Positions 1 through 64,000 of a stretch of DNA of 64,000 bases are shown here, in pieces; within the stretch, counting starts at the first letter, position 1, and each line of letters begins with the position of its first letter. The translations under genes were made by a program, and so were the position numbers. The notes under the pieces are model-generated. The model ran no database searches and had not been told where the DNA came from. It saw only the letters and a program-made list of their open reading frames with translations. The stretch comes from Candidatus Saccharimonadota bacterium (GTDB lineage: Bacteria > Patescibacteriota > Saccharimonadia > Saccharimonadales > Saccharimonadaceae): assembly GCA_017512045.1 (NCBI GenBank), contig JAFWHE010000012.1, forward strand, positions 24,935-88,934. The letters run 5' to 3'.

Positions 1-867
1 GTGATTGACGCAGAGGATGCTAATGACGCACTTCGTGCCAACCTTGTGACTTTACACGGGCTATTCCGTCTAATGCTAGGTGGTGCACAACAGGCTTCTG
101 CCGGTGCTCCAGCTGCCCCAGCCCTCACCCCTAATGAAGAAGCCGATCTAGACCAAGCTTTGATAGATACTTATGCTCGTGCTGGTATCACCTCCGATGC
201 CTTAACGCATCAATCCACACCACCGACAATTGCCAATCTTTATGATACCTTACTACACATGGGTGGCACTGGACCAAATCTCGCTCAGCGCTTACGTAAG
301 TACACCACTGGTACTTTTGCCGGTATCTTCTCACAACAGTCTAACATTGATATTAATAACCAGATGGTCGTATTCAATATTCGCGACCTAGAAGATGAGC
401 TTCGTCCAGTAGCGATGTACATCGTGCTTTCTCATATCTGGAATGTGGTACGCGCACAACAAAAGCGCCGCTTGCTGATCGTAGATGAGGCTTGGCAGCT
501 CATGAAATACGATGATTCCGCTAATTTCTTATTCTCTCTAGCGAAGCGTGCTCGTAAGTACTATCTAGGTCTGACCACTATTACGCAGGACGTGGAAGAC
601 TTTATGTCATCCAAGATGGGCCGTGCAATTGTAGCAAACTCATCCATGCAAATTTTACTAAAGCAATCTAGCTCCGCTGTGGATGTATTGTCAGATGTGT
701 TTAAGCTAACAAGCGAGGAAAAGAAGCGTTTATCCAACTTCCCAGTGGGACAAGGTCTCTTCTTCGCTGGACAAAATCACGTCCACATTCAAGTGATTGC
801 CTCAGAGACAGAGGAAAGTCTGATTACGACCAATCCAGTACAGCAACAAGACCAACAAGGCCAATAG
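1..867 (+). CDS. virB4: VirB4/TraC-like type IV secretion ATPase, C-terminal part (runs in from the window edge)
   Basis: Walker B-like LLIVDEAW, then ARKYYLGLTTITQDVEDF and ANSSMQILLKQ, typical of the VirB4/TraC C-terminus. The N-terminus lies outside the window. Confidence 0.85.
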   Translation: MIDAEDANDALRANLVTLHGLFRLMLGGAQQASAGAPAAPALTPNEEADLDQALIDTYARAGITSDALTHQSTPPTIANLYDTLLHMGGTGPNLAQRLRKYTTGTFAGIFSQQSNIDINNQMVVFNIRDLEDELRPVAMYIVLSHIWNVVRAQQKRRLLIVDEAWQLMKYDDSANFLFSLAKRARKYYLGLTTITQDVEDFMSSKMGRAIVANSSMQILLKQSSSAVDVLSDVFKLTSEEKKRLSNFPVGQGLFFAGQNHVHIQVIASETEESLITTNPVQQQDQQGQ

Positions 868-913
868 CATAAATCTGGTATTTTTGTGCAGAATATGTTA
901 TAATTAAGCTGTT

Positions 914-3610
914 ATGGCTGGTCAGAAGAGCTACTTTGGAAAGGGTGATATTCGCCCAAATCTTCCAGGGGTCAAACAACCAGACAATCCTGCAGACCCA
1001 AATGTTTCTGCTAGGAATTCTTTGCGCTCGCTAGAAAATGCTGCCAATCGGAAAAATGCCTTAGGAAATACCGCCTCCCTCCTAGAAAACCAGCCCCCAT
1101 CTCACTCTCTTTATACTGGCAAAGGTAGATCCAATCGGGGGGAAATCAGCAAAAGCAACAGACTCGGTAAGGGTGGCTTGGGCAAAAAATTACTTCGTGC
1201 TGGATTGTTGAAAGCTACACCACTCCTAGTCATTGTCTTAATTTTGGCAGGTGGGATGTTCTTGATTTTTGGCTCATCATCATTTCTCGGCGCACATTTG
1301 GAAGCATTATTTACGGAGGCCACTAGCACAGATTACACTGCCTATACTATGCGTAGTAACGAAATCTTTAAAGAAATCTTGGCCGGTCAAATCCCAATGA
1401 ATGATTACCTGCGCGAGCGCCTAGAGAATGAGGATATAGAAGTTCATGGCAATACGCTAGTATATGATGGTATCACTATTAATGCTGGAAATTTTGACAC
1501 CGTCTATAACGGCAATGTTCACTTCCGCGAAGCGCTGACCTATGCACGCAGGGGTCGCATCGCCATGTTCTTTGATGACGTAGCCGATAGTTTTTACACC
1601 AAACTCGGTATGTCTAGAGATGTTTTCCATAATTACTCTGTTACTGGCAACCAAGAAGCTGATGATAGTAGTTATGATGGCCTGATGACTGGCTATTTTG
1701 GTGGCGGTTCTAGTATGGCCGTTAATACTGCTGAGGAGGTAGAAAAAGAGGATGACAAGGGAAATAAATACATAGATTATGAAGCCACTGGTGAAGACGT
1801 CTCTTCTGCTGGTGGCGGCGATGCGGAATCAGAGGCTAGGGCAAAAGCCTACATGGATGCCATCGGAGACAAAGTTGCTGCCAGGACACCAGGTTGTGCC
1901 GCTCTAGAAATTGGCAACATGGTTGCAACTGCAGTTGCATCTAATGAGCGCTATACCTCTGCGCATGACTATATGACAAAAATGGAAAGCCTGAGCAAAT
2001 CTAGGCAGGGCGAAGGAGATAATTCTGCAGTGCATTCTGTCCTAAATTGGTTCACCAAGTCTGAACCGTCCACCGTCTATGATGCCACAACCGGAGAAAA
2101 AACCACTGTCGTCGGTTCTCCTCTAGAAGCAGAGGGTATGCGTGTCATCCTGGGTGGTTTAACTGCAAACCGTAGCAATGCGAAAAAATTCTCCTTGGAA
2201 CGTTCCTACGAATCCACCAATATTAGCGTAGCTAATTCTGGGCTTTCCACGGCACTTTGTAATGTAGAACGCGCCACTCATACCCTAATTAGCCTTTCTG
2301 CGCTCGCCGTAGCAGGCGGGCCGTTGGTAAAAGCTACCATTGGTATCTTGCTAGATGTTCCTCTGGAGCTAGGCGTAAAAGTAGTCGCCAGTACTGTATT
2401 GTCACTCCTAATCCCGACTGTAGCACAAGTTATATTCCGCAATCCGTTCCCAGAGGCAGTCGGTATCGCTGGCGGAGAGTACTTTACGGAAGGGGCATCC
2501 AATATTAATATGCTTTCCGCGCAGCAAAACTCTGGCGCTACTGGGGCAAGGAAAGATCAAGTGTTGGCTTACAACCATGCTACCAATATCATCTTGGCAC
2601 AAGAGGCAGAAATTGATCGCGCCACTCATAGCCCATTTGATGCGAACAACCGTAATACTTTCCTTGGTAGCATTGTCAGTTCTATTTTACCGCTAGCTAC
2701 TTCGTCCAGTAGTTTAATCTCATCTGCAGGGACACTGGCCTCTATCACTAACAACTCTATTGCCATGCTACACCCAACTTATGCCGATGGAGAAAATACT
2801 TCTCTGATGACCAACTTCGGGCATTACTGTGATAAAGTCTCAGAAGTTGGCGCAACTGGCAATATTTATTGCACGATGATTACTACGCATGACCTATCCG
2901 TAATTAATACGCCAGAGGATAATGAAGAATATCGTAGCGTGATAGAGCTAAGCGTAGAAAAAGATGGCGACAAAGAGATAATTAAAGATGGTTCTCCATT
3001 AGCACATTTCATTGCTTATTGGATGAAACGATATTCCATGCCTGGTATTTACGATGCCAATATCGCCAATGCCTGCAAGAATGACAGTCGTCACATACCA
3101 ATTCTTTCCAACATTGTAGATATGGTTAAATCCTTGATGGGGGATGACTATTGTAAGTCGGTCGCCGATGGTTCGCGGTTTATAAACAGCCCAGACAATC
3201 CAGCCTGGGAAGAAATGGAAAAATGGCATCAGCTCTACGTAATTTCTGCCCGCGTAAAAAATAATCTAGGCGTTTATGGCGATGAAGATGACCCAGTCAC
3301 TACTTTTGCCAAGAAATATGATGAGGAACATCCATTAGATAACTCCCGCTCTGGCTACCTTGCCCGTATTTCTGGCATGACAAAGAATGAGGCAGAGGAT
3401 GTGATTGCTGCCGTGGATTATCTCCAAAAAATCGCGAATTACAATCCATCCGCACGATATAGCTTCTTGGACGACAACCCATCCAACCAATTTACAATTT
3501 TAGCAAGCAAGCTAAGTGACAACATAAATAGCTCTGCTAAGGCTGAAGCCATTGCGATTTTACCGAGAGAGATTCAGTACGCATATCAAGCTCAAGGAGT
3601 AACCGCATGA
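914..3610 (+). CDS. 898-aa membrane protein of unknown function downstream of VirB4
   Basis: Long ORF with a basic low-complexity N-terminus, a TM helix (LLVIVLILAGGMFLIFG), a central ~50-aa hydrophobic stretch and several Cys pairs. TGtTATAAT at 896-904. Confidence 0.85.
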   Translation: MAGQKSYFGKGDIRPNLPGVKQPDNPADPNVSARNSLRSLENAANRKNALGNTASLLENQPPSHSLYTGKGRSNRGEISKSNRLGKGGLGKKLLRAGLLKATPLLVIVLILAGGMFLIFGSSSFLGAHLEALFTEATSTDYTAYTMRSNEIFKEILAGQIPMNDYLRERLENEDIEVHGNTLVYDGITINAGNFDTVYNGNVHFREALTYARRGRIAMFFDDVADSFYTKLGMSRDVFHNYSVTGNQEADDSSYDGLMTGYFGGGSSMAVNTAEEVEKEDDKGNKYIDYEATGEDVSSAGGGDAESEARAKAYMDAIGDKVAARTPGCAALEIGNMVATAVASNERYTSAHDYMTKMESLSKSRQGEGDNSAVHSVLNWFTKSEPSTVYDATTGEKTTVVGSPLEAEGMRVILGGLTANRSNAKKFSLERSYESTNISVANSGLSTALCNVERATHTLISLSALAVAGGPLVKATIGILLDVPLELGVKVVASTVLSLLIPTVAQVIFRNPFPEAVGIAGGEYFTEGASNINMLSAQQNSGATGARKDQVLAYNHATNIILAQEAEIDRATHSPFDANNRNTFLGSIVSSILPLATSSSSLISSAGTLASITNNSIAMLHPTYADGENTSLMTNFGHYCDKVSEVGATGNIYCTMITTHDLSVINTPEDNEEYRSVIELSVEKDGDKEIIKDGSPLAHFIAYWMKRYSMPGIYDANIANACKNDSRHIPILSNIVDMVKSLMGDDYCKSVADGSRFINSPDNPAWEEMEKWHQLYVISARVKNNLGVYGDEDDPVTTFAKKYDEEHPLDNSRSGYLARISGMTKNEAEDVIAAVDYLQKIANYNPSARYSFLDDNPSNQFTILASKLSDNINSSAKAEAIAILPREIQYAYQAQGVTA

Positions 3611-4788
3611 AGCACCAACGCATAATTAGCTTGCTGATAGCTGGTGCTATTGCAGCCTCCGGCTTCAGCGGTGTGGTTTTTTCTACCAATACTTTCGCCA
3701 AGCCGCGTAGCACCCTAAAAGAGAAGTTACTAGATTTTTTAGATAAAAACGGAATCTACTATTATAATGCTGCTAGCAGTTACGCCGACAATTGTTATGA
3801 AGGCGTCGGCAGTTATGATGGTGTGGCAACGGCAGGGTTATCTGGTTTGCAATCAGCATTCGTAGACCAATATCATGATATCGCCGCCCAACTTGGTGCA
3901 CAATATGGCATCCCATGGGAAGCAGTTGTCGCACAGGGCATCCTAGAGTCGGCCTCTGGCACTAGCAATTTTGCCAGAAATCGCAATAATTTCTTTGGTA
4001 TTGGCGCAGTAGATAGTAACCCAGGTGCTGCCAAATCTTACGGCTCTGCCGCAGAAGGGTGGCGTGGATATTACGAATTTATCAATAATAATCCTCGCTA
4101 TCGCAACCACGGAGCATTTAATTACGCTGGAGACCCATATGGTTATATTCAAGCCGTCAAAGCTGCTGGCTATGCCACAGACCCGAATTACGTATCAAAG
4201 GTAAGCAGCATTATCAAAGCAATTCAAAACCGCTCCACAGAAAAAGGCTGGGAGGCATCTTCCGCCGTAGCCAGCTCCAGCACTAGTTATGCTGGAGTAG
4301 CTAATATTTGCGACAATGGCACGGCAGGGAATGGCGATGTCAATTCTATGGCCCTGGCACTATCATGGGCTGACCGCTCTCATTCACTCAATGACCCAAA
4401 CAGCGCCTATCGCCAAGCTCTCGCCGCAACCGGCTTGAGTAATTATGGGGAAAAATATGTCCAGATGGGCGCCAGCTGTGATGCTTTCGTGGCTGCAGTA
4501 TTGCGCTATTCCGGCGCCGATCCAAATGTACCTTGTTGCGGTACTGGAACTATGCTAAATTATTTTGCTTCTCATCCAGAGAAATACGTAGAAGTACCAA
4601 ATATCGGCAATCAATCCAACTTGCAAGGTGGCGACATCAGAATTAAGGTCGGCCACGTAGAAATCTATACCGTAGACCAAAGTGGCGCTGGCAGAATAGC
4701 TTCCGCCTCTCACGGAGACCGCACTGCCGACCACGCCAGAGGATATTATAATGATTCGGGATACAGAATCTTTAGGTTAAGGCAATAA
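3607..4788 (+). CDS. Secreted peptidoglycan hydrolase A: GH73 glucosaminidase + C-terminal Cys/His papain-like (NlpC/P60/CHAP-like) amidase
   Basis: Signal peptide; AQGILESASG...NNFFGI...GYATDPNY (GH73 motifs); GASCDAFV...GHVEIY dyad. ATGA overlap with the upstream gene. Confidence 0.8.
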   Translation: MKHQRIISLLIAGAIAASGFSGVVFSTNTFAKPRSTLKEKLLDFLDKNGIYYYNAASSYADNCYEGVGSYDGVATAGLSGLQSAFVDQYHDIAAQLGAQYGIPWEAVVAQGILESASGTSNFARNRNNFFGIGAVDSNPGAAKSYGSAAEGWRGYYEFINNNPRYRNHGAFNYAGDPYGYIQAVKAAGYATDPNYVSKVSSIIKAIQNRSTEKGWEASSAVASSSTSYAGVANICDNGTAGNGDVNSMALALSWADRSHSLNDPNSAYRQALAATGLSNYGEKYVQMGASCDAFVAAVLRYSGADPNVPCCGTGTMLNYFASHPEKYVEVPNIGNQSNLQGGDIRIKVGHVEIYTVDQSGAGRIASASHGDRTADHARGYYNDSGYRIFRLRQ

Positions 4789-4801
4789 GAGGAGTGAGGA
4801 A

Positions 4802-5452
4802 ATGATAAAGAGTTACATTAAATCACATCCAATCACATTTACCATCCTAAGCCTCCTGGTCTTTGCGACCATTATTCTAGTTATCACCGCACTGAATATG
4901 AAGTCTACTGGTGAAGTAGAAATATGCGTAGCGCCAGAATCTGCAACTGTCACTATTGACGGCAAAAAGTATCAGAACGGTACATATCGCTTACCAACTG
5001 GTGAATTGAAAGTTCATATAGAAAAAGACGGCTTCACTTCGCAAGATTTATCTATCAATAATAGTGGCGCTAATGTCACGAAGATTTATGCTTATTTAGT
5101 TCAATCTGATGGTAGTATGTCCTGGTATAATACGCACGAAAGTGATGCACTATTACTAAATACGATTGGGGATTACCTAGCAGAGAAAAAAGCTGATGAG
5201 TATACCGAGAAACATCCTATTATTTCTAGCTTGCCGATTATCTATGCTAACTATGATGAGAATTATAATTACACTGAATACCGTATAGATGGCGGTAGTT
5301 TCCCTGAATGCGATCAAGATTTCTGCCTGAAGATTACCGATACTACCGGTGATAATCTGGAAAACGCCAAAAGTAAAATCCGCGAAGCTGGGTTTAATCC
5401 GGACGAATATGAAATCCTGTACGAATATTTGCCGATTATACCGCTGGAATAA
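4802..5452 (+). CDS. Membrane-anchored PEGA-like domain protein (partner A)
   Basis: N-terminal TM helix; PESATVTIDGKKYQNGTYRLPTGELKVHIEKDGF matches the PEGA pattern; SD-like AGGAG/GAGG upstream. Confidence 0.7.
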   Translation: MIKSYIKSHPITFTILSLLVFATIILVITALNMKSTGEVEICVAPESATVTIDGKKYQNGTYRLPTGELKVHIEKDGFTSQDLSINNSGANVTKIYAYLVQSDGSMSWYNTHESDALLLNTIGDYLAEKKADEYTEKHPIISSLPIIYANYDENYNYTEYRIDGGSFPECDQDFCLKITDTTGDNLENAKSKIREAGFNPDEYEILYEYLPIIPLE

Positions 5453-5475
5453 TTTTTCTGGTATAATATAACCAT

Positions 5476-6897
5476 ATGGGTTATAGAAAGACATCTGTCC
5501 TGAAGATTGCTGGTCTTTTTCTAGTGGCTTTTTTGATGATTTTTAGTAATAGTCAGAGAGTTTCTGCATATAACCTAGGGAATAAGTGGGAAACAATTTT
5601 CAAGAATAATCGATTTTTATTTTGGAATCCGTATGAGAAAGTGAGAAGAGGCGACCAGTGCGAAGACTTTGGCGAAGATGACCCATATGACCCAGCAGAA
5701 GATCAGGAGCCAGACCAGCCGGATCCAGAACCAGGCGACGATGTCTGGGATGGTCATTGTAGCGGCGTAGGTTCCTATGCTGGTAGTAATGGAGCTCTTG
5801 AAAGATTCTTTTCAGCAGTATACGACGTCGCGAAAAGCAATGGCCTCCCTTGGGAAGCATTACTAGCTCAAATCATCCAAGAATCAAGCGGTGGCAGACA
5901 CGAAGCTTGTCCATTTAATCCTCTTGGATTAAAAAGCTTTAAATCATATCCGCCAGCTTGCGATTCTCGTAACCATGCCACATTTAAGAGCTACCAAGAG
6001 GCATTCCAATATTATGTCGATCATATTATTAGAGTGCGTGAAGCAAAAGGTAAATATCCAAACAATCCATATGCCTATATAGCTTTTTTGCAGACTGAAC
6101 CAAACAAATATGCTCAATCGCCTACATATGTAAATAATGTTTCAGGTTTGATCTGCGGAATCCAAAAGTGGGCTCAGTCGACCAATAAACCAACCTCTTC
6201 CGTCACATATGATAGATATGCTGGCGGGAACGGTGAGCCTATCGGTGGAAATCCTGCCGATGAAGAGGGAACTGATCCAAATCCACCAGTGCAGAGACGA
6301 AAAACTGCAGAATGCCCAGAAGAGGAAGAAGTCCCAGATCCTGAGATAGACCCTACTGAGCCAGAGCCAGAACCAGAGCCAGAATCTCCTTGTGAAGGTG
6401 AAGAATGTGAAAAAGGCTGCCTTACTTATAGTCAAGGACAAGCACTCATGAGCAAATACCGTAGCTTCTCCCCGCGATGGGTCAACCAGAATCCTATGCT
6501 AAAGAATACATATGGCATTAGTGCCACACAGAGTTGTACAAGTGATTTGGAAAACTGTTCTGCCTTTGTGAAATTCTACATCAAAGAGAAAACTGGCGTT
6601 ACAATGGCATCAATTGGTAATGGTAGCCAGGTAGTTGGTAATCTCATTTCTCGTGGATGGCAGAATGGTGGACACACCCCGAAACCTGGAGCTGTATTCA
6701 GCACCCATTCTGGATCCACCATGTGTGGCACTGTTAAATGTGGACATACCGGGGTGGTAGTTGCAATATCTGGAAATACTATCTATATCGCAGAGGCTGG
6801 TTGTTCGAAGCCATTTTCTTGGACCGGTATTCACGCAAAATCATTATCGCAATATAAATCAAGTAGTTATACCTACGCTTACCCACCAGGATGTTAA
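5476..6897 (+). CDS. Secreted peptidoglycan hydrolase B: GH73/lysozyme-like domain + CHAP domain, with acidic Pro/Glu/Asp linkers
   Basis: Signal peptide; LPWEALLAQIIQESSGG...NPLGLK...YAQSPTY; LENCSAFV...GHTGVVVAI...IAEA (CHAP Cys/His/Glu). Confidence 0.78.
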   Translation: MGYRKTSVLKIAGLFLVAFLMIFSNSQRVSAYNLGNKWETIFKNNRFLFWNPYEKVRRGDQCEDFGEDDPYDPAEDQEPDQPDPEPGDDVWDGHCSGVGSYAGSNGALERFFSAVYDVAKSNGLPWEALLAQIIQESSGGRHEACPFNPLGLKSFKSYPPACDSRNHATFKSYQEAFQYYVDHIIRVREAKGKYPNNPYAYIAFLQTEPNKYAQSPTYVNNVSGLICGIQKWAQSTNKPTSSVTYDRYAGGNGEPIGGNPADEEGTDPNPPVQRRKTAECPEEEEVPDPEIDPTEPEPEPEPESPCEGEECEKGCLTYSQGQALMSKYRSFSPRWVNQNPMLKNTYGISATQSCTSDLENCSAFVKFYIKEKTGVTMASIGNGSQVVGNLISRGWQNGGHTPKPGAVFSTHSGSTMCGTVKCGHTGVVVAISGNTIYIAEAGCSKPFSWTGIHAKSLSQYKSSSYTYAYPPGC

Positions 6898-6899
6898 TT

Positions 6900-7628
6900 A
6901 TGAAAGAGAAAATTCAATCATTACTAAAATCAAAAGTTACTATACCTGCTATATTATTAGCTGTTACATTATGTATAGTCGTAGTCATATTTATTTTTAT
7001 AATTAATAAAACTCCATCTACACAAATTAATAATTTGTCATCTTTTGATAAAAGCATCCCATCAGATATCAAAGAAAATATTTATACATCGCTTTATAAT
7101 TTAATTAAAACTAACAATATTGATAATCCTCCATCTGATGGCGCTATGGTTAGAGGAAACACATTTGCAACTACGGAAGATGAGGAGGGAACTACTTACA
7201 CATCTTTTATAGTTGACTTGGAAAAATTACAGCAATCTTACTTTGTCCAATATGAATATAATAAAAATAAAAACTTTTTCAGCACTAGTAACCCCGTAGT
7301 AGTCTCCTGTATTTATGATGAGTCACAAATTATATATAAAGATTTCCATTGCAAAGACGAATTTACTTATAATCCAGAAAATGATGATGTATATTGGTAT
7401 ATTGCAACCCAAATACCATACTCATTACAGCTAGATCCAGAAAACTACATTACTATAACTAGTGGTAATTCCGAATCGGAGCTAAACTTACGCATTGATA
7501 AATGCGATCCAGCTGGTACATATCAATCAATTGAAAAAGTTAAATCATGGATTAATTTACTTGGAGTTGATCCAGAATTATTTACTTTCAATACTTATTG
7601 TAATCCAGACAAGGTTACAGATAATTAG
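6900..7628 (+). CDS. Membrane-anchored hypothetical protein (partner B)
   Basis: N-terminal TM helix; C-terminus resembles partner A. Start placed at ATG 6900, just after the hydrolase B stop. Confidence 0.7.
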   Translation: MKEKIQSLLKSKVTIPAILLAVTLCIVVVIFIFIINKTPSTQINNLSSFDKSIPSDIKENIYTSLYNLIKTNNIDNPPSDGAMVRGNTFATTEDEEGTTYTSFIVDLEKLQQSYFVQYEYNKNKNFFSTSNPVVVSCIYDESQIIYKDFHCKDEFTYNPENDDVYWYIATQIPYSLQLDPENYITITSGNSESELNLRIDKCDPAGTYQSIEKVKSWINLLGVDPELFTFNTYCNPDKVTDN

Positions 7629-8641
7629 TCCACCCCTTCCACACTAGTCAAAATCACTTGGTGGTCTTTGAAATTATCTACCAAACTCTTCTGCCTAGTC
7701 TTATCTAGCTCGGAAAATACATCATCTAGCAACACCACTGGCTTTTTTCCAAGTACCTGATAAATATTCCTCGCCTCTATAAATTTCAGTGCTAAGATAA
7801 TACTTCTCACCTCCCCACGTGAAGCGCTACCATTTGCACTATTCCCATTAAAAATAAACTCATAATCATCCTTATGTATACCAAAATTAGTATGTCCAGT
7901 ATAAATATCCCTATCCGCATCCATCGCCAGAAGTCGTAGATATTCACTTTCTTCTACACTACCAGTATTGCTCTGGTATTTCAAATTTATCTTATCATTA
8001 TTCTTTGCTATAGAATGATATGTCTTTGTGATTTCTTGATTAATGTTATCCACCAGATCCGCCCTACATTTCCTAATTTCCACACCATACTTCGCCAACA
8101 TTATATCCCAAGAAAACAACATATCTTGAGTAATATTTTCCTGCTTTAATAGTTCATTACGCTGCTTCAGAGCTTTATTATATCGAGAAAGAGCATTACT
8201 ATATTTTTCATTTAATTGACTAATCACTCGATCACAATAATCACGCCTTTTAGTAGGAGAAGTAGCAATTAAATGTAAATCTTCTGGTAGAAATAATATC
8301 ACGGGATAGCGATGCTTCTTTGGTAATCTAGCAGATTTTTTATCTTGGATGAGAAACATCTTTTTTCCGCTATCACCATCATAAGTTACCACTGTTTTTC
8401 CGCCATTTATATAATCCAACTCTATACGGTAAAAATCCATCTCTCGCTTAAGAATATCCCTGTCGGTTGCCCGAAAACTTTTCCCATATAATGCAATATA
8501 GATTGCCTCTAATACTGAGGTTTTTCCACAACCATTTTCGCCCAATATTAGTGTGGTCTCTTTATTACAATCTAACTGATAACTCTCGTGACTACGGAAG
8601 TTTCTTAAACTTACTTTCTTTATAATTACATTATTATTCAT
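7625..8641 (-). CDS. recF: DNA replication/repair protein RecF
   Basis: FRSH, GENGCGKTS Walker A, ASRGE signature, VLLDDVFSELD; directly downstream of dnaN. Confidence 0.95.
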   Translation of the reverse strand: MNNNVIIKKVSLRNFRSHESYQLDCNKETTLILGENGCGKTSVLEAIYIALYGKSFRATDRDILKREMDFYRIELDYINGGKTVVTYDGDSGKKMFLIQDKKSARLPKKHRYPVILFLPEDLHLIATSPTKRRDYCDRVISQLNEKYSNALSRYNKALKQRNELLKQENITQDMLFSWDIMLAKYGVEIRKCRADLVDNINQEITKTYHSIAKNNDKINLKYQSNTGSVEESEYLRLLAMDADRDIYTGHTNFGIHKDDYEFIFNGNSANGSASRGEVRSIILALKFIEARNIYQVLGKKPVVLLDDVFSELDKTRQKSLVDNFKDHQVILTSVEGVD

Positions 8642-8642
8642 C

Positions 8643-9752
8643 TTAGATATTGAGTGGCATCACAATATGACGATAATCTTTATTTTTTGCATTCATAATT
8701 AAGATTGGCGGCACACCATTATCACCAAATTCAAACTTCACTTTATCTTCATCGCAAACAGAAAGAGCCTCTAGTAGATAACGTGAGTCCACCTTAACCT
8801 TACCATCTAATTTTACCTCTGTATTGATTTCTGACTTATTCTCACCAACTTCATTAGAAATAGAATAAACATATAAAACCCCATTATCCTTGGATGATTC
8901 ACAGACTATAACGCGATTAGATTCTCTAGCGAATAAGCCAGCCATTTTCACAATCCTAATTAATTCCTCACGATCTAACACCAGCTTTACATTATTATCA
9001 TCTGGAATTAACCTACGATAATCCGGAAATGTGCCGTCTATAAGTTTAGAAATAATTTCTACCTCACCCATCCGGAAACGCACTTGTGAATCATCAAAGA
9101 TACACTCCACTTCCTCTACATCATCAGATATAGAACGTAGAACTTCCTGAAGTGTAGCCTTTGGCACGATAGCTTTCACTTCACTCTCCACTCCTTTTAT
9201 GAATAGCTTCTCTGCTAAGCGGTAGCCATCTGTCGCTGCAATATAGAGGTTACCGTCATCAGTATTAAAATATACACCTGTAAGTGCTGGACGCGTTGTA
9301 TCACCACTAGCCGCAATCACAATCTGCTCCAACCCCGCTTTAAACTCATCTACTGGCATTTTATAGGTAACAGATTTCTCTTCATCAATCTCTGGTAATT
9401 CTGGAAAATCATCTGGTGCTATACCATTAATGACGGATGAATACTTACCAGCTGTAATTTTTACCTTATTATTATCTGATTTTATCTTAATCTTTTCTTT
9501 ATGGGGTAGATTTTGAGCGAATTCTGCTAGTAATCTGGCTGGGACTGTAATAGCACCATCTTCTGCACTAATTACTGGGATATAATCTATAATTGCCATA
9601 TCTAGATTAGTAGTGGTGAGAGATACTTTACCTTTGTTAGCTTTAATTAAAACATTAGTTAGGATTGGTAAAGTAGATTTGGCTCCTACTGCCACTCTAC
9701 TAACTAAATTGAGTGCCTTTGCTAATTTTTCTTGTGATACTTCCAACTCCAT
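8643..9752 (-). CDS. dnaN: DNA polymerase III beta clamp
   Basis: STLPILTNVLI, TRPALTGV, ATDGYRLA, GTFPDY, C-terminal IVMPL; AGGAGG SD. Confidence 0.97.
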   Translation of the reverse strand: MELEVSQEKLAKALNLVSRVAVGAKSTLPILTNVLIKANKGKVSLTTTNLDMAIIDYIPVISAEDGAITVPARLLAEFAQNLPHKEKIKIKSDNNKVKITAGKYSSVINGIAPDDFPELPEIDEEKSVTYKMPVDEFKAGLEQIVIAASGDTTRPALTGVYFNTDDGNLYIAATDGYRLAEKLFIKGVESEVKAIVPKATLQEVLRSISDDVEEVECIFDDSQVRFRMGEVEIISKLIDGTFPDYRRLIPDDNNVKLVLDREELIRIVKMAGLFARESNRVIVCESSKDNGVLYVYSISNEVGENKSEINTEVKLDGKVKVDSRYLLEALSVCDEDKVKFEFGDNGVPPILIMNAKNKDYRHIVMPLNI

Positions 9753-10033
9753 ATTTTTCCTCCTATATATTATTATAAATAGTATTTATTAAATATTTAA
9801 TAATAGTAGTAATAAGGTATGTGGAAACTGTGTAAAAAGTAACTCCAAACAGATATAAACCGAACAAAGATTCGGTGGAAAATGTATAGTAAAACTCGCG
9901 AATTATTTTGTGGAAACCGAACATTATACACATATTCACAACACTAATTGCAGTATTAGTCAAAAATGTGGAATATTCTGCACGGCAATTCCACATAGTT
10001 TCTCGCAAAGTTTTACGCAGATTTTTCCACATA
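9753..10033. other. oriC, dnaA-dnaN intergenic half containing the DNA-unwinding element
   Basis: DnaA-box-like 9-mers at 9820-9828, 9829-9837, 9874-9882, 9909-9917, 9967-9975, 9987-9995 and 10023-10031; six DnaA-trios TAA/TAG at 9798-9815; AT-rich tract ~9765-9797. Confidence 0.88.
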
Positions 10034-11416
10034 TTATTCATATAATTTCTCCCGAATAGCACTAACTTGATCACGTAAGACAAAGTTTATCTTGAGATCA
10101 TTTCTGATTTTTTTGACACCATGCATTACAGTGGTATGATCTTTTACACCAACTTCTAAAGCTATCTTTGTAGTGCTTAGACTTAACTCCTCTGACAACA
10201 AATACATAGCAACTTGACGAGCATTCTTAATATGGGAGACTCTACTCTTTCCACACATTTCATCTACTGATAATTCATAGAATTGAGCTACTTGATTCAC
10301 GATTTTCTTTGGACTAAGTAGGGAATTATTAGCATTACTAGGTGTATTAATAAATCCACCATTAATTACGCCAAGAGGTGTGGTTTTCTTAAAATCCGCA
10401 TAGGCTAATATTTTACGAAACTCTCCTTCCAAATCGCGAATATTTGTCTTAATATTATTGGCGATATATTCTATAGCCTCATCTTCTATTTCTATATTCT
10501 CATAATCAGCCTTAGCACGGAGGATAGCGCACTTATCTTCAAAATTAGGCATCTGGATATCATAAGCTCCAGCCCAAGAGAGACGCGAAGTGAGCCTAGC
10601 ATCCAACTCTTTCAACTGTGATGGCATCCTATCACAAGTGATAATTACCTGGCGACCTTGCTGGTATAAATCGTTAAAGATATTAAAGAATTGAGTCTGG
10701 CTAGCATCTTTTCCGATAATCATTTGGAAATCATCAATAATCAAAACGTCAACTTTGTGATATTTTTTAATAAAATCCTCACTATCATAGTTCTTACTTT
10801 TATTGCGGTTCTTGATAGAATTGATGAACTCTGAGTAGAAATGATTCATCGGTGTGTATAACACCTTGAGTTTAGGATTATTATGAAGTAACTCATTTCC
10901 AATCGCCTGGACCAAGTGAGTCTTACCTAAGCCGGGACCGCCATAAACAAAGAAAGGATTGTATTTAGTACCAGGTTCTTTAATAATAGCCCAAGCCACG
11001 GAAACTGCAAGGTCATTATTGGATGCCACAACGAAATTACTCATAGTATAGTTAGGATTTAACCCAGAATCATAAGTGTGATTATTACCACTAGTAGTAC
11101 TATTTGATAATCTTTCCAGAGTTTTTTTCTTGATAGTCTCCATAGAAACTTCGCGAGAATGTGGCTTTACAGTGGTGCGAGAGGAAATAATATATTTTAC
11201 ATCGGAAAACTCAACTGAGTTATGAATAAGAGCATCTTTTATGATATTGTCATATTTTTTCTGGATTTGGCGTTGTTTAAATATATTTGGCACTTCTATA
11301 GTTACTACACCATTAGAGATAGAGGTAATATTAACATCTGGGAACCAAGTATTAAAAGTAGACTGTGGAAGAACCTGCTCTATTTCTGCTAGAACATTTT
11401 TCCACACATCAAACAT
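10034..11416 (-). CDS. dnaA: Chromosomal replication initiator DnaA
   Basis: YNPFFVYGGPGLGKTHL, LIIDDFQ, NIRDLEG, ARQVAMYL, KDHTTVMHG. Confidence 0.98.
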   Translation of the reverse strand: MFDVWKNVLAEIEQVLPQSTFNTWFPDVNITSISNGVVTIEVPNIFKQRQIQKKYDNIIKDALIHNSVEFSDVKYIISSRTTVKPHSREVSMETIKKKTLERLSNSTTSGNNHTYDSGLNPNYTMSNFVVASNNDLAVSVAWAIIKEPGTKYNPFFVYGGPGLGKTHLVQAIGNELLHNNPKLKVLYTPMNHFYSEFINSIKNRNKSKNYDSEDFIKKYHKVDVLIIDDFQMIIGKDASQTQFFNIFNDLYQQGRQVIITCDRMPSQLKELDARLTSRLSWAGAYDIQMPNFEDKCAILRAKADYENIEIEDEAIEYIANNIKTNIRDLEGEFRKILAYADFKKTTPLGVINGGFINTPSNANNSLLSPKKIVNQVAQFYELSVDEMCGKSRVSHIKNARQVAMYLLSEELSLSTTKIALEVGVKDHTTVMHGVKKIRNDLKINFVLRDQVSAIREKLYE

Positions 11417-11689
11417 AATCGGCTACCTCCTAACCTATAACCTAAATTAATTAATATGACTTATTAAGGTATATTATACAGGAAAAAATGGACTTTTCCA
11501 CAACTTTTTATAAGAAAAATGGATGTTTTATAATATTTTTTACCGTAACAGAGAGATGCTTTTCCACAGGAAGGCTCGGAAACCTTATGAATTTGTGGAA
11601 AACTCCTTGGCTTTTGTGTAAAAAAGTGCTATACTATAACAAAGTTTTAGAAAAATTAAAGTAATAAGAAATAATAGGGAAGAATTGTT
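11417..11689. promoter_or_regulatory. dnaA/rpmH divergent regulatory region with DnaA boxes (second half of a bipartite oriC)
   Basis: TTTTCCACA at 11494-11502 and 11560-11568; TGTGGAAAA 11594-11602; TGTGTAAAA 11615-11623; rpmH promoter TTGGCT(11607)-17 bp-TATACT(11630) with TG extension. Confidence 0.8.
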
Positions 11690-11827
11690 ATGCCAAAACG
11701 TACTTATCAGCCACACAAGCGCCAGCGTAAAGTTGAACATGGTTTTATGAAGAGGAATGCCACTAAGAATGGTCAAAAAGTCCTCAAGCGTCGTCGCATC
11801 AAGGGGCGCGCAAGGCTAACCGCTTAA
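11690..11827 (+). CDS. rpmH: 50S ribosomal protein L34 (45 aa; absent from the ORF track)
   Basis: Manual translation [45 protein letters not shown]; divergent from dnaA. Confidence 0.97.
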
Positions 11828-11832
11828 AGAAT

Positions 11833-11859
11833 AAATCACCCCGTAAAGGGTGATTTTTT
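11833..11859 (+). terminator. Intrinsic terminator after rpmH
   Basis: AAATCACCC-CGTAAA-GGGTGATTT followed by a T run. Confidence 0.8.
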
Positions 11860-11885
11860 ATGGCTATTCTGTTATAATAAAGCTA

Positions 11886-13619
11886 ATGTTTAAAGAGCAG
11901 CATCACTTTATCCGCGAATACTTTGCGATTGCGGAGCTTAATCCGTTGCTTTTTGCTTTTAATCTGATTACGGCATTTCTTTATAAAGCGGCAGATATTT
12001 TTATGCCTTTTGTTGCGGCGCTCATCATTAAGGCATTGACGGAACAGAATGTGGATGAGGCGTATCTTTATATTGGGATTTTTGCTGCAACATACTTAAC
12101 GTATCGGCTTAGTCTTTATATTAACTTCCGAGCATATAGCCGTAATGTTAGTTATAGTTACTGTGCGATGCAGACAAAAGTATTTAATAAGCTACTCCTC
12201 GTAGATAGTGACTTTACGCGCAAGATTAGCAAGGGACAGCTAATGAACACAATTAATACAGATCTCATCGCCATTGGCGAGCTGAATGATGAAATTTCTG
12301 AATATATTGCGACGTTTTTCCAGATTGCGGCTATTGTAACGATTTCTGCGATTTATTGCTGGCCTGTGACGATATTAATGTGTATTTCTGTAATTTGGTT
12401 TGTGAGGATTAGGGAGAAAAACGACCGAAGATTTAATCATTATTGGTGGAAGACTCAGACTGAAAACGATAAATACAGTAATTTTCTCGGTCAAGTAATG
12501 ACGGGATTACAAGAAGTAAAGACATTTAATATGCTGCCAAAATTGCATGGTCATCTAGATAGAATCCAGAATCGATATGACAAATCATATATGATTCAGC
12601 GAAAATATGTTTCCAAAAGAGATAATGATGTTAAGTATGAATTTTATACATTTCGGGTAATCATTACGATATTAATGATTATTTTAATGATGAATGGACT
12701 TTTGACGATTGATATTTTCGTTCTGATGATTTCTTATCATAGCACCTTAAGGGATACGGCAAAGGATTTGACAGATGCTACAGTAGATATTAGGTTAGCC
12801 AATGCCTCAGTGAGGCGTGTTGCAGGTATTCTGAATTATCGTACAGGAAAGCCGATAGAGTTTGGTGATGTAAATATTGATAAGCTAAAAGGCTCTTTGC
12901 AATTTAAGAATGTCTCCCTCTCGCTTAATCATCATCAGATTTTGAGAGATCTTAATTTTAAGATAAAACCACATGAATTTGTTGCGATTGTAGGGTATCC
13001 AGGGTCTGGAAAAACTAAATTATTTGATTTAATCTTACGCATTAATAAGCCGACTAAGGGCAAAATCTTGCTAGATGGAATAAATGTAAATGAGTTTTCT
13101 AAAGATATTTACACTTCCAATGTGGCAGTAGCGAATCAAGTGCCGTTCATATTTAATATGAGTATCCGGAAAAATTTGAACTTTGTAGATGACGATATTA
13201 AACATCAAATCAAAGCTTGCAAAATAACAGGCATCCATGATTTTATAGAGACTTTGCCGATGGGGTATAATACGATTTTGCGTGAGAATGCGACTAATAT
13301 CTCTGGTGGGCAAAGACAGATGATTTCTATTGCACGCACGTTGCTAACAAATTCAGAAGTATTATTACTAGACGATGTGACGACCTCACTAGATCCAGAC
13401 ACGGCAGAACTTGTGCCAAGATTAATTAAAAATATTCGTGATACACATACAGTGATCATGATTACGAAGAAGCCAGATTTAATGAAATTAGCCGATAAAA
13501 TTATCGTGTTAGATCATGGCAAGATTTCTGATATGGGCACGCACGAGAAACTGCTAGAGAGAAGTAAGTTATATCGTTCGCTCCAGGCCATCAAATCCAA
13601 TATGGGAGGAGCGGCATGA
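11886..13619 (+). CDS. ABC exporter subunit (TMD+NBD) with degenerate Walker B and switch
   Basis: TMD plus GYPGSGKT, ISGGQ, LLLDD (E to D), ITKK (H to K). Start moved to ATG 11886, 7 nt after TGtTATAAT. Confidence 0.88.
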   Translation: MFKEQHHFIREYFAIAELNPLLFAFNLITAFLYKAADIFMPFVAALIIKALTEQNVDEAYLYIGIFAATYLTYRLSLYINFRAYSRNVSYSYCAMQTKVFNKLLLVDSDFTRKISKGQLMNTINTDLIAIGELNDEISEYIATFFQIAAIVTISAIYCWPVTILMCISVIWFVRIREKNDRRFNHYWWKTQTENDKYSNFLGQVMTGLQEVKTFNMLPKLHGHLDRIQNRYDKSYMIQRKYVSKRDNDVKYEFYTFRVIITILMIILMMNGLLTIDIFVLMISYHSTLRDTAKDLTDATVDIRLANASVRRVAGILNYRTGKPIEFGDVNIDKLKGSLQFKNVSLSLNHHQILRDLNFKIKPHEFVAIVGYPGSGKTKLFDLILRINKPTKGKILLDGINVNEFSKDIYTSNVAVANQVPFIFNMSIRKNLNFVDDDIKHQIKACKITGIHDFIETLPMGYNTILRENATNISGGQRQMISIARTLLTNSEVLLLDDVTTSLDPDTAELVPRLIKNIRDTHTVIMITKKPDLMKLADKIIVLDHGKISDMGTHEKLLERSKLYRSLQAIKSNMGGAA

Positions 13620-15316
13620 GATATTACTATAAATTACTAAAAAAGTTCTTCTCTTTGGGAGCGACAGATAAACATCTAATGCGTAATCTATTTATTACAG
13701 CAGGATTGCGGACGGGTGCATATTTGCTAGTGCCATGTGCGGCAGCAATGATTGTAGACTCTGCGACGGATGGAGATTATACAATGGCTCTAGTAAATAC
13801 GGGTTTCTTCGCGGTTAGCGCCTTTCTGTATACATTATTTCATCATATGAACTATAAATCTTATGCTGACAATGCGATGTATATTCATGATGAGCTACAG
13901 CGTAAAATCTTAGATAAGGTAGTGACATTCAACCAGGATTTCACGAAGAATATTTCTCAGGCGGAGATAATTAATACTGCGTTTGAGGATGTAACAATGA
14001 ACCAACGTATACCAGACTATTTCTTTGATTTGATCACTAATTTTATCAGTATTGTTGCCGATGTAATAATTATGATATTTGTGGATCCGCTAATTGGTGG
14101 AATTACTTTTGGACTAACGATGTGTGCTATGGCGGTATTTATCTATCATATGAAACGACGCGATCATTATACTGCGCTACATAGAGAAGACCAGGATGAT
14201 ATTGCTGGATTGTATAGCCAAATGATAGATGGGCATAAAGAAGTTCATACTTTCAATATGGAAGAAAACTTAAAAGATATTTTGGAAGATAATAAAAAAG
14301 ATTGGAAAAGAAACTTCTTCCGCAAGAGATTGCATAGCGACCTAGGTGAATCATTAACGCCATTTCTGCTGGGTTCAGCAAGGGTGATTAGCTATTTTAT
14401 AGCAGCTGGTCTGATATTGAAAGGCGAATATAATATCGCGACACTAGTCTTGATTATTGGATATTTTGATAATATGCAGCAAAGTTATGACGGTGTAACG
14501 GATATCATTCTCAATATTACAAAGAGCTCTGTAGCAATTGAGCGTGTGTATAAGTTACTAAACTACAAATCTCCGCGGAAACAGAAATTCGGCACTAACG
14601 ATACGGATGATATTGCCGGAAAGGTGCAGTTTAGCAATGTATCATTCACCTATGGACGCAAACCACAAATGAGAAAAGTGAGTTTTGTTCTGTATCCAGG
14701 CTCGCTTACAGGCATCGTTGGTAAGTCTGGTTCTGGCAAATCTACGATTTTTCGGCTACTACTACGTTTATATAAGCCAACACGTGGTAAGATTCTAATC
14801 GATGGCAAAAATATTCGTGATTATACTAAGGAAGTGTATGCTTCCAACGTGAGTATTGTAACACAGAAGCCTTTCGTTTTTGATATGTCTATCCGTGAAA
14901 ATCTTAATATGGTGGATAGTAACCATGAGCACCAAATAGAGGCGTGTAAAATGGTTGGCATACACGATGTAATTATGAAACTCAGCAAAGGATACGATAC
15001 GATTCTAGTATCAGATGCAACGAACCTCTCTGCTGGGCAAAAGCAATTGTTAGCTTTAGCTCGCACATTATTATCAAAAGCAGAAATATTATTATTTGAC
15101 GAGGTAACTTCAACTTTGGATGCGAGCACCACTAAACAAGTGATAGGAATATTAAAAAAGCTAAAAAAAGACCATACTGTCTTAGTCATCACGCACAAAC
15201 CAGAAGTAATGCGCCAAATGGATGAACTGTTAGTGATAGATAATGGCCATCTGGTCGGGCGTGGAACTCATAAGAACCTGTTGAACAATAAATATTACAA
15301 ATTATTACAAAAATAA
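13616..15316 (+). CDS. ABC exporter subunit (TMD+NBD), heterodimer partner
   Basis: GKSGSGKS, signature LSAGQ, LLFDE, ITHK; ATGA overlap with its partner. Confidence 0.88.
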   Translation: MRYYYKLLKKFFSLGATDKHLMRNLFITAGLRTGAYLLVPCAAAMIVDSATDGDYTMALVNTGFFAVSAFLYTLFHHMNYKSYADNAMYIHDELQRKILDKVVTFNQDFTKNISQAEIINTAFEDVTMNQRIPDYFFDLITNFISIVADVIIMIFVDPLIGGITFGLTMCAMAVFIYHMKRRDHYTALHREDQDDIAGLYSQMIDGHKEVHTFNMEENLKDILEDNKKDWKRNFFRKRLHSDLGESLTPFLLGSARVISYFIAAGLILKGEYNIATLVLIIGYFDNMQQSYDGVTDIILNITKSSVAIERVYKLLNYKSPRKQKFGTNDTDDIAGKVQFSNVSFTYGRKPQMRKVSFVLYPGSLTGIVGKSGSGKSTIFRLLLRLYKPTRGKILIDGKNIRDYTKEVYASNVSIVTQKPFVFDMSIRENLNMVDSNHEHQIEACKMVGIHDVIMKLSKGYDTILVSDATNLSAGQKQLLALARTLLSKAEILLFDEVTSTLDASTTKQVIGILKKLKKDHTVLVITHKPEVMRQMDELLVIDNGHLVGRGTHKNLLNNKYYKLLQK

Positions 15317-15347
15317 AAATAGGTGAGATGGTATAATAAAGTATAAT

Positions 15348-15686
15348 ATGCTATCAAAGAAATATCGGTTTCATTCACGTGGTGGAGTAAGATATACGTA
15401 TTCCCATGGCAAGACGATTCGCTCGCCAAAATTGTCGCTGGTTTTTAATGCTAATTCGCGCGGCTTTACGCGTTTCGCGGTGGTGGTATCAAAGAAAGTA
15501 GAGAAGAGTGCCGTCGGTAGGAACCACATCCGTAGAAGAGTATATGAAGCTATCCGCTATGAGATGAATGATAAATATAAAAAACGTGACTATATCTTTG
15601 TCGTATATAATAGAGATTTGATAAGGATGGATTTTACTGAGCTAAGAGGTGCAATTCATTCACTTTTAGAACAGAGTATGATATAA
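15348..15686 (+). CDS. rnpA: Ribonuclease P protein component
   Basis: RFAVVVSKKVEKSAVGRNHIRRRVYE (RNR motif); upstream of yidC. Confidence 0.93.
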   Translation: MLSKKYRFHSRGGVRYTYSHGKTIRSPKLSLVFNANSRGFTRFAVVVSKKVEKSAVGRNHIRRRVYEAIRYEMNDKYKKRDYIFVVYNRDLIRMDFTELRGAIHSLLEQSMI

Positions 15687-15696
15687 TCAAGATATC

Positions 15697-16731
15697 ATGT
15701 TTTGGCTGATTGATGTTATTATTGTTCGTCCGATTATAAATTTGCTTTTTGTGATTTATAATCTAGTTGGCGATTTTGGTCTCACTATTATTGTATTTAC
15801 TGTTATCGTGAAGCTGGCGATGTGGCCATTAGTGAAGCGCCAGTTACAACAGACCAAACTGATGCGCAAGATTCAGCCAGAACTAACTCAGATTAAGAAG
15901 AATTGTAAGGGCAACCGTCAGATGGAATCACTCCAGATGATGGATTTGTACAAGAGGAATAATATCAAGCCATTCCGTACTTTGCTCACTACTATGATAC
16001 AGCTACCGATTTTCCTAGCACTTTTTATGGCGATTTCCGTAATGGTAAATCCGCGTCCGTCAGCTGACACTTGTGGCTATACCAATGTTTCTAACTGTGT
16101 CTATGAACCACTTAAATCAAAGGGTAGAGTGCAGGATATTATTAATATGCAAGATGAGTATTTTGCGGAAAAAGATGCTGGGGAAGAAGCTACTTATGAT
16201 TTCCAGCCAAAACTATTCGGCGTAGTTGATTTATCTGTCAGTCCATCTAATTTGCTGAGTGGGAATGTGACAGTAAGTACAATTATTATCTTTGTCTTCG
16301 CGCTAGGCGCGGCAGCTTTGCAGTATGTCGCCACCAGGCAACAATCTCCATCTGGTAAGAGCAAGAAATCCAAATCTTTCCGTCAGCTAATGAAAGAAGC
16401 AGCTGCTGGGGACGGTAACCAACCTGACCAGTCTGAGATTAATGAGCTAGCCTCCAGACAGATGTCGTTCATGATGCCAGTGATGATGTTTTTCATCATG
16501 TTCTATCTGCCAGGTGCACTTGTATTCTATTATGTATTATCTAGTGGTGTGATGGTATTACAGCAACGCCATGCGCTCAAGCAAACTGAGGATGAAATGG
16601 AGCAGTCCGCAGATAAGGCAGTCCTAAAGGAGCTCCGCAAGATTGAAGAAGCTAAAGTGGTGGAAAACAAAAAAACTGGCACAAAAATCACACGTATCTC
16701 CGCAAAAGATAGTAAAAAGAAAAGGAGATAA
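15697..16731 (+). CDS. yidC: Membrane protein insertase YidC/Oxa1
   Basis: DFGLTIIVFTVIVK...MRKIQPEL, IQLPIFLALF, LPGALVFYY. Confidence 0.93.
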   Translation: MFWLIDVIIVRPIINLLFVIYNLVGDFGLTIIVFTVIVKLAMWPLVKRQLQQTKLMRKIQPELTQIKKNCKGNRQMESLQMMDLYKRNNIKPFRTLLTTMIQLPIFLALFMAISVMVNPRPSADTCGYTNVSNCVYEPLKSKGRVQDIINMQDEYFAEKDAGEEATYDFQPKLFGVVDLSVSPSNLLSGNVTVSTIIIFVFALGAAALQYVATRQQSPSGKSKKSKSFRQLMKEAAAGDGNQPDQSEINELASRQMSFMMPVMMFFIMFYLPGALVFYYVLSSGVMVLQQRHALKQTEDEMEQSADKAVLKELRKIEEAKVVENKKTGTKITRISAKDSKKKRR

Positions 16732-16736
16732 CAATA

Positions 16737-17195
16737 ATGGATAAAGATGAATCGGTGCGCTTTGCAACCAAGTATTTGGAAGATTTGCTAAGCTTCTTCG
16801 GCATTAATGTGGCGGTAGACTCTACGATGGACGATGAGGTAATTCAACTCTCCGTGCCATCCACTTCACTGAATTCGCTGTTGATTGGGCGTAATGCGGA
16901 TAATTTACGCGCTTTGCAATATATTGTATCGCAAGCACTAGCGGCAAAAAATGCAGAAATTACCCGTGTTAATGTGGATGTAGCAGATTACAAGAGGCAG
17001 AGAGCAGACCGCATCGCAGAAAAGGCCGAAGGCTGGATTAGGAAGGTGCGTGAGACTGGCGAATCAATGCGTCTGGATTTGTCGCCAGCAGATAGACGCG
17101 TGGTACATAAACTAGCAGAAGATTATTCTGATATCTCCACCCACTCCGAAGGAGAGGGCAGGGAAAGACAGCTAGTCATCGAGAAATCTGAATAG
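16737..17195 (+). CDS. jag: Jag/EloR-like RNA-binding protein (KH + R3H, no Jag_N domain)
   Basis: LLIGRNADNLRALQ (KH), VDVADYK, RRVVH (R3H), SEGEGRER; follows yidC. Confidence 0.85.
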   Translation: MDKDESVRFATKYLEDLLSFFGINVAVDSTMDDEVIQLSVPSTSLNSLLIGRNADNLRALQYIVSQALAAKNAEITRVNVDVADYKRQRADRIAEKAEGWIRKVRETGESMRLDLSPADRRVVHKLAEDYSDISTHSEGEGRERQLVIEKSE

Positions 17196-17202
17196 AATAA
17201 TG

Positions 17203-17296
17203 CTAAAGAATCCGGCGATACGTACTTTGCGGACACGCTCGAGAGCGCTCGCCCAAGCTTATGGTCCGCAAAGTAGTATCACCAAGGATTCTTTAG
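17203..17296. repeat. 94-bp nested inverted-repeat (REP/MITE-like or ncRNA) element between convergent jag and LCP genes
   Basis: Perfect paired arms CTAAAGAATCC/GGATTCTTTAG, GATAC/GTATC and TACTTTGCGGAC/GTCCGCAAAGTA. The structure is certain; its class is not. Confidence 0.7.
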
Positions 17297-17298
17297 GC

Positions 17299-19044
17299 TT
17301 ATCCACCAGTTCCTAGGATGACCACAATGTCATAGCCTGCGCTGTTGATGCCAGTAGGAAGCTCTGTGGCTGGTAGGGAAGACACCTTATAATGAGAGGA
17401 TAATGCGGATACCGTTTCTGGCGTATTGCCACTAATGTCATAAACATAATACTTTTCTAAATAGGTTCCATTTGGCGCATCGCCTGTATCAACAGATGTA
17501 AAGCCTTCTTTAGTTAGTACTGATTGCTCCGCACTAGCAGAACCAGCTACGCCAGATCCATTTAGTACTAGAATGTTCGCTCCTTCGCGGACGGCAGGAT
17601 TGTTAGATGTCATTTTTGCTACATATTCATGGATATCAGAATACTTGCTAGCCCCGGCAACTGGTACGACATATGATATGCCATTCATTTCGGCAGTTTT
17701 TAGATACACAATGTTATTTTTGTAGTCAATAAGTGGGATTTGGCGCATACTATCAACTTGGACGTCTTTGGCGATAGAAAAGGCAGTTTTCAGCTCCTCT
17801 AAGGTGAAGTTCATACGGACATTATCGCCTACAGCATCTATTAGTCCTAAGGCAGAGCCGAGATCGAGCCCGGAAGAAGTAATTTTTTGCTGAATAGCAC
17901 CGAGAATTTTCTGCTGGCTATTGCCTCTGGTAAAGTCACCCATTTCCGTGCCGTGACGTGCGCGAGCTAGACCTAAAGCGCGCTCGCCGTTAAGACTGAC
18001 TGGCTCGCCGGCCTTAATAAAGGTGCCGGTCCAATTATCTTCAATATCTTCATCCAAGGTAACTGTAATACCGCCAATACTATCCACTACTTGTACTAGA
18101 GCTGCCCAATCCAAATGGATGTAATATTGAATATCTGTACCAAGGATTTCCTTCATGCTCTGGGACAAAGCCTGTGCGCCGCTTTCTTCATCTGTGCCGG
18201 ATAGGTTGGCACAATAATATATTTCGTTAACTTTGCCAGTAGCAGTGCAAGTATGACCGACATAGAGGTCGCGTGGTAAGCTTACCATTGCTACATCATC
18301 ATTTTTTTGGTCTACGGAAACTAACATAATAGAGTCTGTTAGCTGGGCACCATCATGCGCTCCGTCACCTTCTGATCCACTCATATCATAACCAGATGTG
18401 CCAAAGATTAGAATATTAGTACGGCCGTTGCTGTCAGTTTTTAATTCTACATTGCTGCCGATGGCACTAAGAACTGTAAAGATATTGGATCTACCGCCCG
18501 TAAGCTTGGCGATAATGTCATTACCCCAGACCATAAACGCGCCAACCCCTATTATTAATAGAATCAGAAAAGCGATTAGAATCTTTCTCACGGTATGTTT
18601 CTTCTTTCCTTTACTTTTTTGGCCGATTTTTTGGCGAGGAGTTTCATGAGTATTATTGCGATGTTTTAGACTGTAATCTGCACGTAGTTCCTTAGAAGAT
18701 AGGTCTAGATCAAGGGTAGAAACAGGGCTCAAGAAATCTTTATTAGATTGCAATCTGGCTTTTTCTTTTGCAATACTATCACGAGACAAGCCAACTGGCA
18801 CGCCCTTGGAGCTAGGTTTTCTATTAACATGAACAGCATTTTTATCAATATGGACAGGAACGGAATTATCAGGTTTTTTGCGTAGAACAGCTTTGCGATG
18901 GTGATAGGCAGACATCTTATGTGTGGTTGTAGTGGTGCGCGTAGTAGTGGCGGTAACACCTTCTACACCGATGGCTTGCCTTGGGCGAGCTTGAGGAGCA
19001 CGCATAGGAATCCCATCAACAGATTGTATATTTTTTCTAGCCAT
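17299..19044 (-). CDS. LCP (LytR-CpsA-Psr) glycopolymer-peptidoglycan ligase with LytR C-terminal domain
   Basis: RTNILIFG, LTDSIMLVS, VSLPRDL, ARARHG..GDFTRGNSQQ; C-terminal ILVLNGSGVAG. Confidence 0.9.
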   Translation of the reverse strand: MARKNIQSVDGIPMRAPQARPRQAIGVEGVTATTTRTTTTTHKMSAYHHRKAVLRKKPDNSVPVHIDKNAVHVNRKPSSKGVPVGLSRDSIAKEKARLQSNKDFLSPVSTLDLDLSSKELRADYSLKHRNNTHETPRQKIGQKSKGKKKHTVRKILIAFLILLIIGVGAFMVWGNDIIAKLTGGRSNIFTVLSAIGSNVELKTDSNGRTNILIFGTSGYDMSGSEGDGAHDGAQLTDSIMLVSVDQKNDDVAMVSLPRDLYVGHTCTATGKVNEIYYCANLSGTDEESGAQALSQSMKEILGTDIQYYIHLDWAALVQVVDSIGGITVTLDEDIEDNWTGTFIKAGEPVSLNGERALGLARARHGTEMGDFTRGNSQQKILGAIQQKITSSGLDLGSALGLIDAVGDNVRMNFTLEELKTAFSIAKDVQVDSMRQIPLIDYKNNIVYLKTAEMNGISYVVPVAGASKYSDIHEYVAKMTSNNPAVREGANILVLNGSGVAGSASAEQSVLTKEGFTSVDTGDAPNGTYLEKYYVYDISGNTPETVSALSSHYKVSSLPATELPTGINSAGYDIVVILGTGG

Positions 19045-19120
19045 TTATCTATCTATTATAACATGAGCGGGACTAAAATATGATTTTTTGGTATAATATT
19101 AATAGAATTGTAGGATTTTT

Positions 19121-19459
19121 ATGGGAATTAAATTAACGAAAAAACAGACTTTAGTTTATAACTATATCGCAGAGTTCATTAAGTCGCATGGAGTTTCGCC
19201 ATCTTATCGTGATATTTGCGCGGGATTGGGATTATCATCTGTTTCTGCTGTGGCTGAGCATGTTGATAACTTAGTGCGAATTGGCGCATTGAGGAAATCA
19301 CCTGGTACGGCGCGCTCTCTGGAGGTAGTAGATTTTACTTATCCAGAAACGGTAGTATTGTTTAGGGAGAGAATGGCAGTTGCTCCCGAAGAAGACTTGG
19401 AGGTTCTACGCAAAGCAGCAGAAATACTAGGACTAGACCTGGGAGAAGAGAATGTATGA
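19121..19459 (+). CDS. LexA-type winged-helix DNA-binding protein lacking the S24 peptidase domain
   Basis: LTKKQ...SPSYRDICAGLGLSSVSAVAEHVDNL...ARSLEV; only 112 aa. Confidence 0.8.
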   Translation: MGIKLTKKQTLVYNYIAEFIKSHGVSPSYRDICAGLGLSSVSAVAEHVDNLVRIGALRKSPGTARSLEVVDFTYPETVVLFRERMAVAPEEDLEVLRKAAEILGLDLGEENV

Positions 19460-20628
19460 TAGACTTTGAATATTTATCAAAAGATGCAGTATATCTAGAT
19501 TCTGCCTGCCAGACACTTCGCCCTCAGCCAGTGATAGATGCACTGAATCAGTATTATACAGAGCATAATTCCTGTGGGGAAAGAGTAAAATATGAGTGGG
19601 GAAGGATTACCGACGAAAAGGTAGAAAAGACTAGGGAAAAATTGCTAAAATATGTGAAAAAATCTCCTAGGCACTACTTCGTATCATTTACGCTAAACAC
19701 TACTTATGGACTCAATCTTTTGCTTTCCCAGATTAATACAAAAAAGGCAGGCATTAAACACATAGCTACATCTGACATAGAACATAATTCTCCGTTTTTG
19801 TCAAGTATATCATGTGCTAAGAAAAATAATCTGCCGCGCAAGGTTATCACTCGTAATCCAGATGGTTCGTTGCCGATAGACGACATTCCGGAGAAAACCC
19901 TGGTAGTAGTAAATTGTGCCTCTAATATAGATGGGAGATTATTGCTGAATATTAAAGATGTTGTGAAACACGTTCATAAAACTGGTGGGTATATTATTAT
20001 AGACGCGGCACAGGCGATGGCGCATTCATCAGAGATATTATATGGTGTAGAGCCGGATGCGATTTGTTTTTCCGCGCACAAGATGTATGCGCCATCACTA
20101 GGTGGGATGATTATTAGGAAAGATTTCGCCAAGTTGATAGATACGACGTTTATTGGTGGTGGTATGGTGGACGATGTAAACAAGGAAACTTATCTACTAT
20201 CAAAAGATAACCCAGAACATCTATATACGCAGTTTGAGGCTGGCTTGCAAGCCTGGGGAGAAATTGTGGCTCTCGGAGCGGCACTTGATTGGCTAAATGA
20301 TTTAACGAAAAAAGACCATGAAAACCTAGAAGAATTGTCGGCAGAGTTATTTGAGTTCCTGGCGAGTAAAGAGAAATTACATCTCGTCAATGAGAAGCCA
20401 GCTACCACAATGTCTCTCTATGTTGATAAAAAAGAGATTGGTTATGATAGCCATGTGCTAGGTGCGGCATTGGCCGATGAAGGGATTATGGTACGCACTG
20501 GATATTTTTGTGTGCATTATTACTTGGATCATGTAAAGAATTTTCCACCACTGTTGCGGTTTTCTCTGGGATATCATACGCGCCCGGAGGATGTAGAAAA
20601 GGTGAAAGAAGCACTGGCTAATTTCTAG
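19456..20628 (+). CDS. Class V PLP aminotransferase / SufS-like cysteine desulfurase
   Basis: YLDSA, IIDAAQ, FSAHKM (PLP lysine), VRTGYFCVH (catalytic Cys position). Confidence 0.85.
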   Translation: MIDFEYLSKDAVYLDSACQTLRPQPVIDALNQYYTEHNSCGERVKYEWGRITDEKVEKTREKLLKYVKKSPRHYFVSFTLNTTYGLNLLLSQINTKKAGIKHIATSDIEHNSPFLSSISCAKKNNLPRKVITRNPDGSLPIDDIPEKTLVVVNCASNIDGRLLLNIKDVVKHVHKTGGYIIIDAAQAMAHSSEILYGVEPDAICFSAHKMYAPSLGGMIIRKDFAKLIDTTFIGGGMVDDVNKETYLLSKDNPEHLYTQFEAGLQAWGEIVALGAALDWLNDLTKKDHENLEELSAELFEFLASKEKLHLVNEKPATTMSLYVDKKEIGYDSHVLGAALADEGIMVRTGYFCVHYYLDHVKNFPPLLRFSLGYHTRPEDVEKVKEALANF

Positions 20629-20643
20629 TGGTATAATATCACT

Positions 20644-21678
20644 ATGGTTTGTATTGCAGCGTTTATTGTACTCCTCTTAGTTGGGATTTTTGTGGCGATT
20701 ATTTCTATATTTAAGAGAGATTTTGGTAAGAAATATCTGAAAGTCCTAAAGAAATCCTTCCATTGTTTTGGCAAGAGGATTCGTCTGCAAAAATGTGATA
20801 CTAATTTCTCTGATGATGTAAAAACTACATTACTTAAAAAGGTAATTCTAAAAAAGCCAAAGATGGTTAAACCGCTCAGTATCACGATAGAGATTGCTAG
20901 TGTTTTGCTGATTATAATTACGGCTTGGTCTATCATAGAGGCAGCAAAGGCGGGCTTGTCACTTTGGGTGTTTGGTACTTGTAATGTTTCCCAGCCGAGT
21001 AATTGTGCCCTGGGTGCGGATTCTTGCGGGCTAGACGAGGATAATTTGAACTGGTTTTCTGAGTGGGGAGAGATATTTGCTAATATTCCGGATAGACTGA
21101 AGAATTGGGAGGTGAGTCATTATGACTTATCCTATGCTTTTGTAGTAGATGAGAATCCCAATGATAAAAAATCTGTCGCACTTTCTATTATGGATCCAGG
21201 CTGCTCCGTCTGTTTGCAATCGTATAAAAATCTAAAAAAGAATGAAAAGTTTTTGTCTAATCATCAAATCAGGGTGGTTGCTTATCCGATTAAAAATACT
21301 AATGGAGAATTGAGGTTCAAGAATTCAGAAATTATCACGCGATATATGCTGGCAGCTAATGAATATACTGGTACGGATGATTATTCTGCAAGGATAATAA
21401 ATAGGATTTTTACAGAGTATGATGCGGATGGGATCATTTATCAAGAAGTGTTTAATAATAGAATAAGCAATGATGAAGCAAAGGAATTGCTAGGTTTGTG
21501 GCTTCTAGAATGGGGATTAAATGATGATGACGTGGTGTCAATCAGAGAACTGCTAGATAGTGAGAATATTACAGAGAAAATGAAGAAAAATCAGTCTATC
21601 ATAGAGAATGAAATCAAGCCAAAGGGTATCCCAACGTTCATTTATGATGGTGGAAAGCATTTGGGGTTGTTTAAGTAA
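20644..21678 (+). CDS. Membrane-anchored DsbA/thioredoxin-fold protein
   Basis: Two N-terminal TM helices, a Cys-rich linker, DPGCSVC (CxxC) and the GIPTF cis-Pro loop. Confidence 0.75.
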   Translation: MVCIAAFIVLLLVGIFVAIISIFKRDFGKKYLKVLKKSFHCFGKRIRLQKCDTNFSDDVKTTLLKKVILKKPKMVKPLSITIEIASVLLIIITAWSIIEAAKAGLSLWVFGTCNVSQPSNCALGADSCGLDEDNLNWFSEWGEIFANIPDRLKNWEVSHYDLSYAFVVDENPNDKKSVALSIMDPGCSVCLQSYKNLKKNEKFLSNHQIRVVAYPIKNTNGELRFKNSEIITRYMLAANEYTGTDDYSARIINRIFTEYDADGIIYQEVFNNRISNDEAKELLGLWLLEWGLNDDDVVSIRELLDSENITEKMKKNQSIIENEIKPKGIPTFIYDGGKHLGLFK

Positions 21679-21680
21679 GA

Positions 21681-22646
21681 TTATTTATGGAATTTAGCAT
21701 TGATTTTACGTAGTGGGGCAGTGATTTTCCAGCTGGCACTAGTTTCCATATCATGAACATTGCTTCTGAGATCCGTAATGATTTTATCGCGGTTAGCTAT
21801 TTCTTGGTGCAATCTCTCTACTTCTGACTCTAATTCCTTCAGGTGAATGTTGGCCTGGACAAGCTTTTGATAATTTTTGCGAGAAACAGTCTTTGGGACA
21901 TAGTTTTTAGATTTTACTTCCAGCTGGAAGATATTCTGGAATGTATGAATGTCTTTTCCGTAAAGCGATTGGAAAAATTCATCATCAATTTCGGCATTCT
22001 GAACATAGGTTTTTGCGATGAGTTTTGGATGGAGATTTAAGCCATAACGCCCATTAATATTTGAGACAAAATCATAAAAGGAATTTTCTGTCCAGAACCG
22101 CAAATGTGTATTGTCTAAAATGCCAGTCTCTCCATAATTAAATTTACCATCAATCAAGCCGGCAATCACATCTATATGAGAAATATTTGGAATACTTATT
22201 AATAGTTTACCCGTCTTAGATAGTTTTTTTGCCAGAATAGATATAATGTAGCCAGGATCTGGTAGATGTTCTATAATATCGCCACAGATAATTACGTCGT
22301 ATTTCTTTTTGCTATTTAAGAAACTACAGAAATTTTTGTCTGTCTTATCACCTAGTAACATCATAGTGGTATGGTCATAGATTTTGCCAGCTATTGCCAA
22401 GGCTTCTTTATCTGCATCAATGCCGTCTACCGTGCACTTTTGTAGTTCTTTTAACTTGCTACCGATATAGCCAACGCCACAACCGACATCAAGGATAGTT
22501 TTAGCGCCAAGTGCGCCACGCGCTAAGATTGCATGAGAATCATTAGTTGCGGTGATATCCAAATGGTAATCATCCCCAGTATAATTATTGGTTTTTACTA
22601 CTTGCGATAAGGTATTTTTCTTGGCGTTGGCAATTGTGAAGCTCAT
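21681..22646 (-). CDS. Class I SAM-dependent methyltransferase with C-terminal coiled coil
   Basis: ILDVGCGVG, DIIEHL, GILDNTHLRFWT; heptad tail ending SASWKITAPLR. Confidence 0.85.
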   Translation of the reverse strand: MSFTIANAKKNTLSQVVKTNNYTGDDYHLDITATNDSHAILARGALGAKTILDVGCGVGYIGSKLKELQKCTVDGIDADKEALAIAGKIYDHTTMMLLGDKTDKNFCSFLNSKKKYDVIICGDIIEHLPDPGYIISILAKKLSKTGKLLISIPNISHIDVIAGLIDGKFNYGETGILDNTHLRFWTENSFYDFVSNINGRYGLNLHPKLIAKTYVQNAEIDDEFFQSLYGKDIHTFQNIFQLEVKSKNYVPKTVSRKNYQKLVQANIHLKELESEVERLHQEIANRDKIITDLRSNVHDMETSASWKITAPLRKINAKFHK

Positions 22647-22740
22647 AGGATATCCTTAGATTACTGATTTGATTATATCACAAATTTCTCTCTGAAAAAC
22701 ACTTGTAATTTTATCATATTCATGCTAACATGAAAGTATC

Positions 22741-23310
22741 ATGGCACATAATACAAAAATTAAAAATAGAAGAGTGCGAAAGCACCATAATTGCATCGCC
22801 ATATTCATTATCTGTGTTTTAGTGATTACCGTCGGGTTTTGTGTTTTTTTGCTTATTCAAAGTCATAATAATGAGAGTAAACCAATTGAATCGTCTGGCG
22901 ACAATCAGGCTATTACCACTTCTGAGCCGGTTGCTACCCAAGAAAAGCCAGCTAGTGCTACCACCTCCAGGGAGACTGAGAAGCCTTCTGTGAGCCAATA
23001 CGAGGGGCAAGACGCAAACACCTATGATGAACTAAGTGGATTTATTAATTATGCTGGTGTCATAGGTGGCAATCTATCTATTCGTGCAACTATTTCTCAG
23101 GCGGTTTCTGGTTCTTGCGAAATGACTCTGACGGATGGTGCTGGAGATAAACTCAACTTTGTCTCAGAAATTGATAATGGCCCATCGGCTAGCTTCTGTA
23201 TGCAAGATGTCCCAGTAGCACAACTGAACGGTGAACGTAATTGGAGAATCTCCATAGTCGTAAAGGGGAATGATAAAACCGGCACTATTACTGGGGAGGT
23301 ATCTATCTAA
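22741..23310 (+). CDS. Membrane-anchored hypothetical protein (Ser/Thr linker + small beta domain)
   Basis: N-terminal TM helix; promoter TTGTAA(22703)-17 bp-TAACAT(22726). Confidence 0.7.
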   Translation: MAHNTKIKNRRVRKHHNCIAIFIICVLVITVGFCVFLLIQSHNNESKPIESSGDNQAITTSEPVATQEKPASATTSRETEKPSVSQYEGQDANTYDELSGFINYAGVIGGNLSIRATISQAVSGSCEMTLTDGAGDKLNFVSEIDNGPSASFCMQDVPVAQLNGERNWRISIVVKGNDKTGTITGEVSI

Positions 23311-24950
23311 TGACAAGGAAACATCGTATTGATTATCGTCGCATATATATGTTGACGTTTATATTCTCTATGGCGGCAACGATGAGTGCTTTACTGTATG
23401 CTAGCCTTCCCGCCGTAAATGCTATACATTCTGCATATAGTGGGTTTAATGCGGGTGATATCATTTCTGATGAAGTTATGTCGGATTATGGATCTATGTC
23501 GGAAGCAGAGATTCAGAACTTCTTGAAGTCTAAGAATCCTTGTAATGATACTAACATCGTTAAAGCTAGTTGGTATCCAAGAATGTCATACCATATAGAA
23601 AATGGTCATTTTGTTTGTATGGCAGATGAGAATTTTGATGGTCAGTCAGCAGCACATATTATCTGGCAAGCAGCGCAAGATTACCGAATTAATCCACGTG
23701 TGTTGATTGTGTTGCTGGAAAAGGAACAGGGGCTCGTGACAGATACATGGCCAAATTCTACCCTGCAATATCGTTCTGCTACTGGATATGGTTGTCCTGA
23801 CACGGCGGCCTGTGATTCTCAGTATTATGGATTTAGGAATCAGGTGAGAAATGCAGCAGAACTATATCGCTATATTTTAGATAATGGTTCCAAATACTAT
23901 CCAACCGGACAGAACTATATTCAGTACAATCCGAATTCTGGCTGTGGCGGTTCAGTAGTAAATATTGTAAATCGTGCTACTTCTGCCCTGTATCAATATA
24001 CACCGTATCAGCCTAACGATGGCGTCCTTAACACTGCGCCTGGTGTGACGGCGACTTGTGGGGCTTATGGTAATGCTAATTTCTATTATTACTATACGTC
24101 GTGGTTTGGGAGTACGCATACAGTATCTTCTTCTCAGATGATTGTGAATCGTATGACGGAGGTTTATGATAATGTGGGTGGAGCTGATGTATTCGGGCTT
24201 GCTACTAGCGGGGTAGAGCACAACGATACTACAGGTATTTACTGGAAAAATTATCAAAATGGTGTCATTGTCGGTAACGATCAATATGGCTATTATGAAT
24301 CACGTGGTGGTATTCGTAATACTTGGGCTGAGCAAGGCTTTGAAAGTGGAGTCTTAAGCTTTCCACTAAGTAATATTATGCATAACGATACGACTGACAT
24401 CTATTGGCAGAATTATCTGACGGGTGTAATTGTCGGTAATGATAAATATGGATATTATGAATCGCGTGGGCAGATTCGTAATGTTTGGCATGACCAAGGT
24501 TTTGAAAGCGGTGAGCTAGGTTTTCCAATTAGCAACATAGCGAGTAACTATATCACAGGTATCTATTGGCAGAACTATACCGGTGGTGTCATTGTTGGTA
24601 ACGATCAATATGGATATTATGAATCACGTGGTGGTATTCGCAATGCTTGGGCTGAACAAGGTTTTGAAGGTGGGAAATTAGGTTTTCCAACCAGTAATAT
24701 TCAGCATAACTATTCTACCAATATTGCATGGCAGATTTATCAGAATGGCTTGATTGTTGGTAACGACCAATATGGCTATTATGAATCACGTGGTAAGATT
24801 CGCGACGTCTGGGCTGACAGTGGGTTTGAGAATGGTCGCTTTGGTTTCCCAACCAGTAACATATATACAAATGGTAATATTCAATATCAGGTATATCAGA
24901 ATGGTGTAATCTATTATAATACTGCTACGGGTGAAGTTTCTACCCACTAG
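23310..24950 (+). CDS. Secreted lysozyme-like domain protein with LGFP repeats
   Basis: INPRVLIVLLEKEQG, GYGCPD, ATSALYQYTPY; then 54-aa repeats containing LGFPxSN. Confidence 0.8.
   Translation: MTRKHRIDYRRIYMLTFIFSMAATMSALLYASLPAVNAIHSAYSGFNAGDIISDEVMSDYGSMSEAEIQNFLKSKNPCNDTNIVKASWYPRMSYHIENGHFVCMADENFDGQSAAHIIWQAAQDYRINPRVLIVLLEKEQGLVTDTWPNSTLQYRSATGYGCPDTAACDSQYYGFRNQVRNAAELYRYILDNGSKYYPTGQNYIQYNPNSGCGGSVVNIVNRATSALYQYTPYQPNDGVLNTAPGVTATCGAYGNANFYYYYTSWFGSTHTVSSSQMIVNRMTEVYDNVGGADVFGLATSGVEHNDTTGIYWKNYQNGVIVGNDQYGYYESRGGIRNTWAEQGFESGVLSFPLSNIMHNDTTDIYWQNYLTGVIVGNDKYGYYESRGQIRNVWHDQGFESGELGFPISNIASNYITGIYWQNYTGGVIVGNDQYGYYESRGGIRNAWAEQGFEGGKLGFPTSNIQHNYSTNIAWQIYQNGLIVGNDQYGYYESRGKIRDVWADSGFENGRFGFPTSNIYTNGNIQYQVYQNGVIYYNTATGEVSTH
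24157..24947 (+). repeat. Intragenic 162-bp tandem repeats (about five LGFP units)
   Basis: The GGTAA(C/T)GA..TATGG.TATTATGAATC.CGTGG core recurs at 24273, 24435, 24597 and 24759 (exact 162-bp period). Confidence 0.9.
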
Positions 24951-24967
24951 TATGATATAATAGACGT

Positions 24968-25816
24968 ATGGTAAAATTGGCTGGATTAGTAACACTTTAT
25001 CACCCAACAGATAAAGACATACAGAATATTAGTAGTTATCTGGATGATGTCGATAGGCTGTACGTTGTTGATAATACAGAAAATAAAAAAACGGAGCCCA
25101 GACTCCCAGATAGTGATAAGATTGTATATCTGTCTAGGCCGAGTAATATTGGCGTTGCTAAGGCTCTAAACTTGGGCGCAGAAAAGGCTTTAAAGGATGG
25201 TTTTAGTTGGCTTTTGACCAATGACCAAGATACTACATTTCCAAAAGGCGTGCTAAACAAGTTAAAAAAGCGTATAGACAAAGAAGATACAAAGAAAATT
25301 GCAATTGTCACTCCATGGCATAAAACAAAATTGCGTGACCCACGTCCAGAAAAAGATGATGACCCGCATGATGTAATGACGTCTGGCAACTTAGTTAATT
25401 TAAAAATCTGGAAAAAAGTTGGTGGGTTTAAAGAGTGGTTTTTTATTGATGGGATAGATATAGAATATTGTATGAATATTCATAAGAATGGATATAGAAT
25501 CTTACGGGTGAACTCACTCGCAATAGACCATAATCTAGGAGATTTATTCTACAAAACATTTAGACATAAGCTATATCTCTGTACTAATCATCCTCCAATT
25601 CGTAGATATTATATTATGAGGAACTATTATTATATATCTAAATTATATGGAGATTATGAGCCAGAAGCTGCTTATTGCATGAATTTGGTTGCCGCACAAA
25701 AGCACAATATGAAGGGTGTCTTGCTATTTGAAAACAAAAAAATAAGCAAGATTCTGATGTATCTAAGAGGACGTAGAGATTTCTATAAAGGTGTGAGAGG
25801 TAAATATCATGGGTAA
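24968..25816 (+). CDS. GT2 rhamnosyltransferase-like
   Basis: VVDN, NIGVAKALN, LTNDQD, MTSGNL, FFIDGIDIEY, RRYYIMRN. Confidence 0.85.
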   Translation: MVKLAGLVTLYHPTDKDIQNISSYLDDVDRLYVVDNTENKKTEPRLPDSDKIVYLSRPSNIGVAKALNLGAEKALKDGFSWLLTNDQDTTFPKGVLNKLKKRIDKEDTKKIAIVTPWHKTKLRDPRPEKDDDPHDVMTSGNLVNLKIWKKVGGFKEWFFIDGIDIEYCMNIHKNGYRILRVNSLAIDHNLGDLFYKTFRHKLYLCTNHPPIRRYYIMRNYYYISKLYGDYEPEAAYCMNLVAAQKHNMKGVLLFENKKISKILMYLRGRRDFYKGVRGKYHG

Positions 25817-27974
25817 AATAAAAGAATTGGCGAAGAAGACTAAGAAGACTTTTGCAGAAGAAGGTGCAAAGTCGCTTTTGATAAAAACTAAGGGGTACAT
25901 TACTTATCATCTACACGGAAAAGAAAAGAATCAGAAGCAATACAAGGATATAGTGTTTATTAACGGTTGCGAGTTGCCACATCCGCAAAGATATCGTGTG
26001 GATCATCAAATAGAGCAACTAGAATCTTATGGGATTACTTGCGATAAGGTTTTTTATGCTGATTTGACACTGGAGATGCTAAAATGCTATCGTGGTTTTG
26101 TATTTTATCGTTGCCCGGTGCTACCTGTCATAGAAGAGTTCACAAAAAAAGCGAAAGAGAATAATAAAGTCTGTTTCTATGACATTGACGATTTGGTATT
26201 TGATACAGAATACACTAATCAAATCAAATATCTAGACGAAATGACAAAGGCAGAGAGAGACCTATACGACGATGGCGTAAATCGTATGGGTAAAACGTTG
26301 AAACTTTGTGAATATGGTATTACTACCACGTCTAGATTACGAAAAGAAATGAAAAAACAGCTAAAAGATGTGTTTATTAATCGCAATGTAGCTTCTGAAA
26401 GTATGGTAAAATATTCAGACGATGCCCTAAAATTAAAACGTGATAGCAATAAAGTGGTGATAGGATACTTCAGTGGTTCTATTACACATAACGATGATTT
26501 CAAGTCAATCATGCCAGTTCTAGTGGATCTACTTAAAAAGTATGATAATTTATATTTGCAGATAGTAGGTTTATTGGACTTGCCGGAAGAGATGGAGTTA
26601 GTGAGAGAGAAAGTTCTCACGGCCAAGTTTACCAATTGGACGGAGCTGCCAAAATTAATTCATTCAGTAGATATTAATATAGCGCCACTGGAAGACACAA
26701 TCTTTAACGAGGCAAAATCAGAGAATAAATGGATGGAGGCGGCATTGGTAAAAGTCCCGACTGTAGCTTCTGATGTGGGCGCATTCAAAGAAGTTATAGA
26801 AAATGGTAAAACTGGGTTCCTTTGCAAGAATGGAAAAGAGTGGAAAAAAACACTGACGGAATTAGTAGAAAACGAAGAACTGCGCAATCAAGTTGGGCAA
26901 AAAGCATACGACAAAGTAAGGAAAGATTATATCACGACCTATTCTGGAAAAGGCTTGGCAGATTTTATTAGTAGTAAGTTAAATAAAAACATATTCTTTG
27001 TTTTGCCATCAGTTAATATTAGTGGGGGCACAATGGTTGCCATGAAACACGCTGCCATACTAAAAAAGAACGGTTATGACGTGACATTGATTAACGCTGA
27101 GGAAGGAGAAAACAATATTGCTAGTGATGGCATGGAGGTAAATGTTGTCTCTGCGATGGGCAGAGAATTCAGGTGTCGTTCATATGCTATGGTAGCGACG
27201 ATGTGGAATACATTGGAATATATCAAGAGAAATGGTAACTGTGCTCATATTAAGTACCTAGTTCAAAATTATGAGACCAATTTCTATAAATACAATCGTA
27301 AAGAAAAAGAATTAGCTAATGCAACATATAATCAGGTAGTAAATGTAGAATATCTGACTATTTCTAGATGGTGCGAGCAGTGGCTAAAAGACGATTTTAA
27401 TGATAAAGTGAAGTTTGCTCCCAACGGCATAAACTTGGATAACTTCCCATACAAAGAACGTAAATTCAAGGGGAAAATAAAGATTTTAATAGAGGGAGAC
27501 AGTAAGAGTTTTTACAAGAATACAGATGAAAGTTTCAAGATTGTAGAATTGTTAGATAAAGATAAATATGAAATCCACTACCTTTCTTATGAGGGTGAAC
27601 CGAAAAAGTCTTATTATTTCGATGAATTCCATCACAGAGTTCCACATTCTGAGGTAGGGAAGATATATCAGGAATGTGATATTTTGCTGAAATCTAGCAT
27701 CTTGGAGAGTTTCTCTTATCCGCCGCTTGAAATGATGGCTACCGGTGGGCTCTGCGTGGTACGTCCAAATGATGGTAATGCTGAATACTTGGAAAATGAA
27801 AAAAATTGTCTACTATATAAGCCAGGGGATTATGAGGATGCAGCAAGACAGATTAATCGTTTGGCTGATGATGGTAGTTTGAGGAAAAAATTAGTACAGA
27901 ATGGCAGAAAGACCGCAGAAAGTAGAAGTTGGCAAAAGATAGAGAACGAAATCATTAAACTATATGAGGACTAG
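25809..27974 (+). CDS. Two-module GT-B (GT4-like) glycosyltransferase
   Basis: RYRV, YDIDD, FSGSITH, KSENKWMEAA; second module SGGTMV...ESFSYPPLEMMA. Confidence 0.85.
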   Translation: MGKIKELAKKTKKTFAEEGAKSLLIKTKGYITYHLHGKEKNQKQYKDIVFINGCELPHPQRYRVDHQIEQLESYGITCDKVFYADLTLEMLKCYRGFVFYRCPVLPVIEEFTKKAKENNKVCFYDIDDLVFDTEYTNQIKYLDEMTKAERDLYDDGVNRMGKTLKLCEYGITTTSRLRKEMKKQLKDVFINRNVASESMVKYSDDALKLKRDSNKVVIGYFSGSITHNDDFKSIMPVLVDLLKKYDNLYLQIVGLLDLPEEMELVREKVLTAKFTNWTELPKLIHSVDINIAPLEDTIFNEAKSENKWMEAALVKVPTVASDVGAFKEVIENGKTGFLCKNGKEWKKTLTELVENEELRNQVGQKAYDKVRKDYITTYSGKGLADFISSKLNKNIFFVLPSVNISGGTMVAMKHAAILKKNGYDVTLINAEEGENNIASDGMEVNVVSAMGREFRCRSYAMVATMWNTLEYIKRNGNCAHIKYLVQNYETNFYKYNRKEKELANATYNQVVNVEYLTISRWCEQWLKDDFNDKVKFAPNGINLDNFPYKERKFKGKIKILIEGDSKSFYKNTDESFKIVELLDKDKYEIHYLSYEGEPKKSYYFDEFHHRVPHSEVGKIYQECDILLKSSILESFSYPPLEMMATGGLCVVRPNDGNAEYLENEKNCLLYKPGDYEDAARQINRLADDGSLRKKLVQNGRKTAESRSWQKIENEIIKLYED

Positions 27975-28490
27975 ATGAAAGATAATACTAGAGACTACTT
28001 CAAAAAACATTTTGGCGGAGTGTATGGCACGATGCGTTCTGTAAGAAATAGTCTGAGGCTGGAAAAGAAAAAGAGGGAGGCAGAAAAACACGATGATATT
28101 ACACATGACGCGCCAATTACGATGTCTGCGCCGATTGCTAAGATTTATGTGAATGATGAAATCAATCGTTTAAACATTATCCTTGACAAGTTTTCTGTAG
28201 AGAGTATAGAAAATAAAGATGTTTCACAAATGTTAACTTTTGCAACAAAAATAGCCAGAGAAAAAAGTTATGCTCTACGTATTATAGTGAGAAATAATTT
28301 ACCTAATCCAAAGCTGTATACGGATTTTTTGAGTGAACATAAATTAAAAGCACCAGAAAACTACAGCTTTTATACTGACTACTCGGGGCGTTTGGCTAGT
28401 CCGGTGCACCGATTGGAGGTGACTCGAGGAGACGTATTCTTTGTCATGGATGAATATGAGAATCTAGAAAGGTGGGCTAATGGAAAATAA
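27975..28490 (+). CDS. Hypothetical protein, possibly an isolated GT-B N-terminal-like domain
   Basis: 171-aa ORF coupled to both neighbours; no catalytic motif recognised. Confidence 0.6.
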   Translation: MKDNTRDYFKKHFGGVYGTMRSVRNSLRLEKKKREAEKHDDITHDAPITMSAPIAKIYVNDEINRLNIILDKFSVESIENKDVSQMLTFATKIAREKSYALRIIVRNNLPNPKLYTDFLSEHKLKAPENYSFYTDYSGRLASPVHRLEVTRGDVFFVMDEYENLERWANGK

Positions 28491-29637
28491 TCAAATGCCA
28501 TGGGATATTTCTCTAGCGGAACGTAAAGAAGAAGTAGTTGCCGCGCTGAAGAGCGGCAAAAAAGTAGCCTTAATGTTATATCCAAAGATAGACCAGACAT
28601 CTTCTTTTCGCTATCGTAGCTATAATATCTATCGAGCTACAAAGTTTAGCAAAAAATGGCAGCTAGTATATTTTTACATGGAAGAAATACAGGCTGTTTT
28701 TGATTTACTTCCAAAGGTACAGTTATTGGTTTTTGGTAGGATAGAGAAGTGGTCTAATGAACTGGATGAACTGGCATTATTAGCACGACAGAATAATATT
28801 AAAATTGCTTATGATTTGGATGACTGTGTATGTGGGCTAAAACACATTAAAGAAATGTTTAATGTGGTTTCACCAGATTCTATTGACCAGGAATATTGGA
28901 TAAATGCTAGTGCGCAGTATGAGTTGATTTCCTATTTGGCAGATGGATTTATTGTGACCAATGATTACCTTGGAAAAATCTTATCAGAATCACATGATAA
29001 TAAACCGTATATGGTGATTCGTAATTCTCTGAATCAGGAACAGATTGATTTTTCTAAAGAATTATTAAAAGAAAAAAATGCCAATAATGGAAAAGATTTC
29101 ATAATAGGGTATTTTAGCGGATCACACACGCATGCCTGTGACTTTGAGGTGGTATATCCGGAGTTATTGCAATTATTGGATGGGTATTCTGACATGAAGT
29201 TAAGAATAGTTGGCATGCTGAAGCTACCAGCTTCTGCGGATAAATATATTAAGTCAAAACAGATAGAGTTTGTAAGTATGGTGGATTTCTTGACTTTGCA
29301 AAGGCTGATATCGGAAGTAAATGTAAATATTGCGCCACTGGCTAATAACGTATTTACGAACTGTAAGTCCGAGTTGAAGTTCTTTGAAGCTGCGCTTGTC
29401 AAAACTCCGACTATCGCTTCTCCAACTTTTTCCTTCAAAAATTCTATTAAGAATAATAAGACTGGGTTTCTTTGTCAGCCTGGCGAATGGTATGATAGGA
29501 TTGTAGATTTATACAAAAATAGGGAACTGGGCGAGAAAATAGCTAGCGAGGCGCATAATTATTGTCTAGAAAACTATGCACCAAGCAAATGCCTAGAAGA
29601 AATAGAAAAGGCCTATGACTTTTATGGAAAAAAGTAG
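28480..29637 (+). CDS. GT4-like glycosyltransferase
   Basis: SSFRYR, YDLDD, YFSGSHTH, KSELKFFEAALV; paralogous to the first module of 25809-27974. Confidence 0.85.
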   Translation: MENNQMPWDISLAERKEEVVAALKSGKKVALMLYPKIDQTSSFRYRSYNIYRATKFSKKWQLVYFYMEEIQAVFDLLPKVQLLVFGRIEKWSNELDELALLARQNNIKIAYDLDDCVCGLKHIKEMFNVVSPDSIDQEYWINASAQYELISYLADGFIVTNDYLGKILSESHDNKPYMVIRNSLNQEQIDFSKELLKEKNANNGKDFIIGYFSGSHTHACDFEVVYPELLQLLDGYSDMKLRIVGMLKLPASADKYIKSKQIEFVSMVDFLTLQRLISEVNVNIAPLANNVFTNCKSELKFFEAALVKTPTIASPTFSFKNSIKNNKTGFLCQPGEWYDRIVDLYKNRELGEKIASEAHNYCLENYAPSKCLEEIEKAYDFYGKK

Positions 29638-30490
29638 TTTAAAAAAAGTTTCTGTTATTTTACCGAATTATAATTATGCGAGATATTTTTGTGAACGGAT
29701 GGATGAGATTTTGCACCAAAGTTATCCGGTGTCAGAAATAATAGTACTAGATGATGCATCAACGGATGATAGCGTAGAAGTTATTAAGCAGAAAATTGTA
29801 GAGATTTGCCAAGAACATCCGGATATAAAAATAAAAACCGAATTCAATAGAAAAAATTCCGGTAATGTGTTTTCTCAATGGCAGAAAGGTGTTAGTCTGG
29901 CTACTGGTGATTACATTTGGATTTGCGAATTGGATGATAGAGCAAAGTCAAATTTTTTGGAAAACATAATGGCTGGGTTTGAGAGCAAGAGAACAATCTT
30001 GTCATATAGCAATTCGAAAATAATAGACGATAATGACAGGATCGCCTTAAAGGATAGCTTGCGTAAAGCAAAGGATGTATTTAGAAAAAAACATAAGTTT
30101 GGGAAATATATTATAAGCGGTATGATAGAACTAAACAAGAATCTAGCGGTTTATAACTCCATCCCGAATGTTTCCGCAGTTGTATTTAGGAAAATATCAG
30201 GAATTGACAATATTCTAGAACAAGCAAAACAGTATAGGCTATGTGGAGATTGGTATTTCTACATTGAGCTAGCAAAGCGCGGTAACATCGCCTATACCAA
30301 TAAAATTTTAAATTATCATCGCATACACAATAATAGTGTGACTAATAGTATTGAATATGATGAACGTTTGAAAGAAATTGTTTCTATTCATAATCATGTT
30401 CAAACAACTACAAAATTAGAAAAGAGCACTGTTGTTCGCATTCGTAAAATGGAGGAACATCTAGCAAAAAACTGGGGAATATCTGAATAG
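29615..30490 (+). CDS. GT2 glycosyltransferase
   Basis: VSVILPNYNY, VLDDASTD, WICELDD, IPNVSAVVFR, GDW. Confidence 0.88.
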   Translation: MTFMEKSSLKKVSVILPNYNYARYFCERMDEILHQSYPVSEIIVLDDASTDDSVEVIKQKIVEICQEHPDIKIKTEFNRKNSGNVFSQWQKGVSLATGDYIWICELDDRAKSNFLENIMAGFESKRTILSYSNSKIIDDNDRIALKDSLRKAKDVFRKKHKFGKYIISGMIELNKNLAVYNSIPNVSAVVFRKISGIDNILEQAKQYRLCGDWYFYIELAKRGNIAYTNKILNYHRIHNNSVTNSIEYDERLKEIVSIHNHVQTTTKLEKSTVVRIRKMEEHLAKNWGISE

Positions 30491-30524
30491 TGTGGTATAA
30501 TTAAGAGATTAAAGTGGAGTAATT

Positions 30525-32081
30525 ATGTCAAAGAAGAAAGTTGTTATTATTGGTGGTGGGCCTGCCGGTTTAACAGCCGGATATGAATTACTAAAACAGA
30601 GTAAACAATACGATGTCACGATTTTAGAGGCCTCTAATGAGATCGGCGGTATTTCACGTACGGTGCGTCACAAGGGTAACCGTATGGATATTGGTGGACA
30701 CCGCTTCTTCTCTAAGGACCAGGATGTATTGGATTTCTGGAGCGAGATTATGCCAACTCAAGGCGCGCCAGCCTATGATGATAAGAAACTCCATCGAGAA
30801 AAACCACTCGTAGAAAATGGCCCAGACCCAGAAAAAGAAGATAAGGTAATGCTAGTTCGTCAGCGTGTTTCCCGTATTTATTATCTGAAAAAATTCTTTG
30901 ATTATCCAATTACAATGAAGCCACAGACCTTCAAGAATATGGGTTTCAAGCGCACAATCGCTAGTGGTTGCAGTTATATGAAAAGTGCTATTGTGAAGAA
31001 GCCAGAGGACTCGCTGGAGAATTTCTATATTAATCGCTTTGGCAAGAAACTATATAGTATGTTCTTTGAGGGCTATACAGAAAAGCTTTGGGGGCGCCAT
31101 CCTAGGGATATTTCCGCAGATTGGGGTGCGCAGCGCGTGAAAGGTCTATCTATTTCTGCCGTCATCAAAGACATGTTTAAGAAAGTTTTTCATATCAAAG
31201 GTGGCAAAGTCGAAACTTCACTAATTGAAGAGTTTATTTACCCGAAGTATGGCCCAGGTCAGCTATGGGAAACGGTTGCTGACAGGATTACGGAAATGGG
31301 TGGTAAAGTACTAAAGAAACACCAAGTAATTTCTGTCACAACTAAGGGTGATAAAGCTACTGGTGTAGTTTGTATGGTTGGTAAAGAGAAGAAGAATATT
31401 AAGGCCGACATCGTAATTTCTTCTATGCCACTGAGGGATTTGACCTTAGCGTTAGATGCAAAAGTTCCAGAAAAAATTGTGGAGATTGCTGACGGTTTGC
31501 CATACCGTGATTTTGTGACGGTAGGTTTGTTAGTAAAGAAACTTAATCTAAAGAATGAGACTGATATTAAGACGCTTGGTAATATCGTGCCAGATTGCTG
31601 GATTTATGTACAGGATACTGATGTGAAATTGGGTCGCATCCAGATATTCAATAACTGGAGTCCATACATGGTAAAAAATCCAGACAAGACTGTCTGGATT
31701 GGTTTGGAATACTTCTGCAATGAGGGCGATGATTTCTGGAAAATGTCCGATAAGAAATGTATTGACTTTGCTGTCGATGAGCTGGTGAAAATGGGAATCA
31801 TCAACAGTAAGAAGCAGGTGCTGGATTCTCACCGTGAAAGAGTGCAGAAGGCTTATCCAGCATACTTTGATACTTATAAAGACATTGATAAACTAATTAA
31901 GTATCTCAATAAATACGACAATCTATATTGCGTAGGACGTAATGGCCAGCACCGCTACAATAATATGGACCACTCTATGGTAACTTCCTTTGAAACAGTA
32001 AAAAATATTTTAGGCGATAAGAAATCTAAGGAAAACATTTGGAATGTCAACACAGAAAAAGAATACCACGAAAAAAAGTAA
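30525..32081 (+). CDS. FAD-dependent oxidoreductase (HemY/UGM-like fold), glycan-locus associated
   Basis: [44 protein letters not shown]. Confidence 0.85.
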
Positions 32082-33630
32082 AGTTTATCATGCAATAATT
32101 GCTCCCTGGCGGGGAATGAGTAAAAAAGAGCTAATAAGAATAATAAGCTTTTTTCTGGTCTTCTCTACAATTAGTGTGGTATTCGTCGCTAGATCAGGTT
32201 TTCCATCCAAGAAACTAATTGTAGTGAGTTTATTAATTAGTGTGCTGTTAACGGTGATACTAGTTTATGCTCAATTTCGCAAATTGGCTCTGGAAAAAAT
32301 ATTTTTAATTTTAGCTATTCCGTTAGGTATGCTATACTTTTTTCTGATTCCAGTAGGGCGCGTGCCGGATGAAATGAATCATTTTTATAGGGCGTATGAA
32401 ATTAGTAATGGAAATTTTGTTTCTACACATGATGAAGAGCATGGAAGTGGGAACGACTATAGTGTTAAAGTTGGCTCGGTGATCTTTGAGGAAGATAGGT
32501 CATATGATGATGTGGCAAGAGCTTTAGATATAAAAGAAGCTGACACTGATGATGAAAAGTTTGTCACATATCCCAATACTAGTATATATGCCCCTACTTG
32601 TTATTTTCCACAGTCGCTGGGTATGATGATTGGGAATATATTTCATACGCCTATTCTTATGAAGGCATATATCGGACGATTGTTTAATTTTGCCACTTGG
32701 GTAATACTGGTATTTTTCGGGATTAAGAAGAGCCCAATTCTAAAGAAGGTGATGCTTTTTGTGTCATTATTGCCAATAACACTGCAACAGGCAGCATCAT
32801 TATCGCCAGATGCTATTAATTACGGTGTGGCGATATTATTAATAGGCTTAGTCTTATATTACGCCTATTCGTTTAAGGGGAAGATTAGAATTAAGGATTG
32901 GGTTGTTATTTCTGTTTTGTGTGTTGTACTGAGTATGTGTAAATACATTTATGCGCCGATTTGTTTATTATTGTTCTTAATTCCAGTAGAGAAGTTTGGT
33001 GATAAAAAGAAAAAATTAAAGTATATTGGTTTTCTGGCGTTAGGAATTATTGCACTCATTGGTATCTGGTATTTGATAACTAGAAATCTATTCGTTGATA
33101 AGCCGGGAGTTGATGCGGTGGAGCAGATGAAATATATCTTAGCTAATCCATTTCGGATTATTGCCGCAATTATTAATACATTCTTTTCTACTGGTCAGCT
33201 GATAGTTGGGGGATTGTTTGGCGGATATTTGGAATGGTTTACAATACAAGCTCCTTTTCTAACTGTTATTGCGACCATTGTAGTGTTTTGCGTGCTAGTG
33301 TATAATTACAGACGCTCTAGCATACCGGCTAATCTCAAACGACTTTCAGTGTTCATTATTTTATCAATAGTAGGAATATCATTTATTATTGAATACCTAA
33401 AGTGGACACCAGTTGGGCTGGGTTATGTTGATGGCATTCAGGGTAGGTATTATTTGCCAATTCTGTTTATGGTGCCATTTTTGTTTATGATTCCAGACAA
33501 AAAAAGAAAGACATTGGATGTTCTAACAGAAAAAGAGGATAGTAATTCACACATTACATTATACCAGTTTATTCTTGTTGTGAATGTGATTGCTCTACAG
33601 GCCATATTTATTCATCACATCACCTTCTAA
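32044..33630 (+). CDS. DUF2142-like polytopic membrane protein (GT-C-like)
   Basis: [37 protein letters not shown]; many TM helices. Confidence 0.8.
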
Positions 33631-33688
33631 CCTAGCTTTTTCCCCATAAATATGCTAAAATAATAGGTACATAAACAGGAGTTTTTTA

Positions 33689-34573
33689 ATGAAAGGAATT
33701 ATTTTAGCAGGCGGTTCTGGAACGAGGCTATATCCGCTGACTTTGGCTACTTCCAAGCAGATGCTGCCAGTCTATGATAAGCCAATGATTTATTATCCAC
33801 TTGCTACTCTGATGCTGGCTGGGATTCGTGATATTTTGATTATTTCTACCCCAAATGATTTGCCCAATTTTGAAAGACTCCTTGGTGATGGATCTAAGAT
33901 GGGAATCAAACTTTCCTATAAGGTTCAGCCATCTCCAGATGGTCTAGCGCAGGCATTTACCTTAGGTGAGGAGTTTATCAACGGCGAACCTTGTGCGATG
34001 ATCCTCGGCGATAATATCTTTTATGGGCAAGGTTTCGCCAGCTCTCTTAGGCAGTCTGTAGAGAACGCAGAAAAAGGTCGTGCAACCGTCTTTGGCTACT
34101 ATGTGACAGATCCGGAGAGGTTTGGAGTAGTAGAATTTGATGAAAATTGGCACGCACTGTCAATTGAAGAAAAGCCAGAACATCCGAAGAGTAATTATGC
34201 TGTCACCGGTCTCTATTTCTATCCAGCTGGCGTGTCAGAAAGGGCGAAGACAATCAAACCTTCTGCTCGTGGGGAGCTAGAAATCACTTCGCTTAATGAG
34301 TTATATCTAGACGATGGTAATCTCGATGTCCAGGTTCTCGGTCGTGGTTTTGCTTGGTTAGATACTGGCACGATGGATTCTCTAGCAGATGCATCAGATT
34401 TTGTTCGTGTGATTCAGAAGCGTCAGGGTATAGAGATTTCTGCACCAGAAGAAATTGCTTATAATAACGGCTGGATTACAAAGGAAGAGCTTTTGGATTC
34501 TGCTAATAAATATGGCAAGTCTAGCTATGGTCAGCATCTAAAGAACGTAGTAGAAAGGAGAATCAAAGAATAA
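33689..34573 (+). CDS. rmlA: Glucose-1-phosphate thymidylyltransferase
   Basis: [42 protein letters not shown]. Confidence 0.97.
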
Positions 34574-35138
34574 TGAGCAATTTCACCTTTGAAAAAACGA
34601 AGATAGATGGCGTTTATATTATTACTCCAAAGGTTTTTGGCGATGAGCGCGGATACTTCATGGAAACTTATAGCAAGAAAGATTTTGGCGAAGCAGGGCT
34701 TGATTATGATTTCGTCCAGGACAACCAGTCTAGCTCTAAAAAAGGTGTGTTGCGCGGACTTCATTTCCAAAAAATCCATCCACAGGCAAAGTTAGTACGC
34801 GTGCTAAAGGGTGAAGTATTCGACGTAGCGGTAGATTTGCGCGACGGTAGCCCAACCTATGGCGAATGGGTTGGCGCTCGGCTTTCCGGCGAAAATAAAA
34901 AACAGCTGATGATCCCACGTGGGTTCGCACATGGCTTCTTAGTACTTAGTGATATGGCTGAGTTTGCCTACAAGTGTGAGATTTTTATCATCCAGAGGAA
35001 GAGGGTGGACTGATGTATAATGATGCAGAAATTAGTATTGAATGGCCAGAGATAGATTGTGAATATACACTCAGTGAGAAGGACCAGAAACACCCAACAT
35101 TAAAGGAAGCAAAAATAACATTTAAGGAGGAAAAATAA
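34573..35138 (+). pseudogene. rmlC: dTDP-4-dehydrorhamnose 3,5-epimerase with a 1-nt frameshift near 34978-34986
   Basis: N-part: FGDERGYF, QDNQS, LRGLHFQ, GFAHGF. The C-part DFYHPEEEGGLMYND...IEWP...LSEKD resumes in the -1 frame from 34980 and stops at 35136-35138, overlapping the rmlB ATG (TAATG). Confidence 0.9.
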
Positions 35139-36148
35139 TGGCAAAAAAGACCGTAGTCGTAACTGGTGGTGCTGGATTTATCGGTTCCAACTTTGTTTAT
35201 TACATGTTGAATAAGTATCCAGATTATCGCATTATTTGCGTAGATTGCCTGACTTATGCTGGTGATATTCATACTTTGAACAGAGCCATGGAAAATCCAA
35301 ATTTTCGCTTTGCGAAGATTAATATTTGCGATAAGCCAGCAATCAAGGCATTATTTGAAGAAGAGAAACCAGACATTGTAGTAAACTTTGCAGCAGAAAG
35401 CCATGTAGACCGCTCCATCACTGGGCCAGAAATCTTTGTAGAGACCAATGTGCGTGGCACACAAGTATTAATGGAAGTTTGTCGTGAGCTAAATATCCCA
35501 CGCTATCACCAGGTTTCCACGGATGAAGTCTATGGAGATTTGCCACTAGATCGTCCAGATTTGTTCTTTACAGAAAAAACTCCGCTTCACGCCAGTAGTC
35601 CGTATAGCGCATCAAAGGCTGGTGCAGATATGCTAGTGATGGCATATTGCAGAACATTTAACTTCCCAGCTACGATTTCTCGTTGCTCTAATAATTATGG
35701 ACCATATCATTTTCCAGAAAAGTTAATTCCATTAATGATTATCAATGCTTTGCACGATAAGAAATTACCAGTCTATGGTGATGGCAAGAATGTGCGTGAC
35801 TGGCTCTATGTAGAAGACCATTGTCGTGCGATTGATCTTATCATCCATAATGGTAAAATTGGACAAGTGTATAATGTTGGTGGTCATAACGAAATGGCGA
35901 ATATCGACATTGTAAAACTGATTTGCAAGGAACTGAATAAGCCAGAAGATTTGATTGAGTTTGTAGAGGACCGCAAAGGTCATGATCGTCGTTATGCAAT
36001 AGACCCAACATTTATCCATGAAGAACTTGGCTGGTTGCCAGAAACTAAGTTCGAGGATGGTATCAAGAAAACCATCAAGTGGTACGTAGACAATGAAGCC
36101 TGGTGGCAGGATATTCTATCTGGCAATTACCAAAAAGAGGAGGCATAA
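35138..36148 (+). CDS. rmlB: dTDP-glucose 4,6-dehydratase
   Basis: TGGAGFIGSNF, FAAESHVDRS, STDEVYG, PYSASK, RDWLYVEDH. Confidence 0.97.
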   Translation: MAKKTVVVTGGAGFIGSNFVYYMLNKYPDYRIICVDCLTYAGDIHTLNRAMENPNFRFAKINICDKPAIKALFEEEKPDIVVNFAAESHVDRSITGPEIFVETNVRGTQVLMEVCRELNIPRYHQVSTDEVYGDLPLDRPDLFFTEKTPLHASSPYSASKAGADMLVMAYCRTFNFPATISRCSNNYGPYHFPEKLIPLMIINALHDKKLPVYGDGKNVRDWLYVEDHCRAIDLIIHNGKIGQVYNVGGHNEMANIDIVKLICKELNKPEDLIEFVEDRKGHDRRYAIDPTFIHEELGWLPETKFEDGIKKTIKWYVDNEAWWQDILSGNYQKEEA

Positions 36149-37044
36149 TGAAAGTTTTAGTGACAGGAACTTCTGGCCAACTTGGTCATGACGTAATGTT
36201 AGAGCTGAAGAAGCGCGGATATGATGGGCTAGGTGCAGATCGCTCTGGTAGTGATAAAACAGAGTATGAGACTACGGTTATGGATATCACTGATGCAGAA
36301 GCAGTGAACAGAGTAATGGAAGAATATCATCCAGATGCAGTCGTACATTGCGCCGCTTGGACTAATGTGGACGGTGCGGAAGACCCAGAAAATCTAGCAG
36401 CTGTACGCAAAGTTAATGTGGATGGCACTGCTAATATTGCAAAAGCTTGCAAGAAAATTGGCGCAAAGATGGTCTATGTTTCCACGGACTATGTATTTAA
36501 TGGCCAGGGAACAGAACCATGGAAACCAGATGATAAAAATTATGCTCCGCTCAATGTTTATGGTCAGAGTAAGCTAGATGGGGAAAAGGCGGTCACGGAA
36601 AATACTGATAATTATTTTATTGTCCGTATTGCTTGGGTATTTGGCAAGAATGGCAAGAACTTCGTCAAGACGATGCTGAGAGTTGGTAACGAGCATGAGG
36701 AAGTGCGTGTAGTTGACGACCAAATTGGTACACCTACATATACGCCGGATTTGGCAAGATTATTGGTGGATATGATAGAGACTGATAAATATGGCTTTTA
36801 TCATGCAACTAATGAGGGTGGATTTATCAGCTGGGCAGATTTCACAAAAGAAATTTTCAAGCAAGCTGGTATTAAGTCTAAGGTTACCCCTGTTACGACA
36901 GCGGAATATGGAGTATCTGTTGCGGCACGCCCATTTAATTCACGCCTAGACAAGTCTAAGCTGAAGGAAAATGGCTTTACACCTCTACCGACCTGGCAAG
37001 ATGCGCTCAGCCGTTACCTAAAAGAATTAGAAAACGCAGAATAA
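36148..37044 (+). CDS. rmlD: dTDP-4-dehydrorhamnose reductase
   Basis: GTSGQLG, HCAAWT, STDYVF, YGQSK, DQIGTPT; start at ATG 36148 (TAATG coupling). Confidence 0.95.
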   Translation: MKVLVTGTSGQLGHDVMLELKKRGYDGLGADRSGSDKTEYETTVMDITDAEAVNRVMEEYHPDAVVHCAAWTNVDGAEDPENLAAVRKVNVDGTANIAKACKKIGAKMVYVSTDYVFNGQGTEPWKPDDKNYAPLNVYGQSKLDGEKAVTENTDNYFIVRIAWVFGKNGKNFVKTMLRVGNEHEEVRVVDDQIGTPTYTPDLARLLVDMIETDKYGFYHATNEGGFISWADFTKEIFKQAGIKSKVTPVTTAEYGVSVAARPFNSRLDKSKLKENGFTPLPTWQDALSRYLKELENAE

Positions 37045-37051
37045 TAAAGAA

Positions 37052-38065
37052 ATGGAAAACACAGAAACAGGAGAAAACATTGAGGAAAAAGGTGGGAATG
37101 GTCCACGTGTTTCTGTTTTGATGTTCGTCCAGAAGACAGAAAACTTGTCAGATTGTCTGAAGAGTTTGCGCAATCAAATCCTAGATGATATGGAGGTTTT
37201 TTGTATCGTCAATGAGGCTGATGAAGTGTCATTGAACATGATAAGAGATTACTCTAAGAATGATGCCAGAATGAAGTTAGTCAGGTGTAAGGCTAATAAT
37301 TACGGCAAGGTTCTGAATCAAGGAATAAAATTTGCTAAGGGTGAATATATTGGGTTTATTGATTCTAATAATTTTATAGACCCAGAAATGTATATAGAAT
37401 TGTTTGCTCTTGCTAAAAAGCATAATGCGGATGTCGTGCGGAGTAATTACTACGACTTTAAGGATGGGCAAAATATTCCGCATGAGACTATTCTGGCAGA
37501 GGAAACGGGATACGTAATTAATCCGATAGAAGATACTAGGATTTTTTATGAGCCACCGATTGTTGGATCTGGGCTGTATAGGAAAGATTTTTTGATAGAG
37601 CAGAAGATTGACTTTTTAGAGACAGATGATGAGCCATCTTGTAGTGATGTAAGTTTTAATTTTAAGACATTGGCGACAGAGGGAAAGGTGGTGCTCACAG
37701 ACAAGCCATATTTACATTGTAGAATTGAAACTAATGATGTGCCGAAAAATATTTTTGCTATTAATGACGAATACGCAGAGATAGAGAGCTTCCTAAAAAA
37801 GAGAAACACTTGGAAAACTTATTGTTATATATTCCAAGCAGTAAAATTTGCCAGCTATCATTGGAACATGCTGAGGTTGCCGAAGAAGCAGGTAGAAAAG
37901 TTTTTACTGAGAATGAGAGCAGAGTTTCATGATGCTGAAGTACAAAAAACACTGGATAAAAGATATTTTCCTAAGAATCATTGGAAAGCGCTAAAAGCGA
38001 TTCTAAAATATCCACCGCAAGTGTTCTTGACGGTTTTCAAATCATATTCTCGTAAGAAAAAGTAA
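37052..38065 (+). CDS. GT2-family protein with degenerate nucleotide-sugar motifs
   Basis: GT2 layout, but NDGSTD appears as NEADE and DSDD as DSNN. Confidence 0.75.
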   Translation: MENTETGENIEEKGGNGPRVSVLMFVQKTENLSDCLKSLRNQILDDMEVFCIVNEADEVSLNMIRDYSKNDARMKLVRCKANNYGKVLNQGIKFAKGEYIGFIDSNNFIDPEMYIELFALAKKHNADVVRSNYYDFKDGQNIPHETILAEETGYVINPIEDTRIFYEPPIVGSGLYRKDFLIEQKIDFLETDDEPSCSDVSFNFKTLATEGKVVLTDKPYLHCRIETNDVPKNIFAINDEYAEIESFLKKRNTWKTYCYIFQAVKFASYHWNMLRLPKKQVEKFLLRMRAEFHDAEVQKTLDKRYFPKNHWKALKAILKYPPQVFLTVFKSYSRKKK

Positions 38066-38067
38066 AT

Positions 38068-38862
38068 CTAACTCCAAAGCTTCATGTAAGCTTCTGTGAC
38101 TTTCTCTGGTTTGCCTTCGCAAGCAATTTTACCATTTTCTATCAGTATTGCACGGTCACAGAAGCGAGAAACATTTCCCATGTCATGAGTTACCAGGATG
38201 ACGGTTTGATTACCATGTAAGCTCTTAAAGTAATTATTGCATTTCTCTTGGAAAGCAGCATCGCCAACTGCTAGCACCTCATCCAGAATCAGGATGTCGC
38301 CCTTGGCACGAATGGCGATGGAAAATGCTAGGCGGACTTGCATACCGGAGGAATAATTTTTTAACTTCTGATCCATGAATTGTTCTAACTCGGCGAATTT
38401 CACGATTTCCTCATACATATCATCCATTTCGGCATTAGAAAAGCCAAGCAAAGCACCGTTGAGATATACGTTCTCACGTCCAGTTAATTCTGGATTGAAT
38501 CCTACACCCAGCTCAATGAATGGCACCAGGGAACCGTTGACGATAACGCTGCCACTATCTGGGGTGTAAATTTGAGAGAGAGTTTTTAGCAAAGTAGATT
38601 TTCCACTACCATTTCTACCTACAATACCCAAGAATTCACCTTTTTTGACCTCGAAGGAAATACCACGCAGGACCTCTTGTTTTTTATAGCCTTTTACACC
38701 CTTGATACGGTTGAATATGGCTTGTTTCAACCCCCAAGCTCGTTCTGTAGGGAGCTTGAAGCTCTTGTGCAGATTCGTGACTTTGATCGCGATGCTCTCT
38801 GCAATAGCCTCCTTGGCGGCTTCTGTTTCCATTTTTTTGAGATATTTATCACTCCACTTCAT
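38068..38862 (-). CDS. wzt: Polysaccharide ABC exporter ATPase (no C-terminal binding domain)
   Basis: GRNGSGKST, ELGVGFNPELTGRENV, YSSGM, LDEVLAVGD. Confidence 0.93.
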   Translation of the reverse strand: MKWSDKYLKKMETEAAKEAIAESIAIKVTNLHKSFKLPTERAWGLKQAIFNRIKGVKGYKKQEVLRGISFEVKKGEFLGIVGRNGSGKSTLLKTLSQIYTPDSGSVIVNGSLVPFIELGVGFNPELTGRENVYLNGALLGFSNAEMDDMYEEIVKFAELEQFMDQKLKNYSSGMQVRLAFSIAIRAKGDILILDEVLAVGDAAFQEKCNNYFKSLHGNQTVILVTHDMGNVSRFCDRAILIENGKIACEGKPEKVTEAYMKLWS

Positions 38863-39674
38863 TAGACCTCCTCCGCAAAGTGTTTAGATTTTTTGCGGAA
38901 ATATAGGATAGAAATAACTAGAATTGCGATTACTATTGCGACCGATAACAATCCCCATTGCACACCGACGAATCCCCAAGTAGTCTCTGTGGTGGTTGTA
39001 ATCATATTATATCTAATATCTTGGATAGCTTGAGCGATAGGATTCATCAAGATGATTTTTGCGGTGAAGGTGGAGGTCTGTGAAACCATAGAGATTGGAT
39101 AAATAATTGGCACTGCATAGAATAATGCCTGCGTGATAACATCCCAGATATTGCCGATATCGCGGAACTTTACATTAATCGCTCCGAGTAGTAGTGAAAT
39201 ACCTAGCGCTAACGCGTATAGCTCCGCCAGAGATAATGGAACCAGCAGCCAAGACAAGCTAGGTGTGACACCATTAATGAGTGCGAAGACGATTACTACG
39301 CAAAGGTTGATTAGAACGTTGATTACAGCCGTGCTGGTAGCACTGACGACAACGATGTATTTCGGAAAATTAATCTTGCGAAGTAAATCGCCACGTTGCT
39401 CAATTGCGTGAATACCTTGCTGTGCACATTCAGTGAAGAAATTCCAGATAACAGTCCCAACCAGGAGATAAACTGGATAATGCGGAATATCACCGCCAAA
39501 GCGTAAGACTTTGGCAAAAACAACGTAAAGAATAGCGAACATCAAGAGTGGCTTAATTAGAGCCCATAGATATCCCAAGACGGAGCCTTGATAACGTAGC
39601 TTGAAATCAGTCTTTACTAGTTCACTCAAGAGAACGCGGTTCTTTTTGCTGAACATATTAGAGTTGATACTCAT
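38862..39674 (-). CDS. wzm: Polysaccharide ABC exporter permease
   Basis: DFKLRYQGSVLGYLW, KINFP, FRDIGNIW, FYAVPIIYP, NPI; start moved to ATG 39674. Confidence 0.92.
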   Translation of the reverse strand: MSINSNMFSKKNRVLLSELVKTDFKLRYQGSVLGYLWALIKPLLMFAILYVVFAKVLRFGGDIPHYPVYLLVGTVIWNFFTECAQQGIHAIEQRGDLLRKINFPKYIVVVSATSTAVINVLINLCVVIVFALINGVTPSLSWLLVPLSLAELYALALGISLLLGAINVKFRDIGNIWDVITQALFYAVPIIYPISMVSQTSTFTAKIILMNPIAQAIQDIRYNMITTTTETTWGFVGVQWGLLSVAIVIAILVISILYFRKKSKHFAEEV

Positions 39675-39735
39675 ATCTTTTAATTTTATCATATTTATGG
39701 CTAGAATCATAGTAAAACGTTGTATAATTAGACAT

Positions 39736-40716
39736 ATGGAAACGCCACTTATTTCTGTGATAGTACCAGTTTATAATGTGCTACCATATCTGGAAGATTG
39801 CTTAGATTCCTTATTGCGTCAAAATTATCCCAAGCTAGAGTTCATCATTGTAGATGATGGCGCAACGGATGGGAGTGGAGTGTTCTGTGATGATTTTGCA
39901 AAAAAAGACCCACGGATGAAGGTGATACACCAAGAGAATGGTGGCTTGTCTGCAGCAAGAAACCGTGGTGTTGCAGAGGCGACAGGAAATTACATCACTT
40001 TCTTGGATGCAGATGATCAGCTAACACCAGACTGTGTGAAGTACTTACATTCTCTTATTGTGAAATATAAATCAAAAATGTCAATCTGTGCTATTAGGGA
40101 GCAAACAGAAAAAGGAAAAGAAATTGACTATGGCAGGGATTATTCCGAGTGTAATATGAGCACGGAAGAAGCGCTCGGCAGGATGCTGAGAGAAGAAGGC
40201 TTTAATGTCTCTGCATATGCAAAGTTGTATCGGCGTGACCTCTGGGATGATGTGAGATTTCCAGACGGAGCCATACACGAAGATCTTGCTACTACGTATA
40301 AACTGCTCAGTAAATGCCCAAATGTTCCGTATGGTAATGAGGCGAAGTATATTTATAAGAAGCGTTCTGATTCTATCTCGTCGGCAGAATTTTCTACTGA
40401 CAAGTTGAGTATTATCACGTTTACTGATGAGATGTGTGATGATTTGGAAAAGAATTTCCCATATCTAGCTACTACACTTGATCTACGTAGAATGCACGCG
40501 CGATTTTCTGTGCTCTGGATGATGCTATCAGCCAAAAATCTCACCCCAGAAGAAGAAAAAGTAGAGCAGGAGATTATTAAGAGTCTAAAAGAAAATAAGA
40601 AATCTATCACAAAGAATCACCATGCAACTTTGCGTGACAAAATTGCGATCTGGACACTCTTGATACACAAAAATTGCTTTAAATTAGCTTGGAAAATTTA
40701 TAAACTATTCAAATAA
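39736..40716 (+). CDS. GT2 glycosyltransferase
   Basis: ISVIVPVYNV, VDDGATD, NGGLSAARN, FLDADD; start at ATG 39736. Confidence 0.9.
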   Translation: METPLISVIVPVYNVLPYLEDCLDSLLRQNYPKLEFIIVDDGATDGSGVFCDDFAKKDPRMKVIHQENGGLSAARNRGVAEATGNYITFLDADDQLTPDCVKYLHSLIVKYKSKMSICAIREQTEKGKEIDYGRDYSECNMSTEEALGRMLREEGFNVSAYAKLYRRDLWDDVRFPDGAIHEDLATTYKLLSKCPNVPYGNEAKYIYKKRSDSISSAEFSTDKLSIITFTDEMCDDLEKNFPYLATTLDLRRMHARFSVLWMMLSAKNLTPEEEKVEQEIIKSLKENKKSITKNHHATLRDKIAIWTLLIHKNCFKLAWKIYKLFK

Positions 40717-41693
40717 TTGATCGTATCGCGCATAGCATCATCTATGGTCAGCTCGGTTTTCCAGTTTAACTCGCGGAGAGCTTTTTCTGGATTGGCATAG
40801 AACTCTGCTAAATCTCCAGCTCTGCGGCCAGCGATCTTGTATGGCAATTTTTTTCCGGATGCTTTTTCGAAGGCGGTAATCATTTCTAAAACACTGGTAC
40901 CTTTGCCAGAGCCAAGATTATAAACCCCTACCCCAGTGGTTAAATGTTCTAGTGCGGACAAATGACCTTTCGCCAAGTCTACTACATGAATATAGTCACG
41001 AATGCAAGTCCCATCAGGAGTAGGATAGTCATTACCCCAGACTGAAAGCTCTGGATATTCGCCACGAGCGACTTTCATAATGATTGGCATCAGATTATTT
41101 GGGCGACCGTTAGGGTCTTCTCCGAGCTTGCCAGACGGATGTGCGCCAATAGGATTGAAATAGCGTAGTATGGAAATACAGAAAGTATTGTCAGCAACAT
41201 GCAGGTCTTTTAGAATTTCTTCTATCATATATTTGGTTTTGCCATATGGACTAGGAATATTTTGGCCAGTCGGTAAATCTTCTGTATAGGAACTAACACC
41301 AGGATCACCATAAACTGTAGCAGATGAGGAGAAAACAATTTTCTTCACATCATATTTTTGCATACACTTTAGTAAGTTAAGTGTACTAATGAGATTATTA
41401 TCATAGTAACGGATAGGTTGCTCTACGCTCTCGCCCACGGCCTTCAGCCCGGCAAAATGTATCACTGCATCGAAATCATTATGTTGGAAAACATCTTCCA
41501 GGGCAGAGAAATCGCAAAGGTCAACTTTATAAAACTTTGGGCGAACAGATGTAATTTCTTCTATACGGTCTAGAACGGAGATTCTGCTATTAAAGAGATT
41601 ATCTACTATTGTGACATCATGTCCAGCAGAAATTAGCTCCACTGCTGTGTGTGAGCCAATATAGCCAGTACCACCTGTTATGAGTATTTTCAT
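40698..41693 (-). CDS. galE: UDP-glucose 4-epimerase
   Basis: TGGTGYIGSH, HFAGLKAVGES, SSSATVYG, PYGKTK, RYFNPIGAH; start at ATG 41693. Confidence 0.96.
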   Translation of the reverse strand: MKILITGGTGYIGSHTAVELISAGHDVTIVDNLFNSRISVLDRIEEITSVRPKFYKVDLCDFSALEDVFQHNDFDAVIHFAGLKAVGESVEQPIRYYDNNLISTLNLLKCMQKYDVKKIVFSSSATVYGDPGVSSYTEDLPTGQNIPSPYGKTKYMIEEILKDLHVADNTFCISILRYFNPIGAHPSGKLGEDPNGRPNNLMPIIMKVARGEYPELSVWGNDYPTPDGTCIRDYIHVVDLAKGHLSALEHLTTGVGVYNLGSGKGTSVLEMITAFEKASGKKLPYKIAGRRAGDLAEFYANPEKALRELNWKTELTIDDAMRDTINYLNSL

Positions 41694-41731
41694 ATCTATA
41701 TTATAATACATAATATGGTATAATAATAGGT

Positions 41732-43156
41732 ATGAAAAAAGACCCAGGTCTGATATTTCGCGTGATTCTGGCGGCTGGTGATGCGGTTGCAATTATACTA
41801 GCTTTTTTGTTGGCGTATCTGATTCGCATTCATATTGACCAGAAACCATACTACTTTGAGGCAGAACCGGCATCGTTTATTGCGACTATTTGTTTCTTAA
41901 TACCGATTTGGATTATCCTGATGGCTATTTTGGGGCTATACAATAAAACGGTTATCCTGAATCGTTCTCGTTTGCCAGAGATAGTTAGATTAGCTCTCGC
42001 TTCTGTGCTCGGCATTATGACATTAATCACTTACGATTTCTTTACTGAACAGAGTATTTTCCCAACACGTCTGGTGGCAGTATATGCGATGATACTTTGT
42101 TTCTTGACACTCTTGATTGTTCGGCTCATTGTCCGTAGTGTTAGGAAAGCCATTGTGCGTCGTAATAAGGGTACTCTTAGAGCGATAGTAATAGGGAATA
42201 ACATTAATACTAGTAGATTATTGGAACATATTGCTAATTTCCCAGAGGATGGATTTAGTTTGGCAGCGGTCGTAGCAAATAAGAGTTATATCCCGACTGA
42301 GTTCCAGGGGAAGAAGTTTTCTTCTCTTAAGGAAGCGCTCAAGTGGGCGAAGGCAGATGTAATTTTCCAGACGGACGAACAGAACACGGAGAAGGTATAC
42401 AGCGCTTCTATCGCTAATCACTTACTATATTATTTTGTCCCGTCAGAGACAGCCCTCTCTTCTCATATTGGTGATATGGAGCTGATTGGCGATACTCCAG
42501 CAATCTTTGTGAAGGTTACACCATTAATTGGGGTAGCCAGGTTCATCAAACGTGCCATAGATATTATCCTTGGTTCCTTAATGCTGATTATTGCCGCCAT
42601 CCCAATGCTAATTATCTGGATTATTGTGAAATTATCAGATATCCATCACTCTGCGATTTATTCTGAGTATCGCCTCTCTCGTTATAATAAGAAAGTGAAG
42701 ATTTATAAGTTTCGTTCTATGAAGCCGGAATATTCTGGTATGACGCCAGAGGAAGCGTTTGAGAAAATGGGCAAGCCAGAGCTAATAGAAAAATATCGTA
42801 AAAACGGTGATTTTTTGCCAGATGACCCGAGGATTACTCATATCGGTGCGATGCTCAGAGCCACATCACTAGATGAGTTGCCACAATTAATTAACGTGGT
42901 AAAAGGTGATATTTCTCTAGTCGGACCGAGGGCATTGGTACCAGGAGAGCTAAAGGATTATGGTGATAGATCGCTACTCCTGTCAGTGAAGTCGGGTCTG
43001 ACTGGCCTGGCGCAAGTTTCTGGTAGGAGGGACATTTCCTTTGAAGAGAGAAGGGCACTGGATTTATACTATATTCAGAATTGGTCTCTCTGGATGGATA
43101 TCAGCATTCTATTCCATACAATTGGCGCGGTATTTTCTGGCAAGGGCGCAAAATAA
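41732..43156 (+). CDS. Polyprenyl-phosphate priming sugar transferase (WcaJ/WbaP family)
   Basis: KRAIDI, IYKFRSM, DPRIT, SLDELPQL, ISLVGPR, GLTGLAQV. Confidence 0.93.
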   Translation: MKKDPGLIFRVILAAGDAVAIILAFLLAYLIRIHIDQKPYYFEAEPASFIATICFLIPIWIILMAILGLYNKTVILNRSRLPEIVRLALASVLGIMTLITYDFFTEQSIFPTRLVAVYAMILCFLTLLIVRLIVRSVRKAIVRRNKGTLRAIVIGNNINTSRLLEHIANFPEDGFSLAAVVANKSYIPTEFQGKKFSSLKEALKWAKADVIFQTDEQNTEKVYSASIANHLLYYFVPSETALSSHIGDMELIGDTPAIFVKVTPLIGVARFIKRAIDIILGSLMLIIAAIPMLIIWIIVKLSDIHHSAIYSEYRLSRYNKKVKIYKFRSMKPEYSGMTPEEAFEKMGKPELIEKYRKNGDFLPDDPRITHIGAMLRATSLDELPQLINVVKGDISLVGPRALVPGELKDYGDRSLLLSVKSGLTGLAQVSGRRDISFEERRALDLYYIQNWSLWMDISILFHTIGAVFSGKGAK

Positions 43157-44298
43157 TGAAAATTGCTCTAGTTTGCGATTGGTTGACGACGATTGGCGGA
43201 GCGGAGTCTGTGCTCCTGGCTTTGCATGAGATGTATCCAGATGCGCCAATTTATACCTCCAAATACGATAAGAAGGGAATTGATTGGTTCGATGATGCTG
43301 ATGTGCGCACTGGTTGGTTGCAGGTTTTTCCGTCTTGCATGAGAAGGTTCATCAGTCCTTTGCGCCAGAGGTGGTTCTCCCACTTAGATTTGTCTGATTA
43401 TGATTTGGTGATTTCCGTAACAGGAGCAGAAGCAAAGTCTGTGAAGGCTAGTTGTCACCTCTGTTACTGCCATGTTCCGACTCAGTATTATTGGGGGATG
43501 TATGATGATTATATTAAGAATCCAGGTTTCGGCATCTTAAACCCATTAGCTAGGGTTGGTCTGAAATTGTTTGTGAAACCTCTGAGGAAGAAAGATTTCC
43601 AGGCGGCACAACGGCCAGATCAGTTTGTAACCATATCATCTTATGCAAAGAATCAAATTAAGAAATATTACAAGAGGGAAGCAAAGGTAATTTTCCCGCC
43701 AGTGGATGTAAAAAAGTTTTCCACAGGCAGCAAAAAGTTATCCACAAGCAGGGAAATAAAAAATGCGAAAAGTCAAGTCAAGAATTGTAAAAATTACATC
43801 ACAACTTCTCGCCAAGTCAACTGGAAAAGATTGGATATTTGTGTTAAAGCTTGTATAAAAACAGATGACAAACTAACTTTAATTGGTAGTGGTCCGGAGC
43901 ATAAAAACTTAGTAAAACTAGCTGATGATCATAATAATATTACTTTCCTACCTACAATGTCGCAGGACGAGCTAAAGAATTATCTAGTAGAAGCTGATGC
44001 TTTCCTGTTTCCGAGCCTGGAACCTTTTGGCTTAGCGCCGATTGAGGCGATGGCTTGTGGTATACCAGTAATAGCTTATGGCGAAGGTGGCGCCCTGGAT
44101 TATATTCGGCCAGGTGTTAATGGCGAACTGTTTGATAAACAATCTATTAATTCTCTAGTGTCAGTAATGGAAAAATTTCAACCGGAGGCATATAATCCAA
44201 ATGTTGTAAAAAATACAACATTAGATTTTGACAAAAAAGTATTCAAACAAAAAATACGAGATTTAGTCAAGGAGTTGACGGATGAGAAAACCCATTAG
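43156..44298 (+). CDS. GT4 (mannosyltransferase-like) glycosyltransferase
   Basis: ALVCDWL..GGAE, CYCHVP, WKRLD, EPFGLAPIEAMACG; start at ATG 43156 (TAATG). Confidence 0.9.
   Translation: MKIALVCDWLTTIGGAESVLLALHEMYPDAPIYTSKYDKKGIDWFDDADVRTGWLQVFPSCMRRFISPLRQRWFSHLDLSDYDLVISVTGAEAKSVKASCHLCYCHVPTQYYWGMYDDYIKNPGFGILNPLARVGLKLFVKPLRKKDFQAAQRPDQFVTISSYAKNQIKKYYKREAKVIFPPVDVKKFSTGSKKLSTSREIKNAKSQVKNCKNYITTSRQVNWKRLDICVKACIKTDDKLTLIGSGPEHKNLVKLADDHNNITFLPTMSQDELKNYLVEADAFLFPSLEPFGLAPIEAMACGIPVIAYGEGGALDYIRPGVNGELFDKQSINSLVSVMEKFQPEAYNPNVVKNTTLDFDKKVFKQKIRDLVKELTDEKTH
43711..43746 (+). repeat. Tandem DnaA-box direct repeat inside the GT4 coding sequence
   Basis: AAAAAGTTTTCCACA (43711-43725) and AAAAAGTTATCCACA (43732-43746); 21-bp period. 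Confidence 0.7.
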
Positions 44299-45700
44299 AT
44301 ATTACCTGCTCTTAATTTTGCCAGCGGTGCTTTTCTTTTCTTACCATCCGATTATTACGCTTGGTACCAATAATACGATGAACTTGGAGCTTTCCCTGCC
44401 AGAGATTTGGCTCGCATTGTTCTCTCTTATGAGCTTGCCATATTCCAAAAAACTTTGGCGACAATTTGGTTGGAGGAACATTTTGCTGGCTTTTGCAATT
44501 CCCCTATATTCTTCTGTATCTATCATCTGGTCTGGCAACCGCCTACGAGCGATACTAACTACGGGGTTGCTCTGGCTCATTGCATTCAGTATCCTAAATA
44601 TCATACAAATACTGAGAGATAATCATCGTAAAGGCAGTTCTTTCCAGGAGATTTTATATAAAGCAATTTTAATTCCGGCTGTAATTGTATCGCTATTCTG
44701 CTGGCTGCAAAGCACTCTGGATGTAGCAGGAGTAGCCAGAGAGAACACTCTTCTCTGCCTAGGTTGTACATCTCAATCATTTGGTTTTCCGCATCCAAAT
44801 GGCTTCGCTATAGAACCGCAGTTTATGGGAAATTTGCTGATAGTGCCCACTCTTCTCTGTTATTATTTACTCAAAACCTCTGCTTATAAAAAGCAAAGAA
44901 AGATAAAAATCCATCTAATAGTACTTACGTTATTTTTGAATGCCACTCTCTTCTTTACATTTTCTAGGGGTGCGATTTATGCATTTGCCATCGGGCTAGT
45001 AGTAGAACGGCTGTTGATGATATGGCCTACGAAATCCATGAAATCCAAATTCACAGGGTTTAAGTTTTGGCTGGTCCCAGTTCTCTTCTGCTTGGCCTTT
45101 GTTATTTCTCTGTCGGTGCAAGGATTTTTCTCCGCTATTGGACCGACTGATGATACGTTCTTTTCTGGTATTACGAAATCTATCCACCAACTTTCTCTTG
45201 GCAAGATAGATTTACGCCCAACTGATATCAAAAACAGCTCTGATGGCGTGCAAAACGATGACCCAGATGACTTAATGAATGATCCTCAGGCATCTAGTTT
45301 CTCTGGTTATGTCGCAGAATCTACGGAGAGACGGTTGGATCTCAACCAATACGCTATGGACACTTGGAAATCTAGCGCGCAGTATATCTGGGTTGGTGCA
45401 GGTATTGGTTCGGCTGGTATAGCGATGAACAGATATATGCCAGAGGTAATTGGCGCTAAGGAAATTGTCCAGAATGAATATGTCAGCTTGCTCCTAGAAA
45501 CTGGGATTATTGGTTATATAATTATTGTAGCTGTCGTCTACTGTATCGTAAGAAAATTATGGAAAAACAATAATCCGAGGACTAATCCTCTGTTTTGGAG
45601 TGTGATTTTGAGCTTTGCTTTGACGGTGCTGTTTTTCTCTGGTCTGCCGAATGCTCTGCAGATTTATCTGTTGCCGCCTTTGCTTCTTTCCCGAAAATAA
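44282..45700 (+). CDS. O-antigen ligase/polymerase-like (Wzy_C) membrane protein
   Basis: Many TM helices, HPNGFAIEP, FSRGA, periplasmic loop, QNEYVSLLLETG. Confidence 0.75.
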   Translation: MRKPIRYYLLLILPAVLFFSYHPIITLGTNNTMNLELSLPEIWLALFSLMSLPYSKKLWRQFGWRNILLAFAIPLYSSVSIIWSGNRLRAILTTGLLWLIAFSILNIIQILRDNHRKGSSFQEILYKAILIPAVIVSLFCWLQSTLDVAGVARENTLLCLGCTSQSFGFPHPNGFAIEPQFMGNLLIVPTLLCYYLLKTSAYKKQRKIKIHLIVLTLFLNATLFFTFSRGAIYAFAIGLVVERLLMIWPTKSMKSKFTGFKFWLVPVLFCLAFVISLSVQGFFSAIGPTDDTFFSGITKSIHQLSLGKIDLRPTDIKNSSDGVQNDDPDDLMNDPQASSFSGYVAESTERRLDLNQYAMDTWKSSAQYIWVGAGIGSAGIAMNRYMPEVIGAKEIVQNEYVSLLLETGIIGYIIIVAVVYCIVRKLWKNNNPRTNPLFWSVILSFALTVLFFSGLPNALQIYLLPPLLLSRK

Positions 45701-46142
45701 AATTATCATATAGGAAGTAATTGATTGTCATTGTAACAATATTCATCAATACAAATACGCCTGTCCCCTGGACAAACTCTCTACTGAATGGCAGATGAAT
45801 TGCGCTGGTAATGGAAAAAGCAAATTCATAAAGGCCAGTGAGTAGTCCAAAGAACCAAGAGAGAAAAGAGCGTAAGACCAGTAGTACTACCAAGTTCCAG
45901 ACGAAGAATTTAATGATACCACTTTTCCCTGGATCACGGTCTTTCCACGTGATGTTGCTATGTAAGAAAAATGCTGCAATTGTAGCAAAGACCAGTGATA
46001 TGATTTGGGCTACTGGGATGAGATCAGTGTTCCCCCCGAATAATACCATATGTGCAAATGTATACACTACATAATCTACTAGGGCTGCAGATAGCCCTAC
46101 GCCAATAAACTTAAGAACTCTTCTTTCTACGACTTTATGCAT
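45582..46142 (-). CDS. GtrA-family lipid-linked sugar flippase-like protein
   Basis: KFIGVGLSAALVDY, FFLHSNITW, KFFVWN, NYFLYDNFIF. Confidence 0.8.
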   Translation of the reverse strand: MHKVVERRVLKFIGVGLSAALVDYVVYTFAHMVLFGGNTDLIPVAQIISLVFATIAAFFLHSNITWKDRDPGKSGIIKFFVWNLVVLLVLRSFLSWFFGLLTGLYEFAFSITSAIHLPFSREFVQGTGVFVLMNIVTMTINYFLYDNFIFGKEAKAATDKSAEHSADQRKTAPSKQSSKSHSKTED

Positions 46143-47460
46143 GGAATACTCCTCTCAGCCATTTATCTGCTGGACCGGCAGTCATTAGTAATATTAGATA
46201 TCCATCATCATGGTATTTCTGTAACTTTTTTACTAGTGCGTCATCTGGCTTTGCTGGTTCAGCGATGTCTTTATTGGACAAATTAGCAATTAGATCTTCT
46301 GGTTGCAATATGGATAGATTAGGGTCTTCCCTGACCAAGTAAGTTGGCAACCAGAATAGATGAGAAATGCCAACAAAAGCGTCCTTGTAACCATCTTTTA
46401 CTTCGTGCTGACGGGTATTCTGATGGGGCTCATAGATAGCAACTACGCCTTTTTTCTTTTGAAGTTCTGCATCTTCTAATGCTAGTTCTATAGTAGCGGC
46501 AATTTCCTCTGGATGATGTCCGTAGTCGGAATATACGCCATCAGCGATTCTCTCGTATCGGCGGCCAATGCCGGGGAATTTATCTAAGATTTCTATGATT
46601 AAATCTTCATCTATAGTTCTTCCCTCGTAAGATATACCACTATCAGCGAGTAGGCTTTTCTCGGCAGTTACCATATCGGCTTCCTCTACCATTTCGAAGA
46701 TTGCCTGCATGGCGAGACTAGCATCATAACGGCGAGCTTTCCCAGCTAGGTGGAATTTATTAGAAAAGTCGAGTGTCTCTGCGTTTTCTACTGCCGCTCC
46801 CTCTAATTCTCTACCGCGAATGACTTGTTCACTCTGACTTTCAAACTTAGCGAAAGCTTGCAAATATTCTAATTTTGTTTTGTAAATATCGGGGTGGTCA
46901 TAAGAAATAGTCGTGATAACAGATAGCCATGGAGAGAAATGTAGGAAATTGCGGTCATATTCATCCGCCTCATAGATGAGAAATTCAGATTCTGAGTCAT
47001 AATGTCCAGCCTCGGCAAAAGGCAAGGTTGTTCCGACGAGATATGATATTGGTAAGCCTAGATTGAGCGCGGCCCATATAATCATAGAAGTAGTAGTAGT
47101 TTTTCCATGTGTGCCAGCCACTGCAACCATCTTCAGCCCTTGCTTCTCTACTAAATAAGCAATCAGTTCATCACGTTTGGAAATGCGCAGTCCTAACTTT
47201 TCTGCTAGGACTAGTTCTGGGTGGTCTTTTGGCAAAGCGGAGGTATGAACAAACCAGTCTACATTCCCTGCATCATATTGTTTCTGCAGAAATGAGCCAT
47301 CTTGCTCTCCGATGGCAAAATCAATGTTTTTTTCGGCTAGCTCACGAGAAATAGCACCTTCGGACAGATCGGAACCAGACACGTTCAACCCAGCATCTTT
47401 CGCTATCAAAGCTAGCGGGCCAAGTCCAGTCCCAGAAATCCCAGAAATATAGATATTCAT
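46135..47460 (-). CDS. murC: UDP-N-acetylmuramate--L-alanine ligase (MurC-like)
   Basis: GISGTGLG, GSD, AGTHGKTTT, EADEYD, GRRYE, DYGHHPEEI, EPHQ. Confidence 0.88.
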   Translation of the reverse strand: MNIYISGISGTGLGPLALIAKDAGLNVSGSDLSEGAISRELAEKNIDFAIGEQDGSFLQKQYDAGNVDWFVHTSALPKDHPELVLAEKLGLRISKRDELIAYLVEKQGLKMVAVAGTHGKTTTTSMIIWAALNLGLPISYLVGTTLPFAEAGHYDSESEFLIYEADEYDRNFLHFSPWLSVITTISYDHPDIYKTKLEYLQAFAKFESQSEQVIRGRELEGAAVENAETLDFSNKFHLAGKARRYDASLAMQAIFEMVEEADMVTAEKSLLADSGISYEGRTIDEDLIIEILDKFPGIGRRYERIADGVYSDYGHHPEEIAATIELALEDAELQKKKGVVAIYEPHQNTRQHEVKDGYKDAFVGISHLFWLPTYLVREDPNLSILQPEDLIANLSNKDIAEPAKPDDALVKKLQKYHDDGYLILLMTAGPADKWLRGVFHA

Positions 47461-47479
47461 GCTATAATTATATCAGCTT
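47461..47479. promoter_or_regulatory. Overlapping divergent extended -10 promoters in a 19-bp gap
   Basis: + strand TGcTATAAT at 47460-47468; - strand TGaTATAAT at 47475-47467; shared palindrome TATAATTATA. Confidence 0.7.
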
Positions 47480-48181
47480 ATGGGTGGCATTAAGAAAAAT
47501 GACATAAAAAAGACCCTGAGGAAATTAAAGCAGGTCAAGACTTGGCAGTTGCTCCTAATTTTGGTCCCACTATTATTCATAGAGGCTACTTTGCTGAGGT
47601 TTGATCATGTCAAGATGACGGAGCTAAAAAAAGAAGTACTAGCAGCGGATGAGGCTGGAAATGAGGAAGAGATTGCGAGCGCCTTGCAGAAGCTAAGAGA
47701 ATATGTCTTCTCCCATACGGTGGTGAATGTAGTAGAAAAGAACGGTGTCCAACATATCACCTTTGGCACGGGGCCAATCTACCTAGAACATCAATACCAG
47801 AGAAAAGCTTCCGAAGCTTTAGCGGCGGCAGAAGCGCAGGCTGGTACTGACGAGAATCCGAACGGTAATGTCTTCGCAGCGGCGATGGCTGTGTGTAAAC
47901 CTCTAGCTATTCAATATGGCTGGGCTTGGAACAGCCCGGGATATCTTGACTGTATGACAGGGGAAATTGCCAAATATCCAACTACTGATAAGATACAGGA
48001 CACCCTGGTCGCTACCTTGCCATCAACGGCACTGTTCCGTTACGACTTTGCCTCACCTATTTGGACACCAACTTTGACTGGGTTCGTATTAATCCTTTGT
48101 ATCGTGCTGATTGTTGTAATTTTGGTAAAGATTTTTATCTGGGGTGCTCTCTGTTTAGCATTAGTTTTTTTGAAAAATTAG
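47480..48181 (+). CDS. Membrane hypothetical protein
   Basis: N- and C-terminal TM helices and one Cys pair; intact 233-aa ORF. Confidence 0.75.
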   Translation: MGGIKKNDIKKTLRKLKQVKTWQLLLILVPLLFIEATLLRFDHVKMTELKKEVLAADEAGNEEEIASALQKLREYVFSHTVVNVVEKNGVQHITFGTGPIYLEHQYQRKASEALAAAEAQAGTDENPNGNVFAAAMAVCKPLAIQYGWAWNSPGYLDCMTGEIAKYPTTDKIQDTLVATLPSTALFRYDFASPIWTPTLTGFVLILCIVLIVVILVKIFIWGALCLALVFLKN

Positions 48182-48191
48182 AAAAAAGCTC

Positions 48192-48220
48192 TTGACATCT
48201 GATGAGAGGGGTCATAAGAT
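48192..48220 (+). promoter_or_regulatory. Canonical sigma70 promoter
   Basis: TTGACA (48192-48197), 17 bp, TAAGAT (48215-48220); AAGGAGG SD downstream. Confidence 0.75.
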
Positions 48221-48246
48221 AAGAATATATCAATTAAGGAGGAATT

Positions 48247-48453
48247 ATGGCCTATCAACATACCAACAGTAAAGGAATTACCTACTACCTACGTCAGTCA
48301 GAAGTTACTCTTCGTGGCGGCAAGAAGCAGACTATCTATTTCTTTACTAAGACTGCAGAAGGTGGTAAAGGCACACCAGTTGATCTTCCTGCAGATCGCC
48401 AGGTTAATGAGAACCCACGCAACGGTTTCTTGACTCTTTCTAAGAAGAAATAA
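48247..48453 (+). CDS. 68-aa basic hypothetical protein, monocistronic
   Basis: Own promoter, strong SD and terminator; MAYQHTNSKGITYYL...LRGG..QTIYFF...VNENPRNG. Confidence 0.85.
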   Translation: MAYQHTNSKGITYYLRQSEVTLRGGKKQTIYFFTKTAEGGKGTPVDLPADRQVNENPRNGFLTLSKKK

Positions 48454-48469
48454 GACTCATAGATAATAC

Positions 48470-48494
48470 AATAAGCCAGCAGGTCTGGCTTATT
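48470..48494 (+). terminator. Intrinsic terminator
   Basis: AATAAGCCAG-CAGGT-CTGGCTTATT followed by TT. Confidence 0.75.
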
Positions 48495-48552
48495 TTGATG
48501 GTGAATAAAAAGATTATGTTATAATTTCTATAAATAATAACAGGAGGAAAAA

Positions 48553-49089
48553 TTGAATCTGGATTTCTTTGGTACAGAGATTAGTGTTAAGAAACTGATT
48601 GATTCTGCATTGTATATTCTGTTCGTTTTGGCGGTTTATCTCATTTTGAAGCGAATCTTGAAGATTACTTTCAATAAAGCTGGTGGTAAGAAGGCTAGTC
48701 CTGCTCAGAAACAGCGTATCAAGACTATCTCTCAGATGCTTTCTAGCATTTTGAGATATCTATTTCTTATTATTGTGTTGCTTGTTATTTTATCTATCCT
48801 CGGTGTTAACGTTACATCTCTGCTCGCTGGGCTGGGGATTTTGACTGCCGTAGTCGGTCTGGCTTTCCAGGATATGATTAAGGATTTTATTGCTGGAATT
48901 GCCATCATTGCCGAGAATCAATTTAGCGTCGGTGATACAGTCATTGCGCAAGCTGATGGATTTAAGGGCACGGTCACTAATATTGGTCTCAAGACTACAG
49001 AGGTTACGAGTGATAAAGGTGAGGTTAAGATTATGGCAAATCATAATATTGACGGGTTAATCAATTGTAGTAGAAATAAATTAAGCTAG
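48553..49089 (+). CDS. mscS: Small mechanosensitive channel MscS-family protein
   Basis: LLAGLGILTAVVGLAFQDMIKDFIAG, QFSVGD, GTVTNIGLKTT; TTG start with AGGAGG. Confidence 0.85.
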   Translation: MNLDFFGTEISVKKLIDSALYILFVLAVYLILKRILKITFNKAGGKKASPAQKQRIKTISQMLSSILRYLFLIIVLLVILSILGVNVTSLLAGLGILTAVVGLAFQDMIKDFIAGIAIIAENQFSVGDTVIAQADGFKGTVTNIGLKTTEVTSDKGEVKIMANHNIDGLINCSRNKLS

Positions 49090-49094
49090 TAAAA

Positions 49095-49115
49095 GCCCCC
49101 GGAAATTCCGGGGGC
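49095..49115. terminator. Bidirectional terminator between mscS and the lipoprotein gene
   Basis: GCCCCCGGA-AAT-TCCGGGGGC flanked by AAAA and GATTT. Confidence 0.8.
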
Positions 49116-49132
49116 GATTTGTTACATCAAGG

Positions 49133-49816
49133 TTAGTGTTGGATTGTAGCGTCTGTGGCATCACAGGGCTTAAAATCTGTGCCGACGGCATCAGGTGCTA
49201 CATTTGGTCCAGTCTTGCTAACTGCATCAAATACGTCCTGCAAGTGTAGTACGCATTCGATTGGAACTACAAGCTCACCCACTTTGACTTCTTCACTAAT
49301 AGGGAAAATGTAGCTATAGGTGCAGAGATTAGCTTCTTCAGCAGAATCGACCCATTCTCCGATTATCAGTTCGCTGACATCAGGGTGTAAGTCATCGTTA
49401 CCTCCTTGTATGAACCAGTCACCATAAACCAGTATGAAGGTATATTTACCAATTCCCCAGAATGTCGATCCAGTATCCTGAGCGAATTTCTCCACGTCAA
49501 ACGCTCCGTCAGAGATGTAGCTGGCCATATTGCTATTCAGTAATATATCTATGGGTTCAACTGGCTCTGGTTCCGGGGTTGGAGTCGGCTCTGGAGTCGG
49601 CTCCGGAGTAGGTGCAGGTGTTGGTTCAGGCTCCTCAACTACTATAATCTCCGGCTCTGGTTCCGGGGTTGGAGTCGGCTCTGCTACTTCTTCTGTCGCA
49701 GGGGCTTCTGCCTCGGCAGAGGGCTGAGATTCAGCCTGGGTTGTCTTTACGTTGATATTACACGCCGTAAGTGAGAGTGCCAAAATAGCACTCAAAAGAA
49801 TCATAATTTTCTTCAT
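49133..49816 (-). CDS. Putative lipoprotein with Pro/Thr/Glu linker
   Basis: MKKIMILLSAILALSLTAC lipobox; AAGGAGG SD; (PT/PE)n repeats with a 31-bp exact duplication (49563-49593 = 49653-49683); start at ATG 49816. Confidence 0.8.
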   Translation of the reverse strand: MKKIMILLSAILALSLTACNINVKTTQAESQPSAEAEAPATEEVAEPTPTPEPEPEIIVVEEPEPTPAPTPEPTPEPTPTPEPEPVEPIDILLNSNMASYISDGAFDVEKFAQDTGSTFWGIGKYTFILVYGDWFIQGGNDDLHPDVSELIIGEWVDSAEEANLCTYSYIFPISEEVKVGELVVPIECVLHLQDVFDAVSKTGPNVAPDAVGTDFKPCDATDATIQH

Positions 49817-49906
49817 CTGTGTTCCCTCCTTGATATAGAAAATGTAAATGTACAAGCTACTCTTATTATACCACAACATTGAAAATAAATCAAGTTAAAA
49901 AATGAC

Positions 49907-49982
49907 TGGTGGGGGCACCTGGGTTCGAACCAGGGACCAATCGGTTATGAGCCGACTGCTCTAACCACTGAGCTATGCCCCC
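49907..49982 (-). tRNA. tRNA-Ile2 (CAT anticodon, lysidine type); elongator Met less likely
   Basis: GGGGGCATAGCTCAGTGGTTAGAGCAGTCGGCTCATAACCGATTGGTCCCTGGTTCGAACCCAGGTGCCCCCACCA folds as a cloverleaf; the CGGCTCATAACCG arm matches Ile2 tRNAs; encoded CCA. Confidence 0.9.
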
Positions 49983-50031
49983 AGAAGTCTAGACTTATTC
50001 TAGCACAAAATGTTATAATAAAAAAGCACAA

Positions 50032-50457
50032 ATGGAAAGAATAAAGACATATTTTCGCCGCTTACGCCTGAGGGTGAAACATTGGCTATCTCAGAATAGG
50101 ATGGGCTTTTTGATTGCAGTGGTGGTTTGCCTGGTCTGGACTTGGGGGGCTATCTCTGCGATGAGCCGGAACTGGGAATTAGAGCAGCGCATCGTTAGCA
50201 AGAAAAGAGAGCTGGCGATTTTGCAACTAGAAATAGAAACCATAGAGTTAGAAAATCAATACTATGCATCAGAGGAGTATCAGGAGCTAGCTGCCAGGGA
50301 AAAACGAAATAAGATTGCGGAGGGAGAGACGATGATTTATTTGCCAGAGAATACCGATTATGCCAAGCATAAGAATAATATTATCGAAGAGCCAGAGGAA
50401 GAATCAGAGGAAAAGAGCAATTTTGAACAGTGGATATCATTTATTTTTGGCAGTTAA
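50032..50457 (+). CDS. Septum formation initiator (FtsB/DivIC-like)
   Basis: TM helix, coiled coil, then EEYQELAAREKRNKIAEGETMIYLP. Confidence 0.75.
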   Translation: MERIKTYFRRLRLRVKHWLSQNRMGFLIAVVVCLVWTWGAISAMSRNWELEQRIVSKKRELAILQLEIETIELENQYYASEEYQELAAREKRNKIAEGETMIYLPENTDYAKHKNNIIEEPEEESEEKSNFEQWISFIFGS

Positions 50458-50481
50458 TCAAAATCATGCTAGAATATAAGC

Positions 50482-51297
50482 ATGAGCATGAAGAAATTAT
50501 CTAAGAAATCGAATAGAAAAACTGAAAATACACAGCCTAAGGTGCATGGGCGCTCTGCCACAGAGAATTGCCCAGATCATAAGGGTGCACTTATCTTTAT
50601 TATGGCAACCATCATTATGGGTCTGACGGTAATAATCACCTTTGCAATTATTTGCATACCGAATATCAAGATGGATGAAATTGATACGAATGATGACACT
50701 GTACAGGAACTAATGAGTAGGTATTTCAATGGAGCACCAGCTTGTTTTGATGCTGGTAGAGGATTGTTCGCTAATGAGAAAGTCAATCTAAGTGATTTAA
50801 ATGCTGAGCAGAAGGAAAAGCTTGCTATTGGCTATCTCGCGCATGAGGGCTACGGGAATCTGACCTATACAGAGATGGATGCTCTTTACAAAGAATTCTT
50901 TGGTAAAAACCAGGTACTAGAACAAAAGCTACGTTATGACACTAACGAAGGAAGCTATATTAGCTATCGTCAGGCAGAAGATGGCATAATGCTAAAAGAT
51001 GATGAATATTATCTGGAGACTGATTGCTCTTATGTCCCAGAGGTGGCGATTTGTGTGAATTTGGATAAAGCTTACAAATCAGAAAGTGGCAATTATATGA
51101 AATTTGATATTAATGTCCTGACAAGACAGTTTGAAGAAGAAAAATTATTCTCTGGTATTGGCACAGACGAAGAACTTATAGCAGGAGAGGATGATGCTGA
51201 GGATATTATCACGAAAGCAAAAAAATGGGAAGCAACTTTCGAATATGATAGCAAAGAAGATCTCTATCGTCTCATTTCTACGAAGCCTATAAAATAA
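50482..51297 (+). CDS. Membrane-anchored acidic hypothetical protein
   Basis: Single TM helix; TGcTAGAAT 6 nt upstream of the ATG. Confidence 0.75.
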   Translation: MSMKKLSKKSNRKTENTQPKVHGRSATENCPDHKGALIFIMATIIMGLTVIITFAIICIPNIKMDEIDTNDDTVQELMSRYFNGAPACFDAGRGLFANEKVNLSDLNAEQKEKLAIGYLAHEGYGNLTYTEMDALYKEFFGKNQVLEQKLRYDTNEGSYISYRQAEDGIMLKDDEYYLETDCSYVPEVAICVNLDKAYKSESGNYMKFDINVLTRQFEEEKLFSGIGTDEELIAGEDDAEDIITKAKKWEATFEYDSKEDLYRLISTKPIK

Positions 51298-51363
51298 TTA
51301 GGAAATTTATTAATCTTTCACAAAAAAACTTGCGTTTGAAAATCCTTATGCTAAAATAGTATT

Positions 51364-52071
51364 ATGGATAAAGAAGGTCAAGGTCCAAATTCTGCTGGGG
51401 TTTTTCATTCAGCGAAGATTGGCGATAAAGCAACGCCTGAGTACTTCTCTAACGTACAGGGTGGTAAAAAAGATGATGAGAAAGTGCATAGGCGTCTCAC
51501 TCATCAAACAAGAAAAATATTAATCATAACTCTAAGCATCGTAGCGGCGATCACGCTGATAGTGACATTAGTTTTCGTCATTATTAGTGTGAGTGGAAAG
51601 AAAATCGGCTCTCGCACAGAGGAAGAAATTCCATCTACGCTAGACGACATAGAACTTCGCACTTATGGCGTAGTATATCGCCAAGAGAACGGTGGCTACG
51701 CAGAAGCCTTGACTTATCTGAACAATGTGATTTTAGATCTTTATGATGCAGGGTCGGATGAAAATTTGATTTTTGCAGCACGAGCATTCTTTGCGCAATT
51801 GGTCTATGAGGCTGGAGGTGGCAGTCAGCTTGGCATTCAGGAAGCTTTGAAGCTTTTTAATCAAGCACAGACAGAAAGACAAAAATACATTATCTACACT
51901 ACTTTAGCCAGATTGTATAACTGGGATGGAAATACAGAACTTGGGACCTACTATGATAATTTATCAAATGAGTTAGATGTAGCAGAAAACAAAGTAGAGA
52001 CTAAAGGCGCAAACGAAGAAGGTAATGACTACGTCATAGAAGACGGAGGGGAGGGAACAAATGAAGAGTAG
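51364..52071 (+). CDS. Membrane-anchored helical (TPR-like) protein, first gene of the pilus operon
   Basis: TM helix, then amphipathic helical repeats; overlaps the next gene; promoter TTGCGT/TGcTAAAAT. Confidence 0.7.
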   Translation: MDKEGQGPNSAGVFHSAKIGDKATPEYFSNVQGGKKDDEKVHRRLTHQTRKILIITLSIVAAITLIVTLVFVIISVSGKKIGSRTEEEIPSTLDDIELRTYGVVYRQENGGYAEALTYLNNVILDLYDAGSDENLIFAARAFFAQLVYEAGGGSQLGIQEALKLFNQAQTERQKYIIYTTLARLYNWDGNTELGTYYDNLSNELDVAENKVETKGANEEGNDYVIEDGGEGTNEE

Positions 52072-55000
52072 AAGAATAATATTCACCCTTCTAATCTTGG
52101 CCTGTAGCATTATTGGCGGGGGAATTATTGGGAGGAATGTTTTCGCACGTGAGACTTGGAATGGTTATGGTGGGCCAGGCTCAGACCAGACTGGTGGTAG
52201 CGGTGGTAATGGTAGTGGGAGTAGGTGTTCTGGCAACTCTTGCAATAGTATCATCCATAGTAGCGCTACCGGCTGGGTAGCTGTTCCGGTGACGTCGCCA
52301 AATATGCCGATTTACTCCCCAGGTGTTAGCTACGGTAGTACTTATGTTGAGTCTTCTACGTATTATACTGGCAATGCAGCAGTTGGCTCTACCTTCTATA
52401 TGCATGCGATGTTCGCTACACGTGATGGTATGATTCGTGATGGTAATGGCAATGTACGTTATGTCAAAGCTGGTGATGTCGTCTCTTATATCCCAATGAA
52501 TGGCATTATAGACAAGAATGGAAAACTAGATACTGCCTGGGCAGCTAGCTTCCTAGGTGGTCATAGCAAAGGCCTGTATGGTATTCCAGAATCGCAGGTG
52601 ATGGCAGTTTATGACCAGATGGTAGCAAGAGGTATGATAAAGGATGCTCGTGATATTGCAGCGTTCATGATGACTGGTTTTGGCGGTCTCTTGGATGGGG
52701 CGGAGGAATTGTCTGATGCAGAGCTTGCCTTACTTTTGGAAGAATTGATTAAAATGCTTTGTGAGGCAGGGCAATGTGAGCTGAATCCGCCAGGTAGTGG
52801 AGAGCCACTTCCAAGTTGTAATGAGGGTTCTCATGCTGGTTGGGCTGAGGGCAATGCCTATGTAAAGAATATGACCAAGGGGGAGAGCTGGATGCAGGGT
52901 GGTACTACTTGGGCACGTCCGGGTGATACAGTGCGGTTTAAGATTGACTATTGTTGGGGCGTCGGTGCAGTCGGTGGTAGCCTCGGTAATCCATCTTCCC
53001 CATGGGCGATTTATCCAGGTGGCGCAGCGACACATGAGTTTGGTACAGTGGACGAGGTCTGGTTCGCCATTTCTGCAGTGCGTAGTGAGAAATATCTATT
53101 CGGTGAACACGAGCGCGCTATCTCTGGCGGTAGCAATAACAAGAAGAATCTTCTCACCAATCCACATATGGATACTATCGGTGCGACGGGTGTAGATTTC
53201 TCTAATAGCGATGTAGAGAAAACTGGTAATTATGCTTTTCTAGTCTTATCGCCAAGTTCCAAGGATGAGGGAACGTATAATTGTCAGATCTTTGATTTCT
53301 CACCGTATTGGGTACCATTTGGCTATCAAGTTCCGGGTGTAGCGACTGGTGGCTGTGGGGCGATTAGTAATAATGGTGGCAATATGTCTGATGTCGGCTA
53401 CTCTCTTTCTCAGACTATCAGATATAATTATGCGACAGCTTGGCAGATGTGGAAACACGAAGAAACAGGCGTGTGTATTAGCCAGTGTACGCATGACCCA
53501 GAGGGCGCGGTGCCATATATTGATGGCAAACAGGTACGTAATTTGGACGATCTTAATAAGCTAGACGAGAACAACTCCAATGCTTACCCAGATAAATTCC
53601 CGAGCCTGCAAGCAGCGCGTTCTACTCCTGGTAAGTGGGGACTAATCTGGAAGCACAAGAACGATACTGCCTTGCACTTAAAAGACTGCGATTTGCCAGC
53701 TTGTAGCTGTGCCTGGTATCACTGGGAGCCACAAGGATGTTGGAGATGTCTAGAGTGGGATACTTGTCACACATGTGATGATAATGGAGACTGTCACGAA
53801 TATACATGCTGTGCATCTGGTGAACACTATGGTTGTAACCAAAAATGTAGCTGCGGCAAGGACGAATGTCATAAGATTGGTGCTAAACCGGTATATCCAG
53901 TCTATAACTATGAAACTGCTATGCAAGATTTGGGTGAGAGATCTTCTACAGCTACGGTCAATGTGCCATATAGCTATAGAACTAGTACAGAATCCTATAT
54001 CAATGCAGACGATATCATCTACCTAGGCGAGGATGTACAGTCTAGCTTCACTGTAGATATTTTGCCACGTATCGTGAGCGAAGTTCGCTCTGATGAAGCC
54101 TATGCTACCATTGTGGATGGAGAAATCAGAGCAGTAGAGTTCATTGTCTCTGCTGATAGTGGGCCAAATGTTACTGGTGGGCCAAGGGTAGACGTAGACC
54201 CATGTACATATTATCAGGGTAAGATGACCGTGATTAGCCCGGGCTGTAACACTATCTGGTCACTCTCTGGCGGATTAAACGAAGAGGGACGCTATGGTGG
54301 CAAGACATATCATGATACAGAACGTCGTGTAGTACCAGATTTAGAGAGATATCCAGTTGGTTCCAAGTATTGTGTGGCGGTAGGTATTTCTACCACGGAT
54401 TCTCACTCTAATTATGGTCCAGATGATATGACTGTCTCTGGTATGAGCAGTCCAAGTGGCTGGCGTGTATCCAATGCTTCTTGTCGCACGATTGCGAAGA
54501 AGCCTACCTTCCAGGTTTGGAATGGCGGCCTCTACACCAATGGCAATATCTATACCAGCACGACAAAGAAGAATGTTGGCGTAGACTTGGGTGGTGATCC
54601 TAATCCTAATCGTCTCTTTGGTTCCTGGGATGAGTATCACGTGGTAGCAGCTGGTGAGGTGGTGAACTTCGCTTCTGGTGCAGCTACTGGTTATGCTGGT
54701 GTGCCATCTCTGGGCTTACCAGGTGGCGTGGCGCCGGATACTAGCTACTGTGACCGATCTAAGAAGACGATAGCCAATGATCAGTGTGGCGGCTATGTGA
54801 CTGGCAAGTCTGGCATCAATACTTCTATGGATACCACGATAGAGCGTCTCTACTCACGCTATACTATGGACACTACTGGCCAGGGTATCAGCTTCCTGGA
54901 TAACGGTGCAGTCTATGTCTATAGTGACGGTGATCTCCGTACTAGCCAGATTAACAAGACCGGTGGCCCGCAGCTAGACCGTGAAGAAAAGCGCGGTGCA

Positions 55001-55678
55001 ATGAATGAAGCGGTTAACTTTAGCAATAACTATATCTTAAAGCGTAAAGGTAAGATTGATGATGCGAGCACACAGACTACATCTAACTATGCTAGCAACG
55101 CTCTAGTAATCTATGTCAAGGGCAATCTCACTATAGATACAAATATTTGTTATGGTGATGGTAATTGTATCAATAATGCTGGTAACACTGAGTCTACTGG
55201 TGCCTGGAGTGGCTGGGTTACTACCCAAGATTGGAGGCTTGGTGCTAGGAATAGTGGATACTTCACTAATATCTATAGCTTGCCACAGGTCATCTTGATT
55301 GTGGATGGTAATGTAGAAGTAGATAGAAATGTGGACCAGATAGATGCCTGGATTATCACACGTGGCGTGATTGACACCTGTGCTCCATTCTCAGTAGGAA
55401 CGAGCGGTGCGGATCTTTGTACAAAGACACTGGTGTTTAATGGCCCAGTAATAGCAGATCGCTTAGCCCTAAACCGCTCAGCTGGTGCTGACCCAGGTGC
55501 GGGTAGACCAGACGACAATGGTAATGTGCTAAATCGCAACATTGCTAACGATGGATCCATCGCTCCGGGAGAGATATTTAACTTCCGTACGGATTCACTC
55601 TACTGGGCATACTCACAGGCGCAACGCTTCTCTCAAGCTAATGTCACTTACACGCGTGAATTAGCGCCTCGCTACTAA
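52061..55678 (+). CDS. 1205-aa secreted putative type IV pilus tip adhesin (PilC/PilY1-position) with a Cys-rich insert
   Basis: Sec-type signal; Gly-rich N-terminus; beta-rich modules; 14-Cys segment; C-terminal YVKGNLTID...LVFNGPVIAD...PGEIFN; directly upstream of four pilins. Confidence 0.7.
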   Translation: MKSRRIIFTLLILACSIIGGGIIGRNVFARETWNGYGGPGSDQTGGSGGNGSGSRCSGNSCNSIIHSSATGWVAVPVTSPNMPIYSPGVSYGSTYVESSTYYTGNAAVGSTFYMHAMFATRDGMIRDGNGNVRYVKAGDVVSYIPMNGIIDKNGKLDTAWAASFLGGHSKGLYGIPESQVMAVYDQMVARGMIKDARDIAAFMMTGFGGLLDGAEELSDAELALLLEELIKMLCEAGQCELNPPGSGEPLPSCNEGSHAGWAEGNAYVKNMTKGESWMQGGTTWARPGDTVRFKIDYCWGVGAVGGSLGNPSSPWAIYPGGAATHEFGTVDEVWFAISAVRSEKYLFGEHERAISGGSNNKKNLLTNPHMDTIGATGVDFSNSDVEKTGNYAFLVLSPSSKDEGTYNCQIFDFSPYWVPFGYQVPGVATGGCGAISNNGGNMSDVGYSLSQTIRYNYATAWQMWKHEETGVCISQCTHDPEGAVPYIDGKQVRNLDDLNKLDENNSNAYPDKFPSLQAARSTPGKWGLIWKHKNDTALHLKDCDLPACSCAWYHWEPQGCWRCLEWDTCHTCDDNGDCHEYTCCASGEHYGCNQKCSCGKDECHKIGAKPVYPVYNYETAMQDLGERSSTATVNVPYSYRTSTESYINADDIIYLGEDVQSSFTVDILPRIVSEVRSDEAYATIVDGEIRAVEFIVSADSGPNVTGGPRVDVDPCTYYQGKMTVISPGCNTIWSLSGGLNEEGRYGGKTYHDTERRVVPDLERYPVGSKYCVAVGISTTDSHSNYGPDDMTVSGMSSPSGWRVSNASCRTIAKKPTFQVWNGGLYTNGNIYTSTTKKNVGVDLGGDPNPNRLFGSWDEYHVVAAGEVVNFASGAATGYAGVPSLGLPGGVAPDTSYCDRSKKTIANDQCGGYVTGKSGINTSMDTTIERLYSRYTMDTTGQGISFLDNGAVYVYSDGDLRTSQINKTGGPQLDREEKRGAMNEAVNFSNNYILKRKGKIDDASTQTTSNYASNALVIYVKGNLTIDTNICYGDGNCINNAGNTESTGAWSGWVTTQDWRLGARNSGYFTNIYSLPQVILIVDGNVEVDRNVDQIDAWIITRGVIDTCAPFSVGTSGADLCTKTLVFNGPVIADRLALNRSAGADPGAGRPDDNGNVLNRNIANDGSIAPGEIFNFRTDSLYWAYSQAQRFSQANVTYTRELAPRY

Positions 55679-55697
55679 AAAGATAAAAAGGGAGAAA

Positions 55698-56711
55698 ATG
55701 GGCAGGTTGAATAGAAACGGCAAAAGCAGGAAAGGCTTCACCATGATAGAGGTCATCCTTTTCCTCGCCGTTTCTTCAATCATGCTGACAGCCTTTATGG
55801 TAACAATCTCTGGTAGAATTGGCAATCAGCGTTATAATGATGCAACTAATAGCTTCGTTGATTTCCTGCGCTCGGTTTATTCCAAGGCAATCAATGTCCA
55901 GAATTTTCGCCAGGATAAGATTTCTTCCCAGGATCAGTATTATTGTACGCTCACTGGCCAGATGGCGTACAACCACGATGTATATGATACTAATACTGAC
56001 ACTCCTACTAAGATGGACGAGAGCTATCCTGGCAGATCATCTTGTGCTATTTACGGCAAGCTGATTTCCTTTGGCGAAAGGAATCAGGAGACAATATATG
56101 TCTATGATATAATTGGCAAAGCGATAGATTTTAACAATCCAATCTTTGAGGACGGAACTAGGCCAAGCACTATAGCGGGGGAATTGGCGGCGGTGCATGC
56201 AGATGTTTTTTCCTTTAATGCGGATGGAAACGAGAATGGCAAGTTTTCTTTGAATACAGCAGCTAACTATGAAACGTATCTTCCTGAATGGGGAACTACC
56301 ATAGAAAGTCCTACCAAAGATAACAAGCTATTTCACGGTGCAGTCTTAATTGTTCGCGCGCCGTCATCTGGTGGTATTAAGACTTATTTCCTGAACAAAA
56401 CTTTGCCTATCCAGGAACTGATTGATGACACTCAGCTGGATAATAAAAATGCATCGGATGTCGGCAATGTGGCAGTAGAAGTCAATAGCAAGGGTGCATT
56501 GATTACCCCGTATTTGGAGCAAACAGAGCAAGGCAATACTAACCCTGATGAAGCTTTTGTGATGAAAGAAGTAGATTTCTGCATTGCGACCGGTGATTTG
56601 TTTGCCGGGGTATCGGTCAGAAATGATATTAGATTGCGTGAAGATGGACATAACTCCACTGCTGTAGAATTTGTAGAAAAAGATGAGGGAGGGAATAACA
56701 GATGCAGATAA
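55698..56711 (+). CDS. Minor type IV pilin-like protein
   Basis: Class III signal RKG|FTMIEVILFLAVSS (E5). Confidence 0.85.
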   Translation: MGRLNRNGKSRKGFTMIEVILFLAVSSIMLTAFMVTISGRIGNQRYNDATNSFVDFLRSVYSKAINVQNFRQDKISSQDQYYCTLTGQMAYNHDVYDTNTDTPTKMDESYPGRSSCAIYGKLISFGERNQETIYVYDIIGKAIDFNNPIFEDGTRPSTIAGELAAVHADVFSFNADGNENGKFSLNTAANYETYLPEWGTTIESPTKDNKLFHGAVLIVRAPSSGGIKTYFLNKTLPIQELIDDTQLDNKNASDVGNVAVEVNSKGALITPYLEQTEQGNTNPDEAFVMKEVDFCIATGDLFAGVSVRNDIRLREDGHNSTAVEFVEKDEGGNNRCR

Positions 56712-57550
56712 AACGTGGCGATACATTGGTAGAAGTAGTATTTGCAATCGCTATCTTTGCGTTGGTGGCTATTATTTCTATCAATGCGATGAATGGTGGT
56801 CTCAGTGTGGCGCAGCAGTCTTTGGAAATTACGATGACTAGAAATGAGATGGATGCTCAAGCGGAAGCTTTGCGTTTTGTCCATAACGCTTTTGCGTTGG
56901 AAAGAGAGCTGGTGGTAGAAAAACAGCAATATCGTGATCTCTGGTACAAGCTAACGCGTGATAGTAATTCTGGTATTGAGCCAGGTATGGCGAATACTCC
57001 AGATGCTCTGCCAGAACTAGCCGTTACATCTTGCAACCAGATTTATGAAAACGGTGGTGATAAGAGTATCTTAGGCAACCATGATTTAACTGCTTTCGTA
57101 ATGAACACTAGGGCAATAGATCCAGATGATAAGACCTTCGCCCCAGAGATTACAAATGAAGGTGCCAGGTTAGATCAGATTGTTGTATCTACTAAGGTCA
57201 GTAATGCTTCATCTGTATTTACGGAAACTGCAGTTAATCCACGCTTAATCTTTACAGATCGCCAATCTGTTGGTATTGACCCAACTACTAATAATTCTGA
57301 TGCACAGCTTTCCGAACAAGGAGAATTTCGCTATCTAGCTAAGGCAGAAGGAATATGGATTATTGCGGTGAAGGATAAATCCAGGAGTAGTGGTGTTACC
57401 AATGCTACACCGGAATTCTTTGATTTCCATATCCGCTCTTGTTGGTTTGGCCCTGGCGCGACTGCGCCGAGCACGATTGGTACCATTGTCAGATTATATA
57501 ATCCAGAAGTCGTAGAGAACGTAACAATATTTAATTTGGGGAATAGCTAA
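56702..57550 (+). CDS. Minor type IV pilin-like protein (PilV-like position)
   Basis: KRG|DTLVEVVFAIAIF (E5). Confidence 0.85.
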   Translation: MQIKRGDTLVEVVFAIAIFALVAIISINAMNGGLSVAQQSLEITMTRNEMDAQAEALRFVHNAFALERELVVEKQQYRDLWYKLTRDSNSGIEPGMANTPDALPELAVTSCNQIYENGGDKSILGNHDLTAFVMNTRAIDPDDKTFAPEITNEGARLDQIVVSTKVSNASSVFTETAVNPRLIFTDRQSVGIDPTTNNSDAQLSEQGEFRYLAKAEGIWIIAVKDKSRSSGVTNATPEFFDFHIRSCWFGPGATAPSTIGTIVRLYNPEVVENVTIFNLGNS

Positions 57551-58437
57551 TGAGTAGTAATAAGAATACAAGGAAGAAAGGATTCACGCTGATAGAGCTA
57601 ACATTGGCACTTGCATTTATTTCTGTAATGTTGATTATGGTAGCAGTTCTGATTATGCAAATGACAACGATTTATCAGAAGACTCTCACTATCAAATCCG
57701 TCAATGCTACTGGGCGTGAGATTATAGATGACATCTCCCGTAGGATTAGTGAGTCTACCTTAATTAGCACGCGCTATTATTGTAGTCAGACGGTGGATGA
57801 GGGCCATCAAAAGGAATGTATGGATGACAATGCCTATAAATATATTTATCATCAGAACAGCAGCAAGAATTTTCGTGTACGTGGTAAGGAGCCAGAGCAA
57901 GCTCTACCGACGAATGGCACTTTTTGTACGGGACTTTATTCCTATATTTGGAACACTGGCTACGTCTTGAATCCAGAGAATGAATATAGCGATAACTATC
58001 GTGCTAAAATCAAGTATAATAATGGTGAAGGTACTGTAGAAAGTGATACTTTCCGCCTAGTGAGAGTGTTTGATAGCGCTGGTAGTGTCTGCAAAGCCAA
58101 TCTCAACGCGGCAACTTATGCCTTTGACGAGACAATAAATAACCCAACCTATAATTTACCAGAAGAGCCAGTAGAGTTAATTACTAATTCTGAGTCTGAT
58201 TTAGCCATCTATGATATGATGGTTTTCCATCCAGCGCGCCATGCTTATTCTGGGCAGGCATTTTATTCTGGCTTCTTCATCCTGGCGACGCTTCAGGGAG
58301 AAGTAGATATTAATGCAAGCAGCGACTATTGTAAATCCCCGCCGAGCAATCTGATTACGGAATTTACATATTGTGCGATAAATAAATTTAACTTTGCCTC
58401 ACAGGCAACAGGAGAGGAGATAACAGATGGTAACTAA
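57550..58437 (+). CDS. Minor type IV pilin-like protein (PilW-like position)
   Basis: KKG|FTLIELTLALAFI (E5). Confidence 0.85.
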   Translation: MSSNKNTRKKGFTLIELTLALAFISVMLIMVAVLIMQMTTIYQKTLTIKSVNATGREIIDDISRRISESTLISTRYYCSQTVDEGHQKECMDDNAYKYIYHQNSSKNFRVRGKEPEQALPTNGTFCTGLYSYIWNTGYVLNPENEYSDNYRAKIKYNNGEGTVESDTFRLVRVFDSAGSVCKANLNAATYAFDETINNPTYNLPEEPVELITNSESDLAIYDMMVFHPARHAYSGQAFYSGFFILATLQGEVDINASSDYCKSPPSNLITEFTYCAINKFNFASQATGEEITDGN

Positions 58438-59770
58438 ACCAAAACAACTAAAAACCAAAAGAGGAGGTGTGTCACTATACATCGTGGTGTTTATGACGCT
58501 GATGTTTGGCGTGATTGCGCTCGGATTTATCCGTATCGTGTTGAATGACGCTAAGGAAACATCCAATACAGATCTTTATAACTCTGCTTATGATTCTGCT
58601 CTGGCCGGTATTGAGGACGCAAAGATTGCTCTAATTAAGTACCACGATTGTCTATCACAGGGTGCTACACCAGATGGTAATGCTTCTGATGGTAGCTGTC
58701 CAAAGATTGTCTACGAAATGCAACGTTCTATTGCAGAGGATTCTTGTGATGTAGTGCAGAGAGTATTAGCCAGGGACCAGGATGATAAAGATGGCGTGAT
58801 CATTCAAGAAACTCAAGACCAGAATGACGATAATAGTACGGCCTATATGGAGCAGGCATATACTTGTGTGAAAATTACCGAAGAAACGCCGAACTATCTC
58901 ACTACTTTGACTAAAAGCGATAATACTAGAATCGTACCAATTCACTCCGCTGATTTAGCTGGCGTGGGCGCTATTCAGCTTGGCTGGTTCTCTAATGCTA
59001 ATGCTACTGATTATGTTAATAATGCTGGTAAGGGCGATAGTACCAAATATATGGGAGGTAAACTTCTCAGTGGCGGTACCGTCTATGCTCCTCCGGTAGT
59101 TACCTTCGAAATCTTCCAGACTGATACTGTATCGGGTAATGCTAACTGTCCAAAGACTGGTGGTACAGTACCTGTGACGGATGACTCCCCATGCTTCACT
59201 ATTGGTGAACTGAGCACTAATAATACTAATAGATCTGGTACAGATCATGCCTTGCTCATGCTATATCCAGTAAAGGAAGATAGAAACAATACTATTTCTG
59301 CTGCTACCGTTTTGGATCATTCTGATAAAGATAATAACGACAAGATTGATATTCAATGTAAGCCAGATAATAATGGTTACTATTGTAACGCTACGATTAT
59401 TCTACCGGATACTTTCCGTCATACTCAGCGTCGTGCTACTGGTACTAGCTTTATCAAGATGACTTTGCCATATGATCGCCCAGACACAGATATATCTCTG
59501 TTCTTCTGTGAGGGTAATGGTGGTGATTGTAGTAAGACAAAGAACTTAACTGGTGTTCAGGCTGCAATTGACTCTGTCGGTCGTGCCAATGACCTTTATC
59601 GCCGTTTGGAAGCACGCGTGGAATTGGTAGACCTCTACTACCCATATCCAGAATATGCCGTATATCTAGGTGGTAGCGGTGATATTAATAAGAGCTTTTA
59701 TGTGACACGCAACTGTTGGCATGCTAACAACGGTAATGTTGGCTACTGTCCAAATAGCCGCTATATCTAA
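58427..59770 (+). CDS. PilX-like minor pilin
   Basis: KRGG|VSLYIVVFMTL (no E5), AYDSALAGIEDA as in PilX/GspK N-termini. Confidence 0.8.
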   Translation: MVTKPKQLKTKRGGVSLYIVVFMTLMFGVIALGFIRIVLNDAKETSNTDLYNSAYDSALAGIEDAKIALIKYHDCLSQGATPDGNASDGSCPKIVYEMQRSIAEDSCDVVQRVLARDQDDKDGVIIQETQDQNDDNSTAYMEQAYTCVKITEETPNYLTTLTKSDNTRIVPIHSADLAGVGAIQLGWFSNANATDYVNNAGKGDSTKYMGGKLLSGGTVYAPPVVTFEIFQTDTVSGNANCPKTGGTVPVTDDSPCFTIGELSTNNTNRSGTDHALLMLYPVKEDRNNTISAATVLDHSDKDNNDKIDIQCKPDNNGYYCNATIILPDTFRHTQRRATGTSFIKMTLPYDRPDTDISLFFCEGNGGDCSKTKNLTGVQAAIDSVGRANDLYRRLEARVELVDLYYPYPEYAVYLGGSGDINKSFYVTRNCWHANNGNVGYCPNSRYI

Positions 59771-59784
59771 AACTAGTACTAGTT

Positions 59785-59812
59785 AAACAAGGTCACATCT
59801 GTGGCCTTGTTT
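59785..59812 (+). terminator. Intrinsic terminator of the pilus operon
   Basis: AAACAAGGTCAC-ATCT-GTGGCCTTGTTT. Confidence 0.75.
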
Positions 59813-59868
59813 CTATAGGTATGTAACAGATCGCGCAAAAATCTCAAAATTGTGTTAAAATATGTTAA

Positions 59869-61251
59869 ATGGGAAAAAGATTCAATTATGAGTATGTCGT
59901 AATCGGCGGCGGTCTGGCTGGTATTACTGCTGCTATCCAATTAGCAGAGGCTGGGCGTAAGGTCGCAATTATAGAAAAAGACCATTTGGGTGGCAATAGT
60001 CTGTACTATCGAGATGTGCCGAGCAGTACGCTTTTTTTCCTTTCACATTTTTATTCTCGCACGATTAATGCCAGCAAACTTGGCTTTTCCTCTGCTAATC
60101 TTAAATACGATTATGCCACTTTTCTTAATCGGCGAGAAAAAGTAATTAGCCAGATTAATGCTACGAAGAAAGAACTAGAAGATCGCAAGATTGCCGTCAT
60201 TAAAGGGCGCGCGCATTTTGTTGGTACTAATGACATTGTAGTTGATAGCTATAAAGGTAATTTAGAGATTTCTGCTAGTAAATTCATCATTGCTACTGGC
60301 ACAGAACTTGACACTGGCACAATTGGTGGTCTGGACGAAGTGCCGTATCTAACCCCAGCCAGTGCGCTTACTATTTCGCATCCGCCAAAGGCCGTCCTGA
60401 TTGTTGGCGGTGGTGCGACTGGCTGTGAAATCGCTCAATATTACGCAGAACTTGGTGCTAAGGTAGTGATTGTGGAATTATCGGATCGTATCTTGCCGCA
60501 TGAAGATGAAGATATTAGTAAAGTTATTAGTCAGTATTTAGAAAAACGTTGTGGAGTAAAAATTTTTACCAATACAAAGGTAGTAGCATTAGAAAAAGAT
60601 AAAATTGCCACTCGTGCGGTATTTCTAAAAAACGGAGAAGAGAAGACTGTACGTGTAGGGAGTGTAGTGTTGGCGACTGGCCAGAAACCATTCGTAGATA
60701 TTGGTCTAAAAAATGCTGGAGTAAGCTATGACAAAAAGGGAATTATTGTAGACCGCACACTCCAGACTAGTGCACGTCATATCTTTGCTATTGGTGGAGC
60801 AATAGACAGTAAACGCTCTAGCGAGAAGTCTGCTTATACTGGTGAAGTTGCTGTGATGAATATGCTAGATCGTAACAAAACTTTTGTAAATTATGATGGT
60901 TTTATGCGTTGTATTGATACTGATCCGAGCATAGCTGTGGTCGGACTAACAGAGGATGACCTCATGAAGCGTAATCGCAAATATCGTAAAGCTCTAGTTC
61001 CACTTTCTGCTACGACAGCAGCCATTATCCGAAACTATAAATTCGGTTTCCTAAAACTATTAGCTGATAGTCAGGGTAAAATCCTCGGCGCAGCGATGGT
61101 TGGTCCAAACGCCTCAGAAGTGCTGCAAGAGGTGGCACTGGCGATGCGGCATGGTTTACCACTGATTCAGGTTGCTAGCACACCACACCGCGCAAATGAT
61201 TGGAATAACATTGTGAAAATCGCCGCCAGAAAATTATTGACAAAACGGTAA
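59869..61251 (+). CDS. Class I pyridine nucleotide-disulfide oxidoreductase (LpdA/MerA/Gor family) lacking the redox CxxxxC
   Basis: GGGLAG (FAD), GGGATGCE (NAD), TSARHIFAIG; GGNSLYYRDVPS where GGxCxxxGCxP is expected. Confidence 0.85.
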   Translation: MGKRFNYEYVVIGGGLAGITAAIQLAEAGRKVAIIEKDHLGGNSLYYRDVPSSTLFFLSHFYSRTINASKLGFSSANLKYDYATFLNRREKVISQINATKKELEDRKIAVIKGRAHFVGTNDIVVDSYKGNLEISASKFIIATGTELDTGTIGGLDEVPYLTPASALTISHPPKAVLIVGGGATGCEIAQYYAELGAKVVIVELSDRILPHEDEDISKVISQYLEKRCGVKIFTNTKVVALEKDKIATRAVFLKNGEEKTVRVGSVVLATGQKPFVDIGLKNAGVSYDKKGIIVDRTLQTSARHIFAIGGAIDSKRSSEKSAYTGEVAVMNMLDRNKTFVNYDGFMRCIDTDPSIAVVGLTEDDLMKRNRKYRKALVPLSATTAAIIRNYKFGFLKLLADSQGKILGAAMVGPNASEVLQEVALAMRHGLPLIQVASTPHRANDWNNIVKIAARKLLTKR

Positions 61252-61276
61252 AATCTGATAATATAGATGTATACGT

Positions 61277-61357
61277 CGCGGGGTAGAGCAGCCTAGTAGC
61301 TCTCACTTTGTGACAGCTCATGAGCCAAACGAGGCTCGGAGAGCATTAGCAGAATAT
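61277..61357 (+). pseudogene. Scrambled partial tandem copy of tRNA-fMet
   Basis: 61277-61302 matches the first 26 nt of the tRNA at 25/26; the remainder is rearranged and cannot form a cloverleaf. Confidence 0.7.
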
Positions 61358-61434
61358 CGCGGGGTAGAGCAGCCTGGTAGCTCGTTTGGCTCATAACCAA
61401 AAGGTCGTTAGTTCAAATCTAACCCCCGCCACCA
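61358..61434 (+). tRNA. Initiator tRNA-fMet (CAT) with a non-canonical anticodon stem
   Basis: CGCGGGG start, C1 mismatch, A11:U24, TTCAAAT T-loop, encoded CCA; anticodon stem TTTGG/CCAAA. Confidence 0.93.
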
Positions 61435-61458
61435 AGTTTTCTAAGTTCTAGAAAGCAG

Positions 61459-61497
61459 AAATGAGGTCACTTGTCCCCCCATAGTGGCCTCATTTTT
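61459..61497. terminator. Bidirectional terminator
   Basis: AAATGAGGTCACT-11 nt-AGTGGCCTCATTT followed by TT; between the tRNA and a convergent gene. Confidence 0.75.
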
Positions 61498-61500
61498 GTT

Positions 61501-62190
61501 TTATCCTTTAATAACTTTAAATGCCAATATGAATAGTGCGAGTACGAAGAACCCTATTCCAGAAATAACACGTAGGAATGTTTTGTTTTTTACACGCCAG
61601 CGCTGGATATCTACGGTGGTTTCTCCCCTCCTCACTGCTAGGCGTAGGATAATAAACGGCAGAACGGACAACGCAGTATAGATAATGAGTGCTAGAATTT
61701 GTAAGGCTTCCGGCAAGGAAATAATGCTGTTAGCGACAACCGTCACTAACACAAAAGTAAAAGGTGCTTCCGCAAAACAAGCCAACATTCCTAGTCCAAA
61801 TGCCTCTGTGTTACTATCAGTGATTTTGGCACGGCGATCAATGTATTTAGCAATGGATTTTGGTAGCCAAAGCTCTGTGCTTTTTCCCCAACGATAGTAA
61901 AATGTCCAAACACTCACTGCAAGTGCGGCCAGTATGATTGCTACTATTGTTAGCATGGCAGGATTCATTGGGCCTTGGAAGATTAAATCTATAACAAAGC
62001 ACATTGCCGCTACTGCTAACCCAGTTAACAGAGCGTTACCCAGGATATAATTAGTCACTAATTCACGCGTTTTCTTGCGGACATGTTTGCCAAGGCTAGC
62101 ATGATAAAGTAGAAGCAACGCGCCAATGCCGAGTTGTAGACTGGCATGGATTACTCCAGCTAATATTACAATAAACATATCCGGTTTCAT
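61501..62190 (-). CDS. Polytopic membrane hypothetical protein
   Basis: About six TM helices; start at ATG 62190, 6 nt after TGcTATAAT. Confidence 0.75.
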   Translation of the reverse strand: MKPDMFIVILAGVIHASLQLGIGALLLLYHASLGKHVRKKTRELVTNYILGNALLTGLAVAAMCFVIDLIFQGPMNPAMLTIVAIILAALAVSVWTFYYRWGKSTELWLPKSIAKYIDRRAKITDSNTEAFGLGMLACFAEAPFTFVLVTVVANSIISLPEALQILALIIYTALSVLPFIILRLAVRRGETTVDIQRWRVKNKTFLRVISGIGFFVLALFILAFKVIKG

Positions 62191-62270
62191 AAGATAATTA
62201 TAGCACATTTTCTTAATTTTCTTTCACGCTTATGCTTGCATTGAAAATAATGAGCGTGTAGAGTGGAAAT

Positions 62271-63938
62271 ATGTGCAACTTAAAATCAGCGGTAAAAGCA
62301 ATATTCATTCTACCAGTGATATTGGTTTTGGGTACAGCTAGCATATCGAATGTGGCCAACCTCTCCGGAGGACATCATATGTCTAGCACCCTCGGTGGCA
62401 TGTTGTCTGGCATGTCTACCTTACAAACCTTAACGTTGGAGGATGATTTCGCTGTGGTTTCCTCTAGCGCAGACGACGACACAGCGGAAATTGTGCCAGC
62501 GAGTAGTAATACTATCACGATTCGGGCGATTAACCCTGGTTATAATACAGATGTTGGGAAAAATACTGGTGAGCTGATTGAACTTGAAAAATTAACAGAA
62601 AATGAAGTGGATTTGAGCCAGGTGGCAATTGTTTATACTGCTAAATCTACGACGACTGGTGGAACTGGAAAATCTACAGTACTCTATGCTTTCCCGGATG
62701 GTAGTAGGATGGTAGGGAAGTCTGTTTTGCTACGTTATTTGGAATCTCCAGAAGTATCAGTTCCACTTGCCGATTCTGGTGATTTTTCCACGGTGGCTGA
62801 CCTTACTTATGATACATCCATCGCAATGTATGGAACTTTATCCTTAACACGAGCGGATGACGTAATCAGTTCCGTCTGCTGGTTGGGCGGAAATGATTGT
62901 TTACCGTATTTTTCTACTACAGTGAAATCTCGTTCCTACACTACGATTCTACGTAATTCAGAAACTGGCGAATATCAACACGTGAACGATCCAGAATTAC
63001 TATTCGTGCCAGGAGAGAGCGGATTGTATTTACCACGTGATAATTTCGATAATTATGGTACTGATGAGAATAGCGCTAGTTCTAGTATTGACAGTTCTAA
63101 TGATTCTGGTAGTGATGCAAATCCTGCTACGTCGCCTTGCTATGGGCTAATTTTCTCGGAAATCTTAAGTTATTATGATGACGACCCAGCAGAGCAATTT
63201 ATTGAACTTTATAATTCTACTAGCCAGGAGATTTTGATTTCCGAATGTTTGGTCCGATATAAGAATAAGACTTATTCTATTGTACTTGAGCCAACAATTT
63301 TGTCGCCAGATATGTACTATGTTTTACACCCGCACCCTACTTTTCGTCTGACAAAAAATCCGGCCACAGAGAATCTATTAGAAATTACTGATAAATCTGG
63401 CACCGTAGTATCATCGCTTTCCTATCCACATGGCCAGAAAAAGTCTACCTCATACGCTTTGATTGGTTATAATGGCGATGGCAGCCAGAATTGGCAGATT
63501 ACTTATATCCCTACACCTGGTGCAGAAAATGTATCACAAGAGTTCAAAATTTGTCCAGCTGGTAAAGTACTCAATGAAGCGACTGGTAATTGTGTCAATG
63601 CGTCTACGCTTTCTAGTATCCTCAAAGATTGTGGAGAAGGGAAATATCGCAACCCAGAAACCGGACGGTGTAAATCCTACAAAGATACTGACGAGACCAC
63701 CCCCTGCAAGGATGGTTATGAACGCAATCCAGAAACTAATCGTTGTCGCAAAGTCAAAGAAAATAATGGCGCGGATTACCCAGTAGTGCCAATCACTAGC
63801 GTGGAAGAACAGAGTACATTTATCGCTTTGTGGGCTTTGGCTGGGGTTGGCGCAATCGGTGCAGGCTATATCATTTTCCAATTTCGTAAGGAGATTTGGT
63901 ATTTTTTCCGGCGAATATTTGGAATGATTAGAAAATAG
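62271..63938 (+). CDS. Surface protein with lamin-tail-like domains, three Cys minirepeats and a C-terminal TM anchor
   Basis: ITIRAINPG...ELIEL and LIFSEIL...EQFIELYN (LTD-like); CxxGxxRNPxTxRC repeats; C-terminal TM plus basic tail. Confidence 0.75.
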   Translation: MCNLKSAVKAIFILPVILVLGTASISNVANLSGGHHMSSTLGGMLSGMSTLQTLTLEDDFAVVSSSADDDTAEIVPASSNTITIRAINPGYNTDVGKNTGELIELEKLTENEVDLSQVAIVYTAKSTTTGGTGKSTVLYAFPDGSRMVGKSVLLRYLESPEVSVPLADSGDFSTVADLTYDTSIAMYGTLSLTRADDVISSVCWLGGNDCLPYFSTTVKSRSYTTILRNSETGEYQHVNDPELLFVPGESGLYLPRDNFDNYGTDENSASSSIDSSNDSGSDANPATSPCYGLIFSEILSYYDDDPAEQFIELYNSTSQEILISECLVRYKNKTYSIVLEPTILSPDMYYVLHPHPTFRLTKNPATENLLEITDKSGTVVSSLSYPHGQKKSTSYALIGYNGDGSQNWQITYIPTPGAENVSQEFKICPAGKVLNEATGNCVNASTLSSILKDCGEGKYRNPETGRCKSYKDTDETTPCKDGYERNPETNRCRKVKENNGADYPVVPITSVEEQSTFIALWALAGVGAIGAGYIIFQFRKEIWYFFRRIFGMIRK

Positions 63939-63944
63939 TACGTA

Positions 63945-63976
63945 AAAAAGACACCTATAATTTTAGGTGTCTTTTT
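63945..63976 (+). terminator. Intrinsic terminator
   Basis: AAAAAGACACCTA-TAATTT-TAGGTGTCTTTTT. Confidence 0.85.
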
Positions 63977-64000
63977 GTAGTGAGCGCGTAGTTTATTTAT

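Follow-up and report, generated by a model that had tools for sequence, protein, structure and literature searches.

Two tandem cassettes, each joining an exported two-domain wall hydrolase to a small bitopic membrane protein, were found at the distal end of a chromosomal, origin-proximal, relaxase-less, MPF_FATA-like T4SS operon in a tiny Saccharibacterium from the gut (Candidatus Nanosyncoccus-like). Throughout the class, partners of this family are encoded next to wall hydrolases, and the type of partner matches the type of peptidase. We tentatively read the partner, at somewhat below an even chance, as a membrane-anchored docking or control subunit for the Sec-exported hydrolase. The T4SS locus and its hydrolases were known already; the partner family is not discussed in the published accounts that were consulted.

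Few systems have been shown to be essential to Saccharibacteria living as epibionts; the T4SS is among them. The partners are conserved and unannotated and, judged by their positional counterparts, appear to be essential to S. epibionticum. Knowing which they do, docking the enzymes, restraining them or neutralising them, would help to tell whether the hydrolases remodel the cell's own wall for the machine or target the wall of the host.

Organization of the locus

The window (the whole stretch of 64,000 nucleotides that was analysed) carries Hyd1, partner 1, Hyd2 and partner 2 in that order at 3607-7628, all on the forward strand (Table 1). Rechecking of the ORF coordinates returned both cassettes exactly as the first-pass annotation had laid them out. 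That annotation had also placed them behind a VirB4 ATPase, which does lie upstream but does not directly adjoin them, an 898-aa ORF intervening. The VirB4-like gene encodes 616 aa in full and starts upstream of the window (the full-length gene is in L001). Pfam and NCBIfam profile searches gave no match for the 898-aa protein; its homologues stand ahead of Hyd1 in 22 of 31 loci and were found in most Nanosyncoccus-clade loci, and it is missing in some congeners (G013, G119, L004).

Table 1. Coordinates of the features in the window.
Feature	Position	Strand	Evidence or remarks
VirB4-like ATPase, C-terminal 288 aa	1..867	+	P-loop_TraG PF19044 2e-18; NCBIfam CD1110-family VirB4 1e-46
898-aa protein, family unassigned, between VirB4 and Hyd1	914..3610	+	
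Hyd1, 393 aa, exported two-domain wall hydrolase	3607..4788	+	Signal peptide aa 1-31, GH73, NlpC/P60
Hyd1 GH73 glucosaminidase domain, aa 91-207	3877..4227	+	PF01832 E 1e-27, 97.6 bits (cutoff 30.2)
Hyd1 NlpC/P60-type Cys/His peptidase domain, aa 241-392	4327..4782	+	C291, H350; family profile A7
Partner 1, 216 aa, bitopic membrane protein	4802..5452	+	TM aa 10-32; C-terminal module
Partner 1 module, aa 142-216	5225..5449	+	A4 profile 5.8e-19; hhalign
TATAAT	5462..5467	+	8 nt before Hyd2 ATG (5476); no Shine-Dalgarno
Hyd2, 473 aa, exported hydrolase	5476..6897	+	Signal peptide aa 1-31, GH73, CHAP
Hyd2 GH73 domain, aa 115-226	5818..6153	+	PF01832 2.9e-8, 34.8 bits (cutoff 30.2)
Hyd2 CHAP domain, aa 359-441	6550..6798	+	PF05257 5.8e-10, 40 bits (cutoff 26)
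Partner 2, 245 aa, bitopic membrane protein	6891..7628	+	TM aa 17-38, alpha+beta domain 49-139, C-terminal module
Partner 2 module, aa 172-245	7404..7625	+	A4 profile 2.2e-14; hhalign
recF	7625..8641	-	Convergent on operon; 4-nt overlap with partner 2 stop; dnaN, dnaA next

Upstream of the hydrolases, the operon carries six T4SS_pilin genes, PrgI, a TraC-like N-domain and VirB4. The T4SS locus showed neither a coupling protein (VirD4-like) nor a relaxase, in agreement with what has been published for this system (PMC12102498). The boundary between the operon end and recF recurs in most related loci as it stands in the window.

Partner 1 is preceded by the ribosome-binding sequence GAGGAG. For Hyd2, a -10 element of its own had been proposed 6 nt before the ATG. 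The TATAAT is real and recurs in the relative L002, but the spacing is 8 nt, no -35 accompanies it, and a consensus promoter scan did not call it. Judged from the sequence, a leaderless start of Hyd2 from this element is possible.

The hydrolases

By inspection, the N-termini of Hyd1 and Hyd2 look like cleavable Sec signal peptides. The two enzymes had been described as sharing one architecture while being highly diverged, and this description holds because their GH73 domains align (31% identity, E 4e-12) while the remainder of the proteins does not. Inspection located the GH73 motifs AQGILESASG and GYATDPNY in Hyd1 and AQIIQESSGG and KYAQSPTY in Hyd2; the catalytic Glu is presumably that of the "..ES..G" motif, which, like the YATD/Y-type motif, was assigned from the literature on the GH73 family. 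The C-terminal domain of Hyd1 had no Pfam match from the single sequence. Its family profile A7, built from 16 sequences, contained an invariant Cys (C291), a Gly-Asp and an invariant His (H350) and matched the solved NlpC/P60 structures of MepS/Spr (1e-5), 7cfl (1e-3) and CwlO (0.12). The linkers of Hyd2 are acidic and rich in Pro.

Both enzymes carry a leader motif, LLDFLDKNGIYYYN...C in Hyd1 and WETIFKNNRFLFWNP...C in Hyd2, and the form common to the two hydrolase types is F..NNI.FYNP...C. An HMM of the N-termini of NlpC-type hydrolases, which takes in the signal peptide, matched only Hyd1 (5e-32) and Hyd2 (1e-5) among the 4716 ORFs of the genome and also matched the N-termini of 13 CHAP-type hydrolases. 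A generic leader-motif HMM of 20 sequences retrieved neither Hyd1 nor Hyd2.

In monoderm T4SSs the machine-associated hydrolase is typically a glycosidase plus Cys-peptidase enzyme encoded after VirB4. Hyd1 and Hyd2 are two-domain enzymes of this composition in a VirB4-containing, MPF_FATA-like operon, and their sequences are best explained as those of machine-associated T4SS wall hydrolases of the CwlT/PrgK/pIP501 TraG class. The first-pass annotation had called them candidate effectors. That label was not supported, given the Sec-type signal peptides, the standard machine-hydrolase architecture after VirB4, and a locus that showed no sign of a coupling protein or a relaxase. Among relatives the N-terminal catalytic domain is shuffled (GH73, Phage_lysozyme2, GDSL, Exo_endo_phos), and the wall hydrolases are the most variable part of the T4SS.

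The partner proteins and their shared module

Each hydrolase is indeed followed directly by a single-TM protein, as had been claimed: both partners have one lone N-terminal helix and a Lys-rich N-terminus, and both are predicted to be single-pass, N-in/C-out proteins with an extracytoplasmic ectodomain. Partner 1 was modelled by AlphaFold2 (pLDDT 95.4) as a PEGA/transthyretin-like beta-sandwich (aa 36-98) and a helical hairpin (108-143), and Foldseek returned transthyretin-like domains only. It scored 15.9 bits against PEGA PF08308, below the cutoff of 20.8 (E 0.012); a precomputed PF08308 match exists in four of its homologues. Partner 1 has 105 homologues, and the few among them that bear a source name are from Candidatus Saccharibacteria. 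Partner 2 (pLDDT 92.5) has 702 representative homologues at E<=1e-3, and its Foldseek matches were weak and NTF2-like (E 0.2-0.3, TM-scores <=0.33), including pIP501 TraM 4ec6 (E 0.3, probability 0.25, TM 0.19/0.33). Neither partner matched VirB8, TcpC or PrgL in Pfam or NCBIfam (E<=0.1) or, with family profiles, among PDB sequences, and searches of Pfam, NCBIfam and PDB sequences found no enzymatic or known binding motif. The N-domain is the fastest-evolving part of the partner (mean distance 0.53 versus 0.32-0.37). The start of partner 2 overlaps the stop of Hyd2 by 7 nt, and such hydrolase/partner overlaps also occur in relatives.

The two partners had been said to share a C-terminal motif, and they do so at the profile level, not pairwise. 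BLASTP between them gave E 5.8, which is not significant; profile-profile comparison gave 39% with 3 sequences, and hhalign with 53 sequences gave 89% (E 2.4e-6) over exactly the 25 motif residues first noted. The HMM of the partner-2 family found members of the partner-1 family (4.5e-8 and 8e-7), and a single protein, L014, matched both families. The motif is part of a module of about 75 residues, which in partner 1 reads LP...RIDGG...C...FCLKITD...A..I...GFNPDEYEI and runs strand-strand-strand-helix-strand; the corresponding motif of partner 2 is IPYS...LNLRIDKC...IEKVKSWINLLGVDPELFTF. No match to the module was found among PDB sequences. It occurs in 59 of 151 genomes of the class, nearly always in single copy, and in 13 other Patescibacteria of about 290 sampled, with the same layout in other Patescibacteria classes. 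Its usual position in the class sample is VirB4 ... hydrolase - partner, then recF.

Pairing of partner and peptidase types

The gene upstream of the module almost always encodes a multidomain peptidoglycan hydrolase. The proposed check, whether an HMM of the C-terminal motif always finds the partner after a hydrolase, gave a recognisable wall hydrolase ahead of the module in 20/20, most of 40, and 31/31 sampled genes; all 31 Nanosyncoccus-clade partner-1 genes lie behind an NlpC/P60 hydrolase. PEGA-type partners accompany NlpC/P60 in 54 cases of 54, and alpha/beta (A3-type) partners accompany CHAP in 17 of 17 (14 by phmmer, 3 by Pfam), with zero swaps of partner and peptidase types even in genomes holding both cassettes, in either order. 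Long beta-propeller-like partners follow M23 or Amidase_2 hydrolases. The junction between peptidase and partner stays constant while the N-terminal catalytic domain varies. One pair is kept together away from the T4SS (G143, contig 9), and another (L006) sits in a genome without a VirB4 match. The pairing, the lack of swaps and the intact displaced pairs bear out the idea of paralogous hydrolase-partner pairs tied to the adjacent T4SS.

Exceptions were also seen. In the congener G119 a partner-1-type gene stands straight after VirB4 with no NlpC/P60 hydrolase between, and some partners follow peptidase-less hydrolases (GDSL + lysozyme only). The module accompanies hydrolases ending in CHAP, NlpC/P60, M23, Amidase_2 or lysozyme only; therefore the constant module is not an active-site-specific inhibitor, a role that the variable domain of the partner could have. 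In some genomes the cassettes are multiplied to two to three copies per operon. From the sequences, the matching of types could reflect mere joint inheritance of adjacent genes; the partner N-domain and NlpC showed a partial correlation of 0.22 (p 0.064) in the mirror-tree analysis.

Counterparts in Candidatus Southlakia epibionticum

The T4SS locus and hydrolases of Candidatus Southlakia epibionticum ML1 have been published (PMC10633639, Wang et al. 2023; PMC12102498, Quinonero-Coronel et al. 2025). As in the window, the T4SS is origin-proximal and relaxase-less; a pilin array, PrgI, a split VirB4 and a large protein of unassigned family come first, then a multidomain lysozyme/Cys-peptidase hydrolase, and last small proteins, exported or bitopic, that are convergent with recF. 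The components from the pilin array to the small proteins all score as essential in Tn-seq (PMC10633639), among them the hydrolase SEML1_0006, SEML1_0005 (PEGA, 211 aa) and SEML1_0004 (249 aa) (PMC10633639 Tables S1/S2). The last two are counterparts of the partners by position, size and annotation, not by sequence. They fall outside the published cluster because it was bounded at SEML1_0006-0019, and neither they nor the partner family are discussed in the accounts of that locus that were consulted. Unlike S. epibionticum, which has one three-domain enzyme and two small proteins, the window has two alternating enzyme-partner cassettes.

A docking and control model and its alternatives

In the model that we tentatively prefer, Hyd1 and Hyd2 would be exported by Sec and, after cleavage of the signal peptide, would lack any anchor in the membrane; each would be translated together with its dedicated bitopic partner. 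The fast-evolving membrane-proximal domain of the partner would recognise the peptidase domain of its cognate hydrolase, the PEGA-like sandwich reading NlpC/P60 and the alpha+beta domain reading CHAP. The conserved module would have a function common to all pairs and may attach to the T4SS or the wall, or bind the hydrolase leader. A diffusible lytic enzyme would thereby be held at, and confined to, the secretion site at the contact of epibiont and host. The order of the genes, their domains, the predicted topology, the class-wide pairing and the matching of types are observations; the physical binding of partner and hydrolase, the binding surfaces and the tethering or restraining function are what we infer.

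Several observations argue for docking or control: class-wide adjacency with type matching and no swaps, a stable unit in which the peptidase-partner junction is fixed though the N-terminal domain is shuffled, persistence of the pair when displaced from the T4SS, the overlaps that point to translational coupling, the predicted extracytoplasmic location of both proteins, the leader shared by NlpC- and CHAP-type hydrolases, and the essentiality of SEML1_0004/0005 and SEML1_0006. Against these stand inheritance as a unit, which could explain type matching and sits with the low mirror-tree correlation, the G119 gene and the partners behind peptidase-less enzymes, and a leader HMM that includes the signal peptide where the generic one missed both enzymes. 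The Tn-seq essentiality may be polar and is equally compatible with immunity. Hydrolases released at the host wall, with the partners as cognate membrane-anchored inhibitors shielding the producer's own peptidoglycan, would likewise account for strict adjacency, a variable domain matched to the peptidase family, a partner ectodomain predicted to face the producer's wall, the fast evolution of the N-domain, the multiplied cassettes, and essential counterparts whose loss would cause self-lysis. Cognate immunity proteins beside papain-like amidase effectors are a well-documented arrangement (T6SS Tae/Tai, Xanthomonas X-Tfe/X-Tfi), and monoderms are known to have immunity proteins that are anchored in the membrane and act outside the cytoplasm (TipC). 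We nevertheless consider immunity rather unlikely: one small partner would face two or three different catalytic domains per hydrolase, the same module stands beside all the enzyme types listed above, no orphan immunity arrays were seen and, in the 151-genome class sample, most genomes with the module hold one copy, and similar hydrolases of monoderm T4SSs are machine components, not effectors. Nor do the enzymes resemble T4SS substrates, the locus having no VirD4-like coupling protein and the enzymes carrying Sec signals instead of a T4SS secretion signal (PMC12102498).

The partners might instead be structural T4SS subunits in the role of a VirB8-like scaffold such as PrgL, TraH or Orf13, placed after the hydrolase by operon convention and making no specific contact with it. 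PrgL follows prgK, TraH follows traG and Tn916 Orf13 follows orf14, all of them bitopic and N-in; both partners share this operon position and, by prediction, this topology. Phylum-wide, the module keeps its place at the end of the operon, the first domain of partner 2 gave the weak NTF2-like matches, and a published study reports finding no VirB8 homologues in Saccharimonadia (PMC12102498). Those Foldseek E values are not significant, however, with TM-scores of at most 0.33, and partner 1 does not show an NTF2-like fold because its Foldseek matches are transthyretin/PEGA-like only. The lack of Pfam, NCBIfam or PDB-sequence matches to VirB8/TcpC/PrgL families, the pairs away from the T4SS (once where VirB4 had no match), the two to three copies in some operons and a partner type that tracks the hydrolase type, needless for a generic scaffold, make such a scaffold improbable. 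Least credible to us is co-expression only, with the partners binding the wall or the host surface or serving as maturation factors. Surface and adhesion proteins often contain PEGA-like, Ig-like and beta-propeller-like domains, and the partners have no enzymatic or known binding motif, but the two genes stay together when they are relocated, the type of partner matches that of the peptidase, and the genes overlap.

An extension of the docking and control model, which we regard as speculative and rather doubtful, would make the operon-closing small proteins a phylum-wide modular family of hydrolase-handling subunits. The constant module would plug into the machine or bind the shared leader, and an exchangeable domain (PEGA-like, alpha+beta, beta-propeller-like) would read the peptidase (NlpC/P60, CHAP, M23, amidase). 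If so, the family would be both docking device and safety catch, aiming interchangeable lytic "heads" at the host wall without self-lysis, and it might functionally replace the VirB8 scaffold not found in this lineage.

Comparison with known systems

In concept only, the cassettes recall FtsEX-PcsB/CwlO/RipC and IseA, where a CHAP or NlpC/P60 enzyme is governed by a separate extracytoplasmic or membrane protein; they differ in that no sequence or fold similarity was detected, no ABC-type ATPase partner is present, and the setting is secretion, not division. As in Tae-Tai and X-Tfe/X-Tfi, a papain-like or glycosidase wall enzyme adjoins a cognate small protein in the compartment of the producer's wall, and the adjacent pairing is family-specific. 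Unlike those effectors, which the machine recognises via VgrG/Hcp or XVIPCD/VirD4, Hyd1 and Hyd2 appear to be Sec-exported with no coupling protein, and there is one partner per multi-domain enzyme.

The monoderm conjugative T4SSs differ from the window locus in having a relaxase and a coupling protein, and most enzymes of the CwlT/PrgK/TraG class have a TM or lipid anchor of their own, unlike Hyd1 and Hyd2 with signal peptides that by inspection look cleavable. The partners, unlike PrgL, TraH and Orf13, have no significant VirB8/NTF2 similarity and carry a module with no match among PDB sequences. The plan is otherwise that of CwlT (ICEBs1), PrgK (pCF10), TraG (pIP501) and Orf14 (Tn916), a glycosidase joined to NlpC/P60 or CHAP after VirB4 in an MPF_FATA-type operon. 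Hydrolases of relatives use the Phage_lysozyme2 domain, as CwlT does, and, as with PrgL, TraH and Orf13, the product of the gene after the hydrolase is bitopic and N-in, with a length of about 200-300 aa.

Locus setting

The window spans 24935-88934 of contig C25 in a genome of 733 kb and 30 contigs. Close relatives of this genome are MAGs from the gut that carry the names Candidatus Nanosyncoccus sp. or Candidatus Saccharibacteria. The genes analyzed here, encoding the wall hydrolases Hyd1 and Hyd2 and the membrane protein that follows each (partners 1 and 2; hydrolase plus partner, a cassette), are listed below. Located 5′ of the window are six T4SS_pilin genes, a 1161-aa protein, a PrgI-like gene, a 311-aa protein and a full 616-aa VirB4. 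After partner 2 the 3′ end of the operon meets the oppositely oriented genes recF, dnaN and dnaA. An origin-proximal, relaxase-less T4SS of this kind has already been described for Patescibacteria (PMC12102498), and epibiotic growth of Southlakia epibionticum requires this T4SS, which is essential (PMC10633639).

Features of the VirB4-hydrolase-partner region, in window coordinates
Feature	Position	Strand	Basis
VirB4-like ATPase, last 288 aa	1-867	+	ORF call
898-aa protein without family match	914-3610	+	ORF call, between VirB4 and Hyd1
Hyd1	3607-4788	+	ORF call
Partner 1	4802-5452	+	ORF call
Hyd2	5476-6897	+	ORF call
Partner 2	6891-7628	+	ORF call

At locus L001 the 311-aa ORF (14024-14959) matches TraC_F_IV weakly (E 0.017) and runs into the 5′ end of the 616-aa VirB4 gene (14952-16802); the six T4SS_pilin genes are encoded further upstream, on the other strand. 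Counterparts of this ORF in relatives belong to the TraC-like family PF26593, so VirB4 is possibly divided between two ORFs. The 898-aa protein is present in most Nanosyncoccus-clade loci and is missing from the congeners L067 (G013) and L064 (G119) and from L004; in these three a hydrolase or partner directly follows VirB4, indicating that the block is dispensable or exchangeable. In two genomes of the same genus, at loci L071 (G143:C8) and L072 (G065:C3), the T4SS operon has an end other than recF. VirB4 is followed there by a Phage_lysozyme2 hydrolase, to which G143 adds a VanY domain, then by a PEGA-type membrane protein of 308-317 aa without the C-terminal module described below, and finally by DnaJ and RNase Y. 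This differing operon end indicates that the locus moved within the genus. The GC content of the partner genes is 0.30-0.38 (4801-5600, 6801-7600), versus 0.44-0.49 for the hydrolase genes and about 0.45 for the remaining T4SS block.

Two diverged hydrolases

By Pfam profile search, Hyd1 contains a GH73 glucosaminidase domain (E 1e-27) and Hyd2 contains GH73 (2.9e-8) and CHAP (5.8e-10) domains. The C-terminal domain of Hyd1 had no Pfam match as a single sequence; a profile of 16 homologues, with invariant Cys and His, matched the NlpC/P60 structures MepS/Spr (1e-5). Hyd1 and Hyd2 are the only GH73 proteins found in a genome-wide search, and each begins, on inspection of the sequence, with an apparent cleavable Sec signal peptide. 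The two align only across their GH73 domains (31% identity) and the rest is unalignable, bearing out the first-pass annotation, which had described two hydrolases of one architecture that are highly diverged.

Partner proteins share a C-terminal module

Both partners have a Lys-rich N-terminus followed by a single N-terminal transmembrane helix, and the remainder of each is therefore predicted to lie outside the cell. The AlphaFold2 model of partner 1 (pLDDT 95.4) consists of a PEGA/transthyretin-like sandwich, a helical hairpin and a C-terminal domain with the order strand-strand-strand-helix-strand. Partner 2 (pLDDT 92.5) was modelled with an alpha+beta domain and a C-terminal domain of matching secondary-structure order. 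The C-terminal motif that the first-pass annotation had assigned to both partners was not significant in pairwise comparison (E 5.8) but stood at the profile level, where the two family profiles aligned exactly at the motif (89% probability, E 2.4e-6). Two partner-1-family proteins were also matched by the partner-2 HMM (4.5e-8 and 8e-7), and one protein fits both families.

Searches with an alignment of this module (36 sequences, about 75 residues) detected it in 59 of 151 genomes of the class Saccharimonadia, nearly always as one copy and in ORFs of about 200-275 aa, and, among 301 genomes sampled across the phylum, in 13 from other Patescibacteria classes. Long partners (457-516 aa) combine the same module with weak beta-propeller-like matches. 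A profile search of PDB sequences returned no relative of the module.

Partners follow hydrolases

In the first 20 genomes, the abutting same-strand upstream gene encoded a CHAP or NlpC/P60-type C-terminus in every case (20/20). The usual order in 40 further neighbourhoods was VirB4 through hydrolase and partner to recF-dnaN, and in the Nanosyncoccus clade an NlpC/P60 hydrolase preceded the partner-1 gene in 31/31; the expectation that the motif always follows a hydrolase thus mostly held. Pfam scanning of 38 upstream proteins identified Phage_lysozyme2 (19), GDSL (11), M23 (8) and CHAP (5), together with SLT, GH73, Amidase_2/3, beta-lactamase-like and GH3 domains. Four of 20 upstream proteins scanned individually had no significant Pfam domain, and three of these four are bitopic, so that the enzyme is followed by a pair of small membrane proteins, the arrangement also seen in S. 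epibionticum. The VirB4-hydrolase-partner layout recurs in other Patescibacteria classes.

Several loci depart from the simple layout. L111 (G358:C7), from another Patescibacteria class, has three alternating pairs of a small NlpC/P60 protein and a module-bearing partner between VirB4 and recF. At L019 (G110:C2) the ORF 5′ of a partner-2-type gene (2-1489) joins Exo_endo_phos (endonuclease/phosphatase) to CHAP, which gives the hydrolase slot a catalytic domain of a non-wall type; at L047 (G006:C1) this slot holds Beta-lactamase2 plus Phage_lysozyme2 (12185-14251). In L064 (G119:C12) the Hyd2-type enzyme is apparently split into a 209-aa GH73 ORF and a 486-aa CHAP ORF (5412-6038 and 3958-5415), and a partner-1-type gene lies directly 3′ of VirB4 without an NlpC/P60 hydrolase.

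Partner type matches peptidase type

All 54 classifiable PEGA-type partners followed NlpC/P60 enzymes, and all 17 partners with the partner-2-type domain followed CHAP enzymes (14 by phmmer, 3 by Pfam). Swapped pairs were not seen, though one genome can hold both cassettes, in either order. The long partners sit behind M23 or Amidase_2 enzymes. The N-terminal catalytic domain varies freely (GH73, lysozyme2, GDSL, even Exo_endo_phos), and the peptidase-partner junction is fixed. The first sample (20/20) had suggested that partners go with CHAP only; this idea was dropped when the upstream genes proved to include M23, Amidase_2 and lysozyme-only enzymes. Tandem cassettes are common in the Nanosyncoccus clade and rare in the class as a whole; the clade's second cassette is of the CHAP and partner-2 type in about nine loci and of the NlpC and PEGA type in six. 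A mirror-tree test for co-evolution over 20 loci gave a partial correlation of 0.22 (p 0.064) between the partner N-domain and NlpC; the other correlations were lower.

The hydrolase-partner pair survives relocation. In the congener G143 a GH73 hydrolase and partner lie amid housekeeping genes on a different contig from VirB4, and L006 encodes a GDSL-motif/NlpC enzyme and partner in a genome without a VirB4 match.

A 721-aa ORF of G134 joining lysozyme, CHAP and partner was rejected as a "Rosetta-stone" fusion, as it differs from G137 by 1 nt in a C-run and would place the partner on the wrong side of the membrane. This difference between L010 (G134) and L011 (G137) lies close to the 3′ end of the hydrolase gene, and an assembly error or a frameshift mutation is its probable cause.

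A possible common enzyme leader

Just past the signal peptide, hydrolases of all domain types carry hydrophobic-x-x-N-N-I-x-F-Y-(N/D)-P, followed by Cys. Neither Hyd1 nor Hyd2 was recovered by a generic HMM of this motif, made from 20 diverse segments. A clade-level HMM, built from the first 95 residues of NlpC-type enzymes with the window's own sequences left out, retrieved only Hyd1 (5e-32) and Hyd2 (1e-5) among the 4716 ORFs of this genome and also matched 13 CHAP-type N-termini. Since this HMM takes in the signal peptide, the matches do no more than suggest a leader common to NlpC-type and CHAP-type hydrolases.

Expression of the second cassette

The -10 element proposed for the Hyd2 cassette is present as TATAAT and is conserved in one relative, but was not called by a consensus promoter scan, and an internal promoter was rejected. 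The junction of Hyd2 and partner 2 is covered by two exact 151-nt contigs (6667-6962) of one gut metatranscriptome run, X1. They are a faint sign that the two genes are expressed and co-transcribed, and are too little to define transcripts.

Role of the partners

We tentatively favor the partner as a membrane-anchored docking or control subunit of its hydrolase. The variable partner domain would be matched to the cognate peptidase, and the constant C-terminal module would supply a function common to all pairs. Type matching also fits a cognate immunity protein acting against the hydrolase, as does the fast evolution of the variable domain (mean distance 0.53). That role is less likely, given one small partner per multi-domain enzyme, a T4SS without coupling protein, and a constant module that accompanies every kind of catalytic domain. 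Operon position and topology would also fit a VirB8-like scaffold of the T4SS, a minor rival that we consider improbable: hydrolase-partner pairs exist off the T4SS, and neither fold nor sequence searches support it. Foldseek against the PDB gave partner 2 only NTF2-like matches that are not significant, and gave partner 1 no such match, which makes a VirB8-like fold improbable; profile searches of PDB sequences returned no matches.

From position, size and PEGA annotation only, we infer that SEML1_0004 and SEML1_0005 of S. epibionticum are homologous to the partners. These genes and SEML1_0006 all score essential, which fits the docking, immunity and VirB8-like readings alike. Wang et al. (PMC10633639) delimited the T4SS cluster as SEML1_0006-0019, a boundary that leaves out the two small genes. 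The locus, its placement beside dnaA and the hydrolases after virB4 are already published; in the literature examined on this system, no discussion was found of the partner family, common module, type-matched pairing or enzyme leader.

Hyd1 and Hyd2 are putative machine-associated hydrolases of the kind typical of monoderm T4SSs, and differ from the typical enzymes in being predicted Sec-exported proteins without an anchor of their own.

Follow-up and report, generated by a model that had tools for sequence, protein, structure and literature searches.

Initiator tRNA genes are known to occur in tandem, as in metZWV of Escherichia coli, and tRNA pseudogenes form arrays, as those of plastid trnF. 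Spacers of tRNA precursors can be functional (the 3′ETS of leuZ, which serves as an sRNA sponge in E. coli, and the rtT repeats of tyrT), and partial tRNA copies beside tRNA genes are a classic signature of integrating elements. We set these systems, together with T-box leader RNAs, split tRNA genes and intron-containing pre-tRNAs, against a locus of a rumen Candidatus Saccharimonadota genome at which a predicted leader stands directly before the initiator tRNA gene (the window, that is, the whole stretch of DNA analysed, is 64,000 nt long). The features of the locus are as follows.

61237–61264, + strand: sigma-70-type promoter (TTGACA, 16 nt, TAATAT with a TG extension)
61277–61357, + strand: whole leader (81 nt), a degenerate tandem copy of the initiator tRNA gene
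61277–61302, + strand: 5′ mimic of tRNA positions 1–26 (acceptor 5′ strand and whole D arm)
61303–61313, + strand: small hairpin TCAC-TTT-GTGA (TCAC at 61303–61306, GTGA at 61310–61313)
61315–61333, + strand: conserved core, running from an anticodon-loop copy (AGCTCAT) through the palindrome centre CATG into a 14-nt antisense segment
61322–61337, + strand: local hairpin of GAGCC (61322–61326) and GGCTC (61333–61337), whose loop shows AAACGA (61327–61332)
61338–61357, + strand: A/U-rich, unconserved spacer, the decayed 3′ part of the old copy
61358–61434, + strand: intact tRNA-Met(CAT) of initiator type (ARAGORN and the Rfam tRNA model), with C1 and C72 mismatched and CCA encoded
61381–61394, + strand: target of the leader antisense in the real tRNA (positions 24–37)
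61452–61502, + strand: terminator-like hairpin (inverted repeat) with a C-rich loop, followed by a T run, which ends a single-gene transcription unit

As with tandem tRNA genes and pseudogenes, the leader comes from a head-to-tail duplication, and the upstream unit is tRNA-length and co-linear with its parent; unlike tandem pseudogenes, its first ~58 nt are conserved against saturated flanks and it lies between the sole promoter and the gene. Like functional tRNA-precursor spacers, it would be a transcribed non-tRNA part with conserved base-pairing potential, but the pairing is predicted in cis, with the tRNA next to it, and the spacer is itself tRNA-derived. T-box leader RNAs resemble it in that leader sequence (here the AUG of the core) is complementary to the tRNA anticodon, whereas this leader lacks a Stem I, a T-box sequence and a terminator/antiterminator, stands before a tRNA and not before an amino-acid gene or one for an aminoacyl-tRNA synthetase, and pairs over 12–16 nt that include a stem strand; a cmscan of 61100–61600 gave no T-box match up to E = 10. 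Split tRNA genes (Nanoarchaeum) and intron-containing pre-tRNAs likewise present a tRNA 5′ half followed by a complement of the anticodon region, and the insertion point of the alternative fold described below is at the anticodon loop, as in those RNAs. Here, however, a complete tRNA gene follows, a bulge–helix–bulge is not evident and the anticodon-stem strand of the 5′ copy is disrupted; to our knowledge, bacteria are without the splicing endonuclease. The partial tRNA copies of att sites are also identical to part of a tRNA gene and also lie beside the intact gene, but the fragment in this case is the 5′ end and not the 3′ end, no element or integrase lies in between or nearby and the interval is tRNA-derived.

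The tRNA gene at 61358–61434 scores 62.5 bits with the Rfam tRNA model and is the single copy of initiator-type tRNA-Met(CAT) in this 733-kb, 97% complete genome; the second CAT tRNA (49907–49982, − strand) has G1 and C72, unlike the initiator. On the + strand of 60900–61800, no promoter-like site was found besides 61237–61264 and none within the leader, and a promoter inside the leader was rejected for this reason. Judged from consensus matches only, transcription probably starts near 61271, ~6 nt before the pseudo-copy, which would give a transcript of a ~87-nt leader followed by the tRNA. Other leader-bearing species have a −35/−10 pair at the same distance before the pseudo-copy; in leaderless species a promoter lies at that same distance, but before the tRNA itself. 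With the only promoter-like site upstream of it, the segment would be transcribed together with the tRNA, as its leader. The genome also encodes a type A RNase P RNA (226 bits).

Downstream of the gene, the terminator hairpins in the clade to which this genome belongs retain six or seven consecutive C in their loops (61452–61502 here, and the trailers of G065, G067, G122, G185, G191, G063 and G091), and these C residues complement the G run in the acceptor 5′ strand, whether of the mimic or of the real tRNA. At three further loci (L054, from genome G248, L060 and L063), the terminator hairpin is D-arm-like (GAGC, a 9-nt loop, GCTC) and is followed by a T run; tRNA-derived pieces thus also occur downstream of the gene. 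The orientation of the tRNA unit relative to the gene for a pyridine nucleotide-disulphide oxidoreductase (59869–61251 in the window) differs between species, being co-directional in some and convergent in others (L045, L048, L050 and L054 versus L046, L047, L052 and L053), which implies repeated inversion of the unit, or of the gene, in the history of the genus.

Part of this arrangement had been noticed in an earlier sequence-only reading of the window, and repeat analysis bore out its main observations: a near-perfect copy of the tRNA 5′ end 81 nt upstream (25/26 over 61277–61302), an exact 14-nt reverse complement between 61320–61333 and 61381–61394, and the hairpins TCAC/GTGA and GAGCC/GGCTC, both of which are present in the sequence. 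Taken one base further upstream, the direct repeat (61276–61302 and 61357–61383) extends over 27 nt with 26/27 (96%) identical and a start-to-start spacing of 81. The sole mismatch of the copy is at 61295 (A), in the D-loop of the mimic, where bovine and other gut runs have G; the copy is therefore 26/26 identical to the tRNA in other strains. By our own arithmetic, a perfect 14-nt inverted repeat such as that of 61320–61333 with 61381–61394 would be expected by chance about 3e-4 times in 401 nt; the repeat stops at 14 nt in this genome and reaches up to 16 nt in relatives. Given the ARAGORN and Rfam placement of the tRNA, the 14-mer is complementary to tRNA positions 24–37. Its complementarity takes in three D-stem bases (3′ strand), base 26, the anticodon-stem 5′ strand and, in the loop, bases 32–36 with the CAT. 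The earlier account of its reach thus holds for the D-stem 3′ side (three bases) and for CAT, whereas the anticodon stem, which had been described as covered, is covered on one strand only.

The segment had also been called a scrambled tRNA copy, a description that we replace: it is co-linear with the tRNA in a tRNA-length unit and is better called a degenerate tandem copy. The leader runs through tRNA positions 1–26, a remodelled anticodon arm and an A/T-rich remnant, and its length across 11 species (74–83 nt) corresponds to one tRNA plus a short spacer. The remodelled anticodon arm keeps the GGCTCAT and CCAAA blocks in direct order, and in G248 the leader sequence CTCATAGCCAAA differs from the tRNA sequence CTCATAACCAAA by one base. 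Neither ARAGORN nor the Rfam tRNA model calls the leader a tRNA, and both a T arm and an acceptor 3′ strand are missing from it. Genome G178 (L040) carries two intact tandem tRNA-fMet copies with a period of 83, and G177 (L051) carries the leader plus a partial tRNA-fMet copy downstream of the gene; on these sequence comparisons, the locus seems to undergo repeated duplication and decay. Co-linearity, the intact pair of G178 and a promoter distance equal to that of leaderless species together identify the leader as the decayed upstream member of a tandem pair. It is thus well supported that the leader goes back to an old tandem duplication of the initiator tRNA gene, after which the upstream copy kept the promoter and lost the T arm and the acceptor 3′ strand.

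The antisense is in part the copy's own anticodon-stem 3′ strand (CCAAA), and about five more changes extend the complementarity to 12–16 nt. These extra changes could have come from selection or from a quasi-palindrome template switch, and template switching may have perfected the palindrome. The stem of the small hairpin is TTAC/GTAA in G091, TCAC/GTGA in G191 and CCGT/ACGG, in shifted register, in other species. A leader peptide (ATG at 61320, 9-codon frame) was considered and rejected: clade A (G011/G248-type) has no ATG, the frame lengths vary and there is no Shine–Dalgarno sequence.

The stretch was found in 17 gut-metagenome runs from at least 8 studies, examined as assembled contigs. 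The one polyA RNA-seq run compared had no coverage of the leader, a result that speaks neither for nor against its transcription. A 7340-nt contig from goat and a bovine contig each span 60700–61382, which takes in the promoter, the full leader and 25 nt of the real tRNA, and further metagenome contigs resume at 61380; the contigs end inside the tRNA because it is common to many community members. Since contigs of independent studies cross the promoter, the leader and the tRNA start, the amplification or assembly artefact that had been entertained is excluded. The leader is also not unique to this assembly, as it is present in at least 11 species in addition to the metagenome contigs. Pattern searches detected the same architecture in at least 11/369 species genomes of the genus (Candidatus Nanosyncoccus in the records), a lower bound because the search patterns demanded the exact tRNA sequence. 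Two more Saccharibacteria metagenome-assembled genomes (MAGs) with a variant tRNA carry the leader, and a metagenome scan added six contigs with it. About 97% of the genus species searched are without the leader, among them G022, the sister of leader-bearing G065, and six sampled loci of other genera of the same order had no mimic leader. In a tree of the neighbouring oxidoreductase, the leader species fall into two deep clades with leaderless species nested among them (the oxidoreductase of this genome shares only 41% identity with its counterparts in G011 and G248, which belong to the other deep clade), and leader variants track the host clades.

We measured conservation as mean pairwise identity by segment over 15 unique loci and compared it with shuffles. 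The promoter (0.57), the leader 3′ spacer (0.59) and the trailer (0.48) are near saturation, with flank values of 0.46–0.59 that lie at or close to the shuffled baseline of 0.47–0.51. Leader positions 1–26 reach 0.94, the part from position 27 to the end of the core 0.82 (core, 0.80–0.82) and tRNA positions 45–77 0.93. The neutral evolution expected of a pseudogene is therefore not what we found (0.94 and 0.82 versus flanks of 0.46–0.59), and the contrast between leader and flanks also holds between the two deep clades. Recent transfer cannot explain the conserved core, since the spacer of the same cassette is saturated. The kept core comprises 12–16 nt complementary to positions 22/24–37 of the real tRNA. 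That purifying selection, together with gene conversion for the first 26 nt, keeps the 1–26 mimic and the core is well supported. Two MAGs (L171 and L144) have T at D-loop position 16 of mimic and tRNA alike, where nearly all other leader loci have C in the two copies; a change common to the two copies is sequence evidence for gene conversion or concerted evolution. Gene conversion alone could explain conservation of the mimic without any function, and the leader is dispensable, given that most genus species searched lack it.

Pairing energies point to the tRNA as the partner of the core. The duplex between the leader 3′ arm and tRNA positions 1–37 is predicted at −24 to −33 kcal/mol in all 15 loci, whereas the 3′ arm attains no more than −12 to −20 kcal/mol with the 5′ arm of the leader itself, in which there are insertions; the leaders of G091, G185 and G191 contain nothing complementary to their CCAAACG block. 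The best complement of the core genome-wide is the adjacent tRNA. The conserved pairing partner thus appears to be the real tRNA. Five substitution events were counted in the 12-nt core, of which four keep a G–U pair with the tRNA and one breaks a pair, a pattern that is only suggestive because its chance probability is about 0.07 (our own estimate). Two D-stem substitutions in the mimic also leave wobble pairs. In an alignment of 16 sequences, 12 pairs are kept, 4 columns show one-sided changes to G–U and pairing is lost in 2 cells. The sequence-only reading had suggested a search of relatives for the leader with compensatory changes; the leader was indeed found there, but the tRNA side is invariant and the changes are one-sided. 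In the RNAalifold consensus for leader plus tRNA, a 12-bp leader:tRNA helix is present and the 3′ strand of the real acceptor stem is paired with the mimic.

Folding was predicted with nearest-neighbour models, for which tertiary structure, modification, proteins and kinetics are outside the model. The leader alone folds to −30.5 kcal/mol in this genome, with the 61303–61313 stretch paired to the 5′ strand of the mimic so as to close a mini domain. For leader plus tRNA, the minimum free energy (MFE) fold lies 3.5–16 kcal/mol below the best cloverleaf-constrained fold. Set against shuffled leaders, this gain is exceptional in G063 (0/100) and G177 (1/100) and unexceptional in this genome (7/100) and in G067 (37/100). 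The ensemble probability of the native acceptor stem drops to 0.00 when the leader is present; the drop is the same when the 26-nt mimic is kept and the rest shuffled, so that the loss of the acceptor stem is due to the mimic alone and does not discriminate for the antisense. In MFE predictions for a chain growing from 61271, the finished leader forms a mini acceptor-plus-D-arm domain and the GAGCC/GGCTC hairpin with AAACGA in the loop. Once the tRNA has been extended as far as the anticodon, a 14-bp duplex displaces the hairpin (−42.7 to −52.4 kcal/mol) and lasts until the 3′ end appears. By this prediction, the antisense is held in the GAGCC/GGCTC hairpin as long as the real tRNA has not been transcribed.

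We tentatively favour, with a confidence that stops somewhat short of even, a selected cis-acting leader that clamps the 5′ half of the nascent tRNA. The leader would first fold alone, into the mini acceptor-plus-D-arm domain and the hairpin with its AAACGA loop. As the tRNA emerges, the antisense would capture the 3′ strand of its D stem, the 5′ strand of its anticodon stem and its anticodon loop while their own partners are still to be made, holding the 5′ half of the nascent tRNA in a non-native duplex, and the identical 5′ mimic could compete for the 3′ strand of the acceptor stem. Because the real acceptor and T arms can still form, RNase P cleavage at 61358 may remain possible. The leader would stay bound after this cut until degraded, and the combination of RNase P cleavage and leader decay would free the tRNA. 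The leader would in this way set the rate or yield of initiator tRNA maturation, the net effect being a delay or reduction of mature tRNA. Since selection has kept its tRNA-like start and a stretch able to pair with the real tRNA, the leader probably affects how the initiator tRNA folds or matures. A cis-acting leader able to refold the precursor was among the options of the sequence-only reading, and as a prediction it fits the conservation relative to the flanks, the pairing energies, the RNAalifold consensus and the growing-chain folding. The dormancy switch for an epibiont that had been attached to it is unsupported, given that ~3% of the genus species searched carry the leader, that close relatives are without it and that similar leaders occur in free-living phyla.

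The main rival, which we regard as unlikely although it deserves serious weight, is an entrenched relic without adaptive function. Gene conversion would hold its first 26 nt, and its core would be kept since point mutations would free tRNA-complementary or tRNA-identical pieces and so disturb folding, while loss of the whole in one step would be harmless. The repeated birth and decay of tRNA-fMet copies (the tandem pair of G178, the partial copy of G177 and the D-arm-like terminators of G248 and L060) is what such a history would produce, the change at D-loop position 16 common to mimic and tRNA (L171 and L144) agrees with it, and so does the fact that most species, close relatives included, are without the leader. 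In several other phyla, the natural leader shields the mimic better than shuffles do (L089, L118, L119, L134 and L152), which looks like the neutralization of a harmful decoy. The core, however, differs from the tRNA, so conversion cannot explain its conservation. A harmful antisense should mutate away, yet 12–16 nt are perfectly or wobble-paired in every lineage, and a 26-nt direct repeat 81 nt apart should delete readily, yet the leader persists in two deep clades.

An improbable alternative is that the leader has a function of its own that is independent of pairing in cis, as a released small RNA, as a decoy for a protein or nuclease or as a processing platform; in the decoy variant, the target would recognize the acceptor end or anticodon loop of the initiator tRNA. 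The conserved parts are indeed the acceptor 5′ strand/D-arm mimic and the anticodon-loop copy, leaders of unrelated phyla always keep the first 12–26 nt of the tRNA and otherwise differ, and the leader by itself has the stable predicted fold given above (−30.5 kcal/mol). No partner is known, however, and the best genomic complement of the core is the adjacent tRNA. The patchy distribution in the genus would also suit a scar left by an integrated or homing element that duplicated the tRNA 5′ end, or by an in-place gene replacement that left the old 5′ half, but this origin is very improbable: only 55 nt separate the repeats, inside the unit the tRNA order is kept over the length of a tRNA, each genome has one site and leader variants follow host clades. 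No integrase or nuclease genes were found near the locus; besides the pyridine nucleotide-disulphide oxidoreductase, the neighbours are a protein that matches no Pfam family and a Lamin Tail Domain protein.

A scan of species genomes for two initiator-tRNA starts 62–84 nt apart returned at least 120 loci, and among the matches listed, a 5′-end mimic precedes an intact initiator tRNA at at least 43 loci. These mimic-leader loci come from Alphaproteobacteria, Rickettsiales, Ignavibacteriota, Zixibacteria, KSB1, Bacteroidota, Chloroflexota, Gemmatimonadota, Firmicutes, Gracilibacteria and Minisyncoccia. Everything else in the scan is noise, made up of GC-rich coding repeats and two evenly spaced direct-repeat arrays. 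The two arrays, in an Acidobacteriota MAG (L170) and in Candidatus Ancillula (L179), have a period of about 69–78 nt and a repeat that contains CGCGGGGTTGAG; they look like CRISPR arrays that were matched by chance. No Rfam family matches the leader of this genome or the leaders in six loci of other phyla (including L077, L084, L095 and L105). A full-text literature search found no description of such leaders, and one may exist elsewhere in the literature.

Two kinds of leader recur among these loci. In Alphaproteobacteria (L070, L081, L103, L127, L134, L158, L167 and L176) and Rickettsiales (L094, L132 and L151), a 14–18-nt mimic is followed by GC-rich hairpins before the tRNA, and most of these leaders contain a 7–8-nt block (ACCGGGC) complementary to the D loop of the real tRNA; in L081, the mimic leader is located in the spacer between 5S rRNA and tRNA-fMet. 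Cultured carriers of mimic leaders include Sinorhizobium saheli, Algihabitans albus and Paracraurococcus lichenis. The other kind has a TCCCG-loop-CGGGA hairpin and is found in Ignavibacteriota and relatives (L077, L079, L089, L100, L105, L107, L117, L125, L139 and L172) as well as in KSB1 (L104), Cyclobacteriaceae (L109), Chloroflexota (L114 and L116), Gracilibacteria (L084) and L180; two Zixibacteria loci (L095 and L098) have the same hairpin type with TCCGG or TCCGC. The hairpin has variable loops and is placed after a mimic of 12–18 nt; an anticodon-arm copy follows it in many of these leaders, and in L084 it replaces the anticodon arm. This group appears to be a distinct second family of leaders. 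We rejected the idea that antisense blocks are general among the leaders of other phyla, because perfect complementarity of 7 nt or more is largely confined to this genus, where it faces the anticodon arm, and to Alphaproteobacteria, where it faces the D loop. It is conceivable, though in our judgement doubtful, that the present leader belongs with these loci to a widespread, undescribed class of initiator-tRNA leaders, each with an exact 12–26-nt mimic and lineage-specific hairpins or antisense, that control the amount of mature initiator tRNA and hence initiation capacity.

Initiator tRNA supply limits translation initiation, and a single gene supplies it in this reduced genome. If the preferred reading is true, a conserved tRNA-derived leader that holds the nascent tRNA in a non-native pairing would represent a novel means of tuning or delaying the maturation of initiator tRNA, an idea that can be tested at the bench because the same opening motif occurs in many phyla, including culturable Alphaproteobacteria. 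If the leader is an entrenched relic instead, the locus would provide a clear case of a duplicated RNA gene fragment that is hard to lose piecemeal.
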